Notes: generated by a model not told the origin, from the letters alone. 64,000 nt of DNA from Bdellovibrionales bacterium (GCA_965205945.1 CBDBIB010000003.1:288001-352000); one strand, 5' to 3'. Positions 1 through 64,000 are shown, counted from the first letter of the stretch. Program-made: numbers and translations.

Positions 1-2
1 GG

Positions 3-2252
3 CAAATTTATAACTGGTTGGGTTTAAGTGTTGGAACAGTTGTTCATGACCTAGATGATGAACAGAGAAAAAAAAACTATGAAGCCGATATCACTTATGG
101 AACGAATAATGAGTTTGGATTTGATTATTTAAGAGATAATATGAAATTTGATCCTGCAAGTTTTGTTCAAAGAGAGCTAAATTATGCTATAATTGATGAG
201 TGTGATTCAATTTTAATTGATGAGGCTAGAACACCATTGATTATTTCAGGGTCGGCAGAAGATTCTGTAGAAATTTATAAAGAAATTAATAAAATTGTTC
301 CTCATTTAAAAAGAGATGCTCATTTTATAATGGAGGAAAAATCAAAAACAGTTTCGATTACTGATGAGGGAAACACTGCAGTTGAAAAATTTTTAGGTGT
401 GGAAAATGTTTATGATATTCAACATATTGGAAAACTCCACTATATTTACCAAGCTTTAAAAGCTCATTATCTATTTAAAAAAGATGTGGATTATATGATT
501 GTTAAAGATGAAATTGTTATTATTGACGAGTTCACTGGAAGACTCATGGCAGGAAGGCGCTGGAGTGATGGTTTGCACCAAGCTGTTGAAGCAAAAGAAG
601 GTGTTCAAATTAGAAAAGAAAATCAGACACTAGCAACGGTTACTTTTCAGAATTATTTTAGAATGTATAATAAACTTTCTGGAATGACGGGAACGGCAGA
701 AACTGAAGCTGTGGAGTTTCAAAAGATTTATGATCTTGATGTGGTGGTGATTCCTACAAATAAACCAATTACTAGAAAAGATTATAATGATATTATTTAT
801 CAAACTGAGAATGCAAAATTTAAGGCCATTGCAAAAGATGTAAAACAAAGATCAAAGGCAGGACAGCCAACCTTAATTGGTACGGTAAGTATTCAAAGGT
901 CTGAAAAATTAAGTGCTCTACTTAATCGTGAAGGTGTTAAGCACAATGTTTTAAATGCTAAGCAACATGAAAAAGAAGCTGAGTATGTGGCGCAAGCAGG
1001 AGCAAAAGGATCGATCACAATAGCTACAAACATGGCTGGTCGAGGCACCGATATTATGCTTGGTGGAAACCCTGAGTTCTTAGCAAAAAAAGAAACTAGT
1101 CAAGTTCAGGGAGAGGTCTATGAGAAAACTCTTTTTAAGTATGAAAAAATATGCGCTGTTGAAAAACAAGAAGTTATTAAACTTGGAGGGCTTTATATTA
1201 TTGGAACAGAGAGGCATGAAGCTCGTCGAGTAGATAATCAGCTAAGAGGTCGATCTGGAAGGCAGGGTGATCCAGGAGAATCTAGATTCTACCTTTCCTT
1301 AGAAGATGATTTAATGAGAATTTTTAATGGTGAAAGAATGAAAAGTATCATGAAAACTCTTAAAGTTGATGAGGATGAACCTTTAGAGGCTAGAATGGTT
1401 TCAAAAGCTATTGAAAATTCTCAAAAAAAGGTTGAAGGCCATAACTTTGATATAAGAAAACATCTTCTAGATTTTGATGATGTGATGAATCAGCAAAGAG
1501 GAATGATTTATAAGCTTCGACGTGAGGTTCTTGAATATATTGATGTGGACCGTAAGGTTTTAGATATGATGGGGGATAGAACATCTGAAATTCTAGATTT
1601 GTATGTTCCTGATGAGGTTAAAAAAGAAACTTGGGATATTCAGGCCCTTAAAACAGCTTTGGTTAAGCAATTTGGTTTTGAATTAAGCCTTTTAGAGGAT
1701 ATGAGTTTTAATCAAATTACTGATCTAGTGAGTAAGTCTGTAAAGACAAGTTACGATGATCAAAAAAGTAAATTAGGTGATTTATTTCCAAGAATTCAAA
1801 AAATTATATTTCTTCAAACAATTGATATTCAATGGAAAGATCATTTAAAAACTGTGGATCAATTAAAAGAAGGCATTAATTTAAGGGCCTTTGCTCAAAA
1901 AGATCCTTTAGTCGAATATAAAAAAGAAGCCTTTAAAGCCTTTGAAATAATGAATCAACAAATTCAAGCAGAAATCATTGAAAAACTTTTTAAAGTTAGT
2001 GTAGTTGCTCCAGATGCTGTTGATCAGATGCAAATGACAAAAGTGGGTGATTATGATTATGAAGGTCCTGAAAATAGTGAAAGCTTTACTCAAGGGACTC
2101 CTTCAGGCTTAATTCATGGAGTATTAGATAAAAATATTATGGAATCTGGGGCTAATCATAGGGCTAGAGGAAATGATAAACAGAGTTTGTCTAGATCTCA
2201 ACGTAGGAAAATAGAAAAGCAAAGTAGATCAAAAGGAAAAATTAAAATTTAA
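3..2252 (+). CDS. secA: Preprotein translocase ATPase SecA (5'-truncated by window edge)
   Basis: Motifs YGTNNEFGFDYLRDNM, IIDECDSILIDEARTPLIISG, TNMAGRGTDI and QLRGRSGRQGDPG. Frame is open back to the window start. Confidence 0.98.
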   Translation, partial: QIYNWLGLSVGTVVHDLDDEQRKKNYEADITYGTNNEFGFDYLRDNMKFDPASFVQRELNYAIIDECDSILIDEARTPLIISGSAEDSVEIYKEINKIVPHLKRDAHFIMEEKSKTVSITDEGNTAVEKFLGVENVYDIQHIGKLHYIYQALKAHYLFKKDVDYMIVKDEIVIIDEFTGRLMAGRRWSDGLHQAVEAKEGVQIRKENQTLATVTFQNYFRMYNKLSGMTGTAETEAVEFQKIYDLDVVVIPTNKPITRKDYNDIIYQTENAKFKAIAKDVKQRSKAGQPTLIGTVSIQRSEKLSALLNREGVKHNVLNAKQHEKEAEYVAQAGAKGSITIATNMAGRGTDIMLGGNPEFLAKKETSQVQGEVYEKTLFKYEKICAVEKQEVIKLGGLYIIGTERHEARRVDNQLRGRSGRQGDPGESRFYLSLEDDLMRIFNGERMKSIMKTLKVDEDEPLEARMVSKAIENSQKKVEGHNFDIRKHLLDFDDVMNQQRGMIYKLRREVLEYIDVDRKVLDMMGDRTSEILDLYVPDEVKKETWDIQALKTALVKQFGFELSLLEDMSFNQITDLVSKSVKTSYDDQKSKLGDLFPRIQKIIFLQTIDIQWKDHLKTVDQLKEGINLRAFAQKDPLVEYKKEAFKAFEIMNQQIQAEIIEKLFKVSVVAPDAVDQMQMTKVGDYDYEGPENSESFTQGTPSGLIHGVLDKNIMESGANHRARGNDKQSLSRSQRRKIEKQSRSKGKIKI

Positions 2253-2959
2253 TGCCACAATGTCCACAGTGTAATATAGAGCTAGAAGATGATTTTGGAA
2301 TCGTAGATTGTAAGTCATGTGGTGCAGTCTGCTCTGTTGATCTTAACGGTGACATTCAAGTTCAGGATGCACAAATTAAAGAAGGTACTAAACCATATGA
2401 AGATTTTAACGTGACGACTACAGAAGAAGAGTTTAAAGATGAGGCTGAACTTTTAAAAGAAAATCAATCTATAGAAGAAGAGTTTAAAGATGAGGCTGAA
2501 CTTTTAAAAGAAAATCAATCTATTTTTGATGAGGAAGATACGGGTGAAGATTTAAAAAACCTCGTATCTGAAGAAATAAAATTTGATGCTAAAGAGCCAG
2601 CTTTAATGAAGGGGGATAATTTTTTAAAAGATTTAGAATTTTTTATAGAAGAAAGCACTTTTAAAGAGCTTGAGCATGTTTATTATGATTTAAATATTTT
2701 TGAGATTAAAGATTGGGAGATGTTAATTCAAACGTTAGCTGATGAACGTTTGGAAATAACACAAGAGGGTTTAGGTGAACTTAAAAAAGATGATCTAGAT
2801 TTGGTAGTTCCTCAATTGACCTTTTTAAGGCTTTCAGTGGTGTATAAAAAACTTTTGCCTCTTGGTGTTAAAATGTCGTGGGCTTTAAGTGAGGAGCAAC
2901 AGCCTAGAACCCAAGAAGATGGAGAGCAAGACTATGGTGGGAATGATCTAGGGGAGTAA
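2252..2959 (+). CDS. Hypothetical protein with N-terminal zinc ribbon and acidic linker
   Basis: CPQC...CKSC at the N-terminus; start overlaps the secA stop (TAATG). Confidence 0.75.
   Translation: MPQCPQCNIELEDDFGIVDCKSCGAVCSVDLNGDIQVQDAQIKEGTKPYEDFNVTTTEEEFKDEAELLKENQSIEEEFKDEAELLKENQSIFDEEDTGEDLKNLVSEEIKFDAKEPALMKGDNFLKDLEFFIEESTFKELEHVYYDLNIFEIKDWEMLIQTLADERLEITQEGLGELKKDDLDLVVPQLTFLRLSVVYKKLLPLGVKMSWALSEEQQPRTQEDGEQDYGGNDLGE
2422..2523 (+). repeat. Exact 51-bp in-frame tandem duplication (EEEFKDEAELLKENQSI x2)
   Basis: agaagaagagtttaaagatgaggctgaacttttaaaagaaaatcaatctat at 2422 and 2473. Confidence 0.95.
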
Positions 2960-3357
2960 AACTCAGTGAGTTCTTTTTGCGTAAAAGAGCGCTCAAACTT
3001 TGTGTTTATTAAAACACCTTCATTAAAAACTAGGATGTGTTTATAGGTAATTCGACCTTGTGATTTATTAAAGGTTTTTTTTGAGGTTTCATAGACCCAG
3101 TGATCTTGGCCTTTTGTGCGGTATTTTTCCTGAGGCTCATTAAAGCGTTTTAAGACATCTCTTTTAGTCATTCCAATTGATGCATTAAAGATTCTGTTAT
3201 GAAATGACGTGCATCTAAAATTTGCAAAAACAATAAGCAAAAGCACAATTAAACTGATACTGGCTTTCAATACAGAAATTATATTTTTATAAATTGCTGT
3301 AAAAGGTTTTAAAAAGTTAAACATATGTAAAAACCACACTACTTTAAAAAATTGCAT
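2932..3357 (-). CDS. BamE/SmpA-like outer-membrane assembly lipoprotein (true start probably downstream of 3357)
   Basis: Hydrophobic stretch ending in Cys, then IGMTKRDVLKRFNEP...WVY, which resembles the SmpA/OmlA motif GMT..QV...LG.P. Confidence 0.6.
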   Translation of the reverse strand: MQFFKVVWFLHMFNFLKPFTAIYKNIISVLKASISLIVLLLIVFANFRCTSFHNRIFNASIGMTKRDVLKRFNEPQEKYRTKGQDHWVYETSKKTFNKSQGRITYKHILVFNEGVLINTKFERSFTQKELTEFYSPRSFPP

Positions 3358-3447
3358 ATTGCAGCTTTAAGGTGTAACTAACTTACTAGTGTAAAATTAA
3401 TACATAGTTATTGACTATCTTTGTTCACCAACTTTAAAAGGTTCATT

Positions 3448-3993
3448 ATGAGCTCTAAAAACGATCATTATAACAAATCTGGTATGATTATTTTTCTACT
3501 TTCTATGACAGGGTCTGTGTTTTTCTTTATATATGTGGCGTTTATTCACCCAGGAGTTACAGGAATTGATAAAGTCATTGAGCCATTACAGGAGCCAGAA
3601 GTTTTATCCAGGGCAAAAATTAAGGCTGTTGACCCAGAAACTATTAAAAACCCATGGGTTTTTCAGCCTGGCTTAGTGGCAGCGGGGGCTCAAATTTATG
3701 CTTCAACGTGTGCTAGCTGCCACGGTAAGAAAGGTATGGGCGATGGTGTGGCTGCAATTCCAGGTGTTACTAGAAATCTAGTAATAGGGGATTGGAAAGT
3801 TGGAAAAGGAAGTTCTCAAGATTTATTTAAAGTTCTTCAAAAGGGCATTTCTGGGACAACGATGGCTTCTTTTAAAGACACTGTTTCAAAGAATAAAAGA
3901 TGGGCACTTGTTCATTTTATAAGATCAATTACAAGGAACAAAGCTGATGATGATCCTGCAGTTTTGGAGACTTTTGCTAAAACTGCTGAGTAA
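3448..3993 (+). CDS. Membrane-anchored c-type cytochrome
   Basis: N-terminal TM helix, CASCH heme motif and distal Met (GTTMASF). ATG at 3448 has an AAAGG SD. Confidence 0.9.
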   Translation: MSSKNDHYNKSGMIIFLLSMTGSVFFFIYVAFIHPGVTGIDKVIEPLQEPEVLSRAKIKAVDPETIKNPWVFQPGLVAAGAQIYASTCASCHGKKGMGDGVAAIPGVTRNLVIGDWKVGKGSSQDLFKVLQKGISGTTMASFKDTVSKNKRWALVHFIRSITRNKADDDPAVLETFAKTAE

Positions 3994-4811
3994 TGACTAC
4001 AGTTATTCAAGTATTAATTTTTATAGTCTGGAGTTTTTTAAGTTGGGGTGTTGATCCAACTCAAACAGCTTTAACGCCTAAAGAGTTTGAGCGTGTGGGA
4101 ATTGATCAAAGTGTTTTAGGCTCACAACTGTCTACAAATTTAGAATTTGTAGATGAAAAGGGCAACCGTAAACAGCTTAAAAGTTTTTTTCTACAAGGTA
4201 AGCCGTCTTTAATATCAATTGTTTATTATAACTGCCCTGGCTTGTGTGGTCTTCATATGAACGGGGCGGCTACATTATTTAAAGAGTTCTCTTTAAAAGC
4301 TGGTAAAGATTTTAATTGGATTACTATTACAATGGATGCAACAGAAACTCATGATTTAGCTTTAAAAAAGAAACTTAGCTATATTAATCAGTTTAAAGTT
4401 AAAGGAGCTAGTGCGGGTTGGAAATTTCTTACTTCTGATGAGGAAAATATTAAAAAGATCACTAAAGAAATGGGGTTTTCTTTTAAATGGGATGAAAAGA
4501 CAAAGCAGTTTGCACATTCTGCTGCATTTTACGTCATAACTTCAAAGGGAGAAATTTCTCAAATTATTCCCGGCATCGGGTTTGATGAGCAAACTGTTAG
4601 GTTATCTTTAGTTCAAGCTGCTGGAGGCTCCATTGGCACTGTAATAGATCAGATCCTATTATTTTGCTATCAGTTTGATCCAACTAAAAATAAGTACGGG
4701 CTGTATGCATTTAATCTTATGCGTATAGCTGGTGCTTTGACAGTTTTAGTTTTAGGTATCATTTTAATTCCTTTGTGGAAGAAGGAAAGTTCTAGGGGTG
4801 GCAACACATGA
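3993..4811 (+). CDS. SCO1/SenC family copper chaperone
   Basis: YYNCPGLC (CxxxC) plus FAHSAA His; immediately upstream of coxB. Confidence 0.92.
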   Translation: MTTVIQVLIFIVWSFLSWGVDPTQTALTPKEFERVGIDQSVLGSQLSTNLEFVDEKGNRKQLKSFFLQGKPSLISIVYYNCPGLCGLHMNGAATLFKEFSLKAGKDFNWITITMDATETHDLALKKKLSYINQFKVKGASAGWKFLTSDEENIKKITKEMGFSFKWDEKTKQFAHSAAFYVITSKGEISQIIPGIGFDEQTVRLSLVQAAGGSIGTVIDQILLFCYQFDPTKNKYGLYAFNLMRIAGALTVLVLGIILIPLWKKESSRGGNT

Positions 4812-5794
4812 AAAAGCTTTTATTAATGGTAGTGTCAGTAGTTACTAGTGCACAAGTATTTGCAACAGGACAAATGCCACTCCAGGCTAATAAATATGCT
4901 ACAAAAGTAGATAGTTTATATAATTTCTTATTAATTGTAAGCTTAATTTCTTGTATTCTTGTAATTGGTGGAATGATTTTTTTTGTTGTTAAATACAAGA
5001 GAAAAACTGCTGATGATGATACCCCTTATATTTCACACAATAGCACTTTAGAGTTTTTATGGAGTTTTATTCCATTTTTAATTTTTTTATTTGTATTTGT
5101 CTGGGGGTGGAAGCTTTTTCATGAGACAAAAACATATCCTAAAAATGCTTTTGAAATTCATGTTTTTGGGCGTCAGTGGAGTTGGGATTTTCAGTATAAA
5201 AGTGGGAAAATGACAACAAATGAGTTTGTGGTTCCTATTGGTAAACCTATTAAGCTTATTCTAACATCAACTGACGTTCTTCACTCATTTTTTATTCCTT
5301 CCATGAGAATCAAGCAAGACGTGGTTCCAGGAATGTATTTAGCAATGTGGTTTCAGGCAGATAAGGAAGGTGAATTCCAAATTTTTTGTACTGAATACTG
5401 TGGTAAAAACCATTCTAGAATGCATGCAAAACTTAAAGTTGTTTCACAAATTGAGTTTGAAGAATGGTTAGCTAACGATCCAATGAAGAAATACGAAGGA
5501 ATGGGGCTTGTTCAAAGAGGTAAGATGGTTGCTAAAGAGAAAGCTTGTACTGTATGCCACAGTTTTATAGAAGATAAGGTTTTAGTGGGTCCATCTTTAA
5601 AAGGTGCTTTTGGGCAGATTAGGGAATTAACAGATGGTTCAAAGGTTAAATTTGATGAGGCTTATATTATTGAAAGTATTAAAAAGCCTCAGGATAAGAA
5701 ACCTGTAGGTTTTAAAAATGGGGTTATGTCCTTAGTTCCTATAAGTGATCAAGAAATTTCTTGGATCATTGAATATATAAAATCAAACAAGTAA
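4808..5794 (+). CDS. coxB: Cytochrome c oxidase subunit II with fused cytochrome c (caa3 type)
   Basis: DVLHSF and CTEYCGKNHSRM CuA ligands; C-terminal CTVCH. Confidence 0.97.
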   Translation: MKKLLLMVVSVVTSAQVFATGQMPLQANKYATKVDSLYNFLLIVSLISCILVIGGMIFFVVKYKRKTADDDTPYISHNSTLEFLWSFIPFLIFLFVFVWGWKLFHETKTYPKNAFEIHVFGRQWSWDFQYKSGKMTTNEFVVPIGKPIKLILTSTDVLHSFFIPSMRIKQDVVPGMYLAMWFQADKEGEFQIFCTEYCGKNHSRMHAKLKVVSQIEFEEWLANDPMKKYEGMGLVQRGKMVAKEKACTVCHSFIEDKVLVGPSLKGAFGQIRELTDGSKVKFDEAYIIESIKKPQDKKPVGFKNGVMSLVPISDQEISWIIEYIKSNK

Positions 5795-5807
5795 AGGAGA
5801 GCTTTAG

Positions 5808-7385
5808 ATGCCTCAACTGGGCCAAAATTATTTAAATCATGAAAAAGGCTTATGGTCTTGGTTAACTACTTTAGATCATAAAAAGATTGGGATTATGTAC
5901 ATGATTGCAGTGTTTATTTTCTTTTTTATTGGCGGAGTTTTTGCAATGCTTATTAGGCTTGAACTTTTTAATGCAGACCCATTATTTCAAGCACAAACAT
6001 ATAATCAGATGATGACATATCATGGGGCGATTATGACCTTTATGGTTATTATTCCAGGGATTCCTGCATTTATTGGGAATTTTATTCTTCCACTTTTAAT
6101 TGGTGCAAAAGATGTAGCCTTTCCAAGAGTTAATTTGATGAGTTGGTACTGCTTAATAGTGGGTGCTGCAATTTCTTTTGCAACATTATTTTTTACAGGA
6201 ATTGATACAGGCTGGACTTTTTATACTCCCTACTCCATTCAAACAAGTGGGACTGTTTTAATGGTTTTAGGAGCTTTTGTAATGGGATTTTCGTCTATTC
6301 TTACAGGGCTTAATTTTATTGTAACGGTTCACAAGCTAAGAGCTCCAGGAATGGATTTTTTTAAGATGCCTTTAATGGTCTGGGCTTTATACTCAACTGC
6401 TATTATTCAGGTATTGGCAACTCCAGTACTAGCAATTACACTTTTTTTACTAGCTTGTGAGAGTATTTTTGGAGTAGGTATATTTGATCCAGCTCTTGGA
6501 GGTGATCCTGTATTGTTTCAACACTTTTTTTGGTTTTATTCTCACCCAGCTGTTTACATTATGATTTTACCAGCAATGGGTATTATTTCAGAAATTATCA
6601 CCACTTTTTCAAAAAAGACAATTTTTGGTTATAAGGCTATTGCTTTTTCAAGTCTTGGTATTGCTGCTGTAAGTTTCTTTGTTTGGGGTCACCATATGTT
6701 TGTTAGTGGGCAATCTCAACTTGCAGGTGTTGTATTCTCATTTATTACAATGTTAGTGGGTGTTCCTACGGCAATTAAAACATTTAACTGGGTTGCTACA
6801 ATGTATAAGGGATCAATTCAATTAAGAAGCCCGATGCTTTTTGCTTTAGGCTTTTTGTTTCTTTTTACGATTGGTGGTGTTACAGGAATTATGTTGGCCG
6901 TTTTAGCTGTTGATGTTCATTTTCATGATACGTATTTTGTTGTTGCTCATTTTCACTATGTAATGGTTGGTGGAACATTAATGGCAATTATGGGTGGGGT
7001 TTATTATTGGCTTCCAAAAATGTTTGGGAAAATGTATAATGAGTTTGGTGCACAGATTTCGTTTTTATTTATTTTTTTGGGTTTTAATATCACATTTTTC
7101 CCACAGTTTATTTTAGGCTCTCAGGGTATGCCAAGAAGATATCATGAGTACCTTGCCGCATTTGAATCTTTAAATAGGATTTCAAGCATAGGTGCATGGA
7201 CAATTGGTGTGGGTTTTTTAGTAGGCCTTATAGTTATCTTACAGTGTATTTTAAAAGGGGAGAAGGCACCAAAAAATCCATGGGGTGGTAAGACTCTTGA
7301 ATGGGAGGCTGAATCTCCGCCCATTCATGAAAACTTTGAAAAGCAACCAGTGGTCAACGCCGGCCCTTATGAGTATGGAAGGTAA
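5808..7385 (+). CDS. coxA: Cytochrome c oxidase subunit I, A2 type
   Basis: [18 protein letters not shown] (YS motif marks type A2), VWGHHM and VVAHFHY. Confidence 0.98.
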
Positions 7386-7392
7386 TTAGTAT

Positions 7393-8088
7393 ATGTCTAA
7401 ACATCATCATGCACATCATTTTAATAGCGCAGAACATGAGTTTGAATCTAGTAAGTTTGGTGTTTGGATTTTTTTATGTACAGAAATACTTATGTTTGGT
7501 GGCTTGTTTGTTGGTTATATTCTTTACTCAAGTAAATACCCTGAAGTATTTAAAGCTGGGTCTAAGTTTTTAGATTGGAGGCTTGGAGCTGTTAATACAA
7601 TCGTTCTTTTATTAAGTTCATTCACAATTGCAGTTTCTATTAGAAACCTTCAGTTAGGTCAGAAACAAGCAGCCATGAGAAATATGATTATTACATTAGT
7701 TTGTGGCTTAGTCTTTATGGGAATTAAAGGCTATGAATATCAACATAAATTTCATTTAGGCTTGTACCCAGGCAAGTATTTTAACTATAATCTAGATCAT
7801 GATACACAGAGTTTAACTGATGTAGTTTCCGGTGAGCATAGTGGAACTGTTTACATGGATAAACTTCCAGAAAATATTGGAATGTACTTTGCCTTTTATT
7901 TTATTATGACGGGGATTCATGGAACTCATGTTTTAATCGGTATGGCCTTGATTTTGTGGTGCCTTCTTAGAGCTAGAAAAGATGAGTTTGGACCAGAGTA
8001 CTATACACCTGTAGAAGGTTCAGCACTCTTTTGGCATTTGGTTGATTTAGTTTGGATTTATTTGTTCCCGTTACTTTATTTAATATAG
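7393..8088 (+). CDS. coxC: Cytochrome c oxidase subunit III
   Basis: FLCTEILMFGGLF, TGIHGTHV and FWHLVDLVW. Confidence 0.96.
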   Translation: MSKHHHAHHFNSAEHEFESSKFGVWIFLCTEILMFGGLFVGYILYSSKYPEVFKAGSKFLDWRLGAVNTIVLLLSSFTIAVSIRNLQLGQKQAAMRNMIITLVCGLVFMGIKGYEYQHKFHLGLYPGKYFNYNLDHDTQSLTDVVSGEHSGTVYMDKLPENIGMYFAFYFIMTGIHGTHVLIGMALILWCLLRARKDEFGPEYYTPVEGSALFWHLVDLVWIYLFPLLYLI

Positions 8089-8112
8089 AGTTAAGAAATA
8101 GAGGAGTTTTAT

Positions 8113-8418
8113 ATGGCTATAGGCGGACATCAAGTTTTACCAATGAAGCTTTACATTAACGTATTTATAGTGCTGTTGATTTTTACTGCAATTACAGTTT
8201 TGGTGGCACAATTTGATTTTGGCATAATGAATGGTGTTGTTGCTATGGCTGTAGCAAGTGTAAAAGCAGTTTTAGTTGCTTTGTATTTTATGCATTTAAA
8301 ATATGATGATAAAAGTAACGCTGTTTGTTTGATCGGTGCATTCTTTTTTTTAATTGTAATGTTTATATTCATTGCTCTTGATGTTGGATCTAGAGCTGTT
8401 CATGTAAATACCTTGTAG
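8113..8418 (+). CDS. coxD: Cytochrome c oxidase subunit IV
   Basis: Three TM helices, KAVLVALYFMHLKY motif, operon position. Confidence 0.92.
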   Translation: MAIGGHQVLPMKLYINVFIVLLIFTAITVLVAQFDFGIMNGVVAMAVASVKAVLVALYFMHLKYDDKSNAVCLIGAFFFLIVMFIFIALDVGSRAVHVNTL

Positions 8419-8444
8419 ATGGAGACGGTCTGCTTTATAAAATA

Positions 8445-9326
8445 ATGAATACAATTATATTACTTTGTAAATCATATCAATCTTTGACTAAGTCAGGGAT
8501 TGTTTTGTTTGTCTTAGTAGTCGGTCTTTGTGGCTATATCATGGGCATGCCTGTAGGAAGGGGTGCTGACTTTAATTTCTTACTTACTTTTATTTTTGGT
8601 CTTTATACTTTAAGCTCTGGAAGCTTAGCTTTAAATCAGGCTCAAGAAATTAATTTAGATAAGAAGATGGATCGAACTCAAAATAGACCTATAGTTTCAG
8701 GTGTTTTTTCTAGAACACAGGGTTTTTTAATCTCAGTACTACTTATATTAATAGGACTGTCTTTTTTGGCGTTGGTAAATATTAGGTCAGCATTTGCAGG
8801 GCTTTTAACAGTATTTCTTTATAATGTGGTATATACATATTTTTGGAAAAAAAAATGGGCATTTGCAGCTGTGCCAGGCGCCATTCCAGGTGCATTTCCT
8901 CCGGTGATTGGGTATTTAGCGCATGAAGGTGCGAGTTGGAATGACCCACAATTGTTTTATCTTTTTGTATTGTTATTTTTGTGGCAAATGCCACATTTTT
9001 GGATTTTAGCGATTAAATTTAAAGATGATTATAGTAAGGCTGGTGTGCCAGTTCTTCCTTTAAAAGTTGGAAATGAAAATACAAAATTTTATATGGGAAT
9101 GTATTTGTTTTGTTATTTAGGTTTGGCTTTTATGGCACCCTTGTTCGTTTTTTCAGGTGTGATTTCAACCATAGCTATTTGGAGTTTTGTCTTGTTAGTA
9201 CTCGTAACGTTTATTCGTTATATAAAAAAAGAAGAAAAATGGCTTCTCTTTTTTTTAACATTAAATTTTTCAATATTAGTATTTAGTTTGGTTCCTGCAA
9301 TAAGTATAATGAAATATTACCTTTAG
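8445..9326 (+). CDS. cyoE: Protoheme IX farnesyltransferase (heme O synthase)
   Basis: NQAQE..LDKKMDRTQNRPI, GAIPGAFPP and LFLWQMPHFW. Confidence 0.95.
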   Translation: MNTIILLCKSYQSLTKSGIVLFVLVVGLCGYIMGMPVGRGADFNFLLTFIFGLYTLSSGSLALNQAQEINLDKKMDRTQNRPIVSGVFSRTQGFLISVLLILIGLSFLALVNIRSAFAGLLTVFLYNVVYTYFWKKKWAFAAVPGAIPGAFPPVIGYLAHEGASWNDPQLFYLFVLLFLWQMPHFWILAIKFKDDYSKAGVPVLPLKVGNENTKFYMGMYLFCYLGLAFMAPLFVFSGVISTIAIWSFVLLVLVTFIRYIKKEEKWLLFFLTLNFSILVFSLVPAISIMKYYL

Positions 9327-9575
9327 GGTTTAATGAGTAGGATACTTTTTAACTATATTAGTTAAGAGTTTTTATAGTTTATGTTATCGTTTATGCGGTT
9401 TTAATTGTATTTTCTCAATTTGAAAAAGAAACTAAAGTATTTAATTATTATAAGTTTAAATTTTTTTCTTCTAAGATTTTTAAATATAATCAAGAGCTAA
9501 TGAGCCAATCAGCTTGAATATTATGATTTTGGTACTAGATTTTTGACTTAAAATAATTCATTTCAATCTTGCAAT

Positions 9576-9960
9576 GTAAACGCCCTAAAACAGACCCCCT
9601 ATGAATTCTTGTGTAGAAAGTTTATAAGAGGCCTCCTTAAACAGAAGGCGTGTAATGTTAAAAAAGAACTTAGCTACAACAAAAAAAGATCAATTTTGGA
9701 TAGGTCATGTTAAAAAAGCACAAGCCTTTAAAGGCAGCAATCTAGAGTACTGTAAATTAAACAATTATTTTGAATTCTTTGTTATAGTGTTTATGTTTTC
9801 TTTTCTCTGACATTTTCTCATCCCTTTCAGCCTCTTTTAGGGCTACATAGGAGCTTCTAATCTGTCTACTTTTTTGGGGAAGTCCAAGGTGCTGAAGCCT
9901 CGTCAATACTCTATTCACTTTTAGTGACCATAAAGTTGAATAAAAAAGACCCCAAAAGAC
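9576..9960 (+). mobile_element. IS66-family remnant (left end, tnpA fragment, tnpC C-terminal fragment)
   Basis: GTAAACGCCC terminus. ATG 9655 reads MLKKNLATTKKDQFWIGHVKKAQAFKGSNLEYCKLNN (TnpA-like). About 9887-9955 reads GAEASSILYSLLVTIKLNKKDP (IS66 C-terminal motif). Confidence 0.7.
9863..9886 (+). mobile_element. Isolated right inverted repeat of a canonical IS3-family element
   Basis: tgtctacttttttggggaagtcca ends in CA and resembles IS3/IS150 right ends; nested inside the IS66 remnant. Confidence 0.5.
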
Positions 9961-10010
9961 TGGAAGGCTCTAGCAGATTTAATTTTGCATTCATAGAGGG
10001 GCAGTTTAGG

Positions 10011-10201
10011 CTAACTTTTACCCACAAATAGGTCTAGGTTTTATAATTTTAAAATCAAAATAATATTAAACTCCAAATTGATTTTAAGAATTGGAGTTTT
10101 TGTGAATATTAAAAATGAATTTAAAAATGCTCAACTTGGTGATAAACGACTTAACCACAGACTTGAATACCTTGCTGAGGCTTTGAGTAAAAATAATGGT
10201 G
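10011..10201 (+). mobile_element. IS4-family (IS50/Tn5-like) left end and truncated transposase
   Basis: ctaacttttacccacaaat matches the IS50 outside end CTGACTCTTATACACAAGT at 14/19. Downstream reads VNIKNEFKNAQLGDKRLNHRLEYLAEALSKNNGA (Tn5-type DNA-binding motif LGDKRL) and is cut by the next IS. Confidence 0.8.
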
Positions 10202-10315
10202 CCCTCGGTTTTTGGATAGTTGGGACCTGAGAGAAAAATTAATTATTTAAAATTCAGTTTAACTTTTGAAATCCACTTTATTTAAACAATATCAGGGGCT
10301 TAAAAAGGAAAACAT

Positions 10316-10816
10316 ATGAAAAACAATAACCTCAATAAAACTTATAATGAAAACTTTAAACTCAACGCTGTGAAAAAATTACTCGCTGACAAAAAAGGAC
10401 TCACTTACACCGCTAGTAAACTTAACATTGCCTCTTTAACCCTCTATGGATGGAAGAAAAAATATGCTAATTTAAATTCTATGACCCACAGCAACAGCAA
10501 TAAAAAACTCTCTCTTGAAGACAAACTTAACTTTATTAAAAAAACTCAATCTTTAAATGAAAACGAACTTGGAAAATTTCTTAGAGAAAATGGACTTAAC
10601 TCTTCAGACCTTATTAATTTTGAAAAAGAATTACTTGGACAAAATCCTGTTGGAAGACCTTCACTTGATCCTGAAATTAAAACTTTAAGGAAAGATAAAA
10701 TAAACTTAGAAAGATCTTTAAATCGAGCTGAAAAAGCTCTAGCTGAACAGTCTGCTAGAATCATCTTGTTAAAAAAAAGCCACGAGATCTGGGGGGTCAA
10801 AGAGGACGAAGATTAA
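10316..10816 (+). CDS. IS3-like transposase OrfA (HTH)
   Basis: HTH (..TLYGWKKKY), coiled coil, ends LLKKSHEIWG. Confidence 0.9.
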   Translation: MKNNNLNKTYNENFKLNAVKKLLADKKGLTYTASKLNIASLTLYGWKKKYANLNSMTHSNSNKKLSLEDKLNFIKKTQSLNENELGKFLRENGLNSSDLINFEKELLGQNPVGRPSLDPEIKTLRKDKINLERSLNRAEKALAEQSARIILLKKSHEIWGVKEDED

Positions 10817-11841
10817 GTCCTGATGACAAAGAAGTTTGTCTTGAATTAATTAACACCTCTTCTAAAAATGGCTGTAGACTTAAACTTGCCTGCAGCGATT
10901 TAGAAATTGATATTAAAACTTTCAACCGCTGGAAGCTTTCTTTAACTGATAAAAGAAAAGGACCCTTATCGCCTCCAAAAAATAAATTAAGTGATAAAGA
11001 AAAAGATGAGATCATTAACACCTGTACTTTAAAAAAGTATGTTGATGACTCTCCTCATGTGATAGTTTCAAAACTTGCAGATGATGGAGTTTATTTAGCA
11101 AGTGAATCAAGTTTTTATAAAGTTTTAAAAGAGAATAAACTTTTAGTTCATAGAGGAAGAACAAAACCAAAAACTAAACAAAAGCCAAAAGGAATGACTG
11201 CAACGGAAGTGAATCAAGTTTATTCTTGGGATATTACTTATTTAAAAACTTCGGTGCGGGGTCGGTTTTATTATTTATATATGTTTATGGATGTGTTTAG
11301 TAGAAAGATTGTAGGTTATAAAGTACACGTTAGAGAAAGTATGGATTTATCATCAGAGTTAATTAAAGAGATTTGTGAGAGAGAAAAAATAAAAAGAGAT
11401 GAGTTAGTATTACATTCAGATAATGGCGGCTCAATGAAGGGAGCAACGATGCTAGCAACACTTGATTGGTTGGGAGTTTCAAGTTCATTTAGTAGGCCGA
11501 GTGTAAGTAATGACAATGCCTATTCAGAAAGTTTATTTAAGACGTTAAAGTATGTGCCGGATTATCCAGAGTTTTTTAAAAGCATAGGTGATGCAAGAGA
11601 CTGGGTTGATAATTTTGTTAATTGGTACAATGAAGAGCATCGTCACAGTGGAATAAAGTTTGTGACGCCATCAGAGCGCCATTTAGGAAAAGATAAAGAG
11701 ATATTAGAAAAGCGTAAGGAAGTTTATGAAGCAGCAAGAAGGTTAAAGCCAGAGCGCTGGAGTGGCAGAGGAATTAGGAATTGGGAGCGAGAGAATGTGG
11801 TGTATTTAAATTGTTTGCCAAGTGAAAAAGTAGTTGTATGA
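10771..11841 (+). CDS. IS3-like transposase OrfB, expressed by -1 frameshift at A8G (10771-10779)
   Basis: The -1 frame is open from the slippery run through GTG 11059 to the stop; WDITY, HSDNG and NAYSESLF DDE motifs. Confidence 0.88.
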   Translation, partial: KKKPRDLGGQRGRRLSPDDKEVCLELINTSSKNGCRLKLACSDLEIDIKTFNRWKLSLTDKRKGPLSPPKNKLSDKEKDEIINTCTLKKYVDDSPHVIVSKLADDGVYLASESSFYKVLKENKLLVHRGRTKPKTKQKPKGMTATEVNQVYSWDITYLKTSVRGRFYYLYMFMDVFSRKIVGYKVHVRESMDLSSELIKEICEREKIKRDELVLHSDNGGSMKGATMLATLDWLGVSSSFSRPSVSNDNAYSESLFKTLKYVPDYPEFFKSIGDARDWVDNFVNWYNEEHRHSGIKFVTPSERHLGKDKEILEKRKEVYEAARRLKPERWSGRGIRNWERENVVYLNCLPSEKVVV

Positions 11842-12562
11842 AGAATGTGGTTTAACTGAATTAAATTTCCCTTCAGGTCCCAACTATCCAAAAATCGGGG
11901 GCCAACAAGTTCTGTGGAGGGCGATGATAAAATTTAATGATATTAAAACAGGTAATAACTTATGATTTGTGGGTAAAAGTCAGCAGTTTAGGGCGCTTAC
12001 AGATATAATCGTAAACCTGCCACAATTTGGATATCATCTCTTTTTTGATAGTGAATACGAAAGTCCCACCACTTGCTTGAACCTAGGCGAGCCTTCAGAG
12101 TCCAAATATCAAAACCAGAATGCATCCCATTAATGAATTTTTCATATTGGTAACTAGCAGAGAGTTTGAAATTTTTGAGTATTTCAATATAAAGACCTGC
12201 CTCTGGTAATAAATAAAGAGTCCCCTGATTGTTTCTATTACTTTGTATTCCCACTTTAAGTAAGCCATAGGCTTGTGAGCCTTCCCACAGAAAAAAAGAC
12301 GACCCGGATCCTCCTTCAGAAAATGCTACCAAACACTCCTCACAGGACTGACTCTGCGAACGCAAACCCAAACGCACCTTCCATGATAGGCTTTTAATCT
12401 CAGGGAGGCTAATTCTGGAGCTATTAATGGTGCTTATCCTAAATATATCCCCCGATTTTTGGATAGTTGGGACCTGAGAGAAAAATTAATTATTTAAAAT
12501 TCAGTTTAACTTTTGAAATCCACTTTATTTAAACAATATCAGGGGCTTAAAAAGGAAAACAT

Positions 12563-13063
12563 ATGAAAAACAATAACCTCAATAAAACTTATAATGAAAA
12601 CTTTAAACTCAACGCTGTGAAAAAATTACTCGCTGACAAAAAAGGACTCACTTACACCGCTAGTAAACTTAACATTGCCTCTTTAACCCTCTATGGATGG
12701 AAGAAAAAATATGCTAATTTAAATTCTATGACCCACAGCAACAGCAATAAAAAACTCTCTCTTGAAGACAAACTTAACTTTATTAAAAAAACTCAATCTT
12801 TAAATGAAAACGAACTTGGAAAATTTCTTAGAGAAAATGGACTTAACTCTTCAGACCTTATTAATTTTGAAAAAGAATTACTTGGACAAAATCCTGTTGG
12901 AAGACCTTCACTTGATCCTGAAATTAAAACTTTAAGGAAAGATAAAATAAACTTAGAAAGATCTTTAAATCGAGCTGAAAAAGCTCTAGCTGAACAGTCT
13001 GCTAGAATCATCTTGTTAAAAAAAAGCCACGAGATCTGGGGGGTCAAAGAGGACGAAGATTAA
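12563..13063 (+). CDS. IS3-like transposase OrfA
   Basis: Protein identical to 10316-10816. Confidence 0.9.
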   Translation: MKNNNLNKTYNENFKLNAVKKLLADKKGLTYTASKLNIASLTLYGWKKKYANLNSMTHSNSNKKLSLEDKLNFIKKTQSLNENELGKFLRENGLNSSDLINFEKELLGQNPVGRPSLDPEIKTLRKDKINLERSLNRAEKALAEQSARIILLKKSHEIWGVKEDED

Positions 13064-14103
13064 GTCCTGATGACAAAGAAGTTTGTCTTGAATTAATTAA
13101 CACCTCTTCTAAAAATGGCTGTAGACTTAAACTTGCCTGCAGCGATTTAGAAATTGATATTAAAACTTTCAACCGCTGGAAACTTTCTTTAACTGATAAA
13201 AGAAAAGGACCCTTATCGCCTCCAAAAAATAAATTAAGTGATAAAGAAAAAGATGAGATCATTAACACCTGTACTTTAAAAAAGTATGTTGATGACTCTC
13301 CTCATGTGATAGTTTCAAAACTTGCAGATGATGGAGTTTATTTAGCAAGTGAATCAAGTTTTTATAAAGTTTTAAAAGAGAATAAACTTTTAGTTCATAG
13401 AGGAAGAACAAAACCAAAAACTAAACAAAAGCCAAAAGGAATGACTGCAACGGAAGTGAATCAAGTTTATTCTTGGGATATTACTTATTTAAAAACTTTG
13501 GTGCGGGGTCGGTTTTATTATTTATATATGTTTATGGATGTGTTTAGTAGAAAGATTGTAGGTTATAAAGTACACGTTAGAGAAAGTATGGATTTATCAT
13601 CAGAGTTAATTAAAGAGATTTGTGAGAGAGAAAAAATAAAAAGAGATGAGCTAGTATTACATTCAGATAATGGCGGCTCAATGAAGGGAGCAACGATGCT
13701 AGCAACACTTGATTGGTTGGGAGTTTCAAGTTCATTTAGTAGGCCGAGTGTAAGTAATGACAATGCCTATTCAGAAAGTTTATTTAAGACGTTAAAGTAT
13801 GTGCCGGATTATCCAGAGTTTTTTAAAAGCATAGGTGATGCAAGAGACTGGGTTGATAATTTTGTTAATTGGTACAATGAAGAGCATCGTCACAGTGGAA
13901 TAAAGTTTGTGACGCCATCAGAGCGCCATTTAGGAAAAGATAAAGAGATATTAGAAAAGCGTAAGGAAGTTTATGAAGCAGCAAGAAGGTTAAAGCCAGA
14001 GCGCTGGAGTGGCAGAGGAATTAGGAATTGGGAGCGAGAGAATGTGGTGTATTTAAATTGTTTGCCAAGTGAAAAAGTAGTTGTTATGAAGAATGTGGTT
14101 TAA
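13018..14103 (+). CDS. IS3-like transposase OrfB (-1 frameshift at 13018-13026)
   Basis: Same A8G site and DDE motifs; C-terminus is 5 aa longer because of a 1-nt indel. Confidence 0.88.
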   Translation, partial: KKKPRDLGGQRGRRLSPDDKEVCLELINTSSKNGCRLKLACSDLEIDIKTFNRWKLSLTDKRKGPLSPPKNKLSDKEKDEIINTCTLKKYVDDSPHVIVSKLADDGVYLASESSFYKVLKENKLLVHRGRTKPKTKQKPKGMTATEVNQVYSWDITYLKTLVRGRFYYLYMFMDVFSRKIVGYKVHVRESMDLSSELIKEICEREKIKRDELVLHSDNGGSMKGATMLATLDWLGVSSSFSRPSVSNDNAYSESLFKTLKYVPDYPEFFKSIGDARDWVDNFVNWYNEEHRHSGIKFVTPSERHLGKDKEILEKRKEVYEAARRLKPERWSGRGIRNWERENVVYLNCLPSEKVVVMKNVV

Positions 14104-15625
14104 CTGAATTAAATTTCCCTTCAGGTCCCAACTATCCAAAAATTTTCCGATATCTAGACTACGAACCTTTATCTCAGACTTTCGGTGCCTCAATCGAGTT
14201 TTAAAAACTTCCAAGCTTGTATTATTGGGCCGAGCAATCGATGGGTTCAGCTCGTCATATAGAGCCGGGCGAATGATAAGCTCCTGGAAGTTTCCAAAAA
14301 AACTGCTATACCCCTGCGATAAACCTACACCAAAAGAGTTGACAGAACGATGAGGGCCTAAACTCTTTTGATAAGAGGTCTTTTGAAATCCAGACTCACC
14401 ATTAACCTTAAAACGAGCACGGATCATAGAGAGCCTTTTACTCTCTATCTTTTTACTACTTTTGCCTTTTAGCTTCTGAAATATATAATAGCTAATGAGG
14501 GTCTCTGTAATCTTAGCTTGGCTATTCGAAGAGCTTTCTTTAAAAGCAGAGCTCTTAATATGACTACCATCCTCAATAATAGACTTCACTACATCTCTTT
14601 CTCTACCTTCTAACGATAAATACATCCTTGATAGACGAGTATATCGAGATGGTATAATCCGAATTGATGAAACCATTGGTTGACCATCTATGCGCTTGCC
14701 CTTCGCTAGGTTGTCAAAAAGATCAATTGGTATCGCATAAAGTCGGTTCTTAAAAAGTAAAGGTTTTTTGAAAACATTTTCTAGGAGTTCCGTCATTCTG
14801 AACGCACAATTATCAACTAAGAAATAGTACGGATGATTTTTCCCCAAAAGCTCCCAGGTTATATCTATAATTAATTGCACTTCTCTTTTATCGAGATTTA
14901 AGCGATACTCCCATAAATCTCTCATCTCAATTTCAGAATAATTGTGATTATGATAAAAGAAATCATGGCGTGTAAACGAAGCTGTGTATCCGCCAAATAA
15001 TCCCTTTAGCACATAGAGTATAGGGTTTTCACCTCCAGGAGTCATTGCTCCATAGTTTAATGAAGCATCCATGAACTCTAACTTGTCATCTTTTCGGTTA
15101 AACTTAAGTAGAGGGTGCCCAAAGAAAGAGGCTGGATTGCCAAAGTAACCTGTAGCAAAATAGATTGATATCGATTCTATTTGACCTTGAGCATTCCATC
15201 TTTGATATTCTGAGCATTGCTTAAGTTTTTCATCTAGATTTTTAAGCTGAATATTCTCTCGTAACCACCTATATCGGGCCGGAAAACGGCAAAGAGCGTG
15301 TATATTGGGGTTTGTGTTCTCAAAGAAGCCTTCCATAGCAGCTACTGTGGCTACTAACTCTGCTAACGGATTGTGGCGACCACTAGGTGAAAGAAAAAAA
15401 TCCTTATCACTTATAGCGCTACCTTCTCGCCCTAAGCCAAATAATGAACGCTCATATCGTAACAAGTCTTTCCATTCTTTACTATTTGCCAACTTTTTCT
15501 GAACTGAAGTTATAAAGAGTGAGTGTGTTTTGGAAAACGCTATACTCAAGAAGATGAGGTATAACAAAGGAACTATCCATAGCCCCTTATATCGCAATAT
15601 ACTTGCCATTAAAAATATCTTAAAT

Positions 15626-16096
15626 TTAGATCAAGTTACATTTGCCTATTTGAGCATGTGAGACTGCTGAGTTAAAAAGGTCCTCAGCTTTTTGTGAGTG
15701 AGTTTTTGCAGAGTAGCCAGAAGTTCTCATTTCTTTACTAAGATCAGACCTAAGCTCTTTAACTATTGTGGTCTGCTCAGAGCAACCAAGCATATTTAAC
15801 ATTGCTGTTAGGTGCTTTCCTTTACCTATGGCTACTTCTTCCTCAAGATTCACATAAGTTTCATGAATAAATTTAGCTGTGGATGCTATTGGCCCCTCAC
15901 AAAGATCATCTGAAGATACATTAGAAGATGTTGCAGTCGTACCCAGATCCCAGATGATATTAGATGTAATTGCTGCCCACCCTGTTTTTTGAAAAAGCAT
16001 GCCACCTATACCACACTCTCTCCAGATATTTCGGGCAGAGGCTACTTGCGGAAGAGCCATCAAAATAGCAATTCCTAATATCGTTAAAACTTTCAT
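15626..16096 (-). CDS. DUF3015 family secreted protein
   Basis: Signal peptide, ECGIGGML, ATSSNVS, EEVAIGKGKHLTAMLNMLGC; typical neighbour of DUF4105. Confidence 0.85.
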   Translation of the reverse strand: MKVLTILGIAILMALPQVASARNIWRECGIGGMLFQKTGWAAITSNIIWDLGTTATSSNVSSDDLCEGPIASTAKFIHETYVNLEEEVAIGKGKHLTAMLNMLGCSEQTTIVKELRSDLSKEMRTSGYSAKTHSQKAEDLFNSAVSHAQIGKCNLI

Positions 16097-16243
16097 TCTT
16101 TCCCCCCTTAAAATAAGATATCGTTATGACGTATATTATCAACCTTACTATAGTTTTATGCAAGTAATAAACCCCCCACGCCTCTCAGTATTACTTATGG
16201 TCCTATTGATTACCCCTCTGGTTTCTTGTACTTCACTTTTATA

Positions 16244-16608
16244 ACCCGAGTTGGGACTTTTCCAAGGATCTAAGTATAAATAAAAGATCACCTTAAGCCT
16301 TTTGTAAGATATAGTTTTTTTTACTCTGATCTGAAAAAAAGGAGCTTTGAATGATCAAAGAGAACCAAATTATAGAGATTTTTACTCTTGTTGACGATTT
16401 TATTTTAGGACTAAATTACGAACAGCGCAAACTCACACCCAGCAAAAGGAAGAGTTTCACATTGAACACTCCAGACATCCAAGTCCTAAAAACTTTATAG
16501 TGAATCTTTTATGAGCATTGACTAGGTATTGTCTGCGTCCTTTTAAACCGACAATACGTGCCATGAAAATAGAGTGTTAAACCAGATTTAAAAAGTCCAA
16601 ACTCGGGT
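16244..16608 (+). mobile_element. IS982-family internal-deletion derivative
   Basis: IRs acccgagttgggactttt / aaaagtccaaactcgggt. Transposase N-terminus MIKENQIIEIFTLVDDF is joined to C-terminus HIEHSRHPSPKNFIVNLL. Confidence 0.88.
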
Positions 16609-17210
16609 TAACTAAACATAAATCTTATAAGTCGATCAAATTTCCTGTTATCAGCTTCTTGAAGTGAACTAATGTATTCGTCTCTTATTGTACCCTCGAC
16701 ATCTATTGTGTCTTCAGGTTTATGTATTCCCCACGAGAGCATGGGGCTATCGTGTTGCTGTAGTAAAATCTCAGTCATTAAACGTGCGTGCCGGCCATTG
16801 CCATTGGGGAAGGCGTGGATTTGGACTAGTCGGTGGTGAAAGCGCACAGCCATTTCTTTCCATGGATAAGTATCGTTTTCGATCCAATATTTTGTATCAT
16901 CGAGTAATTGCTTTAATTGGGTTGGGATATGACGCCAATCTATACCAATGCTCTTGTCTGACTGTCTTTGATGACCAGCCCACTTCCAAACATCGCTTAA
17001 CATTCGTTTGTGCAAGTTGAATACAAAATTTATTTCTAACAAATTCTTATGGTTTTTGCCGTCAGACCATTTTATAGCTTTACTGATATTATCTTTTTCA
17101 AGTGAATTAAGCTCTCCCTGAGTTGTAATATAATCTGGTATTAAACCATTTACTTCATTTGGATCAAGAGGAGTGGACCCCTTGGGGTATTTAAAATCAA
17201 TTTTAGTCAT
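16608..17210 (-). CDS. Mobile mystery protein B (Fic domain)
   Basis: GSTPLDP N-terminus; Fic motif IHAFPNGNGRHAR. Confidence 0.92.
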   Translation of the reverse strand: MTKIDFKYPKGSTPLDPNEVNGLIPDYITTQGELNSLEKDNISKAIKWSDGKNHKNLLEINFVFNLHKRMLSDVWKWAGHQRQSDKSIGIDWRHIPTQLKQLLDDTKYWIENDTYPWKEMAVRFHHRLVQIHAFPNGNGRHARLMTEILLQQHDSPMLSWGIHKPEDTIDVEGTIRDEYISSLQEADNRKFDRLIRFMFS

Positions 17211-17695
17211 TTGTTTTTTGATCCTTTATCCCAAATTCTAGAGTCCACATCATCTTTTAGTTCTTTGATCATCTTTTTAAGTTCTGACGTGCTTGTGCCT
17301 GTTCCTTGTTTCTCAAGCTGCATGGTGTGTTGGGTTTGTTTTAAAATCTTTCTAGCAAAGCCCTCTGCATAAACATTTATAATTTCATCAAGGCTTGAGT
17401 ATTTCTCCTTCGGCACGATGGCATATACGAGCTTACAGTCCATAGCATCGGCAGCCTTTTTTAGAATATCTAAGGTAACCTTACCTTCAGCTTCTCGTTT
17501 TTCAATTCTTAGTGCTGTGGCCTGGTTAATGCCCATTAGTTTCGCTAGTTGGTATGTAGACATGCCTAGTGCGCCTCTAATCGCCTTAATCCATCCAGAT
17601 GGGGGAGTTTTATCACTACGAACAGCCCTCCACCCTTTGAGCTTTTTCTCAATAACATCTCTTTGCGTTTTGGTTTTCTTCTTATTGATTTTCAT
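17207..17695 (-). CDS. Mobile mystery protein A (XRE HTH regulator)
   Basis: PPSGWIKAIRGALGMS..QLA..., EAEGKVTL, MDCKLVYAIVP, HTMQLE. ATG 17695 is preferred over TTG 17734; overlaps the Fic start (ATGA). Confidence 0.9.
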   Translation of the reverse strand: MKINKKKTKTQRDVIEKKLKGWRAVRSDKTPPSGWIKAIRGALGMSTYQLAKLMGINQATALRIEKREAEGKVTLDILKKAADAMDCKLVYAIVPKEKYSSLDEIINVYAEGFARKILKQTQHTMQLEKQGTGTSTSELKKMIKELKDDVDSRIWDKGSKNK

Positions 17696-17701
17696 AAGAT
17701 A

Positions 17702-17791
17702 TATAATGCTATAAAAGGCATTATAAGTAAACAATAAAATGCTATTTAAGACATTATAAAATAACTTTATAATGCTATTTACAGCATTATA
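17702..17791. promoter_or_regulatory. Three palindromic operators TATAATGC-N8-GCATTATA at 33-bp period
   Basis: tataatgctataaaaggcattata (17702), taaaatgctatttaagacattata (17735), tataatgctatttacagcattata (17768), directly upstream of the HTH gene. Confidence 0.8.
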
Positions 17792-17891
17792 AACGTACGC
17801 TAAGAAACATCATAGCGTGAGTTTGATTTAATATTTCGCAATAAAATCAGGTAGTTAAAGTTTTTACCATGTCTTAAATTGAGAAACATAC

Positions 17892-18700
17892 TTAATTCCT
17901 AGTTAGCCGAGGGAATCTAATCTTGAATACAGACGAAGCTCCAGTTTCCATATCCTCTCCGTGGGCTATAAGCACAGCTCCCATCCCGGCGGGTAGGGTC
18001 TTTAAAAGGTCCAGCAAAGCTCTAAACTGGTGTGCCTCTTTTTGTGATCCTTCGCCAATGGCTTCAGTTAAATCTACACAGAGTTGGTAACTCTCTAAGT
18101 GACCTTTTGATAAATTTCAGTACCAAAAGACCTTGCAAAAAAATCAGCAGAGTCAGGGTCATTTATCCCAAGTACAATCTTTGTGGCTGAGTTGTCCGTG
18201 ATTCGGCTTAAAAAGCCTTGTGCAACTTCTGCGAGATCACCAATGCTTTGGTGAGAGAAGTGTAGGGCAAGCCCTACTGAGCGAACTTTATAAATAAGGT
18301 CTGCAAACTCAGGACAAGCAAAACTAGCAAACTCATCTAAATAGGTTGGGATGAGTTTAACTTTTTTTGCTTTATTTCCTCTATGTGCGATTCCGGCCAA
18401 ATAGTTGAGTTGGTTGATAATTAGTTTTCCAAGAATTGTAACAAGCTGGGGGGACATCAAGCTTTGAAGACGGAAATATAAAACAGTACCTTCTTCAGCT
18501 AAGCTAAAATCCATGTCGGACTTATTCCGTAGGGGATAGGGTTGTATTTAAGTGACCAATTGAAAGAGATCTTATTTGGTCTCTAAGGCCTGATAGTTTA
18601 GAAAAGTCTTTTTCGGCCTGTTTTTAGGGTAATTTTCACTAGTTACAGAGGAGCTAAATGTTTCAGGGTCGGACCCCATGTCCATTATGAAAATGGAGCG
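17892..18700 (-). pseudogene. TraD/VirD4-like type IV coupling protein, C-terminal remnant with stops and frameshifts
   Basis: YLDEFASF, HFSHQSIGDL and DPDSADFFARSFGT. The tail GEGSQKEAHQFR...LKTLPAG lies in another frame. 5' boundary approximate. Confidence 0.8.
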
Positions 18701-18754
18701 GATGTCCGAAGACTATCTAACCGCCTTAAATCTCTCATTTTTGTGAGTGAAACA

Positions 18755-18930
18755 GTAAGCCCTTCATCAGCCCCACTGTTGACAGCTATTTAGTAGATCA
18801 GCCAAAGCTTCATAATCTTTAAGGGTTTGAGCAGCAGGTAATTTGTTAAACATCTCAGTCGTCACTGTAAATGGATCTTTACCGTTAACTTTTTTAAGCG
18901 CCCTAAAATAGACCCCCTATGAGCTGATAA
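18755..18930. mobile_element. IS66-family remnants (right end plus tnpC tail on minus strand, abutting a second end)
   Basis: GTAAGC terminus at 18755; minus strand reads VNGKDPFTVTTEMFNKLP..KDYEALADLL. taagcgccctaaaatagaccccctatga at 18895 matches the end at 9576. Confidence 0.7.
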
Positions 18931-19202
18931 CCTCATGGTAGAGGCTATGAGAACTGAAATTAAAGCATAGCCGGAGTTAGATCTGATTAGAAAATTTAGG
19001 GGGGAAAGATATTTTACAAGCTCTTGCCCTAATCTCTACGATCAAGTTCTGACCCTTAAAAATCATGTGAACAAATCTCAATAAGTTCATCTCCTCTATT
19101 GGTTCCCAAGTTTTTAAACATCACTGACTCCTTTTTTTATAAAATAAATCATTTTTTTTATCCTCTTTTTTTTTGTTTTTTTAAATGTGAACTTAGAGAT
19201 TT

Positions 19203-19771
19203 TTAATCTGGCCAAAGTTTCCCAAGATTAAACTCAAGATCCTTAAATGGAGGAGCTTTCACTAGATCGTCTTTTTCAAAAATAAGGTCTGCTTTATAGC
19301 TTTTTCCATCTAAAATTAAAACTTCTAACACCCTATTTAGTGGATCAACAATCCAGTAATAAGGAACCTTGTTTTCAGCATAAATTTTTAACTTAGATAT
19401 TCTATCATAACGAGCTGTTGAGGGGGACAATACTTCACAAGCCCAATCAGGAGCTACAGAAAAATATACTTTTTCTGCGAGCTTAGGAAGCCTTTCTCTT
19501 TTTCAGCCTCCTACATCAGGAACAATAACTTGATCTTTTAAATGAACTTCTGGTTCAAATAAAATCCACCACCCCCCAGGACCATTTTCTCCTAGTTGAT
19601 AAGGTGCAAAAAAATAGATCCTATTGCCGAACTTGCATTAGCATGTTCAAACCCAGGCCTTGGGCTCACAACAAGCTCTCCGCTTATAGTTTCACCAACA
19701 ACATTTTTAGAAAGAGCACATAAATCTTCATACAAATCTTTAAATGTTTTTTTCTTTAGTGCTTCACTCAT
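19203..19771 (-). pseudogene. Uma2 family endonuclease pseudogene
   Basis: GELVVSPRP...GPGGWWILFEPE...VPDVGG*KRERLP...APDWACEVLSPST...YWIVDP. Frameshift in the A7 run at 19608-19614 and TGG>TGA at 19503-19505. Confidence 0.88.
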
Positions 19772-20039
19772 ACTTTTACCTTAAATTTTATGTTATACTT
19801 TAAATTATAAATTTAATTTAAAATTAAAACAATAAATAACCCAATGAGGACTTCTCTTTGAGTTTAACTTTTTGATAAAAGTTTATCTTTAGCCTTTTTT
19901 AAGTTGAAATTTGAGTAAACTAAATAGGTACACTGTATACACTACATACTTTACTTAAACTAAGTGTTATGTGTTTTTACATACAAAAGAAGCACTACAT
20001 ATATTATTTGTATTATAAAAAGTATATATTGGAGTAGTG

Positions 20040-20159
20040 ATGAAAGTAATTTCTGTATGTAATAGAAAAGGGGGCGTTGGGAAAGCTACAACCTCAGCCC
20101 ATATTGGCGCAGGCCTTGCACATTTTGGAAACAAAGTCTTGTTAATAGACCTATTATGA
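20040..20159 (+). pseudogene. ParA/Soj ATPase N-terminal fragment
   Basis: MKVISVCNRKGGVGKATTSAHIGAGLAHFGNKVLLIDL*; truncated where IS66-derived DNA begins. Confidence 0.85.
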
Positions 20160-20230
20160 ATCCTTGTGTAAAAAGTTTATAAGGGGCCTTCCTAAACAAA
20201 AGGCGTGTAATGTTAGAAAAGAACTTAGCT
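20155..20230 (+). mobile_element. IS66-derived fragment homologous to 9600-9676
   Basis: tatgaatccttgtgtaaaaagtttataag...aggcgtgtaatgttagaaaagaacttagct aligns with the earlier remnant. Confidence 0.75.
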
Positions 20231-20231
20231 A

Positions 20232-20358
20232 ACCCGAGTTAGAATTTTTCTAAGGACCTAAGTTTTGAATAAAAGATCACCTTAAGCCTTTTGTAAGATG
20301 TGGTTGTTTTTTAAATCTGATCTATAAAAAAGAGCTTGGAAAAATCCTAACTCGGATT
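20232..20358 (+). mobile_element. IS982-derived MITE (about 127 bp)
   Basis: acccgagttagaatttttc ... gaaaaatcctaactcggatt; internal aaagatcaccttaagccttttgtaagat is shared with the copies at 16244 and 21354. Confidence 0.85.
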
Positions 20359-20464
20359 TACTAAAGTCTAAATTCAGATTAAATATTAAAAAACTATTTT
20401 TTTAATTCATAGGGTTAGATAGAGTATTAGAGTTTATACGATATAAAATAAATGAGGTATTCAT

Positions 20465-21277
20465 ATGAATAAAATCATTCAATTACTATTAATTACAACT
20501 ACCCTATTGAGTTTAGCTGCTTGTGGATCTAGTAGTCCAGATCCTGATTTATGTGTTGGTTCTTCTTGTGGAGCTAGTAAGCCAGATCCTAATCCTAATC
20601 CTAATCCAGACCCTGATTCTGATTTATGTCTTGATTCTTCTCCCACCCCAGGAACCGTGTGTAAGGGTGGAGCAATTTATCTTGGAAGCCTTAGCCCAGG
20701 TGCCACTAATGGTAGTGGAACAGATCGCTATATGACCACCCCTGGGGGTTGTGGAGATATTCCATTAGGAAGTGTTTCAGGAGGTTCGGGGACAAACTCT
20801 TATGCATTAGATGATTTTACAGTGACTTGTTCTGGTACTGATAGTTTACGTAAAAGGTGGAATGGTTCAGATGATTGGTATGATATTCCAGGGCTAGTAA
20901 ACTACACATTAACTACTGGAACTGGTTATGGTGAAATTAATAAAGATGCAAATTACGGTTCAGCGAATACAGATGCAATTGTTGCCATAACTTCACCGGA
21001 TCAAGGGGGTTATCACCCAGCAGCAAGGTACTGTGATAAGCTTGATTATGGTGGTTATGATGATTGGCATTTACCTAACCGCTATGAGCTTAATTTAATG
21101 TACACAAATCGCCTTGTTCTTCCAGGTTTAGATAAGAGGAGTATTAGTGGTATATGGTATTGGTCGTCTACGGAGAACGCTACTGCCTATGCGTGGATCC
21201 AGCGGTTTTATAATGGCCGTCAGGATACCGATGGTAAGGGCGGTTTTCACTTTGTTCGTTGTGTGCGGCGGTTTTGA
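20465..21277 (+). CDS. DUF1566 (Lcl C-terminal / C-type-lectin-fold) lipoprotein; probable DGR target
   Basis: Lipobox LAAC, (PD/PN)n linker, YCDKLDYGGYDDWHLPNRYEL, YWSST...AW...F..G...VRCVRRF. Confidence 0.88.
   Translation: MNKIIQLLLITTTLLSLAACGSSSPDPDLCVGSSCGASKPDPNPNPNPDPDSDLCLDSSPTPGTVCKGGAIYLGSLSPGATNGSGTDRYMTTPGGCGDIPLGSVSGGSGTNSYALDDFTVTCSGTDSLRKRWNGSDDWYDIPGLVNYTLTTGTGYGEINKDANYGSANTDAIVAITSPDQGGYHPAARYCDKLDYGGYDDWHLPNRYELNLMYTNRLVLPGLDKRSISGIWYWSSTENATAYAWIQRFYNGRQDTDGKGGFHFVRCVRRF
21155..21277 (+). other. Putative DGR variable repeat (VR)
   Basis: The final 40 sense codons include none ending in A. Scaffold residues use TCG/ACG/GCG/CGG and loop residues are all NNY. Confidence 0.7.
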
Positions 21278-21309
21278 GGGTTAAAAGGATTCATGAGCCC
21301 TTTAGTTCT

Positions 21310-21346
21310 TTTATCTTAAGGAGGCTTAAAGCCTCCTTAAGATAAA
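21310..21346. terminator. 17-bp perfect hairpin with 3-nt loop (terminator and/or DGR homing hairpin)
   Basis: tttatcttaaggaggct-taa-agcctccttaagataaa, starting 33 bp after the stop. Confidence 0.7.
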
Positions 21347-21353
21347 CTATTTA

Positions 21354-21691
21354 ACCCGAGTTCGGACTTTTCCCAGGATCTAAGTCCTGTATAAATAGAA
21401 GATCACCTTAAGCCTTTTGTAAGATGTAGTTAATTTTTTACTCTGATCTGAAAAAAGGGGCTGGGAATGATCAAAGAGAACCAAATTATAGAGATTTTTA
21501 CTCTTGTTGACGACTTTATTTTAGGACTAATTTACGAACAGCGCAAACTCACACCCAGCAAAAGGAAGAGGGGTTTTCCCTCTGGGTTATCTGAAGTCAT
21601 CACAATTTCTTTGTTGCTCCAGTTTTCTGGTTTCAGAAATTTTAAAACTTTTTATCCAGGGCTTAGGTTCTGGATAAGTTCGAATTCGGGT
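21354..21691 (+). mobile_element. IS982-family truncated derivative (transposase fragment 21467-21694)
   Basis: acccgagttcggactttt ... aagttcgaattcgggt; MIKENQIIEIFTLVDDF...LSEVITISLLLQFSGFRNFKTFY. Confidence 0.88.
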
Positions 21692-22329
21692 TAGATACTA
21701 TCAAGCTGTTTGCAAGGGTGAGCTTTTTTAAATGCATCAAGTTTTAGGCAGTTTTTTTCAATATCTAAAAGCTGTTGAAGGTCTGACATATCAATATCAT
21801 ACCTGTGGGCATTATAAAGCTGTGGAATTAAAAACATATCAGCTGCTGAAGGTTCATCACTTCCTAAAGAAAATAAGGTGTCAGGGGTAAGCTTGGCTTG
21901 ATAGGCTTTTAAACCTTTTTTAATAAAATATTTAGTCCAATCGTTTACTTGTTTTTCACATATATTGTAGTCTTTTTTGAGCTTTTTTAAGACTGTGAGG
22001 TTTTGTAGAGGCTGAGTTCCACTGTTAATGATTTCTATAAGTTCTAAGCATTGCTCAAAATAAGGGAATTCTTTTGGAAAAAGAGGGGATTTAATGTACA
22101 TGCGATCAAGATAGAGAAAGATTGCCGTGCTTTGAGAAAGGGTGATATTTTTATCAATTAGTATAGGAACTTCTTTTTTAGGGTTAAGCTTAGTGTAGTC
22201 TTGAAAAAGATGTTCTCCGCCATTTTTTATAAGATTTATGGGAATGTACTTAAAGGCTAGGTTTTTGTGATTTAGGGCTATTCTAACACGATATGAGCAA
22301 GAGCTCCTATAGTAACTGTAAAGCTTCAT
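21691..22329 (-). CDS. maiA: Maleylacetoacetate isomerase (GST zeta)
   Basis: LYSYYRSSCSYRVRIAL and SGTQPLQNL; divergent from the FAH-family gene. Confidence 0.94.
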   Translation of the reverse strand: MKLYSYYRSSCSYRVRIALNHKNLAFKYIPINLIKNGGEHLFQDYTKLNPKKEVPILIDKNITLSQSTAIFLYLDRMYIKSPLFPKEFPYFEQCLELIEIINSGTQPLQNLTVLKKLKKDYNICEKQVNDWTKYFIKKGLKAYQAKLTPDTLFSLGSDEPSAADMFLIPQLYNAHRYDIDMSDLQQLLDIEKNCLKLDAFKKAHPCKQLDSI

Positions 22330-22381
22330 AATTTGTCCTTTTCAAAGATTTTTGGTATGTCTTATCAAAATAGGAGTATAT

Positions 22382-23359
22382 GTGAAACTAGGAAGTTTAA
22401 AAAGTTCGAATAAAGATGGTCAGCTGGTTGTTGTGAGTAAAGATACAAAAAGGGCTGTTGTGGTTTCTCAAATTTCAGAAACACTTTTAAACGCTATTGA
22501 GAACTGGGAGTTATTAAAGCCTAAGCTTAAGGAAGTTTATACAAATTTAAATAAAGGGACTGTTGAAGGTGAGTTTTTAGTAGATCAAACAAAATTCCAT
22601 TCACCTTTGCCAAGAACTTGGCAGTGGTTAGATGGGTCAGCATTTATTCATCATATTAAGTTGGTGAGAATGGCTAGAAATGCTTCTATGCCAGAAACGT
22701 TAAAAACAGTTCCTTTGATGTATCAAGGGGGAAGCGACGCTTTTTTAGCTCCAACCCAAGATATTCCACAAATTGATTTTTCACATGGAACTGATTTTGA
22801 AGGTGAAGTTGGAGTCATCCTAAAAGATACAAAAATGGGTATAAAAGAAGCTAATGCTTTAAAGAATGTGGCTCTTATTACAATGATTAATGATGTTTCG
22901 TTAAGAGGTTTAATCCCTGCAGAACTTCTTAATGGTTTTGGTTTTATGCAGTCTAAACCATCTAGTGCATTTGGGCCTTTTGCGGTAACACCGGATGAGC
23001 TTGGTGATGCGTGGATTAATGGTAAAATTGAATTGCCGCTCCATGTTAAATTAAATGATGATTTTTTTGGTAAAGCTAATGGAAAGGAAATGTTTTTTGG
23101 TTTTGGAAGGCTTATTGAGCATGCTGCAAAAACTAGAGATCTAATGGCAGGGACAGTTATTGGGAGTGGAACAATTTCTAATGAAAATACTGAGATGGGT
23201 TCTAGTTGTTTGGCTGAAAAAAGAATGCTTGAGAAAATTAATGATGGGGAGTTTAAAACTCCATTTATGAAAGACGGAGACCGTGTGAAAATGGAGATGT
23301 TTGATCAAGAGGGTAATTCTTTGTTTGGTCAAATTAACCAGAAGGTTTTAAAAGTTTAG
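22382..23359 (+). CDS. Fumarylacetoacetate hydrolase family protein (probable fumarylacetoacetase)
   Basis: GTG start with AGGAG SD; PLMYQGGSD, DFEGE, NDVSLR, QSKPSSAF; homogentisate pathway context. Confidence 0.9.
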   Translation: MKLGSLKSSNKDGQLVVVSKDTKRAVVVSQISETLLNAIENWELLKPKLKEVYTNLNKGTVEGEFLVDQTKFHSPLPRTWQWLDGSAFIHHIKLVRMARNASMPETLKTVPLMYQGGSDAFLAPTQDIPQIDFSHGTDFEGEVGVILKDTKMGIKEANALKNVALITMINDVSLRGLIPAELLNGFGFMQSKPSSAFGPFAVTPDELGDAWINGKIELPLHVKLNDDFFGKANGKEMFFGFGRLIEHAAKTRDLMAGTVIGSGTISNENTEMGSSCLAEKRMLEKINDGEFKTPFMKDGDRVKMEMFDQEGNSLFGQINQKVLKV

Positions 23360-23908
23360 ATGTTAAAATTATTTTTAATAAAAACCGAAATCTCGTTATT
23401 AAAATCTTAGGCCTTTGGGTTTAGAGAGAAAACTCTTTTTTTAGAGTTAGAGATTTAAGAGAATAAAAACAGAGTGTTGTTAGAGTTTTTAGTGAGTTAA
23501 TCTAGGGGGCTTAGCGTAAGAAATTTGCTTGCTGGGGCGTGTGAGGGATCAGCCAGAGTTCTTGTCTATTTAAAGTGTTGTAAATATCTCCTTAGCCATA
23601 GATAATAAAGGAATTAAAGAGTCTTCCTTAAAAAAAGAATCTAAAATTATAAACTCTACAAAGACTAGTGATTCTTTAATTATAAAACAAACTGCTCTTA
23701 AAAAAAAGAATATAAAAAACAAAGAAGCTTCATACAAAGTTGATCCAAAGGATTTTAAACAAACCCTTATCCAGGGTAAAACAAAAACAAAAAATGTTGT
23801 AAAAAAAATAAAAATATAACTAGAAGTTTAACATCTTTAATAAATAATAAAGCTCTTTTAAAAGAAGCTTTATTAGATGATAATAATAAAGATTCTATAT
23901 TTTATGGA

Positions 23909-24895
23909 ATGACAGATCTTCAAAAAAGCTTATGTAAGAAGGTTCTTAAATCTGGAGATGAGAAGGGAATTAGGGCTGCGTGCCTTCAATCAATAAATGC
24001 TGCATGGTTTCTGGATCGAGACAATTCTATGTCTGATGTAAATGATGATGCAAGCAAAGCACTTTATATATTATCAAGCAAAAGAGGACGAGTAGTGCTT
24101 ACTCAAATTTGTCCTGGAGTTTTTGTAACTGTAGCACATGCAGCAATTTCTAATAAGGTTTTATCTTATAAAGGGGAAGCTTTAAAAAAATTTTTAGCAA
24201 GTAGGGCTGGAGAAAGAATTAGAATTTATTCTTTTCCTTACACACGAGGCAAATATTTTAACGGAGAGTCTATAAACTTTGAGTATTTTGGAGAACGCTT
24301 AAGTAAACCTGAAGCTTTTAATAACCCTTTTGATGGCTATTTAATATTAAAATTAAAACCATTAGAGGCAAAAGCCTACGCAAAATCTAAGGGGTTTAGG
24401 TACAATCCTGAGTATTATATTACCCCAGTGTCAGCTTTTGCTGAAAAAATTAAAAGGGCTTCTGATAATAAAGAAATTGATATTCACCTTTATAGAGGAA
24501 GAACACGGTTTAATTTTGATAACGAAGCTAAAACTCCTGTTATTAATGAGGAAGGTCACTTTTAGGCAAGGACTATGTCACCATTTTTAAGTAAGATTTT
24601 TGATGTACCTCAAAGAGTTAATGTACGGTGTGAAATTGGATTTGGTGGCAGGAATTTTATAAGACATTCATGTCCAACAGAAAATGGAGTGTTTTCGAGT
24701 CCTTATATTTTTAAAAAGAATAAAAAGTTTTATTTAGTTGGTATTCATCACAGCGGAAACGGTAGGCGTGAAGAAAAATTTTATAATAATCATAATGGAA
24801 GTGCTACTTGCTTACTATCTGCTGCTTTTTGTAAAGATTATGAAAAAGCTTGTGGTAAACCCTGCTTAACTTTAGAAAAAGTGCTTTCTATATAA
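23909..24895 (+). pseudogene. Degenerate trypsin-like serine protease split by an in-frame TAG (24563-24565)
   Basis: Both ORFs are in one frame. ICPGVFVTVAH resembles the His motif, CPTENGVFSSP is a degenerate GxSGSP, followed by YLVGIH. The upstream Lys-rich region is frameshifted. Confidence 0.6.
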
Positions 24896-25493
24896 AAACT
24901 TAACTCTTATGTATTATTTATCTGACAATCTAGAGTTAAATTTTTGTTTTTTAAAGACTCTGAGCCTGCAACTATGTGAAAATATAAACTCTTTGAGGTA
25001 CATCAAATAAGTGTAAATTTAGAAGAAAATAGGGTAAATCAATTCTGGTCTTTCCAAATGGAGAATGTGGCACTCATCATTGAGAGCTGCAACTTTAAAT
25101 GTGCAGGACAGCCTTTATATTTTAGGGCCAATGAGGCATTGTTGCCTTCATGGGCTTTACTGAGATCTTCTCCATTTGCATCCATAAGAATTTGATGTGG
25201 GGAATGAGCTTAGCTCTTAAGTACATAAGTGGTCTGCTTGATCTTTTAGTGATTAGCTCTCCATGATCTAAGAGCTTTCCTTTTTCAATTTTACAAGCTG
25301 TCTCACATGTAGATAGTACGGCTATTAGGTAATTATCAACTTCTTGGTGTTTCATATATGGTCTAGACTCTAGACCAAGTGAGAGTCTCATAAAACGCCA
25401 CACAGCCTCTCGGTATTGTAATAATGGGTCAATTCGGTCAATTCGAATTAATGCGGAATAAATTTAAATTTTTTAATAGTTTATTCCGATAAT

Positions 25494-27203
25494 ATGATTA
25501 TGGGTGTAAGTAAGAAAAGTAGCTCATCAAAAAAGATACAAGAAAATATAGGCGAAACAAGTCTATTTGAGAAAGTTTGTACACATGAGCTTTTCTCTAA
25601 AATTCCTGAAATGTGTTTGCCTTATTCTGTAAAATCTAATTCAAAAGGTAAAATTTTTTATTTAAATGAAAATTTTTGCTATGAGCTAGGAATACTTGGT
25701 AAAAATTTTTCAGGAAAAGATTTAAGTTTTTTAAAAAAAGAAATTCTTGAGTTTTTTAATTTACAAATTATAAACGATTATGATAGATTAAATCATACAA
25801 GCATCAGTTCAGAAAATGTTAAACCTTATTTTTGTTTTGCAACAAGGTACCTACAACTCCAACATAAAAGCACTTTAGGAAAAACCTCTGGAGATGGCAG
25901 AGCTATTTGGAACGGAACGATTTCAAACAAGGGAAAGGTTTGGGATATAAGTTCACGGGGAACAGGGGTGACCTCTTTAGCTCCTGGAATAGTTGAGGCG
26001 GGAAAACCTTTACCCACAGGAACAACTGAATATGGTTATTCTTGTGGACTTTCTGAATTAAAAGAAATTTATACCTCTATTATAATGAGTGAGCGTTTTT
26101 ATAAATTAGGTTTTTCAACTGAACGTATTATTGCAGGTATTGATATTGGAAATGGTTATGGTGTTTGTGTTAGAGCTTCCGAAAACTTAATTAGACCAGC
26201 GCATCTTTTTAGGTATTTAAAGTTAAATGATCATAATGGGTCTAAAATTCTTTTAGATCATATTATTGATAGAGATTTTAAAAATAAAAAAATAGATTTT
26301 AATACTCAAGATAAAAACTGCTATGATAAGTATTTAGAGTATTTTTGTGAAAACTTTATAGCCTTATGCGCTAAAAGTAAATACCTAGAAGTTTTTGTAT
26401 GGCTTGATTGGGATGGTGATAATATTCTTATTGATGGTGGTATAATTGATTATGGGAGTGTTCGGCATTTTGGTGCACATCACAATAAGTATAAATATAA
26501 TGATGATGGACGTTATTCCACAAATTTAGATGAGCAAATTAAAAAAACTCAGTTCACTGTTCAAGTTTTTTGTCAACTTGTTGATTTTGTTAAAACCTCT
26601 GAAAAAAAGCCTCTTAATATCTTTAAAAATAATGCTCTTATTAAAAATTTTAATAAAATGGTTTTTAAAAAAGAAATTTCATATTTTTTAAAAGATTTAG
26701 GGCTTTCAAAATTAAAAATTAAGAGGGCTCTTTCTTGGCATAGTAAAAAATCTCGTGTACTTTATGAATCTTTTTTAAAACTTAAGCAAAAAAAAGCCTC
26801 TAAAACCATGCCCTGTGCTGATGGTCTTAATGCTTGGCCTGTTTTTAATGTAAATCATATGCTATCTGATCTTAAAAATATTTCTAAAGAATCTGATCTT
26901 GATAAATTTAAAACTGAATTTACTAGTTTCACACATAATAAAAACATTTCTAAGTTAGAAGTTCTTAATTTTATAAAACAGGTTGAGGATTTAGAGAGTG
27001 ACATAAAATTTAAATTCAAGTACTTAGGAGATGCAAAAATTAGGCTTACAACAGCAGCTATTTTACATATTGTAGATTTAATTGCAGACTCCAAATCTGA
27101 AGCTGAAAAGCAAAAAAAACTTAATTCTTGCATAGAATATGGTTATTCAAAAAATAACTCTTGGATCACTGCAATTAAAGACCTTTACCGCGATGAGTTG
27201 TAG
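25494..27203 (+). CDS. SelO/YdiU-like protein adenylyltransferase (pseudokinase fold), divergent
   Basis: SGDGRA, SSRGTG (cf. KGAG) and DGDNILIDGGIIDYG (cf. NTDNM...IDYGP). Confidence 0.7.
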   Translation: MIMGVSKKSSSSKKIQENIGETSLFEKVCTHELFSKIPEMCLPYSVKSNSKGKIFYLNENFCYELGILGKNFSGKDLSFLKKEILEFFNLQIINDYDRLNHTSISSENVKPYFCFATRYLQLQHKSTLGKTSGDGRAIWNGTISNKGKVWDISSRGTGVTSLAPGIVEAGKPLPTGTTEYGYSCGLSELKEIYTSIIMSERFYKLGFSTERIIAGIDIGNGYGVCVRASENLIRPAHLFRYLKLNDHNGSKILLDHIIDRDFKNKKIDFNTQDKNCYDKYLEYFCENFIALCAKSKYLEVFVWLDWDGDNILIDGGIIDYGSVRHFGAHHNKYKYNDDGRYSTNLDEQIKKTQFTVQVFCQLVDFVKTSEKKPLNIFKNNALIKNFNKMVFKKEISYFLKDLGLSKLKIKRALSWHSKKSRVLYESFLKLKQKKASKTMPCADGLNAWPVFNVNHMLSDLKNISKESDLDKFKTEFTSFTHNKNISKLEVLNFIKQVEDLESDIKFKFKYLGDAKIRLTTAAILHIVDLIADSKSEAEKQKKLNSCIEYGYSKNNSWITAIKDLYRDEL

Positions 27204-27275
27204 CTTAAAGTTGGTTTAATCCCTTACAGTATTGCTAATATTGCATTTAAATATTTCTCAAAGTAAAGATAGCTT

Positions 27276-28700
27276 ATGAGAGAAATTCCAAATCATCTAT
27301 TAAGGTATACGGTAGAGCAAGATTATTCGCTCTATACTTTTGAAGATCAAGCTGTTTGGCGCTTTATTATGAGACAACTTTTTTCTTATTTAAAAGACTA
27401 TGCTCATCCATCTTATGTTCAAGGGCTTAAAAAAACAGGTATTCGTATTGATACTATTCCTAATATATTAGAAATGGATAAAATGTTGTCTAGCTTTGGA
27501 TGGAGAGCTGTTCCTGTGAGTGGTTTCATTCCTCCAGTAGCATTCATGTCTTTTCAGGCTCATAAAATATTGCCTATTGCTTGTGAAATGAGATCCATTG
27601 AGCACATTTTATACACTCCAGCACCAGATATTGTTCATGAAGCCGCTGGACATGCTCCTATACTTATTGATAAAGATTTTACAGAATATCTTAATGCCTA
27701 TGCAAGCATTGCGCAAAAAGCAATCATAAGTTCTGAAGATATAGCATTATATGAGGCAATTAGAGATCTTAGCGATTTAAAAGAAGCATGTAAAAGTAGG
27801 GTGCAAGAAATTAAAAAAGCTAAAGATCATTTAAATAAGACTATAAAGAATATGACGTATGTTTCTGAAGCACAGTTGTTAGGGCGCATGAACTGGTGGA
27901 CTGCTGAGTATGGTTTAATTGGGGAGCTTTTAAATCCTAAACTCTTTGGTGCAGGCCTACTCTCCTCAATTAGTGAAGCACGAAATGCGCTTACTAAGCC
28001 TAAGCTTATAGAGTTTAATATAAACTGTCTAAACTTTTCTTATGATATTACAGAGCCCCAACCCCAGCTTTTTGTAGCTAAGAATTTTGAGTCTTTGATT
28101 TCTTCTTTAAAAAAAATGAGCACCTCTATGGCTTTTGTCCTTGGAGGAGAGCAGGGGCTTAGGAAGGCAAAAAAAGCAAAGTCAGTCTGTACAGTTGAAA
28201 CTTCTAGTGGTGAATCGTATAGTGGAATCATTTTGGATTATTCTTTAGATAAAGATCAAAATATTCTTTCTTTAAAAGTTCAATCCCCATGTTTAAAAAA
28301 TAACACTAAACTTATTAAAGAAGATTGTTTTTTTAAGTTTAATCAGATTACGAAAGTGACTTCTGTTTATGGAGGCCCTTCTTCTTATATTAAGTACCCA
28401 GAGTTTGAAGATTTTGCGGCGAAAAAAGTTTCTAAAAACCCTATTAAAAATAATGAAACTGAAGAGCTTTTAAAAGATATTAGAAATCTTAGAACTTTAA
28501 ACAACTTGGATTCTAAAAAAATTAAAGAACTTAAAGCTCGTTACTTTAAACACTCTAGCAACCACTGGCTTGCAGGTCTTGAAATTTTAGAGCTTGAAAA
28601 TTCTGGTACTCTAAGAGCTCATCTATTGGATTTTAAAAAAACCTGTAAAAGTCCTGACACTCAAGAGTGTATTGGGCTAGGTCTTTATCTAGTTTCTTAG
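27276..28700 (+). CDS. phhA: Aromatic amino acid (phenylalanine 4-) hydroxylase, long form
   Basis: YTPAPDIVHEAAGH, WWTAEYGLI, GAGLLSS and YDITEPQPQLFV. Confidence 0.92.
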   Translation: MREIPNHLLRYTVEQDYSLYTFEDQAVWRFIMRQLFSYLKDYAHPSYVQGLKKTGIRIDTIPNILEMDKMLSSFGWRAVPVSGFIPPVAFMSFQAHKILPIACEMRSIEHILYTPAPDIVHEAAGHAPILIDKDFTEYLNAYASIAQKAIISSEDIALYEAIRDLSDLKEACKSRVQEIKKAKDHLNKTIKNMTYVSEAQLLGRMNWWTAEYGLIGELLNPKLFGAGLLSSISEARNALTKPKLIEFNINCLNFSYDITEPQPQLFVAKNFESLISSLKKMSTSMAFVLGGEQGLRKAKKAKSVCTVETSSGESYSGIILDYSLDKDQNILSLKVQSPCLKNNTKLIKEDCFFKFNQITKVTSVYGGPSSYIKYPEFEDFAAKKVSKNPIKNNETEELLKDIRNLRTLNNLDSKKIKELKARYFKHSSNHWLAGLEILELENSGTLRAHLLDFKKTCKSPDTQECIGLGLYLVS

Positions 28701-29486
28701 ATGGCTAATTTTCAAAATTTATATATCCATACGGTTTTAGTCAGACCCATTTACTCGGGCAACGTAGGTCAGGCTGTAAGGGCGACAATGAATATGGGGT
28801 ATGGTAAACTCTTTTTAATTAATCCTCAGTGTGAGGTTAATATGTTTGCAAGAAAGGGTGCTGCTGGAGCTCAAAAAGAATTAAAAGAACATACCGTTTA
28901 TAATAACTGGGAGGAGTTTAATAATGCTCATCCAGGTAGTTTTAGAATAGGTTTAACTAGGCGTATAGGAAAGAATCGAAAACTTTTTTCATTTGAAACT
29001 GGGGTTGAAAATTTTTTTGAATCACTTATAGATAAAAAAGAAAAAACTTCCATGTTTAAAAAAGAATTCTTTTTAGTATTTGGCCCTGAGGATCATGGTC
29101 TAGCTACAAAGGATCTAGACTCAGTTAATATTTCTTGCTACTTGCCTTTGTATGGGGACTTTAAAAGTTTAAACCTTTCTCAGGCTACTCTTTTGTCTCA
29201 ATATATTGCTCACTCTGTATATTTTAATAAATTCTCAAAAAAATTTAAAATGACTTTTAAAAATAAGGAAAAAGAGGATTTTTTTAAAAATGCTGTTAGT
29301 GAAGAATTCTTTCCTGATGAGGTTCTTTTTTTATGGCTTAAGAGTATAGGTTTTAAAATAGATTTTAAAAAAATGAATGCTTTTAAAACCATTAAGAGAA
29401 TGATTCTTAGGGGTTTTCCAAGTCAAAAAGAGCTTACAACTTTTGAAAAAGCCTTAAGGCAAGCTATAAAATTAATTAAAAAATAA
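28701..29486 (+). CDS. TrmJ/TrmH (SpoU) family RNA methyltransferase
   Basis: LVRP..SGNVG...R...NMG, LVFGPEDHGL and SLNLSQA. Confidence 0.9.
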   Translation: MANFQNLYIHTVLVRPIYSGNVGQAVRATMNMGYGKLFLINPQCEVNMFARKGAAGAQKELKEHTVYNNWEEFNNAHPGSFRIGLTRRIGKNRKLFSFETGVENFFESLIDKKEKTSMFKKEFFLVFGPEDHGLATKDLDSVNISCYLPLYGDFKSLNLSQATLLSQYIAHSVYFNKFSKKFKMTFKNKEKEDFFKNAVSEEFFPDEVLFLWLKSIGFKIDFKKMNAFKTIKRMILRGFPSQKELTTFEKALRQAIKLIKK

Positions 29487-29491
29487 ATTAT

Positions 29492-30643
29492 TTAATCAAA
29501 AAGTTTATCAATAAGCTCATCACCATGAATGGGATTTAATGTATAAGGCGTAAAATTTGGATTTTTTTTTAAAGAATCAACATTTATTTTAGTAAAACCT
29601 TTGCCTCCTTTAGGATGCTTAATGGATAAAAACCCTCTTGTTTCTAATTTTTTTCTAGATTTATAAACTGAGATTCTATTAAAGATTTTTTGCCTTATAA
29701 ATTGAGAGATCGTAAACGCGCCACCCTCAACAAGTATTGACTGAAAATTATATATTTTATAAAAATCTTTTGAAAGCCTACGTAAATCCCACTCTTTTTT
29801 TAAATTCACATGCAGTTTTAAAAATGAGTATCCACGGGTTTTTTGAGGAAGGTTTTTACAAAGAAAGATAATATTTTCTTTACTCCTAACATGTAAAATC
29901 TTTTTATTTTCTATATTTGTTAAGCTTTTAAGATCTGGATCAAAAATAATTACTTTAAGCGGTTTTTCATAACCTTTTTTCCTAACATCTAAGCTTGGGT
30001 TATCCGACTCCAATGTTCTTCTGCCAATTAAAACGGCCTGACTCTGAGCCCTAAGATAGTGTGAGTGCTCTTGAGACTGTAAACTAGTGATCCAAGGATT
30101 TCCCTGTCTTACGGCTGTCTTTTTATCGGCACTTTCAGCCCATTTTAGGTGAATATAGGTTCTTTTATTTTCAAAAGCATAAAAAAACTTATGATTTAAT
30201 TCTCTATTTAATTTAAAATATTTATTATCTCCTTGAACAACTTTAATTCCAGCTTGTTGGATTTTTAAAAGGCCTTTTCCTGACACCAAAGGATTTGGGT
30301 CTTTTGTAATATATATGAGTTTTTTAGGTTTTTTAGCAATAATTAAATCAGCGCATGGCGATGTTTTCCCATAATGTGAACAAGGCTCTAAAGTTACAAC
30401 TAACGTTAAACCTTTTGCTGAACTAACGTTTTGTAAACAGTTTGCTTCAGCATGGGCTCCACCATATTTTTGATGGTGGCCAAAAGAGATAAGCTTATTG
30501 GTATTTTCGTTAAAAAGAACTGAGCCCACAGAAGGGTTGGGCTCAACTAAGCCTACACCTTGAGCTGCAAGCTGTAAGGAAAACCTTAAAGCCTCATCTA
30601 AGCTTATATGGTCACCAACTTGGCAATTAATTGGCCTTAGCAT
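29492..30643 (-). CDS. ribD: Riboflavin biosynthesis deaminase/reductase
   Basis: PNPSVG, HAE, TLEPCSHYGKTSPC and ILVEGGA. Confidence 0.95.
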   Translation of the reverse strand: MLRPINCQVGDHISLDEALRFSLQLAAQGVGLVEPNPSVGSVLFNENTNKLISFGHHQKYGGAHAEANCLQNVSSAKGLTLVVTLEPCSHYGKTSPCADLIIAKKPKKLIYITKDPNPLVSGKGLLKIQQAGIKVVQGDNKYFKLNRELNHKFFYAFENKRTYIHLKWAESADKKTAVRQGNPWITSLQSQEHSHYLRAQSQAVLIGRRTLESDNPSLDVRKKGYEKPLKVIIFDPDLKSLTNIENKKILHVRSKENIIFLCKNLPQKTRGYSFLKLHVNLKKEWDLRRLSKDFYKIYNFQSILVEGGAFTISQFIRQKIFNRISVYKSRKKLETRGFLSIKHPKGGKGFTKINVDSLKKNPNFTPYTLNPIHGDELIDKLFD

Positions 30644-30649
30644 TTAATT

Positions 30650-31756
30650 TTATTTAAGCATCCAGGATTTTGAGTATGCATTAAGCTCTACCTTAGAAGC
30701 CTCATTAGAAATTTTTAAGGGCATTCGTGAATCGATCATTACAGCATATTCATTAGTTTTTGTTTTTGCACTGATATTCTTAACAGCTTTTGGGTGTGGA
30801 CCATGGGGAAATCCAGATGGATGAAGACTCATCATTCCGGCGTGTAAATTATCACGACTAAAAAAATCTCCATCATGATAAAATAAAACTTCATCGTAGT
30901 CGATATTTTGGTGATAAAAAGGAACTTTTAAAGCATCTTTATCAGATTCTAAAGGCCTTGGTAAAAAAGTGCAGACTACAAAATCTTTAGCTAAAAATGT
31001 TGTATGCGCTGAGGGTGGCAAGTGTGCTCTGTGGCTCATCAAAGGCATAAGGTCATTAACATGAAGAGTGTATGGGTATAAATCTCCCTTCCAGCCTAAA
31101 GTATCATAAACGTTTTCTTTGTAGGTAAAAGTAGTTTTTTCACCCATTTTTTTCACAACTATTTTACAAATATCATAATCAAGCAAATTTAAAATTTTAT
31201 GAAGTTTGTCTAAATTAGGTTTCACTAAAGCTTCTGTATCATATACGGCATTTTTTCCAACCATTCCACGGTCAGGCTCATTAAAATGACTATTCTTATT
31301 CTCCACAACAAAAAACTTAGAGTTATTTTTAGGAATAAACGTATGTCCTAAGCATTTTGGGATAACAATATACATTCCTTTATTATATGTAAGAGACCCA
31401 TATTCAGTAAGGAGTTCTCCGTCACCAAAATGACAAAAATAAAGTAAGTCTCCATCGGCATTTCTATAAGAAATTTGGTTGCTTAAATCTTTAGGAGAAA
31501 TTAAAAGCAGTGAAATTTCAATTTGTTCATTAAATAAAAGTTTAATGAGTTTTCTAGAATCACAAAGTTTAGTAAGATCAAACATATGGGGTCTTAATGG
31601 ACCGTTAATATCTACCCACCTTGTTGAGGGTTTTGGTTTTAATAAATGAGAAACTCTACCAAAAAAACCTAAAAGTCCTTGTTCTTCTTCAAACTGCCCT
31701 TTAGGGATTCCTTTATGAGCTTGTTTTGTGTGTCGACCTTGAGAGTAGTGGTGCAT
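30650..31756 (-). CDS. hmgA: Homogentisate 1,2-dioxygenase
   Basis: RNADGD, HLPPSAHTTF, VPFYHQNIDYDE and HPSGFPHGPHP. Confidence 0.94.
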   Translation of the reverse strand: MHHYSQGRHTKQAHKGIPKGQFEEEQGLLGFFGRVSHLLKPKPSTRWVDINGPLRPHMFDLTKLCDSRKLIKLLFNEQIEISLLLISPKDLSNQISYRNADGDLLYFCHFGDGELLTEYGSLTYNKGMYIVIPKCLGHTFIPKNNSKFFVVENKNSHFNEPDRGMVGKNAVYDTEALVKPNLDKLHKILNLLDYDICKIVVKKMGEKTTFTYKENVYDTLGWKGDLYPYTLHVNDLMPLMSHRAHLPPSAHTTFLAKDFVVCTFLPRPLESDKDALKVPFYHQNIDYDEVLFYHDGDFFSRDNLHAGMMSLHPSGFPHGPHPKAVKNISAKTKTNEYAVMIDSRMPLKISNEASKVELNAYSKSWMLK

Positions 31757-31758
31757 AT

Positions 31759-32832
31759 TTATAAAAATCCTCTTTCTTTTTGATCTCTTTCAATAGCATC
31801 AAATAAAGCCTGAAAGTTTCCTTCGCCAAAACCATTATGTTTTTTTCTTTGTATGATTTCAATAAAAATTGGGCCGAATAAATTTTTAGTAAAAATTTGT
31901 AGTAAATAACCTTTTTCATCACCATCTACTAAGATTTTAAGTTCTTTTAACTTATCAATGTCTTCTGTTACGTGCGGTAAACGTGTTTTTAATATATTAT
32001 AATATGTGTCGGGCACCTCTAAAAAATCGACATTTAATTTTTTCATTTCAGTAATAGTTTTAATAATATCATTTGTTCCTAAAGCAATATGTTGAATACC
32101 TGAACCTTTATATTCATCAATATACTCTTGGATTTGAGATTTTGAATCTGTTGGCTCGTTTATTGGAATAGCAAGTTTTTGACATGGTGAACTCATAACT
32201 TTAGAAATTAGGCCTGTTGATGTACCTTTAATATTAAAAAATCTAGTTTCTTTAAAATTAAATATGCTAGAATAAAAATCACACCATTTTTCCATTTTAG
32301 AAGCAGGGACATTATTGGTTAGATGATCAATATAAGTAACTCCAAGCCCGTTAAAGTCAGCTGTGTTAAAATCAAAATCTTTATTAAAAGGATTTATACC
32401 ATCTTTATAATCAACAAAATAAATTAGCGAGTTACCAATGCCATAAATAGCATGAAATTGGCTTATGTCTTTTCTATTAATATATGGAGTGGCACCTCTT
32501 TTAAGGGCTTTTTCATAGGCTTTTTGAGCATCTAAAGTTCTTAAGCCCATGGCACAAGCTGAAGCGCCATGTTTATCCTTAAAGTCTTTAGCAAAACTAT
32601 CGGGCTCTTCATTAACAATAAATTTGACAGAGCCGTGGCTATAAAAGTAAATATCTTTTTTTTTATGCTTTCCAGTTAAAGTAAACCCTAGTTTTTTAAA
32701 AGTTTCATGAAGAATTTTAGTATCAGTTCCTGCAAATTCAACAAATTCACACCCATCTAAGCCACATGGATTTTCCCATGCATCAGGATCAATATTTTTC
32801 ACTTTTAATTCTGTTTGTAGAGTTGTACCCAT
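31759..32832 (-). CDS. hppD: 4-hydroxyphenylpyruvate dioxygenase
   Basis: IDHLTNNV, GIQHIAL, LLQIFT and GFGEGNFQALF. Confidence 0.97.
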   Translation of the reverse strand: MGTTLQTELKVKNIDPDAWENPCGLDGCEFVEFAGTDTKILHETFKKLGFTLTGKHKKKDIYFYSHGSVKFIVNEEPDSFAKDFKDKHGASACAMGLRTLDAQKAYEKALKRGATPYINRKDISQFHAIYGIGNSLIYFVDYKDGINPFNKDFDFNTADFNGLGVTYIDHLTNNVPASKMEKWCDFYSSIFNFKETRFFNIKGTSTGLISKVMSSPCQKLAIPINEPTDSKSQIQEYIDEYKGSGIQHIALGTNDIIKTITEMKKLNVDFLEVPDTYYNILKTRLPHVTEDIDKLKELKILVDGDEKGYLLQIFTKNLFGPIFIEIIQRKKHNGFGEGNFQALFDAIERDQKERGFL

Positions 32833-33203
32833 AGAAATCTCCTTATATCAATTTTTAACCATAAAAGACCATCATTTTCAAGAGATAGCCTTTTATTTTT
32901 CACTTATTTTATATTTAAAATCAAAGCTCATTTAATAAAACTTTGTTAGCTAGCTTAATTTTTATGGCTTGACTAAATGATCATTCATCAAGTCGTTATG
33001 ACAACGATAACCAGATAAAGAGGTAAGAAAGACTGAGCATGCCGTTATAGTTTCTGTCAAGTTTCTCATGTCAAATTAAAAGATCTTAAAAGTGTTTAGG
33101 CTTAAAAACATGATTATTAAGGCTTGTATTTAAAGGAGGATACTAATTACACTAAATGGTTCTTAAATAAAATCTAACTTATACGCATACGATTTTTTTA
33201 TTT

Positions 33204-33497
33204 TTAGTGAAAAAACAATTTAAAAATACTTTCTTTATTTAAGTCAGGGAAGTAGGAGCGCTCTTTTTGTAAAATACCGTTTTTAGTTTCCTGGAAAGAA
33301 ATCTTTCCCTCCGGGCAATATCCAAGGCAGGAGGTTAAAACTATTTTTTTTAAAGGTTTTTTGTTAAAGATTCTAAAGAATTTAAGTTTAATTTCTTTAA
33401 AAGACTCAATGTTCCAATAAAACCCTAGATTTTTAGAGTTTCTTACTTTTTTAAGTCTTACCTGACAAGATTGACAAATAAAAATTTTATCTTGCAT
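33204..33497 (-). CDS. Small Cys-containing protein (thioredoxin-like ferredoxin/DUF1636-like)
   Basis: ICQSC...TSCLGYCPEG; directly downstream of the PPTase-like gene. Confidence 0.5.
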   Translation of the reverse strand: MQDKIFICQSCQVRLKKVRNSKNLGFYWNIESFKEIKLKFFRIFNKKPLKKIVLTSCLGYCPEGKISFQETKNGILQKERSYFPDLNKESIFKLFFH

Positions 33498-34031
33498 TTA
33501 AAAACTACTCGTTACTAAAGAAAAAATACAAGATTCACCCACTGCGCCACATAAAAAATTAGCAGACTCTCCCCTTAAAGACAATGTTCCTTCGTAGAAT
33601 CCTTTACTGGTTTTATCTAAGGTTTTAATCTGCATTTTAGGCAGATTTTTTTTATCAGGCATAAACTTAAAAGCGGCTTCTTTTATAACCCATAAAAACT
33701 TCTGATTTTCTTTATTAAAAAACAATTGGTTTTTTTGTGTAGATATTCTTTTAATTATTTTAGGTGTGATTCTACTCATCTCTTCAATATCAAATCCTAT
33801 TTCTTTTTTTAAGTAAAGCGCATACCCGCCTAATGATTTACAGTGACTTATAGATAAAAAAAATTTATTTGATTTAGGGAGTGTTTTTAAATTTAGAAAA
33901 GATGCGTTTTTAGTTTTTTTGTAAAGCTGTGTGCGAATTTTTTTCCTATAATCTTTTTTTTTACTAGACCAATCAGAAGATAAAAACACTTCGCCTAATG
34001 AAGTTTTTAAGCATATATTTAAAGCTGTCAT
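33498..34031 (-). CDS. 4'-phosphopantetheinyl transferase-like protein
   Basis: LSISH, IGFDIE and WVIKEAAFK; GGAGG SD. Confidence 0.82.
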   Translation of the reverse strand: MTALNICLKTSLGEVFLSSDWSSKKKDYRKKIRTQLYKKTKNASFLNLKTLPKSNKFFLSISHCKSLGGYALYLKKEIGFDIEEMSRITPKIIKRISTQKNQLFFNKENQKFLWVIKEAAFKFMPDKKNLPKMQIKTLDKTSKGFYEGTLSLRGESANFLCGAVGESCIFSLVTSSF

Positions 34032-34159
34032 TAAAAACCTCCTTATTTATTATATTTTATATAGGTTTGTTATTCATTATAATGTAGAAAAAATAAAGCT
34101 TTTTTAAAGCTTTAATGATTTTTATAAAAATCCTTGCATAAGTGCTGGCTAATAAAGAG

Positions 34160-34753
34160 CTAATTTGCTTGACCACTTTTTAAAGATGTAATGATTTGTT
34201 TAGAAATTTCTTTTAATGATTCAAAAACCCCTACTCCTTTAAAAGCTTGAGCTTTAAAGTCAGAAAAAGTATCTTGATTTAATTCAAGTCTTAGGTCTTT
34301 TAAGGGTAAAGCATTTAAAAGATCTTGTTTATTGTACTGAATTACTAAAGGAAGATTTTTATAATTGTAGCCCTGTCTTTCTAAATTAGATTTTAACCCT
34401 TTAAAAGAACGTTTGTTCTCTTTAAGGCGTTCTTTTTGTGAGTCTGCTACAAAAATTACTCCATCTAATCCCTTTAGAATAAGCCTTCTACTTGCTTCAT
34501 ATACAATCTGACCAGGAACCGTATAAAGATGAAATCTTACATTATAGTCATTGATCTTACCTACCTCTAAAGGAAGAAAATCAAAGAAAAGTGTTCTCTC
34601 TGTATCTGTTGGAAGTGTGAAAAGCTCTGATTTTTGAAGATTTTGAAGTTGCTTATAAATCCACTGCATATTAGTTGTTTTACCGCCTAAAGATGGGCCG
34701 TAATAAACAATCTTACAGTGGATTTCTTTTTTATTATAGTTAATAAAAGACAT
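34160..34753 (-). CDS. mglA: Ras-like GTPase MglA
   Basis: MSFINY..KEIHCKIVYYGPSLGGKTTN, TERTLFFDFLP, LYTVPGQ and QYNKQD. Confidence 0.96.
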   Translation of the reverse strand: MSFINYNKKEIHCKIVYYGPSLGGKTTNMQWIYKQLQNLQKSELFTLPTDTERTLFFDFLPLEVGKINDYNVRFHLYTVPGQIVYEASRRLILKGLDGVIFVADSQKERLKENKRSFKGLKSNLERQGYNYKNLPLVIQYNKQDLLNALPLKDLRLELNQDTFSDFKAQAFKGVGVFESLKEISKQIITSLKSGQAN

Positions 34754-34754
34754 T

Positions 34755-35369
34755 TTAAATCTTCACCCTATTTTCTAAAGCTTTGCCTAAAGTCCGCCCA
34801 TCTACAAAATCAATATAAGACCCCATAGGCACACCATGGGCCAGTCTTGTAACTTGCACATCATAGTCATTTAAAACCTCTTTAATATAAAGAGACGTAG
34901 TGTCTCCCTCTATATCAGCATCAAGGGCAACAACTACCTCTTTTAAGCCTTCTTCACTCATTTTAGAAATTTTATTAATAAGCTGAGTAATTGTTAAATC
35001 TTCAGGGCCTATTCCATTTAAAGGTGCAATAGAGCCATGAAGAACATGGTATCTACCCTTAAAAGCGCCAGAGCTTTCAATTTTTGCAATATCTGCAGGG
35101 CTTTTAACCACACACATAACAGGATTTTGTTGTCTTTTTATATCTGAGCAAAAATCACAAATGCTTTTATTTTCCGTGTAACAGAAACATTCGCTACATT
35201 TTTTAATTTTTTTTTTCACATCGTCTAAAGCCTCTCTTAAAGACTCAATTTCTTTCTCATGTTTTTTAATGATGTTTAAAGTTAAGCGCTGTGCTGTCTT
35301 AATGCCAATGCCTGGCAGTTTTGAAAGCTCATGAGCTAGACGGTCTATGCAAGGAACTTTTAAAAGCAT
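34755..35369 (-). CDS. recR: Recombination mediator RecR
   Basis: KLPGIGIKTAQR, C4 zinc finger, YHVLHG and Toprim EGDTT. Confidence 0.97.
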   Translation of the reverse strand: MLLKVPCIDRLAHELSKLPGIGIKTAQRLTLNIIKKHEKEIESLREALDDVKKKIKKCSECFCYTENKSICDFCSDIKRQQNPVMCVVKSPADIAKIESSGAFKGRYHVLHGSIAPLNGIGPEDLTITQLINKISKMSEEGLKEVVVALDADIEGDTTSLYIKEVLNDYDVQVTRLAHGVPMGSYIDFVDGRTLGKALENRVKI

Positions 35370-35372
35370 AGT

Positions 35373-35699
35373 TTAAAACATTCCCGGAATACTAGTGCCG
35401 CCTGTGACAGTTTCCACCTCTGCTTTGTAAGCATCTTTTGCTATTTTAATGGCATCATTAGTTGCAAGTTGAATCATTTCCGCTAACATTTGACTGTCAT
35501 TACTTTTTAAAACCTCAGGTGAAACATCTGTTGAAGATATAAAGTACTCACCAGTAACTACAACTTTAACTGCGCCACCGCCAGCTGAACCAGTAAAGTT
35601 TTTGGAAGTAAATTCATCTTGAATCTTTTTCATTTTATTCTGCATTTGATTAGCTTGTTTCATTAAATTTTTCATTCCACCAGGACCAAATCCCTTCAT
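35373..35699 (-). CDS. ybaB: YbaB/EbfC nucleoid-associated protein
   Basis: MKQANQMQ and GSAGGGAVKV; dnaX-ybaB-recR synteny. Confidence 0.95.
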   Translation of the reverse strand: MKGFGPGGMKNLMKQANQMQNKMKKIQDEFTSKNFTGSAGGGAVKVVVTGEYFISSTDVSPEVLKSNDSQMLAEMIQLATNDAIKIAKDAYKAEVETVTGGTSIPGMF

Positions 35700-35714
35700 A
35701 TTGCACTCCTTTTT

Positions 35715-37352
35715 TTATTTACGTTCGCTAATATCTTTAATTTTAATCTTATATTTTTCCTGCATTGCTTTAATTACAGAATGTTTTTCAAGGTTTTTTT
35801 TTATCTTTTCAAGTTCTTGGTCATGATTTTTTTTTTCAATAGCTTGAGCACTGGGTTTAAATTCTGCTGTTTGAGACTCTTTTGTGTTGTACTGCACTGT
35901 GTTTCCAGCCCCCCAACAAGAGACCAGACTTTTTTGAACAAGACTCAAAAAGTCTTTATTGCTTACTTGCTCTTTTAAAAATGTATTTTTAGCAGTTACA
36001 AAAAGACTTAAAACCTTAGTCTCTTTTTTATAACTGTACTCACAAAGCTCAAGCTTTGCCCCTACTACAGGGTTTGTATTTTTTAGCTGTGAAACAAAGC
36101 TTTTCCAATCGCTTAGATTATCTTTAGATCTTATGCTTGCAGTTTTTAAAGCTGGCTTTTCATATTCAAGGGTCGCAGGTTTTTTATATTCTAAAGTTGG
36201 CGGAGTAAAAGTTTTAATCACTGGTTTACTAACATCTGCTCTTAAAAGATCATTGTAGTAAGGAGATGTGCCTGCTTTTAAAAGCGTCATTTCTAATAAT
36301 ACAATGGGATTAAAGGCTTTTATAAGCTGAACTGTTCCCTTAAAGCATATATCAAAAAGAATATATAAGTCTTCAAGCTTTACTGTGGGTACAAGCGTTA
36401 AGTAAATATTTTTTTCAGCTTCAGAGTAGTCTTCTAGCTCTTTAAGTCTTACTCCATCAACTTTAAATAGAATTAAATTTTTAATGTGAACTAAAAGTTC
36501 TTCTAAATATGTTTGAGGATCTATATTAAAGTTTTTAATGTTTTTAAGTTCATCAACTAACTTTACCGAGTCTTTATTGATTAATATTTCTAAAATATTC
36601 TTAAAGTGACTAATATCCGTCACACCAAGGGTTTTTATAACAGAATCTTTAGTAAGTTTTCCTGAAGAAAATGTAATGCATTGGTCTAAAAAGCTTAAAG
36701 AGTCTCTAACACTGCCTTCGCCTATTTGAGCAATTAAAAATAAAGCATCGTCTTCATATTCCACTTTTTCAGAGCCACAAATTGTTTTTAAAAGTTGAAT
36801 CACTTGGATAAAAGGGACGAGTTTAAAATCATACCTTTGGCAACGAGAAAGAATTGTCTTAGGAAGCTTATGAGCCTCTGTTGTTGCCATTATAAAATAC
36901 ACACCTGAAGGTGGTTCTTCTAAAGTTTTTAAAAGTGCATTAAAGGCACTTCCTGAAAGCATATGTACTTCATCTATTATATATATTTTTTTTGTTCCTG
37001 ATGATGGATTTAAATTCACTTGATCACAAAGCTCTCTAATTGAGTCTACGCCGTTGTTTGAGGCTCCATCAATTTCTAAAACATCAAGACTTCTACTTAT
37101 AGAAATTTTAATACAATCTTGACAAACATTACATGGGTTTTGATTTTCTTTTAAATCTGTACACCTTAAAACTTTTGCAACAATCCTTGCTGTAGAAGTT
37201 TTACCTGTACCACGTGGGCCTGTAAAAAGAAGAGCATGGTGTAAACGGTCTGTTGTAATAGCATTAATAAGTGTCTGTCTTGTTGAGGACTGACCTTTTA
37301 AATCGGCAAAAGACTGTGGTCTCCATTTACGAGCTATTACTTGATACGACAC
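35715..37352 (-). CDS. dnaX: DNA polymerase III subunit gamma/tau
   Basis: YQVIARKWRPQSF, GPRGTGKT, EIDGASNNGV, IIDEVHML and SRC; GTG start with GGAGG SD. Confidence 0.97.
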   Translation of the reverse strand: MSYQVIARKWRPQSFADLKGQSSTRQTLINAITTDRLHHALLFTGPRGTGKTSTARIVAKVLRCTDLKENQNPCNVCQDCIKISISRSLDVLEIDGASNNGVDSIRELCDQVNLNPSSGTKKIYIIDEVHMLSGSAFNALLKTLEEPPSGVYFIMATTEAHKLPKTILSRCQRYDFKLVPFIQVIQLLKTICGSEKVEYEDDALFLIAQIGEGSVRDSLSFLDQCITFSSGKLTKDSVIKTLGVTDISHFKNILEILINKDSVKLVDELKNIKNFNIDPQTYLEELLVHIKNLILFKVDGVRLKELEDYSEAEKNIYLTLVPTVKLEDLYILFDICFKGTVQLIKAFNPIVLLEMTLLKAGTSPYYNDLLRADVSKPVIKTFTPPTLEYKKPATLEYEKPALKTASIRSKDNLSDWKSFVSQLKNTNPVVGAKLELCEYSYKKETKVLSLFVTAKNTFLKEQVSNKDFLSLVQKSLVSCWGAGNTVQYNTKESQTAEFKPSAQAIEKKNHDQELEKIKKNLEKHSVIKAMQEKYKIKIKDISERK

Positions 37353-37398
37353 TTTCCTCCCATAGTTATAGTTTAAATTAAGGTTTTAGACAGAAAAA

Positions 37399-37496
37399 AT
37401 GTCAGGTTACCCATATCACATATGCGCCTTACGGCCGCTGCTTTCTTTCGAATCTGACGGGGTTGGCAAAGCACACCATTGCATAGGACCTGACAC
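37399..37496 (-). ncRNA. ffs: Signal recognition particle RNA (small bacterial type)
   Basis: Minus strand ccaaccccgtcagattcgaaagaaagcagcgg gives the domain IV motif with a GAAA loop; terminal stem tgtcaggt/acctgaca; classic position upstream of dnaX. Confidence 0.88.
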
Positions 37497-37541
37497 TTTT
37501 TAAGTTAAAACAGCTAAAGTCTTTGGACAAGTGTAAGAACC

Positions 37542-38450
37542 TTGCATTATACTTTTTCTATGGCTTTGTTTAATGGTAGAAAACTAAAGTTTTTTGAATT
37601 TATGGGCTCTAAAAAAGCTATTTCTCCATGTTTGGATGCTAAGAATTTAAGCGAAATAACTTCTTCATCTTCTTTTCTTATAAAAAACCTTCCATATCCA
37701 AGCCAGATATTTAGAAAACCTAGACTTAGAGGTCTTCGTTTTAATGTTAGTTTGCGTGGAGAGCTTGAAATCTTAGCTAATAAATCTATAAACGATTTTC
37801 AGATCATAAGTCTTTTAAAGCCACATCAACCTTGGATACAAAGACAAATGGTTAAAAATAGTTTGATTAGAGCAAGATTTCCACAAAAACTTTGGAAATC
37901 TGGAGAGACTTTTTTTTTAAATGGCAAAAAGCTTAGCCTTATTTTTCTCCCAAGTTCTACTAAAAAAGCACACATTAGATTTATGAAAAACTCTTTTGAA
38001 TATTTTTATCCACTTACTTGGCATGAATATGATTTAAAAGAATTTCATAAAAAACTACATCAAAACTTTTTATACTTTTTTAGGCTCAAGGCTTCTCAGA
38101 TTTTAAATAAAAAAGTTTTTTACTGGAGTCAGCGCATGCAGCTTTTTCCAAAATCTGTAGCTTACAGAAATCAAAAATCAAGATGGGGCAGTTGCAGCTC
38201 TCTTGGGGTTATAAATTTAAATTGGCGTTTAATAGCTTTTGACGGTGCTATACAAGACTACGTTATTGTTCACGAGCTTGCTCATTTAAAACATCAAAAT
38301 CACTTTAAACAGTTTTGGGATCTTGTTGAGAGCTTTTTACCGGATAGAAAATTTACTCAAAAAAAGTTAAATAACACAGCTTTAATAGCCGATTGCTATG
38401 CTGCAAAATCTGAACTTTATCAAAATAACCCTGTTTATTTAAAAAAATAG
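37542..38450 (+). CDS. YgjP/DUF45-like (M48/SprT) zinc metallopeptidase
   Basis: QKSRWGSCS, LNWRL and DYVIVHELAHLKHQNH...FW. Confidence 0.9.
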   Translation: MHYTFSMALFNGRKLKFFEFMGSKKAISPCLDAKNLSEITSSSSFLIKNLPYPSQIFRKPRLRGLRFNVSLRGELEILANKSINDFQIISLLKPHQPWIQRQMVKNSLIRARFPQKLWKSGETFFLNGKKLSLIFLPSSTKKAHIRFMKNSFEYFYPLTWHEYDLKEFHKKLHQNFLYFFRLKASQILNKKVFYWSQRMQLFPKSVAYRNQKSRWGSCSSLGVINLNWRLIAFDGAIQDYVIVHELAHLKHQNHFKQFWDLVESFLPDRKFTQKKLNNTALIADCYAAKSELYQNNPVYLKK

Positions 38451-38706
38451 TAGTGTTGCGCATAAAACAGCCTAAGTTAATCGCTTAACTTTATAAAGTA
38501 GAAGGGTCAATTATTTTAAAAGTTTAGTATAAATTATGAAAAGCATGTGGCATTAAGCACAGTTAAATTAAGGAATTCACTAGACTAAAGTGGTAAAGTA
38601 CTAAAATAAATTTATATAAATTATAAAATGGTTTATAAAATAAGAGCTATTTTTTAAAAAAAGCTTACTAGTTTTAAGATTAAAAGTAAGATTTTGAAAG
38701 GAATAT

Positions 38707-38898
38707 TTAATTGTGTTTAAGTTATAATGTATTATTCTTATTGTTTTTTTAAAGCCTTGTTTTGTAGGTCAAACATATAAAATAAGGTTTTTAGACTCAA
38801 TAAGAGCTTTTAAAAATCACAATCTTTTAGATGATGTGCCTGAAAAAGAATTAAAAACAGTATATGATTAAAGAAAGCTATCTTTAAATTGGCTATAA
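38707..38898 (+). pseudogene. Internally deleted, frameshifted copy of the beta-barrel gene at 41710-42591
   Basis: Aligns with 41710-41880, then jumps at gaaagcta|tctttaaa to 42574-42591. The upstream region 38579-38706 also matches 41587-41709. Confidence 0.88.
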
Positions 38899-38933
38899 AT
38901 TAAAAGTTTTATGTATTAATAAGGGGAGAAAGT

Positions 38934-41348
38934 ATGACGGCAGCAAGTAGAATTTTAATAATCATTGGATTAATATTAACATTATTTGGATGTGGACAAA
39001 ATATTCTTAGCAGCAAAAAAAAATCTACAGTTGGAGAGGGTTTTAATAATGATGAGATAGTTGATCTTTCTTTAAGCTCTTCTCTTCCCAATATTACATT
39101 AAAAAACTCAAGTGCTTATCCTTTAAGTGGTGTGTGTGATTCTGCTTCTGGGATTGTAACTGTTGTTATAGGTACTCCTAATGTCACAGGAATTTTTCAG
39201 TGTGATTTAAGCGGTTATTTTTCAGGTATAATGGATGTGAGTACTGTGACTCTAAACCCACCAAATATTAAAGCAAGTCAGGCAAATCAGACCGTTTCTA
39301 TTAGTTCTCTTGTAAATGATCAAACTCCTATTTCTGATGCTCCAACAGTAGCAGATCAAAATTATAAAAATGGAACACAGGTAGCACTAGGTGTAGCTTG
39401 TAATGAAGCCGGAGAGGTAGTGACATTTACAAACCCATCATTGAGTCCAAATTCACAAACGTATACTTGTCAAGGTCAGGGGGCTGAAAGCGTAACATTC
39501 CTTTTTGCAACAGGGCAGGAAACTTTAAATACAAATAATGTTACAGTAAGTTCTGTAGATGTAAATGGTAACCCAACAACAAATTCTAATGAGTTTAACT
39601 TACCAATAGATAATGTAGCACCAACAGTGCAGGTACAAGCAGGTGCAGGTATTATAGAAGGAAATAATGCAAGCTTTACAGTGAGCGTAACTGATGGAAC
39701 TAGTTTTGTAGCATTTACACCTACACCAAGCTCAGGAACGATAAGCTCAGGTGTTTGTTCTCTAAGTCCATGTACAGTAACTGTAACAGGAGCCAGTGTA
39801 GGAGAATTAACTTTAACTGTAGCAGTAGGTGCGGTGACAGATGTAGCAGGAAACTCAAATGCATCACTTCAAACTGATAGTTTATTGGTTAGTGCTCCAC
39901 AAATAACAGGGGTTCAAATATCATCAAATGATGGAGATTCTGATACATGGTATGAAACTTCAGATTCAATTTCTATTCAAGTACAGTATGATGCTAATGT
40001 TACAGTAGATACTGTCGGTGGCACACCAACCATCTTGGTTACCTTATCTAGTGGGACTAAAACAGCAACATATTCTACAGGCTCGGGCTCTCAGAATTTA
40101 GAGTTTACGATGTCTATTCTAGCTGATGATTATCAATGCAATGGGACTTTAGATTTAGGCGGAATAAGTTTAAACGGTGGTACAATTAAAGGTGGTGGAG
40201 GCGGAATTGCTAACAATTCGGGTTTACCGTCTTCTGTAGCTGGAGCAAAGATAGATGCTAAAAATCCTACAGCTCCGAGTACTCTTAACGCTGATTTGGA
40301 TGCGTTTAATAATCTGTCGAGTAGTTTATCTTGGACTCAAGGCACTGATGAATGTGGACTTTCAAACATTGAATATGGTTTTGGAACTAGTTCAGGAGGC
40401 TTGGATATTCAAAGTTATATAGATATAGGTTTGGTAGAAACCTATCAAGCAGAAAAGAATATAGGTCTAGCTTCTTCATTTAACTTAATTGCAGGTACTG
40501 ATTACTATACATCAATTAGATCTGTAGATAATGCTGGAAATCTATCGTCAACAGCGACTAGTTCGGCATGGAGTTTTACTTGTTCAGATCCATGGGCTGG
40601 TATAAATAGAGTTATTGCTCTAGGTAGTTCGAATAAAGCCTCTATTATTGATGGGAATAGTGTAAGTGCTGAAGATTCTAGCTTTGATGATTTTGTTCAG
40701 ACCTGGCAAGATCAAAGTGGGAATAACAATCATTTAGAAGCACCTTCCTCTCAAGTAAGGCCAAGTTATGGTTCTGATAACAGTTCAACTTCAAAGTTAG
40801 AATCATATGTCCAAGGTGATGGAGTGGATGATACATTAGTCAAAGATTTTGCTTCGAGTATTACAGGAAATTTTATATTTTATTATGTGTTAAAGTCTTT
40901 AAATCAGGCGCCTGTTGAGTTTCAAAGTTATTTTAGTAGTGTTAGTAGTGGTGACGATGTTGGAGGTTTTCAGCTAGATCATGGTGGGTCATCGAGAGGA
41001 TGCGATGGCAAATTTAGAATACTTATAAAAGATATAGCGAGTGATCCTCCGTTGTCTATTTGTGGTTCTGATTACGATAACGATCAACATGTATTTGCTG
41101 TTAAATATAGCGAGGATGCTAGTGGCGTTAAAACAATGTTTTTATCTGTGGATGGATCAGAAACTAATTCTAGAACTTTATCTAATCCCGCAGATTTTAG
41201 TTCTTTAAGGTTATTTCAGAATAGAGGAGGCAATAACTTTCAAGAAGCTCAGGCATTAGAGTTAGGTGTAGCAACTGGAACTATAACTGAGGCTCAAGAA
41301 AAGCAAATAACTGATTACTTAATTTGTAAGTGGAATGTGAGTTTATAA
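38934..41348 (+). CDS. Surface lipoprotein adhesin, short paralog (Ig-like domains plus C-terminal LamG/ConA-like domain)
   Basis: Lipobox LFGC, S/T/V/G-rich beta domains with Cys pairs, WQDQSGNNNHL...GDGVDD. Confidence 0.8.
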   Translation: MTAASRILIIIGLILTLFGCGQNILSSKKKSTVGEGFNNDEIVDLSLSSSLPNITLKNSSAYPLSGVCDSASGIVTVVIGTPNVTGIFQCDLSGYFSGIMDVSTVTLNPPNIKASQANQTVSISSLVNDQTPISDAPTVADQNYKNGTQVALGVACNEAGEVVTFTNPSLSPNSQTYTCQGQGAESVTFLFATGQETLNTNNVTVSSVDVNGNPTTNSNEFNLPIDNVAPTVQVQAGAGIIEGNNASFTVSVTDGTSFVAFTPTPSSGTISSGVCSLSPCTVTVTGASVGELTLTVAVGAVTDVAGNSNASLQTDSLLVSAPQITGVQISSNDGDSDTWYETSDSISIQVQYDANVTVDTVGGTPTILVTLSSGTKTATYSTGSGSQNLEFTMSILADDYQCNGTLDLGGISLNGGTIKGGGGGIANNSGLPSSVAGAKIDAKNPTAPSTLNADLDAFNNLSSSLSWTQGTDECGLSNIEYGFGTSSGGLDIQSYIDIGLVETYQAEKNIGLASSFNLIAGTDYYTSIRSVDNAGNLSSTATSSAWSFTCSDPWAGINRVIALGSSNKASIIDGNSVSAEDSSFDDFVQTWQDQSGNNNHLEAPSSQVRPSYGSDNSSTSKLESYVQGDGVDDTLVKDFASSITGNFIFYYVLKSLNQAPVEFQSYFSSVSSGDDVGGFQLDHGGSSRGCDGKFRILIKDIASDPPLSICGSDYDNDQHVFAVKYSEDASGVKTMFLSVDGSETNSRTLSNPADFSSLRLFQNRGGNNFQEAQALELGVATGTITEAQEKQITDYLICKWNVSL

Positions 41349-41709
41349 TTTGTTACTTGTTTAGCGAACTTTTTTTTAAATCCATTATTTCTAATTTGAT
41401 AAATTATAGAAGGCTGAAATGGTGATTTCGTGGAAACAAATTTTATAATATATGCCCAAGTTATTAATAGCATAGATCATGATGGTAGTAGTGTTGAGAA
41501 CTTTATTGAACTAAAAATAAAAAAATTAAAGCAGCCATAGAGAAACAAGGGTTTTTTCAGCAAAGTCTAGTTAAACAAAAGCCTTTACTAGGCTAAGGTG
41601 GTAAAGTGCTAAAATAAATTTATCTAAATCATAAAATGATTTATAAATAAGGTTTATTTTAAAAGAGTTTACTGACTGTAAGATTAAAATAAAATTTTAA
41701 AAGGAGTAT

Positions 41710-42591
41710 ATGGTTGTATTTAAATATGTTGTATTATTCTTATTATTTTTAAAGCCTTGTTTTGCAGATCAAACGTATAAAAATAAAGTTTTTAAGTTTA
41801 ATAAGAATTACCAAAAATCACAATCTTTAGATGATGTGCGTGGAAAAGAATTAACAACAGCCATGATTGAAGAAAGCTATATTGAAAAAAGAAAACTTTC
41901 TGTATCAGAGGTAAATAGGCCTTACAAAAGTAGATACTATTTTAGTTTGGGTATTTATCACAATATTTTATATTCAGACAATCAAGGTGCAGGAAGTAAA
42001 GCTGAGTGGGTTTCTAAAGAAAATTTTAATTTTGAAACTCAATATCAATTTAATATAAAAGACTTTTGGCTAGGGGTAAAAGCCTCTTATCACATTCAAG
42101 ACTATGAAAAGGAAGTGAATTCACAAGTTACATGGAATGAGAAAACACCAGATCTTTTTAAATTATCTTTAGTTTCAGATTATGAAAAAGAAAGATGGGG
42201 TTTAGGTTTTGACCTTGATTTTAATCAAGTGCCGTTTATTTATTATGAAAACTTTTTTAATATTGAGTTGAAAAGTGTACTTATCGTAAATGTTTCATTG
42301 CGAGCACAATATAAGTGGCTTAAAAATCAAAACTGGTCGTCTAGAGCTGGACTAGGTTTTAACAATCTTATTTTAGGTTTTAACAATCTTATTTTAAGTT
42401 TCGATAGTGATTTGAAACAAGGTGCTGAATATCTAGTTTTTATAGACCTAATGAGAGAAAAAAAACATTGGGGATACGGTTTAAATGTTAAATTGTATTA
42501 TGGTTTTAATCAATATAAAAGCAACCAAAAGAGTCAAAAAGAAAATATTGCAGGATTTTTATTCTCCTTAGAATCTTTAAACTGGTTGTAG
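41710..42591 (+). CDS. Putative outer-membrane beta-barrel protein
   Basis: Signal peptide (..KPCFA|DQ) and aromatic-rich amphipathic strands (FWLGVKASY, WGLGFDLDF, YGLNVKLYYGF). Confidence 0.65.
   Translation: MVVFKYVVLFLLFLKPCFADQTYKNKVFKFNKNYQKSQSLDDVRGKELTTAMIEESYIEKRKLSVSEVNRPYKSRYYFSLGIYHNILYSDNQGAGSKAEWVSKENFNFETQYQFNIKDFWLGVKASYHIQDYEKEVNSQVTWNEKTPDLFKLSLVSDYEKERWGLGFDLDFNQVPFIYYENFFNIELKSVLIVNVSLRAQYKWLKNQNWSSRAGLGFNNLILGFNNLILSFDSDLKQGAEYLVFIDLMREKKHWGYGLNVKLYYGFNQYKSNQKSQKENIAGFLFSLESLNWL
42353..42396 (+). repeat. Exact 21-bp in-frame tandem duplication (LGFNNLI x2)
   Basis: taggttttaacaatcttattt repeated. Confidence 0.9.
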
Positions 42592-42617
42592 GTTAAAAGT
42601 TTATGTAGGGGGGGAGT

Positions 42618-45600
42618 ATGAAGACAGCAAGTATAATTTTAATAACCATTGGATTAATATTAACATTATTAGGATGTGAGCAGAATGTTCTTACTAGTAG
42701 AAACTCTGAAATTGAAAATGATTTTGACAATGATAAGGAAGTTAGTCTTTCTTTTAGCTCGTCTCTTTCTAGTATCACATCAAAAAACTCACAAGCTTAT
42801 CCTTTAAATGGTACATGTAATTTTGTTGCTGGGAGCGTAACTGTTGTTATAGGAACTCCTGATGTCATAGAAACTTTTCCATGTAATTTAAATAACAGTT
42901 TTTCAGGTGTAATGGATGTAAGTATTGTGAATTTAAATCCTCCCAGCGTTTCTGCAACTCAGGGAGAGTTAACAGTCTCAGCTGACGTAGTGCCTGTAAA
43001 TGATCAAACTGGTCCAGGGACTGCTCCAACCGCAACTCCTCCAGGAAGTTATGTTGGTAGAAGTAATTATAACCTTCTTATTTCTTGTAGTGAAGCTGGA
43101 GAAATTATAAGTATCGCTGGAGATGGTATTGATCCAAGCCCACAAACTTATACTTGTACGGGTAGTGGGGGAGAAGATTTTCCTTTAAGGTTAGCAGATT
43201 TAAAGCTAACTAATGATCCCAATAATTTAATAGTTTCATCAACTGATGCATATGAAAACCCATCAGCTGGAACAACAATAGTAAATGTTCCAATAGATAC
43301 TATACCACCTGTCGTAGAGGTACAAGAAGGTGCCAATATAATTCAAGGGCAAGCAGCAAACTTTACTATTACAATTACTGATCCAAATATTTCAACATAT
43401 AATTATACTGTAAACACGTCTGGTGTAGAAAGCTTGCCCTATAATTGTACTCAAAACCCATGTCAAATAACGACAGGAATAATTTCCTCAACAGGTCAGC
43501 TAACGTTAACTGTGGCAGCTGGAGCTGTACAAGATCTTGCTGGTAACAATAGTACTCAAGGGTCAGGAAGTCTTACAGTGCGTGCTGCAGGAGTCTTAAG
43601 CTTTAATAATCCACTTGATACAATTAACACTTTAAATTCAAGTTCTTATCCTGTAGCAGGAGTTTGCGATGAAAATTTAGGTAATGTTACAGTAAGAGTG
43701 GGCTCAGGAGTGAGTAAGAGTATTCCATGTAATTCTCCAGGAGAATTTAGTAGCGATATTGATGTAAGTGGTGTGACAGGAGTAGTAAGTGTAACTCAAG
43801 GTGTAAATACAGTTGATGCTATTCCAGCGCCAGTAAATGATCAAACTCCTATTTCTAATGCTCCAACAGTAGCAGGTCAAAATTATACAAATGGAACACA
43901 GGTAGCACTAGATGTAGCTTGTAATGAAGCCGGAGAGGTAGTGACATTTACAAACCCATCATTAAGTCCAAATCCACAAATGCACACTTGTTTAACTCCA
44001 GGATCTGAAAATGTAACATTTTATTTTGTAGCAGGGCAAGAAACTTTAAATCCAAATAATGTTATAGTAAGTTCTGTAGATGTAAATGGTAACCCAACAA
44101 CAAACCCCACTGAGTTTAACTTCCCAATAGATAATGTAGCACCAATAGTACAGGTGCAAGCAGGTACAGATATAATTCAAGGAGAACGGGCAAATTTTAC
44201 TATTACAGTTACTGAGCCAAATATTTCAACATATAATTATACTGTAAACACGTCTGGTGTAGAAAGCTTGCCCTATAATTGTACTCAAAACCCATGTCAA
44301 ATAACGACAGGAATAATTTCCTCAACAGGTCAGCTAACATTAACTGTGGCAGCTGGAGCTGTACAAGATCTTGCTGGTAACAATAGTACTCAAGGGTCAG
44401 GAAGTCTTACAGTGCGTGTTGCAGGAGCCTTAAGCTTTAATAATCCACTTGATACAATTAACACTTTAAATTCAAATTCTTATCCTGTAGCAGGAGTTTG
44501 CGATGAAAATTTAGGTAATGTTACAGTAAGAGTGGGCTCAGGAGTGAGTAAGAGTATTCCATGTAATTCTCCAGGAGAATTTAGTGGCGATATTGATGTA
44601 AGTGGTGTGACAGGAGTAGTAAGTGTAACTCAAGGTGTAAATACAGTTGATGCTATTCCAGCGCCAGTAAATGATCAAACTCCTATTTCTAATGCTCCAA
44701 CAGTAGCAGGTCAAAATTATACAAATGGAACACAGGTAGCACTAGATGTAGTTTGTAATGAAGCCGGAGAGGTAGTGACATTTACAAACCCATCATTGAG
44801 TCCAAATTCACAAACGTATACTTGTCAAGGTCAGGGGGCTGAAAGCGTAACATTCCTTTTTGCAACAGGGCAGGAAACTTTAAATCTAAACAGTGTTGCA
44901 GTAAGTTCTGTAGATGTAAATGGTAACCCAACAACAAATTCTAATGAGTTTAACTTGCCAATAGATAATGTAGCACCAACAGTCGCTATACAAGAAGGTG
45001 CCAATATAATTCAAGGGCAAGCAGCAAACTTTACTATTACAATTACTGATCCAAATATTTCAACATATAATTATACTGTAAACACGTCTGGTGTAGAAAG
45101 CTTGTCCTATAATTGTACTCAAAATCCATGTCAAATAACGACAGGAATAATTTCCTCAGCAGGTCAGCTAACATTAACTGTGGCAGCTGGAGCTGTACAA
45201 GATGTTGCTGGTAATAATAGTACTCAAGGGTCAGGAAGTCTTACAGTGCGTGCTGCAGGAGCCTTAAGCTTTAATAATCCACTTGATACAATTAACACTT
45301 TAAATTCAAATTCTTATCCTGTAGCAGGAGTTTGCGATGAAAATTTAGGTAATGTTACAGTAAGAGTGGGCTCAGGAGTGAGTAAGAGTATTCCATGTAA
45401 TTCTCCAGGAGAATTTAGTAGCGATATTGATGTAAGTGGTGTGACAGGAGTAGTAAGTGTAACTCAAGGTGTAAATACAGTTGATGCTATTCCAGCGCCA
45501 GTAAATGATCAAACTCCTATTTCTAATGCTCCAACAGTAGCAGGTCAAAATTATACAAATGGAACACAGGTAGCACTAGATGTAGTTTGTAATGAAGCCG

Positions 45601-48600
45601 GAGAGGTAGTGACATTTACAAACCTATCATTGAGTCCAAATTCACAAACGTATACTTGTCAAGGTCAGGGGGCTGAAAGCGTAACATTCCTTTTTGCAAC
45701 AGGGCAGGCAACTTTAAATCCAAATAATGTTACAGTAAGTTCTGTAGATATAAATGGTAACCCAACAACAAATTCTAATGAGTTTAACTTGCCAATAGAT
45801 AATGTAGCACCAATAGTGCAGGTACAAGCAGGTGCAGATATTATAGAAGGAAATAATGCAAATTTTACTATTACAGTTACTGAGCCAAATATTTCAACAT
45901 ATAATTATACTGTAAACACGTCTGGTGTAGAAAGTTTGTCCTATAATTGTACTCAAAATCCATGTCAAATAACGACAGGAATAATTTCCTCAACAGGTCA
46001 GCTAACGTTAACTGTGGCAGCTGGAGCTGTACAAGATGTTGCTGGTAACAATAGTACTCAAGAGTCAGGAAGTCTTACAGTACGTGCTGCAGGAGCCTTA
46101 AGCTTTAATAATCCACTTGATACAATTAACACTTTAAATTCAAATTCTTATCCTGTAGCAGGAGTTTGCGATGAAAATTTAGGTAATGTTACAGTAACAG
46201 TGGGCTCAGGAGTGAGTAAGAGTATTCCATGTAATTCTCCAGGAGAATTTAGTAGCGATATTGATGTAAGTGGTGTGACAGGAGTAGTAAGTGTAACTCA
46301 AGGTGTAAATACAGTTGATGCTATTCCAGCGCCAGTAAATGATCAAACTCCTATTTCTAATGCTCCAACAGTAGCAGATCAAAATTATAAAAATGGAACA
46401 CAGGTAGCACTAGATGTAGCTTGTAATGAAGCCGGAGAGGTAGTGACATTTACAAACTCATCATTGAGTCCAAATTCACAAACGTATACTTGTCAAGGTC
46501 AGGGGGCTGAAAGCGTAACATTCCTTTTTGCAACAGGGCAGGCAACTTTAAATCCAAATAATGTTACAGTAAGTTCTGTAGATATAAATGGTAACCCAAC
46601 AACAAATTCTAATGAGTTTAACTTGCCAATAGATAATGTAGCACCTACAGTCGCTATACAAGAAGGTGCCAATATAATTCAAGGGCAAGCAGCAAACTTT
46701 ACTATTACAATTACTGATCCAAATATTTCAACATATAATTATACTGTAAACACGTCTGGTGTAGAAAGCTTGTCCTATAATTGTACTCAAAATCCATGTC
46801 AAATAACGACAGGAATAATTTCCTCAGCAGGTCAGCTAACATTAACTGTGGCAGCTGGAGCTGTACAAGATGTTGCTGGTAATAATAGTACTCAAGGGTC
46901 AGGAAGTCTTACAGTGCGTGCTGCAGGAGCCTTAAGCTTTAATAATCCACTTGATACAATTAACACTTTAAATTCAAATTCTTATCCTGTAGCAGGAGTT
47001 TGCGATGAAAATTTAGGTAATGTTACAGTAAGAGTGGGCTCAGGAGTGAGTAAGAGTATTCCATGTAATTCTCCAGGAGAATTTAGTAGCGATATTGATG
47101 TAAGTGGTGTGACAGGAGTAGTAAGTGTAACTCAAGGTGTAAATACAGTTGATGCTATTCCAGCGCCAGTAAATGATCAAACTCCTATTTCTAATGCTCC
47201 AACAGTAGCAGATCAAAATTATACAAATGGAACACAGGTAGCACTAGATGTAGCTTGTAATGAAGCCGGAGAGGTAGTGACATTTACAAACCCATCATTG
47301 AGTCCAAATTCACAAACGTATACTTGTCAAGGTCAGGGGGCTGAAAGCGTAACATTCCTTTTTGCAACAGGGCAGGCAACTTTAAATCCAAATAATGTTA
47401 CAGTAAGTTCTGTAGATATAAATGGTAACCCAACAACAAATTCTAATGAGTTTAACTTGCCAATAGATAATGTAGCACCTACAGTCGCTATACAAGAAGG
47501 TGCCAATATAATTCAAGGGCAAGCAGCAAACTTTACTATTACAATTACTGATCCAAATATTTCAACATATAATTATACTGTAAACACGTCTGGTGTAGAA
47601 AGCTTGTCCTATAATTGTACTCAAAATCCATGTCAAATAACGACAGGAATAATTTCCTCAGCAGGTCAGCTAACATTAACTGTGGCAGCTGGAGCTGTAC
47701 AAGATGTTGCTGGTAATAATAGTACTCAAGGGTCAGGAAGTCTTACAGTGCGTGCTGCAGGAGCCTTAAGCTTTAATAATCCACTTGATACAATTAACAC
47801 TTTAAATTCAAATTCTTATCCTGTAGCAGGAGTTTGCGATGAAAATTTAGGTAATGTTACAGTAAGAGTGGGCTCAGGAGTGAGTAAGAGTATTCCATGT
47901 AATTCTCCAGGAGAATTTAGTAGCGATATTGATGTAAGTGGTGTGACAGGAGTAGTAAGTGTAACTCAAGGTGTAAATACAGTTGATGCTATTCCAGCGC
48001 CAGTAAATGATCAAACTCCTATTTCTAATGCTCCAACAGTAGCAGGTCAAAATTATACAAATGGAACACAGGTAGCACTAGATGTAGTTTGTAATGAAGC
48101 CGGAGAGGTAGTGACATTTACAAACCCATCATTGAGTCCAAATTCACAAACGTATACTTGTCAAGGTCAGGGGGCTGAAAGCGTAACATTCCTTTTTGCA
48201 ACAGGGCAGGCAACTTTAAATCCAAATAATGTTACAGTAAGTTCTGTAGATATAAATGGTAACCCAACAACAAATTCTAATGAGTTTAACTTGCCAATAG
48301 ATAATGTAGCACCAATAGTGCAGGTACAAGCAGGTGCAGATATTATAGAAGGAAATAATGCAAATTTTACTATTACAGTTACTGAGCCAAATATTTCAAC
48401 ATATAATTATACTGTAAACACGTCTGGTGTAGAAAGTTTGTCCTATAATTGTACTCAAAATCCATGTCAAATAACGACAGGAATAATTTCCTCAACAGGT
48501 CAGCTAACGTTAACTGTGGCAGCTGGAGCTGTACAAGATGTTGCTGGTAACAATAGTACTCAAGAGTCAGGAAGTCTTACAGTACGTGCTGCAGGAGCCT

Positions 48601-50876
48601 TAAGCTTTAATAATCCACTTGATACAATTAACACTTTAAATTCAAATTCTTATCCTGTAGCAGGAGTTTGCGATGAAAATTTAGGTAATGTTACAGTAAC
48701 AGTGGGCTCAGGAGTGAGTAAGAGTATTCCATGTAATTCTCCAGGAGAATTTAGTAGCGATATTGATGTAAGTGGTGTGACAGGAGTAGTAAGTGTAACT
48801 CAAGGTGTAAATACAGTTGATGCTATTCCAGCGCCAGTAAATGATCAAACTCCTATTTCTAATGCTCCAACAGTAGCAGATCAAAATTATAAAAATGGAA
48901 CACAGGTAGCACTAGATGTAGCTTGTAATGAAGCCGGAGAGGTAGTGACATTTACAAACTCATCATTGAGTCCAAATTCACAAACGTATACTTGTCAAGG
49001 TCAGGGGGCTGAAAGCGTAACATTCCTTTTTGCAACAGGGCAGGAAACTTTAAATCCAAATAATGTTACAGTAAGTTCTGTAGATGTAAATGGTAACCCA
49101 ACAACAAATTCGACTGGATTTAACTTACCAATAGATAATGTAGCACCAACAGTGCAGGTACAAGCAGGTGCAGATATTATAGAAGGAAATAATGCAAGCT
49201 TTACAGTGAGCGTAACTGATGGAACTAGTTTTGTAGCATTTACACCTACACCAAGCTCAGGAACGATAAGCTCAGGTGCTTGTTCTCTAAGTTCATGTAC
49301 AGTAACTGTGACTGGAGCAAGTGTAGGAACATTAAGTTTAGAGGTACCTGCGGGTACGGTGACAGATGTAGCAGGAAACTTAAATGCATCACCTCAAACT
49401 GATAGTTTATTGGTTAGTGCTCCACAAATAACAGGGGTTCAAATATCATCAAATGATGGAGATTCTGATACATGGTATGAAACTTCAGATTCAATTTCTA
49501 TTCAAGTACAGTATGATGCTAATGTTACAGTAGATATTGCCGGTGGCACACCAACCATCTTGGTTGCCTTATCTAGTGGGACTAAAACAGCAACATATTC
49601 TACAGGCTCGGGCTCTCAGAATTTAGAGTTTACGATGTCTATTCTAGCTAATGATTATCAATGCAATGGGACTTTAGATTTAGGCGGAATAAGTTTAAAC
49701 GGTGGTACAATTAAAGGTGAGGTAGACGGAACTGCTAACAATTCGGGTTTACCGTCTTCTGTAGCTGGAGCAAAGATAGATGCTAAAAATCCTACAGCTC
49801 CGAGTACTCTTAACGCTGATTTGGATGCGTTTAATAATCTGTCGAGTAGTTTATCTTGGACTCAAGGCACTGATGAATGTGGACTTTCAAACATTGAATA
49901 TGGTTTTGGAACTAGTTCAGGAGGCTTGGATATTCAAAGTTATATAGATATAGGTTTGGTAGAAACCTACCAAGCAGAAAAGAATGTAGGTTCAGCTTCT
50001 TCATTTAACTTAATTGCAAATATTGATTACTATACATCAATTAGATCTGTAGATAATGCTGGAAATATATCGTCAACAGCGACTAGTTTAGCATGGAATT
50101 TTACTTGTTCAGATCCATGGGCTGGTATAAGTAGATTTATTGCTCTAGATAGTTCGAATAAAGCCTCTATTATTGATGGGAGTGGTGTAAGTGCTGAAGA
50201 TTCTAGCTTTGATGGTTTTGTTCAGACCTGGCAAGATCAAAGTGGGAATAACAATCATTTAGAAGCATCTTCCTCTCAAGCAAGGCCAAGTTATGGTTTT
50301 GATAACAGTTCAACTTCAAATTTAGAATCATATGTTCAAGGTGATGGAGTGGGTGATATACTAAGTAAAAATATTACCGACTATGCTTCAGATTTTATAT
50401 TTTATTATATATTAAAGCCTTTAACTCTACCAGTTGATTCTACTGAGTTTCAAAGTTATTTTAGTAATGCTGATAGCAATAACAGTACTGGTGGTTTTCA
50501 GCTAGATCTTGGTGGAACAGCGAGAGGATGTGACGGAAAATTTAGAATACTTATAAAAGATATAGCGAGTGATCCTCCGTTGCCTATTTGTGGTCCTGAT
50601 TATGATAACAATCAACATGTGTTTGTTGTTAAATATAGTGAGGATGCTAGTGGCGTTAAAACAATGTCTTTTTCTGCAGATGGATCAGAAGCTAATTCTA
50701 TAATTTTATCTAATCCTGCAACTTTTAGGTTGTTAAAGTTGTTTGCGAATAGATCAGGCAATAAGCTTCAACAAGCTCAGGTGTTAGAGTTAAATATGAT
50801 AAATGGCGCTATAACTGAGGCTCAACAAGAGGTAATAGAGGACTATTTAGTGTGTAAGTGGAATGTGAGCTTATAA
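42618..50876 (+). CDS. Giant repetitive surface lipoprotein adhesin (2752 aa)
   Basis: Lipobox LLGC; seven 278-aa repeats; C-terminal region closely similar to the 804-aa paralog. Confidence 0.88.
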   Translation: MKTASIILITIGLILTLLGCEQNVLTSRNSEIENDFDNDKEVSLSFSSSLSSITSKNSQAYPLNGTCNFVAGSVTVVIGTPDVIETFPCNLNNSFSGVMDVSIVNLNPPSVSATQGELTVSADVVPVNDQTGPGTAPTATPPGSYVGRSNYNLLISCSEAGEIISIAGDGIDPSPQTYTCTGSGGEDFPLRLADLKLTNDPNNLIVSSTDAYENPSAGTTIVNVPIDTIPPVVEVQEGANIIQGQAANFTITITDPNISTYNYTVNTSGVESLPYNCTQNPCQITTGIISSTGQLTLTVAAGAVQDLAGNNSTQGSGSLTVRAAGVLSFNNPLDTINTLNSSSYPVAGVCDENLGNVTVRVGSGVSKSIPCNSPGEFSSDIDVSGVTGVVSVTQGVNTVDAIPAPVNDQTPISNAPTVAGQNYTNGTQVALDVACNEAGEVVTFTNPSLSPNPQMHTCLTPGSENVTFYFVAGQETLNPNNVIVSSVDVNGNPTTNPTEFNFPIDNVAPIVQVQAGTDIIQGERANFTITVTEPNISTYNYTVNTSGVESLPYNCTQNPCQITTGIISSTGQLTLTVAAGAVQDLAGNNSTQGSGSLTVRVAGALSFNNPLDTINTLNSNSYPVAGVCDENLGNVTVRVGSGVSKSIPCNSPGEFSGDIDVSGVTGVVSVTQGVNTVDAIPAPVNDQTPISNAPTVAGQNYTNGTQVALDVVCNEAGEVVTFTNPSLSPNSQTYTCQGQGAESVTFLFATGQETLNLNSVAVSSVDVNGNPTTNSNEFNLPIDNVAPTVAIQEGANIIQGQAANFTITITDPNISTYNYTVNTSGVESLSYNCTQNPCQITTGIISSAGQLTLTVAAGAVQDVAGNNSTQGSGSLTVRAAGALSFNNPLDTINTLNSNSYPVAGVCDENLGNVTVRVGSGVSKSIPCNSPGEFSSDIDVSGVTGVVSVTQGVNTVDAIPAPVNDQTPISNAPTVAGQNYTNGTQVALDVVCNEAGEVVTFTNLSLSPNSQTYTCQGQGAESVTFLFATGQATLNPNNVTVSSVDINGNPTTNSNEFNLPIDNVAPIVQVQAGADIIEGNNANFTITVTEPNISTYNYTVNTSGVESLSYNCTQNPCQITTGIISSTGQLTLTVAAGAVQDVAGNNSTQESGSLTVRAAGALSFNNPLDTINTLNSNSYPVAGVCDENLGNVTVTVGSGVSKSIPCNSPGEFSSDIDVSGVTGVVSVTQGVNTVDAIPAPVNDQTPISNAPTVADQNYKNGTQVALDVACNEAGEVVTFTNSSLSPNSQTYTCQGQGAESVTFLFATGQATLNPNNVTVSSVDINGNPTTNSNEFNLPIDNVAPTVAIQEGANIIQGQAANFTITITDPNISTYNYTVNTSGVESLSYNCTQNPCQITTGIISSAGQLTLTVAAGAVQDVAGNNSTQGSGSLTVRAAGALSFNNPLDTINTLNSNSYPVAGVCDENLGNVTVRVGSGVSKSIPCNSPGEFSSDIDVSGVTGVVSVTQGVNTVDAIPAPVNDQTPISNAPTVADQNYTNGTQVALDVACNEAGEVVTFTNPSLSPNSQTYTCQGQGAESVTFLFATGQATLNPNNVTVSSVDINGNPTTNSNEFNLPIDNVAPTVAIQEGANIIQGQAANFTITITDPNISTYNYTVNTSGVESLSYNCTQNPCQITTGIISSAGQLTLTVAAGAVQDVAGNNSTQGSGSLTVRAAGALSFNNPLDTINTLNSNSYPVAGVCDENLGNVTVRVGSGVSKSIPCNSPGEFSSDIDVSGVTGVVSVTQGVNTVDAIPAPVNDQTPISNAPTVAGQNYTNGTQVALDVVCNEAGEVVTFTNPSLSPNSQTYTCQGQGAESVTFLFATGQATLNPNNVTVSSVDINGNPTTNSNEFNLPIDNVAPIVQVQAGADIIEGNNANFTITVTEPNISTYNYTVNTSGVESLSYNCTQNPCQITTGIISSTGQLTLTVAAGAVQDVAGNNSTQESGSLTVRAAGALSFNNPLDTINTLNSNSYPVAGVCDENLGNVTVTVGSGVSKSIPCNSPGEFSSDIDVSGVTGVVSVTQGVNTVDAIPAPVNDQTPISNAPTVADQNYKNGTQVALDVACNEAGEVVTFTNSSLSPNSQTYTCQGQGAESVTFLFATGQETLNPNNVTVSSVDVNGNPTTNSTGFNLPIDNVAPTVQVQAGADIIEGNNASFTVSVTDGTSFVAFTPTPSSGTISSGACSLSSCTVTVTGASVGTLSLEVPAGTVTDVAGNLNASPQTDSLLVSAPQITGVQISSNDGDSDTWYETSDSISIQVQYDANVTVDIAGGTPTILVALSSGTKTATYSTGSGSQNLEFTMSILANDYQCNGTLDLGGISLNGGTIKGEVDGTANNSGLPSSVAGAKIDAKNPTAPSTLNADLDAFNNLSSSLSWTQGTDECGLSNIEYGFGTSSGGLDIQSYIDIGLVETYQAEKNVGSASSFNLIANIDYYTSIRSVDNAGNISSTATSLAWNFTCSDPWAGISRFIALDSSNKASIIDGSGVSAEDSSFDGFVQTWQDQSGNNNHLEASSSQARPSYGFDNSSTSNLESYVQGDGVGDILSKNITDYASDFIFYYILKPLTLPVDSTEFQSYFSNADSNNSTGGFQLDLGGTARGCDGKFRILIKDIASDPPLPICGPDYDNNQHVFVVKYSEDASGVKTMSFSADGSEANSIILSNPATFRLLKLFANRSGNKLQQAQVLELNMINGAITEAQQEVIEDYLVCKWNVSL
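43284..49121 (+). repeat. Seven tandem 834-bp coding repeats
   Basis: The N(L/F/V)PID anchor recurs at 43284, 44118, 44952, 45786, 46620, 47454, 48288 and 49122. Confidence 0.95.
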
Positions 50877-51005
50877 ATTACTATTTATCCTAAACTAACC
50901 CTCTTTTTTAAATATATCATCTTTAATTTGATAAAATCCTAGAGGAGTAAAAAACGTTTAGGATGTCTAGGTTTTATTAGAAGTGAAAAGATGTGTTTTT
51001 TTTAA

Positions 51006-51037
51006 CTTAGAATTGATTTTTAAAAATCAATTCTAAG
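51006..51037. repeat. Perfect 32-bp palindrome
   Basis: cttagaattgattttt/aaaaatcaattctaag with no spacer. Confidence 0.85.
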
Positions 51038-51547
51038 CTTAAGATTTTCGTTATAAATTCTAGATTTAAACAATTCAAATAGGCCTGATATGGAAATCTT
51101 GTAGTACTTGTTTTGTAATAAGCTGCATAAATTTTAGAGTAGTAAGCCTAGATACAGCACCGTAGTTTTTATTGCTGTAAAAAAGAATGGTGAATTTCTT
51201 ATTTGAGGAAGAAAAACATATGCAGAGGTGTATTTAAATACAATTGGCCATAAGAATTTTATCTTAAATTTATTTAGCGTTTTATAAATAAGAGTTATCT
51301 AAAGCAGTATTTTAATAGATTTTATGATTTAAGGGATTAAATTACTCTTTTTTAAAAAATTAGGGGTAGGTATAGAGTATATTTTTACTTTAGTATAAGG
51401 ACTGTAACTGCTCATGAATTAAAGGGCATAATTTGTTTTCTGCATGACTGCGATCTCTTATAACACACCGAAATAATTAAGGCTTTAAAAAAGCTAGGAT
51501 TTTTTTAGTTTTTTGACTTATATTCCAGAAAAGCTTAGGTATATTGT

Positions 51548-52528
51548 ATGGACAAATCATCTAAAAATTTAAAAAATATGGACTCTCTACGTGCTAAATT
51601 ACCGTCTGGAAAATCTGATTTACGAAAACCTGATTGGATTAAAATACGTCCACCGTCAGGTAAAAAGTATTCGAAACTAAAAACAATGTTTAAAGAGCTT
51701 AATCTTGCAACAGTTTGTCAAGAGGCTCAGTGTCCAAATATTGGTGAATGCTGGATGGGTGGAACTGCAACTATTATGATCATGGGTGATACATGCACCA
51801 GAGGTTGTCGTTTTTGTGATGTTAAAACTGCAAAAGCTCCAGCAGCATTAGATCCTGATGAGCCTAGAAAGGTTAGTTATGCGGTTTCTCAAATGGGGCT
51901 AGATTATTTAGTCATAACAAGTGTTGATCGTGATGATGTTAAAGATCAGGGAGCGGCTCATTTTGCTGAAACAATTTCTTTACTTCGTTTTATGGATAAG
52001 AATTTAACAGTTGAGGTTTTAACTCCTGATTTTAGTGGTGATGTTGAGCTGATCAAACAGCTTGTTGATGCTAAACCACATGTGTTTGCGCATAATATTG
52101 AAACTGTTGAAGATCTATCTTTAATGGTGAGAGATCCAAGGGCTGATTATAGACAAAGTCTAAGGGTTTTAAAAACGGTAAAAGATTTAAATTCACAAAT
52201 TTTTACAAAATCTTCAATTATGCTTGGACTTGGTGAAACTGATAAACAGGTTATGCAAGCATTAAAGGATTTGCGTGAAGTAGGTTGTGATGTTTTGACT
52301 TTTGGTCAATACTTACAGCCTAGGAAGAGGCATTTACAGGTTCATGAATTTATAACTCCTGAAAAATTTGAATACTGGAAACAAGTATCAGAAGGTATTG
52401 GATTTTTATATGTTGCCAGTGGTCCGTTAGTTCGGAGCTCTTATAAGGCAGGAGAGTTTTTCATGAAAGGTATGATTAAAAAAAGAAAGTTAGAAAGCAC
52501 TATGAAGACAAAATTAATTAATTATTAA
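51548..52528 (+). CDS. lipA: Lipoyl synthase
   Basis: CQEAQCPNIGEC, CTRGCRFC and VRSSY. Confidence 0.97.
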   Translation: MDKSSKNLKNMDSLRAKLPSGKSDLRKPDWIKIRPPSGKKYSKLKTMFKELNLATVCQEAQCPNIGECWMGGTATIMIMGDTCTRGCRFCDVKTAKAPAALDPDEPRKVSYAVSQMGLDYLVITSVDRDDVKDQGAAHFAETISLLRFMDKNLTVEVLTPDFSGDVELIKQLVDAKPHVFAHNIETVEDLSLMVRDPRADYRQSLRVLKTVKDLNSQIFTKSSIMLGLGETDKQVMQALKDLREVGCDVLTFGQYLQPRKRHLQVHEFITPEKFEYWKQVSEGIGFLYVASGPLVRSSYKAGEFFMKGMIKKRKLESTMKTKLINY

Positions 52529-52550
52529 ATATTTAAAAGGAGAAAAGGGA

Positions 52551-53801
52551 ATGACTACAAAGCTTGCATTACCAGATATTGGAGAGGGTGTAACTGAGGG
52601 AGAAATGATTACATGGTTGGTTAAAGAGGGTGACCCTGTTAAGGCGGATCAGCCTGTTGTAGAAGTTATGACAGATAAAGCAACTGTTGAAGTTCCAGCT
52701 CCAGATGCCGGGGTCATTACAAAATTAGTGGCCAAAGAAGGTGATATTATTCCTATTGGTGGAACTCTTTTAGAAATAAAACTTGATGCTAGCACTAGAA
52801 CAACTCCAGGAGAAAAAGTTAAAGATGAATCAGTTGTAACTCAAGTTCCAATGATGAGTACAGCGCCATCAAGTGAAGTGGCAATCATACCTCCGGTTGC
52901 AGAGTCCTTTGTTTTAGCATCTCCTTCCACAAGGAGATTTGCTAGAGAAGTGAATGTTGATATTAACCAAATTTTAGGAACAGGCCTTGCCGGTCGAGTA
53001 ACAAGACAGGATGTTTTAGGTGCAACAGGCGGTGTGGGCGAAACTTTAGTAAGCCCTGCAGCAGTAAACTTTCCCGCTAGAGATTTTAAAACTAAAATGG
53101 ATGAAAGAGTGCCCTTTAAAGGGATTAGAAAAAAGATTGCTGAAAATCTTCAAATGGCAAAAAAAATTATTCCACATTTTACAATTATGGATGAGGCTAA
53201 TGTTACTCAACTTGTTAAGCTTAAAGAGCAAGCTAAAAAAGCTGGAGAAAAGTATGGAGTTAAAGTTACTTATCTTCCTTTTGTTATAAAAGCTTTAGTG
53301 GCAACTTTACACGAATATCCAATGTTTAATGCTTCAATTGATGATGAAGCAGGTGAAATTGTTTATAAAAAAACTTTTAATATTGGTTTTGCCGCAGATA
53401 CGCCAAATGGCCTAATAGTTCCTGTGATTAAAAGCGCAGATCAAAAATCTATTTTAGAATTAAGTGCTCAGATCACAGATCTTTCAATAAGAGCAAGAGC
53501 TGGAAAACTTAATCTTGACGAAATAAGAGGTGCTACAATTACAATTACAAATATTGGTTCTATTGGTGGAACATATGCAACTCCAATTATAAATCATCCA
53601 GAAGTAGCAATTATCGGTATGTATAAAATAACTAAAAAACCAGTATTTGTTGCTAATGAAAAATTTAAAATAGCAAGTGTAATGAACTACACAGTTACTG
53701 CAGATCATAGATTAATCGATGGTGCTGTTGCTGCAAATTTTTTAAAAACCCTGTTTGAAAAATTAGAAAATCCTGCGGCTCTTATGATAGGAATGGTTTA
53801 A
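52551..53801 (+). CDS. 2-oxoacid dehydrogenase E2 (dihydrolipoamide acyltransferase, PDH/BCKDH type)
   Basis: Lipoyl domain EVMTDKATVE, E3-binding ASPSTRRFARE, catalytic DHRLIDG. Confidence 0.95.
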   Translation: MTTKLALPDIGEGVTEGEMITWLVKEGDPVKADQPVVEVMTDKATVEVPAPDAGVITKLVAKEGDIIPIGGTLLEIKLDASTRTTPGEKVKDESVVTQVPMMSTAPSSEVAIIPPVAESFVLASPSTRRFAREVNVDINQILGTGLAGRVTRQDVLGATGGVGETLVSPAAVNFPARDFKTKMDERVPFKGIRKKIAENLQMAKKIIPHFTIMDEANVTQLVKLKEQAKKAGEKYGVKVTYLPFVIKALVATLHEYPMFNASIDDEAGEIVYKKTFNIGFAADTPNGLIVPVIKSADQKSILELSAQITDLSIRARAGKLNLDEIRGATITITNIGSIGGTYATPIINHPEVAIIGMYKITKKPVFVANEKFKIASVMNYTVTADHRLIDGAVAANFLKTLFEKLENPAALMIGMV

Positions 53802-53802
53802 T

Positions 53803-55215
53803 ATGAGTTATGATGTTTGTGTAATCGGTGCTGGACCTGGTGGATATGTTGCTGCAATTAGAGCAGGGCAATTGGGCTTAAAGACTGTTATTGTTGAAAG
53901 AAAATATATGGGCGGAGTGTGTTTAAACGTTGGGTGTATTCCATCAAAGGCCATGATTTCTGCTGCGAAATTTTTTGATAAGATTCAAAATAATACAGCT
54001 CCCATGGGTATTAATATTGGCTCTGTGACTGTGGACATGGCAAAGCTAAGGAGTTGGAAAGAATCTGTTAGTGCTAAAATGGCGAGTGGCGTAGAGCAGC
54101 TTTTAAAGGCAAATAAGGTTGAAATTATTAAAGGAGAAGCTTTTTTTCTAGATTCAAAAACTTTAAAGGTTAATGATACAACAATTAAAGCAAAAAACTT
54201 TATTGTGGCAACAGGTAGTCGCCCCATACAACTTCCAGCATTTAAGTATGATGAAACATTTGTTATGAGTTCAACAGGTGTTTTAAACCTTAATAAACTT
54301 CCAAAGAAAATTATTGTAATTGGCGGCGGCTATATTGGTTTAGAAATTAGTTTTTATCTTAAAAAATTAGGAACACAAGTTGTTGTTCTTGAGGCAGGAA
54401 ATAAACTTATTTCTGGAATGTGTGATGAAGATGTTCACAAAGTTTTAGAAAAATCTGTTAAGAAAACAGGTATTCAAGTTTATTACAAAACGCTTGCAAA
54501 AAGTTGGAAAAAATCAGGAAAAGGTGTAGTTGTTTTAGCAAAAGTTAATGGTGAGACTAAAGAGTTTGAGGCAGATAAAATTTTAGTGACTGTTGGGAGA
54601 AAACCAAATTCTGATCAAACAAATTTACAAAATCTAGGCTTAAATATTAGCAAGAAGGGTTTTTTAAAAGTTGATGCGCAGATGAGAACAAATGTTTCAG
54701 GCATTTGGTCTATTGGTGATATTGCTGGAGAGCCTATGTTGGCTCATAAAGCTAGTCACGAGGGCGCTTTAGTAGCAGAAGTGATTTCTGGTGAAAATAG
54801 AGTTTATGATGCAAAAACAGTTCCTGCAGTTATTTTTACACACCCTGAGATTGCATCTGTTGGGATTACTGAAGAAGAAGCTCAAGGTAAGGATTATGTT
54901 GTTGGTAAATTCCCATTTAGTGCCAATGGAAAAGCTGTATCGCTTCAAGAAACAGATGGTTTTGTAAAGATGATTGCAAATTCAAAAACCCATGTTCTAT
55001 TAGGTATTCACATTATTGGACCTGAGGCTAGTAACCTTATAAGTGAAGCCGCTCTTGCAATGGAGATGGGAGCAACACTTAAAGATTTAGCCTTAACAAT
55101 TCATCCACATCCAACTTTAGGTGAAACTATGATGGAGTGTGCTCATGTAGCTTTAGGTCATGGGGTTCATATAATGCCACAAAAGTTAAAAAGAAATCCT
55201 AAAATCGATGCTTAA
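53803..55215 (+). CDS. lpdA: Dihydrolipoyl dehydrogenase
   Basis: GAGPGGY, GGVCLNVGCIPSK and HPHPTLGE. Confidence 0.97.
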   Translation: MSYDVCVIGAGPGGYVAAIRAGQLGLKTVIVERKYMGGVCLNVGCIPSKAMISAAKFFDKIQNNTAPMGINIGSVTVDMAKLRSWKESVSAKMASGVEQLLKANKVEIIKGEAFFLDSKTLKVNDTTIKAKNFIVATGSRPIQLPAFKYDETFVMSSTGVLNLNKLPKKIIVIGGGYIGLEISFYLKKLGTQVVVLEAGNKLISGMCDEDVHKVLEKSVKKTGIQVYYKTLAKSWKKSGKGVVVLAKVNGETKEFEADKILVTVGRKPNSDQTNLQNLGLNISKKGFLKVDAQMRTNVSGIWSIGDIAGEPMLAHKASHEGALVAEVISGENRVYDAKTVPAVIFTHPEIASVGITEEEAQGKDYVVGKFPFSANGKAVSLQETDGFVKMIANSKTHVLLGIHIIGPEASNLISEAALAMEMGATLKDLALTIHPHPTLGETMMECAHVALGHGVHIMPQKLKRNPKIDA

Positions 55216-55221
55216 AATTGT

Positions 55222-55875
55222 ATGTTAAAAGAATTTAAAATCATAGATTTAAATCTTATAGATTACAATGAGGCTTTCTTGTACCAAGAAGATCTTTTAA
55301 AAAAAAGGCAAAACAGTTTAATTAAAGATACTATTATTTTTTGCAGGCATCCATCCATAGTTACATTAGGAAGAGCTTCAAGAAAAGAAGACGTGCAGGG
55401 GTGGTCTGGAGCTATGACTTTGGTTAATCGAGGTGGCAGGGCTACATACCATGGTCCTGAGCAAATAGTGGTGTATCCTATTGTGAGTTTAAAGAAAAAC
55501 CCTAATATAAGGGTGAGGTCTGAAGATATTAGGCAGTATTTAAGGAGCTTAGAGGATGTAATTGTTCAAACACTTTTATCATTTGATTTAGAGGCGAGAG
55601 TTAAAAGTGATAAGCCTCTTAAGTTAGGACAGTTAAATAGAGGAATTTGGATTAAAGGAAAAAAAATTGCTTCTTTAGGTATTGCTGTAAAAAAATGGGT
55701 GACTATGCATGGGGTGGCCTTAAATTTAAAAAAAGATATAGATGCTTTTAAAGGTATTTTAGCATGTGGTTTTGATTCACAAACATATACTTCTTTAGAA
55801 GAAGTAGGTTTAAGAGTATCATATGATGAGTGTAGAGATAGAATAATTGAAAAATTAAGGGGTGATTTTTCCTAG
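55222..55875 (+). CDS. lipB: Octanoyltransferase
   Basis: NRGGRATYHGPEQ, KIASLGI, HGVALN and ILACG. Confidence 0.95.
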   Translation: MLKEFKIIDLNLIDYNEAFLYQEDLLKKRQNSLIKDTIIFCRHPSIVTLGRASRKEDVQGWSGAMTLVNRGGRATYHGPEQIVVYPIVSLKKNPNIRVRSEDIRQYLRSLEDVIVQTLLSFDLEARVKSDKPLKLGQLNRGIWIKGKKIASLGIAVKKWVTMHGVALNLKKDIDAFKGILACGFDSQTYTSLEEVGLRVSYDECRDRIIEKLRGDFS

Positions 55876-56517
55876 CCAAAACCCTTGATCAGTATTCTCT
55901 TTAGCAAAAGCATTGGCAATGGTTTTAAGAGGACTTGGGTAAATGCTGATTAAAGAATCAGGTTGATCATTAGATTTTAAAAGTAAAACTTCTGAATCTT
56001 TGCTTAAATTGGTTTGTTGAATTTTAAGATTAATACTAGATTCAACGCCAAGTATAGCAGAGGGAATATATGGTGCTAAAGTTTTATTATCTGGTAAAAA
56101 TGAGTAATCAGAACAAATAGGAATTGTCTTTTTGTTTCTATAAAGTAAAATTAGAGGCCAACCGATTTGAGAAAAATAAATAGTTTCATTGACATTAAAT
56201 GCACAAAAAAAGTCACAACCTAGATTTAGGGTTTTATTATTAAAATTTGAATAAATATAATCATTTAAAAACTGCAAACAAGTATAGAGTAGATTTTCTT
56301 CACTGTTAAAGCATGTAAGTTTTGGGTAAAAAGATGTTGAATCTGAATCAAAGGATTTATTTTCAAACTCATTCATAAACTCAGAAAGACACTGATCAAG
56401 ATCAGAGCTGTTGCCATATGGAGTAGCTACAACAATTAAGTTCTTAGAGAGGTTTTGTCTTAAGATAGGTGGGGTGAATACAAAACTTCCTCGATACCCA
56501 AAGGATTCAATTTGCAT
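55855..56517 (-). CDS. PP2C-fold protein lacking canonical catalytic motifs (putative pseudophosphatase)
   Basis: ATG 56517 lies just after the upstream stop, with a GAGG SD. YFSQIGWPLILLYR..ICSDYS, ILGVESSI and VLLLKSND align by eye with PP2C motifs. Confidence 0.55.
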   Translation of the reverse strand: MQIESFGYRGSFVFTPPILRQNLSKNLIVVATPYGNSSDLDQCLSEFMNEFENKSFDSDSTSFYPKLTCFNSEENLLYTCLQFLNDYIYSNFNNKTLNLGCDFFCAFNVNETIYFSQIGWPLILLYRNKKTIPICSDYSFLPDNKTLAPYIPSAILGVESSINLKIQQTNLSKDSEVLLLKSNDQPDSLISIYPSPLKTIANAFAKENTDQGFWLGKITP

Positions 56518-56518
56518 A

Positions 56519-58510
56519 CTATACTCCCTCTTGGTAATATCGTAGTTTAAGTTTAGCTTTTTGGTAATAATCAGAGCCTTTAACGCCTTGAGTAATAATT
56601 TTTTTCCATAAGCTTTTAGCTTCATTAATTTCCCCAAAGTCTTCAAGAATAATACTTTCTTGATAATATTTTCTTAATATTATTTTTAATTTTTTTGAGG
56701 CATTTTCTTTAATTTTTAAAAGTTCTACATGATTACGATTTACATCAAGGCCTTTTTGAGCAGCAAGTATAGTTTGTTTATAATCGTCATCTGATAGATA
56801 TTTATTAGAATTTTTTATTGATAGAGCTAAAGCTTTATTAATTCTTGTATTGATGGATGCAATGTTTCGACGAGCTTTCTTTTTTAAAAGTTTTGGATCT
56901 GGATATGTGCTATTAATATACTTCTTATAGGTTTTTAAAGCTCGTTTCCAATCTCCATAGCGATCATAATTCTTAGCTTTATTGTATAAAGCCTGGCCAT
57001 TAGCAATTTTTTTTCTGTGCTCTTGAGCAGCTATTTTTTCTTGTTCTTTTTTAAGGTCAACTGCTTCAGCAATATCTAAAAGCATAGAAGCTTTTTCATT
57101 AGAAGGGTCTAAGCTAAAAGTTTCATTAATGCAGGGTTTTAATATAGCAGAGCCTTCTTGGGCTTTAGGGGCACAAAATTTTATAATTTCATTTACTTTA
57201 TTTTCTAATACAAGTTTTTTTTCTTTTTGAATGTTAAGATCATGCTTTCTTTGTAAGCGTTCTTTTTCAATATCACATTGGTTTTTAAGCTCTGCGGCAC
57301 CGTTTATTTGTTCGATTGGAATGTCGTATTTTGTGAGTTCATTAATTTCAAAAATACAGCGTTCAAAATGAGATTCATTGTAAAAACGAAGGGCAAGATT
57401 AAATTTATCAATAGCAGCATTTAGACGCTCTTTTGCTAAACGTTTTTCTTCCTGTATAGAAGCCAGCTCAACAGCATCTATTTTAGAAGAATTATTTTGA
57501 AAAAAATAAAGCACTCCAAAGGAAATTATAACTGAAAAAAGTAAGGGCTTTAAATATTTTATTTTTATTTTTTTCTTAGCAATTATAGAGGGATGATTGT
57601 CTTCTGGAAGTTTTAAAAATTCATCATGAATAGTTAATGCGTTTTTATTTAAATTTTGAATTTCGTTTGTATTGTCAGCAGGATCATCAGATTTAAGTTG
57701 TTCTATTAAGGCTACATTTTTTATTTTATCTTTGAATAAATGATCTTTTATTTCAAAAATAAATCTAAAATTAGCAATTTCAATATAATCTCCAGATTTT
57801 AATTCAATCTCTTGATTAGCAGGGAGCTGTTGTTTATTTAAGAATGTTCCATTGGATGAACCAAGATCTTTGACAAGAAATTTAGATTGATTGTTTATAA
57901 TGGTAAAATGTTTGCGACTTGTTTTTTTTGATTTTACAGTATAGTGACAGTTTTGATCTCGTCCAAAATCCCAAGTGGTTCCTTCAAGAGTGATTTCTTG
58001 AAGAAATCGAGTCTCTTTAAATATTTTTAAAGAGTACTCTAAGGTGGGAGTTGTTGCAGTTTTTGTTTTCTCATCTTGATCAAATTCTGTAGAAGCTAAA
58101 TCCTTTTTTTGTTCGGTGATAGCTAGAGAAATCTCTTTATGCTCTATGTCGGTGTTGCTAGATTTCTCATTATGAGGACTAGATATTGGTTCTTCTTTAA
58201 GGTTTTCTTTTTTAGGCAGCTCTAGAATAAAATCATAAGGAGGAACATTTATAGTGTGTGTGCCATTATCAAAGCAAATTTCTTTTATAGTGTTTCCTTG
58301 GTGGATGAGTTTTCCCGCACTAGAAATAGCTGCTATTACAACAGAGAAATCATCTTGGATAGTTATTTTAAAATGAGCTCTTGAAATACCAGGGTGTCTA
58401 GATAAAATAATATCACAATGACTACCACGGCCAATAGTAAGCTCTGTTGCTTTTGAATAAGAACCTTCAAAAAATATATCAGAGTTTTCGAATACTTTAA
58501 GTGTAATCAT
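56519..58510 (-). CDS. Double-FHA domain membrane protein with TPR-like periplasmic region
   Basis: IGRGSHCD...ISRAH and FGRDQNC...SRKH...DLGSSNGTFLN, then a TM helix and helical repeats. Confidence 0.88.
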   Translation of the reverse strand: MITLKVFENSDIFFEGSYSKATELTIGRGSHCDIILSRHPGISRAHFKITIQDDFSVVIAAISSAGKLIHQGNTIKEICFDNGTHTINVPPYDFILELPKKENLKEEPISSPHNEKSSNTDIEHKEISLAITEQKKDLASTEFDQDEKTKTATTPTLEYSLKIFKETRFLQEITLEGTTWDFGRDQNCHYTVKSKKTSRKHFTIINNQSKFLVKDLGSSNGTFLNKQQLPANQEIELKSGDYIEIANFRFIFEIKDHLFKDKIKNVALIEQLKSDDPADNTNEIQNLNKNALTIHDEFLKLPEDNHPSIIAKKKIKIKYLKPLLFSVIISFGVLYFFQNNSSKIDAVELASIQEEKRLAKERLNAAIDKFNLALRFYNESHFERCIFEINELTKYDIPIEQINGAAELKNQCDIEKERLQRKHDLNIQKEKKLVLENKVNEIIKFCAPKAQEGSAILKPCINETFSLDPSNEKASMLLDIAEAVDLKKEQEKIAAQEHRKKIANGQALYNKAKNYDRYGDWKRALKTYKKYINSTYPDPKLLKKKARRNIASINTRINKALALSIKNSNKYLSDDDYKQTILAAQKGLDVNRNHVELLKIKENASKKLKIILRKYYQESIILEDFGEINEAKSLWKKIITQGVKGSDYYQKAKLKLRYYQEGV

Positions 58511-59445
58511 TAATACTTACTCCGTTTTAAGAATTTACATTTTTTAAGAAATTGTCGAGCTTGAAGATACCGAGAATCAGTTTTATCATTTATTTGTGAT
58601 AAAACATTTTTAAAAGATGAAATACAAAAATCATTTTTTCCATTTTCCATATTTATAACTCCTTGACTCATATTAAAAGCGATAAGTTCTTCTAATCGAT
58701 TAGTGGCTAGCTCGCTATATCTACGAGCTAATTGGTGTGATGGGTAAATAGATAAGCAGGTATCAAAAGAAGATAGTGATTGTGCATAAAGACCTTTTTG
58801 AAAATCTCTAAATCCTTTAATATAGAAAGAATGTGCTGATTTATATTCTTGGGTGTTGTGTCCAGAAGATTTAAGTTCTTTAATAAGTTCATCTATTTCA
58901 TTTTTATTTTTCTCAACATCCTTTAATATTTTTTCAGTAGTTGTTATTTCTCTTAAAGCTTTTTTTTCTTTTTTAAAAGGATCTAAGATGAACATATAAA
59001 GGCCGAGGGCAATAAGAAGTGTTGTTGCTGTATAAAAAATATTTGTAGTGCTTTTTGTTATTTTAAAGGCGACATTTTTGGTTGGATTTTGCGTATTTTT
59101 AAGAAAAACTTTTTTTTGATTTTTTAAAACAACTATAAATTTAAATGTTTGGCTGCCAATTGTAAAAATATAGTTGTTTTTAAGTTGAGATTGGGGAGTG
59201 TTTTCATTATTTATTTTAATGAAGTTTGTTGAAGATAAATTTTGTATATAGTATTGCCCTTTATTTAAAATTAATCGAGCATGTCTACGGCTAAGTTTTG
59301 AATCTTCAGGAATAGAAATATGGTTAGTGTGGTCTCTTCCAATAAAAATTTCATTTGAACTTAATCTAAAAATAGTGCCCTTAAGTCGTCCTGTAATTAC
59401 TTTTACATAAAATTCATTTAAAGTGTGATGAACTAAATTTGACAT
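58510..59445 (-). CDS. FHA domain membrane protein with TPR-like C-terminus
   Basis: IGRD...LSRRHARL...NLSSTN, TM helix, YIKGFRDFQKGLY. Confidence 0.88.
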   Translation of the reverse strand: MSNLVHHTLNEFYVKVITGRLKGTIFRLSSNEIFIGRDHTNHISIPEDSKLSRRHARLILNKGQYYIQNLSSTNFIKINNENTPQSQLKNNYIFTIGSQTFKFIVVLKNQKKVFLKNTQNPTKNVAFKITKSTTNIFYTATTLLIALGLYMFILDPFKKEKKALREITTTEKILKDVEKNKNEIDELIKELKSSGHNTQEYKSAHSFYIKGFRDFQKGLYAQSLSSFDTCLSIYPSHQLARRYSELATNRLEELIAFNMSQGVINMENGKNDFCISSFKNVLSQINDKTDSRYLQARQFLKKCKFLKRSKY

Positions 59446-60977
59446 TATTCAGGCTCCAATGGAAAAAATGAACAGACAAAGTAAGCTATATCATTTGTTC
59501 CGTGTATAGGGTGCATGCGAATTTCATAGGGAATTCCTCCAAACTCAAGAGAATCTAGTATTATTTCATCAGGGGAAATTTGTGATCTTTCTACTAGATC
59601 AAGTAAATTTTGTTTTAAAGCCTGATCTGTAAACTCAATAACACGAATTCCTTTTGTATCATATAATCCGGTAAGTTCTTCAAACATGGAGTTGTAATCA
59701 AGAACAGTATGAGTATCTTTAGAAATAACAATTGATGCCTGGTTAAACATTTCTACTAAATTTTGAATCTCCATAGAGCGATCGATTTCAATATTGACCG
59801 GTGTAGAGCTGCTGTTAGATTCATCGGATCGACTTAAAAGACTAGATGAAATAAGATAGAGTTCTTTTAAAGGGTTAAAGAGTATTGAGGTGTGGAGTTC
59901 TTTATGAATGTCTTGGTGGAGTGCAGCTTTTAAGTCTTTGATAATACTTATAAAAGGGTACTCAATAATTTTATAAAGAAAATAAAATATGACAAGACCA
60001 AATAATAAGGATAAAAATAGTGTTTGAATAAAAAGGCTTAGAGTTTTTTTATTTCCAAGAGATAAAGTTTGAGCATCATAAACTACAACGGTATAAAATC
60101 TAGTGAGTTCTGTGCTATCAGTGGTAGAGTAGAATTTAATAGGATGCATTGCTATAATAGTATTATTGCTTTCTTTAAATACATGAAAGGGGCGTTCTGT
60201 GATTTTTCTAGCTTTATGAATTAAAGGATTAGGTGGAAATTTTCCGGAAAATATAGAAGGGCTTATAATTTCACCGTTGTGTTGGCGTATAATATAGGCT
60301 TTTTTAACGCCAGGTTCTTGATACGCAAACGCAACAGAGGCTCCAGAAAAACTGCCGTTTTGTAAGGGTTTAACATTATTTAAGGCCAAAGTTTTTGCCA
60401 GAGAACTAGCGCGTCTTTTACTTTCAAGTTCAACAGTATCTTGAATAATACTCATGAGTGGAATTGTTGATAATAAGGCGGTTATAACAATGCAGGTAAA
60501 AAGTAAGAGACCTATAATCCACTTAAAGTCTATTTTCCCCGATAGAATTTGAAGAGGTGGCATTGCAGTCTTATCTAAGTATTTATTTGCTTTATATAAG
60601 AGTTTTTCTATGGGAGATTTGTACTTTAATTCTAAACTTTCATTTTCAGAATGAGCACTAACACTATCATCTTTTAAAAGAGCAGTGTCATTATTTTTCA
60701 CTAATTCTAAAATAGTATCGTATAAAGAAATTTTATCACCTATTTTAATTAAGGTAATTTCAATCTTTACGCCGTTTACAAAGGACCCGTTGGTAGAATT
60801 TAAATCTGTAAAAAGAACTCTGTCTTGATCTAAAATAATTTTAGCGTGTTTTTTTGAAATATTTTTATTTGGTATGGCAACTTCACATTGTGGAGACCTG
60901 CCAATGAAAGTTTCATTCTGTACTAAAGGATGCACCTGGCCGGCATCTGTGCCTGAGAGAACTTTAAGAGCGTACAT
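59445..60977 (-). CDS. FHA domain membrane protein with two TM helices and a periplasmic domain
   Basis: IGRSPQC...ISKKHA...DLNSTNGSFVNG. Confidence 0.88.
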   Translation of the reverse strand: MYALKVLSGTDAGQVHPLVQNETFIGRSPQCEVAIPNKNISKKHAKIILDQDRVLFTDLNSTNGSFVNGVKIEITLIKIGDKISLYDTILELVKNNDTALLKDDSVSAHSENESLELKYKSPIEKLLYKANKYLDKTAMPPLQILSGKIDFKWIIGLLLFTCIVITALLSTIPLMSIIQDTVELESKRRASSLAKTLALNNVKPLQNGSFSGASVAFAYQEPGVKKAYIIRQHNGEIISPSIFSGKFPPNPLIHKARKITERPFHVFKESNNTIIAMHPIKFYSTTDSTELTRFYTVVVYDAQTLSLGNKKTLSLFIQTLFLSLLFGLVIFYFLYKIIEYPFISIIKDLKAALHQDIHKELHTSILFNPLKELYLISSSLLSRSDESNSSSTPVNIEIDRSMEIQNLVEMFNQASIVISKDTHTVLDYNSMFEELTGLYDTKGIRVIEFTDQALKQNLLDLVERSQISPDEIILDSLEFGGIPYEIRMHPIHGTNDIAYFVCSFFPLEPE

Positions 60978-61317
60978 CTATAAGATCTCCTTTAGAAATT
61001 TTTTTGGAAATATTATTACTATAAAGTTCAATGCAATAATAGTTTTTAAATTGAAAGGGTTTAGTGCATCTCCAAGGTTTAAGGCTTTCAGTTATAGAGG
61101 TTACCACCATATTTTTATCTAAAAACACGACATCAATGGGAAATTGCATAAAGAATGTGTGCACAGAAGGGCACCCTTTAAAAAATATGGCAGTATCTTT
61201 ACCCAGAGTTGATTTTCCCATTAAACCTTTAAGTTTTGAGTAAAAAGACTCAGCAACTAAAATATTTTTAGCGATCTGAATATTTTTTGTAGAATTATAA
61301 AGATTTAAAGTTTGCAT
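60964..61317 (-). CDS. DUF192 family protein
   Basis: KGLMG and SVHTFFMQFPIDVVFLD. Confidence 0.9.
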   Translation of the reverse strand: MQTLNLYNSTKNIQIAKNILVAESFYSKLKGLMGKSTLGKDTAIFFKGCPSVHTFFMQFPIDVVFLDKNMVVTSITESLKPWRCTKPFQFKNYYCIELYSNNISKKISKGDLIDVRS

Positions 61318-61320
61318 AAA

Positions 61321-62232
61321 TTATTTTTGCCCCATAAACCCAAGGATAACCGGTCCAAGAACTGTTAAGAAAACCGCAGGAACAATAAATAAAACCATTG
61401 GAATCATCAAGGCTTGAGAAGCTTTTGCACCAGCTTTTTCAGCTCGAACAAAGCGCTCTAATCTCATTTGCTCAGCTTGATCTTTTAAGACCTTATGAAT
61501 GGGAACACCAGCAGAGTCAGCATCAATTATTACAGCCACTAAACTCATAATTTCACTAAGATCGATTCTATTAGAAAAAGCCCTTAAGGCATCTGCTCTT
61601 GAGCTACCAATACGAATTTCAGCAAGAAGCTCTTTCATTTCGTTAGCAAGAATACTGTCGGGAGCTTTTTCCACAATCCTTTGAATAGCACCAATGAAAT
61701 CCATGCCAGCCTCTGTAGTTAATGCTAAAAGATCAATGAAAAAAGGTAAATCTGTTTGTATGGATATATTTCGTTTCTTTTTTTGATCATTAGCGTATAG
61801 ATTTGGAAAGGCAAACCCAAGAAGGCCTAAGACAAAAACCCCTGGGGCTGGAATTCCAAGATCTAAAGCAAAGTTAAAAAAGAAAAGACAAAGTGGGAAT
61901 ATAAATCCCCATAAAATCTGCATTCCAATAAACTCATCCACATTGAGTTCTTTAGAGATACCTGCGGTTTTTAGATTGATTGCAATTTTTTTTCGATAAT
62001 TCTTAGATTTAATTTTTTTTGCGTGAGCTAGTGTAAAATTGTGAATAAGAGGACGTGAAATATTAATTACAGGTGATTTTGACTTTGTAGGTTCGTCATC
62101 AGTAGCCCAAGCTAAAGTTGAAGAATCAGAGTTGTCTCCAAGTATAACTCTTGTTATTAAATATACAGAGTAACTTGCAAAGGCAATTCCTAAAATGAGT
62201 AGAATGAAATCTAAATTAAATATGGAACTCAA
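61321..62232 (-). CDS. tadC: Tad pilus inner-membrane platform protein (GspF/TadC family)
   Basis: DLPFFIDLL...EAG, G.SRADAL, L..QAEQMR.ERF.RAEKAGAKA...P; TTG start with GAGGGGG SD. Confidence 0.88.
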   Translation of the reverse strand: MSSIFNLDFILLILGIAFASYSVYLITRVILGDNSDSSTLAWATDDEPTKSKSPVINISRPLIHNFTLAHAKKIKSKNYRKKIAINLKTAGISKELNVDEFIGMQILWGFIFPLCLFFFNFALDLGIPAPGVFVLGLLGFAFPNLYANDQKKKRNISIQTDLPFFIDLLALTTEAGMDFIGAIQRIVEKAPDSILANEMKELLAEIRIGSSRADALRAFSNRIDLSEIMSLVAVIIDADSAGVPIHKVLKDQAEQMRLERFVRAEKAGAKASQALMIPMVLFIVPAVFLTVLGPVILGFMGQK

Positions 62233-62827
62233 CTTAACCCCCTCTATTTTATTAATTTCTAAGTCACCGCAAAGAGCGCAGTTACTCGCTCAAGCAGGGT
62301 ACCAATTTGAATCCTTTCCCTTAGAAATATCGGAAATTATTGATAAAAACCTAAATTGTTTTCATCAGTGCAAAAGGCTTGCTTGTCTTAAAATGAAACA
62401 CTTTAAAGATCAAATTGGCCTTAAGTATAAGGATTTTAAATTTGCTCTTACTTGCGATACAATGGTTGAGTTTAAGGGGGTAGGCTTAGATAAACCTAAA
62501 AGCCTCTTAGAGGCAAAGAAGTGGCTTTTAAACTATAGCGGGCAAGAACAGTTTGTACATACAGGCTGCTGCCTTCTTCGTCTAGATGGGCAGGCTTTGG
62601 ACAAAAGTTGGGTGACGACAACAAAGATTAAATTTAAAAAAATATTTAAGATTGATGTAGATCAATATTTAGATGAGAATTTAAAGGTTTTAGGCAAGGC
62701 TGGTGGGTATGGTATTCAGGATAAAAAGTTTAATTTAATTCAGAGTATACAAGGCTCGTATACAAATATTGTAGGACTTACTTTAGAGTCTTTACGGTTA
62801 GAGCTTAAAAAGTGGGAATTAAAGTGA
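62222..62827 (+). CDS. maf: Maf family nucleoside triphosphate pyrophosphatase
   Basis: SKSPQR, CDT, KP, KAGGYGIQ and GSYTNIVGL. Start uncertain (62195, 62204 or 62222). Confidence 0.92.
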   Translation: MELNLTPSILLISKSPQRAQLLAQAGYQFESFPLEISEIIDKNLNCFHQCKRLACLKMKHFKDQIGLKYKDFKFALTCDTMVEFKGVGLDKPKSLLEAKKWLLNYSGQEQFVHTGCCLLRLDGQALDKSWVTTTKIKFKKIFKIDVDQYLDENLKVLGKAGGYGIQDKKFNLIQSIQGSYTNIVGLTLESLRLELKKWELK

Positions 62828-63468
62828 ATATAAAGATTTTAAAAGAAGAAATTAAAAACCTTAATGGAAATCTTATTGCAGTCTCTAAAACTATAGAGGA
62901 AAGAAAAATAAGAAAAGCCTACTTATTAGGTATTAGAGCCTTTGGCGAAAGTTATTTAACCGAGGCTTGTCATAAAATTAAAAGTCTTTCAGATTTAGAT
63001 ATTGAGTGGCACTATTTAGGACGATTACAAAATGGGACTTTAAATAAAGTGATGAATAAGTTTTCACTTATTCACACAGGGGCAAAGCTTTCTCACTTAA
63101 TAAAAATTAATGAGAAGACAAAAGGTGTTCAAAAAATTCTTATACAAGTAAGGCACCCTACGGATATAAGAGATTACGGAGTTTTAGAGGGTGATTTAGA
63201 GTTGTTTTTGTTAGAAGCATTAAAGCTTGATAAGATCATATTATCCGGCTTGATGTTTATTCCTCCTGTAAACATGGAAACACAAAATCTTTTAGCCGCA
63301 TTCTTGTGGGCAAAGAAACATTTTGATAGATTAGGTGAGCGTATAGATGCAAAAAGGCAAAAAAACTGGTCTATTTTATCTATGGGAATGTCTAAAGATT
63401 ATCTAAAAGCCTTAAATAATGGGGCGACTCATGTCAGGCTTGGGCGGTTAATTTTTGGAGAAAGGTAG
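62812..63468 (+). CDS. yggS: PLP homeostasis protein
   Basis: LIAVSKT, FGESY, WHYLGRLQ, LSMGMS.D and VRLGR.IFG.R. Confidence 0.93.
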   Translation: MGIKVNIKILKEEIKNLNGNLIAVSKTIEERKIRKAYLLGIRAFGESYLTEACHKIKSLSDLDIEWHYLGRLQNGTLNKVMNKFSLIHTGAKLSHLIKINEKTKGVQKILIQVRHPTDIRDYGVLEGDLELFLLEALKLDKIILSGLMFIPPVNMETQNLLAAFLWAKKHFDRLGERIDAKRQKNWSILSMGMSKDYLKALNNGATHVRLGRLIFGER

Positions 63469-63471
63469 GGT

Positions 63472-64000
63472 TTGCATATTTTTTTAAAACAAAAAAAGAT
63501 TGGTTTTGTTGGTGCAGGGAATATGACTAGAAGTCTTGTTGCAGGATTATTATTAAATCCAGATATAAATTTAAAAAATTTGTATGTGGTAAATAGAACA
63601 TCTTTAAAAGCAAAAAATCTGTCTAAAAAATATAATATAAACTATATAAAGCATGTTGATGATCTTCTTGATCTATGTGATATAATTATAATCTCAATTA
63701 AGCCTCAAGACGTATTAGAGTTTTTAAGCTCATATGGAAAAAGTTTTACAGAGGAACATATAGTTTTAAGTTTATGCGCAGGAATTAAGCTTAAGAGCTT
63801 AAAGAATCAGCTTCCTCAGGTTAATGATTTTGTGCGCTTGATGCCCTCAACCACCTGTGAATTTGGAAGTGGTGTTTTAGGTGTTTATTCAGACAATGAA
63901 GCGCTGGCTTTAGAAGTTGAAAAATATTTTTATTCGGTAGGCCTTGTGCAGATAGTTCAAACAGAAGAGGCGTTAGATGGAGTCATGATTTCGGTAGCAA
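63472..64000 (+). CDS. proC: Pyrroline-5-carboxylate reductase (3'-truncated by window edge)
   Basis: KIGFVGAGNM, SIKPQD, SLCAGI and VRLMP; yggS-proC synteny. Confidence 0.92.
   Translation, partial: MHIFLKQKKIGFVGAGNMTRSLVAGLLLNPDINLKNLYVVNRTSLKAKNLSKKYNINYIKHVDDLLDLCDIIIISIKPQDVLEFLSSYGKSFTEEHIVLSLCAGIKLKSLKNQLPQVNDFVRLMPSTTCEFGSGVLGVYSDNEALALEVEKYFYSVGLVQIVQTEEALDGVMISVA

Follow-up and report, generated by a model that had tools for sequence, protein, structure and literature searches.

The stretch of DNA analysed here (the 'window', 64,000 nucleotides of a Bdellovibrionales genome, G000) carries an intact gene for a small lipoprotein, whose 3' end aligns to the template repeat (TR) of a diversity-generating retroelement (DGR) in a second genome of the same genus (G003, a Bdellovibrionales MAG). 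The gene is followed by two inverted repeats and has pieces of IS982-family elements on either side. The features of the gene and its immediate flanks are:

20226..20341, plus strand: left-end fragment of an IS982-family element, without transposase, 79% identical to positions 5768-5883 of G003 locus L013 (cassette A)
20465..21277, plus strand: lipoprotein gene, probably a former DGR target; intact reading frame of 270 aa with a C-terminal Lcl_C domain
20465..20524, plus strand: signal peptide with lipobox LSLAAC (Cys20), from direct reading of the translation
21160..21272, plus strand: variable region (VR) of 113 nt, delimited by ungapped alignment to the G003 TR
21287..21300, plus strand: proximal small inverted repeat, GGATTCATGAGCCC, from side-by-side comparison of 3' flanks
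21310..21346, plus strand: distal 17-bp inverted repeat (hairpin) 3' of the VR, conserved among the paralogs
21345..21694, plus strand: IS982 left end with a truncated transposase reading frame (21467-21694, 75 aa), 82% identical to L013 5765-6090

Direct reading of the translation gives MNKIIQLLLITTTLLSLAAC as the N-terminus of the protein, with the lipobox cysteine at position 20; LSLAAC agrees with the lipobox pattern [LVI][ASTVI][GAS]C. The same N-terminus is found, without a single change, in three G003 paralogs (L002, L003 and L005). A linker rich in Pro, Asp and Asn separates the signal peptide from a C-terminal domain that belongs to the Pfam family Lcl_C (PF07603, formerly DUF1566; aa 183-268, E 1.1e-14), with a score of 55.2 bits against a gathering threshold of 34.9. 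The original prediction, made from the DNA of the window, had described an intact lipoprotein with a C-terminal DUF1566/CLec-type domain, and the 270-aa reading frame, the lipobox and the Pfam match bear that description out.

An AlphaFold2 model of the protein, built with an input of 46 homologs, has a mean pLDDT of 85.8, with values mostly above 94 in the Lcl_C domain and a disordered linker over the first ~50 residues; homologs of the protein carry the label Pseudobdellovibrionaceae. A profile made from the 46 homologs matches the C-terminal domain of Legionella Lcl (8q4e, E 8.6e-15). Structural alignment of the model recovers a Bacteroides fimbrial protein (4eps, Z 11.9), the same Legionella Lcl domain (Z 11.8, rmsd 2.6 over 120 residues), the C-terminal domain of Bdellovibrio Bd2740 (8oks_A, Z 9.4, rmsd 2.1 over 100 residues), many snake-venom C-type lectins (Z ~7) and the Treponema DGR protein TvpA (2y3c, Z 6.5). 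The fold of the modelled domain is C-type-lectin-like, of the Lcl_C kind, and the VR lies at its C-terminus; DGR targets carry their VRs at the end of a ligand-binding domain with a C-type-lectin or Ig fold.

The last part of the gene differs from the rest in its composition. From 21155 to the stop codon, none of the 40 codons ends in A, as compared to 60 of the 230 codons upstream (26%), an outcome with a probability of ~5.6e-6 when computed from the gene's own rate; genome-wide, the proportion of A-ending codons is 35.4% (442 long open frames). Of the 1834 stop-to-stop frames with 100 or more codons in the window's own genome, only 6 contain a run of at least 40 codons that never end in A, the gene under study being among these six (one of the other five overlaps a spot that is very adenine-rich on the opposite strand). 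The base composition shifts from 27.8% A and 22.8% G upstream to 15.8% A and 32.5% G in the last 40 codons, within a genome of 32.5% GC. The codons TCG, ACG, GCG, CGG and GTG, previously noted as rare ones used at scaffold positions, are indeed rare by a genome-wide count (2.0, 4.1, 3.2, 0.6 and 8.9 per 1000 codons, respectively); CGG accounts for only 1.7% of the Arg codons of the genome, yet three copies are present in the last 40 codons. Direct reading of the VR finds every variable codon to be NNY. Thus the compositional claims of the original prediction (a run of 40 codons free of third-position A, rare scaffold codons and NNY loop codons) all stand. Composition of this kind might in principle belong to an ordinary DUF1566 gene, unrelated to any DGR, in which chance or selection had shaped the C-terminal codons, and the five other frames with comparable runs, together with the lack of a TR or an RT in the gene's own genome, would be in keeping with such an explanation.

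The decisive comparison is provided by G003, the only one of 40 relatives in which a DNA search found matches. These comprise 12 long paralogs (83-96% identity) and three VR-only matches of 109 nt, the latter being identical TRs located between genes for bAvd and RT. At L013, the cassette runs in the order of a 1248-aa target ending in Lcl_C, two inverted repeats, bAvd, a 113-nt TR and the RT; bAvd belongs to PF22296 (E 2e-16) and the RT to PF00078 (E 1.1e-17), and the TR is rich in AAY codons. Three complete cassettes are present (L013, L014 and L015), of which cassette A carries an additional 1019-bp IS982 at the 5' end of its RT gene that cassettes B and C are without. The VRs of the three cassettes differ from the TR at 8, 8 and 14 adenines, respectively, and at no other base. 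Because the 18 differences between cassettes A and C (in 3017 nt) fall almost entirely in the VR, where 16 of them are located, all at TR adenines, this type of element looks, on the distribution of its substitutions, to have been recently active in G003.

Twelve loci of G003 bear a VR (within L002-L019). Ten are open through the VR and two (L018 and L019) are frameshifted, while 9 of the 12 are without an adjacent TR and RT, one of these nine (L012) keeping an avd-like remnant. The sister species holds a rich DGR system. For comparison, a maximum of seven non-adjacent targets, in Treponema, is quoted in the available text of Wu et al. 2018 (PMC5758913), a number that the nine non-adjacent VR loci of G003 exceed. 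Within the family, RTs at least 55% identical over their full length were found in 7 of the 109 genomes searched, and RT matches at E<=1e-5 in 26 of the 109, with none in the window's own genome; the loci of 15 other RT relatives display only partial similarity to the TR, the best (L025) being 87% identical to the G003 TR over 83 nt. Searches with exact patterns of the VR/TR scaffold, to which divergent relatives would be invisible, returned no match in JGI metagenome contigs or in IMG/VR viral contigs. The long G003 target was also considered as a sequence relative of the solved MAT (mosaic adhesive trimer) fibres, and was rejected as such when only its Lcl domain matched.

When the 113-nt VR of the window is aligned to the G003 TR, which is the TR of a congener rather than one from the same genome, 27 mismatches are found, of which 21 fall at the 36 adenines of the TR and 6 at its 77 other bases (Fisher p 1.7e-8). 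The codons GTG CGG CGG of the window gene, for example, correspond to GTA CGG AAG in the TR, altered at three adenines. In the window VR, the TR-adenine sites are occupied by A in 15 cases, G in 13, C in 7 and T in 1, and the 13 G and 7 C account for its G+C-rich appearance. The same bias emerges when the window VR is considered together with the 12 VRs of G003 (13 in all, a pseudogene copy from the window's own genome being left out): 31 of the 36 TR-adenine columns vary, versus 21 of the 77 others (p 3.5e-9).

These results answer two expectations that had been set out beforehand, namely that mismatches to a template should be biased to its adenines and that paralogs should exist that share the scaffold of the VR. 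Taken with the Lcl_C fold and the conserved hairpin, they uphold the identification of the C-terminal 113 nt which, judged by its alignment to the TR, is a true DGR variable region. The form that had been predicted for the template itself was close to that of the G003 TR in general, but erred at gcgtggATCcag, which is scaffold there and not an AAY codon. An ordinary DUF1566 gene would have to match, without gaps and over 113 nt, a congener's TR that is flanked by bAvd and an RT, and to do so with differences concentrated at adenines both in the single alignment and in the family of VRs; the TR match and the adenine bias effectively refute that alternative, to which next to no probability is assigned.

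The alignment carries a further piece of information. Because six of its mismatches are at bases other than adenine, the template from which the window VR was copied must have differed somewhat from the G003 TR. Five of the six (at TR positions 51, 53, 73, 90 and 92) are common to the window VR, to its G003 counterpart (L002) and to the pseudogene L019, and these shared differences suggest, as the cognate template, a variant TR now missing from both genomes. When such a variant was sought in G003, with the window VR as the query, only the three known TRs were found.

The genome from which the window is taken (1.87 Mb in 5 contigs, 97.3% complete) was searched for the remainder of a DGR in several ways. 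For the RT, the Pfam profile PF00078 (RVT_1) gave no match at E<=1, a profile built from 13 DGR-clade RTs reached a best E of 0.21 when all filters were disabled and 30,255 six-frame pieces of the genome were searched, and tblastn with the G003 RT matched only its aa 1-24, which are encoded by the end of the IS982 in cassette A. For Avd, no match at E<=1 was obtained in this genome by tblastn with the G003 bAvd, or with PF05635 (23S_rRNA_IVP), a family used as a stand-in for Avd, which matches the G003 bAvd only weakly (E 0.0019). For the TR, blastn-short (word size 7) and blastn with the G003 TR recovered nothing from the genome beyond the VR itself and a single pseudogene VR. A scan that allowed mismatches at adenines, conducted on both strands of all 5 contigs, found no TR either. 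The false best match of that scan (C2:105679-105976) is a very adenine-rich stretch with a recurring unit of ~30 nt. The pseudogene VR (C3:139775-139898) was itself weighed as a TR and rejected, since it is not adenine-rich, differs at 16 non-adenine positions, has gained 3 nt by insertion, and leads into an identical stop codon and 3' flank; it is a decayed paralogous VR.

The expectation that a TR and an RT would lie elsewhere in this genome thus finds no support: five kinds of search of a 97.3%-complete assembly revealed neither, the short-word BLASTn search that had been proposed for a copy of the TR produced no such copy from the same genome, and the DGR-clade RT and avd that had also been proposed as objects of search were both found in G003 instead. 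TR, Avd and RT are absent from the assembly, one contig end of which falls within a copy of IS982, and a cassette might conceivably be hidden between contigs or on an element missing from the assembly. The possibility that follows is that of an active remote target, served by machinery in an unassembled gap, plasmid or prophage. DGRs are able to serve remote targets in trans (as described in the available text of PMC5758913), 9 of the 12 VR loci in G003 have no TR and RT next to them, the reading frame, the 3' end of the VR and the distal hairpin are all intact in the window, and an assembly in 5 contigs is not a closed one. Set against these considerations, five independent searches uncovered no RT, Avd or TR, not even as fragments, and the flanks and the allelic history of the VR, considered below, provide additional evidence on the same point.

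On the 3' side, the proximal inverted repeat GGATTCATGAGCCC is a weaker version of a palindrome that is perfect in paralog L005, where it reads GGGCTCATGAGCCC, with other copies carrying other variants; the two palindrome substitutions of the window are common to its G003 counterpart. The distal inverted repeat is real. Positions 21310-21346 match their own reverse complement over 37 nt (97%), and the DNA fold of 21270-21360 has a free energy of -22.2 kcal/mol (z -6.5), with none of 200 shuffles as stable. Among the 12 G003 copies, a long form of this hairpin is present in 9, a shortened form in 2, and none in 1 (L019); the 3' flank of the G003 cassette folds in the same way as that of the window. 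The hairpin after the VR that had originally been described is therefore confirmed, and an inverted repeat downstream of a VR is a feature of DGR targets.

What follows the distal hairpin differs between the window and the cassettes: in the cassettes avd begins after ~60 nt, whereas in the window the left end of an IS982 begins after ~8 nt, occupying the place where avd follows in intact cassettes. Tblastn with aa 1-67 of the G003 IS982 transposase gave an 81% match at C3:309467-309661. IS-like junctions of the window type are also present in two G003 copies (L005 and L016). The upstream IS982 fragment (20226..20341) lies within a 1.5-kb block that the window holds in common with G003; this block (20157-21661) is 95.8% identical to a G003 stretch (L020) whose flanks differ from those of the window. 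By comparison, the segments of the window that make up its syntenic core are 82-87% identical to G003, so that the ancestor of the block must be more recent than that of the two genomes. The block is also not syntenic: the GST gene that neighbours the lipoprotein gene in the window is found in G003 at a distance of ~50 kb from the counterpart. And because the G003 copy has the IS junction as well, avd, TR and RT were absent before the two copies split.

Two accounts of this arrangement may be given. According to the first, the gene is a vertically inherited relic whose own adjacent cassette was lost through an IS982-mediated deletion, with no horizontal movement of the block. The IS982 end does lie exactly where avd begins in the cassettes, and a smaller genome (1.87 Mb, as compared to ~2.4 Mb for G003) with two other decayed copies would fit reductive loss. 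That account is judged unlikely, given a block that is markedly more similar to G003 than its neighbouring core genes are, the difference in genomic context, and a junction that places the loss before the copies diverged. According to the second, the 1.5-kb IS-bounded block probably moved as a unit, as its identity and its displaced context would indicate. Elsewhere in the window's genome (C2:261457-262429), an IS982 copy encodes a transposase whose amino-acid sequence is 98.95% identical to that of the element in G003 cassette A, as compared to 82-87% for the core genomes, and this near-identity suggests that the two species have recently shared mobile DNA. A bolder form of the second account, in which the IS982-bounded block would travel from one Bdellovibrionales species to another as a mobile module, without need of the retroelement, is offered tentatively and is regarded as rather doubtful.

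Further traces of mobile DNA are found in the window. Upstream of the gene lies a degraded mobile island (16242-19430), which contains the following:

16242-16616: IS982 end fragments
16608-17210: Fic/DOC protein
17207-17734: HTH partner of the Fic/DOC protein
18095-18514: fragment of a TraG/TraD coupling protein
19203-19430: fragment of a Uma2 endonuclease

At 23698-24898, two adjacent reading frames (218 aa and 106 aa) are without a Pfam match, and the DNA of the pair is present in at least 6 copies in G003 (75-77% identity). A third region, 39300-41000, matches more than 25 places in G003 (69-78%), many of them ~850 bp apart in tandem, and on that pattern looks like a repeated gene or domain family.

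The question of whether the window VR is still subject to rewriting was addressed by comparison with its counterpart in G003, to which the gene is 96% identical. Out of 22 adenine sites that are substituted in either VR, 17 are shared, whereas the median number shared is 4 when all 91 pairings of VRs are considered; the two VRs differ at 6 positions, of which 5 are TR-adenine sites. Independent retrohoming events would re-randomise most adenine sites. Sharing to the extent of 17 in 22 therefore means that neither copy has been rewritten since the two split, despite the presence of three cassettes in G003. This lack of rewriting may be explained by loss of the variant template, or it may be explained by the weakened proximal palindrome. 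As for the few differences at TR-adenine sites, they could reflect relaxed or positive selection on putative binding residues, or they may be the product of an unusually patchy form of retrohoming. The original prediction of present-day hypervariability finds no support in these observations, the sister species carrying the same VR allele.

The same observations bear on the active remote target introduced above. The VR allele persists in G003 alongside three cassettes, no rewriting has occurred over the whole divergence of the block (~4%), and the proximal palindrome has been weakened by two substitutions; in combination with the empty searches of the genome, they leave an active target as a very unlikely interpretation, less probable than that of a vertically inherited relic.

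The reading frame remains intact both in the window's genome and in the G003 counterpart. The ratio dN/dS between the two copies is ~1.4 (4 synonymous and 19 non-synonymous differences), and purifying selection on the gene, which was considered as an indication of continued function, consequently finds no support in this comparison. Elsewhere in the genome, related copies are decaying. In the one at C3:139775-140096, a TGG codon has become a TGA stop, ~200 nt have been deleted internally and the hairpin is truncated, while the strongly diverged VR differs from the TR at 18 adenine sites and 16 others, with a 3-nt insertion. At C1:283789-285338 (minus strand; L006 1793-3049), a 418-aa fibre-type reading frame, a homolog of the fibre-like part of the long DGR targets in G003, breaks off shortly ahead of where an Lcl_C domain would begin, and beside it C1:283789-283977 matches nt 464-664 of the window gene (74% identical). 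Only one Lcl_C match above threshold is left in the whole genome. The state of these copies has the look of a DGR system in decay.

The reading that we consider quite probable is that of an orphaned and frozen DGR target, which has been diversified in the past and whose machinery is gone, rather than that of a working hypervariable receptor. In an active system of this type, RT and Avd would make a cDNA copy of the TR that contains errors at its adenines, and this copy would then replace the VR; the 113-nt VR of the small lipoprotein would have been written by such mutagenic retrohoming, presumably from a variant TR that is absent today from both genomes. The machinery would subsequently have been lost, leaving an IS982 end immediately after the VR-proximal hairpin in the place of avd, TR and RT, and leaving the VR as a frozen allele, a 'fossil' of past diversification. 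The 1.5-kb block would have reached its present site as a unit, by transfer or transposition, with the machinery already missing. The protein may now be a surface binding protein of fixed specificity, or it may be drifting towards decay. The role in prey or host recognition that had been suggested for it is conjecture.

Several known systems resemble the frozen target and its active relatives in part. One of these is the Legionella pneumophila lipoprotein LdtA, which the available text of Wu et al. (PMC5758913) describes as surface-displayed and as the exemplar of category 'd', comprising VRs of the DUF1566 type. As in the available descriptions of LdtA, a short lipoprotein carries its VR in a C-terminal DUF1566-type domain, with AAY codons in the template (as in DUF1566/CLec2 targets). 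The likeness to LdtA is one of description; the Pfam family of the window domain is shared with the C-terminal domain of Legionella Lcl. LdtA, in contrast, lies within a complete DGR, whereas the genome of the window is without TR, Avd and RT.

Treponema denticola offers a parallel for dispersal, in that one TR serves many scattered C-type-lectin-like/FGE-like targets, as compared to 12 VR loci and three identical TRs in G003, and remote targets are described for DGRs in the available text of PMC5758913. The model of the window protein also aligns to TvpA, as noted above; TvpA, however, is of the FGE type and the window protein of the Lcl_C type, and the remote targets of Treponema coexist with an RT while the target in the window does not.

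The DGR of Bordetella phage BPP-1, with its target Mtd, has an IMH and a hairpin downstream of its VR. It is like the present family in placing the VR at the extreme 3' end of the gene, in an adenine-poor scaffold and in inverted repeats after the VR, and, where the G003 cassette is concerned, in an accessory gene of the Avd family accompanied by an RT. It differs in that the G003 system has the order target-avd-TR-RT, is chromosomal and displays no phage genes, and in that two inverted repeats follow the VR in the G003 cassette.

The fourth comparison is with Bdellovibrio bacteriovorus itself. The C-type-lectin tip of its fibre Bd2740 is likened to Mtd in the available text of Caulton et al. 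2024 (PMC10769870), which contains no report of a DGR in Bdellovibrio. The modelled domain of the window protein resembles this tip, and the host is likewise Bdellovibrio-like, but the protein is a 270-aa lipoprotein and not a trimeric fibre with a long body and a capping tip domain, so that only the tip fold is comparable; it has no match to MAT fibres at the level of sequence and is not counted among them. A full-text search of the literature for DGRs in connection with Bdellovibrio, to the extent that the texts were available, found none in such bacteria, although the supplementary tables of large surveys may list DGRs from Bdellovibrionota.

For the study of DGRs, the case indicates that a compositional signature (the absence of A-ending codons, the use of rare non-A codons and the presence of NNY loop codons) can by itself flag a true VR even where the retroelement has gone, and orphan VRs could accordingly be sought out as fossil records of earlier DGR activity. 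One course that the end of a DGR can take is documented too, with its machinery lost, IS remnants at the junction, one target fixed and other copies decaying. If the block were indeed a mobile module, a genome without a DGR could acquire ready-made receptor alleles that had been generated by a DGR elsewhere. For the Bdellovibrio-like bacteria, Lcl_C-tipped lipoproteins and long fibre-like proteins now join the targets of DGRs, and, if such proteins bind prey, this would bear on how these bacteria vary their recognition of it.
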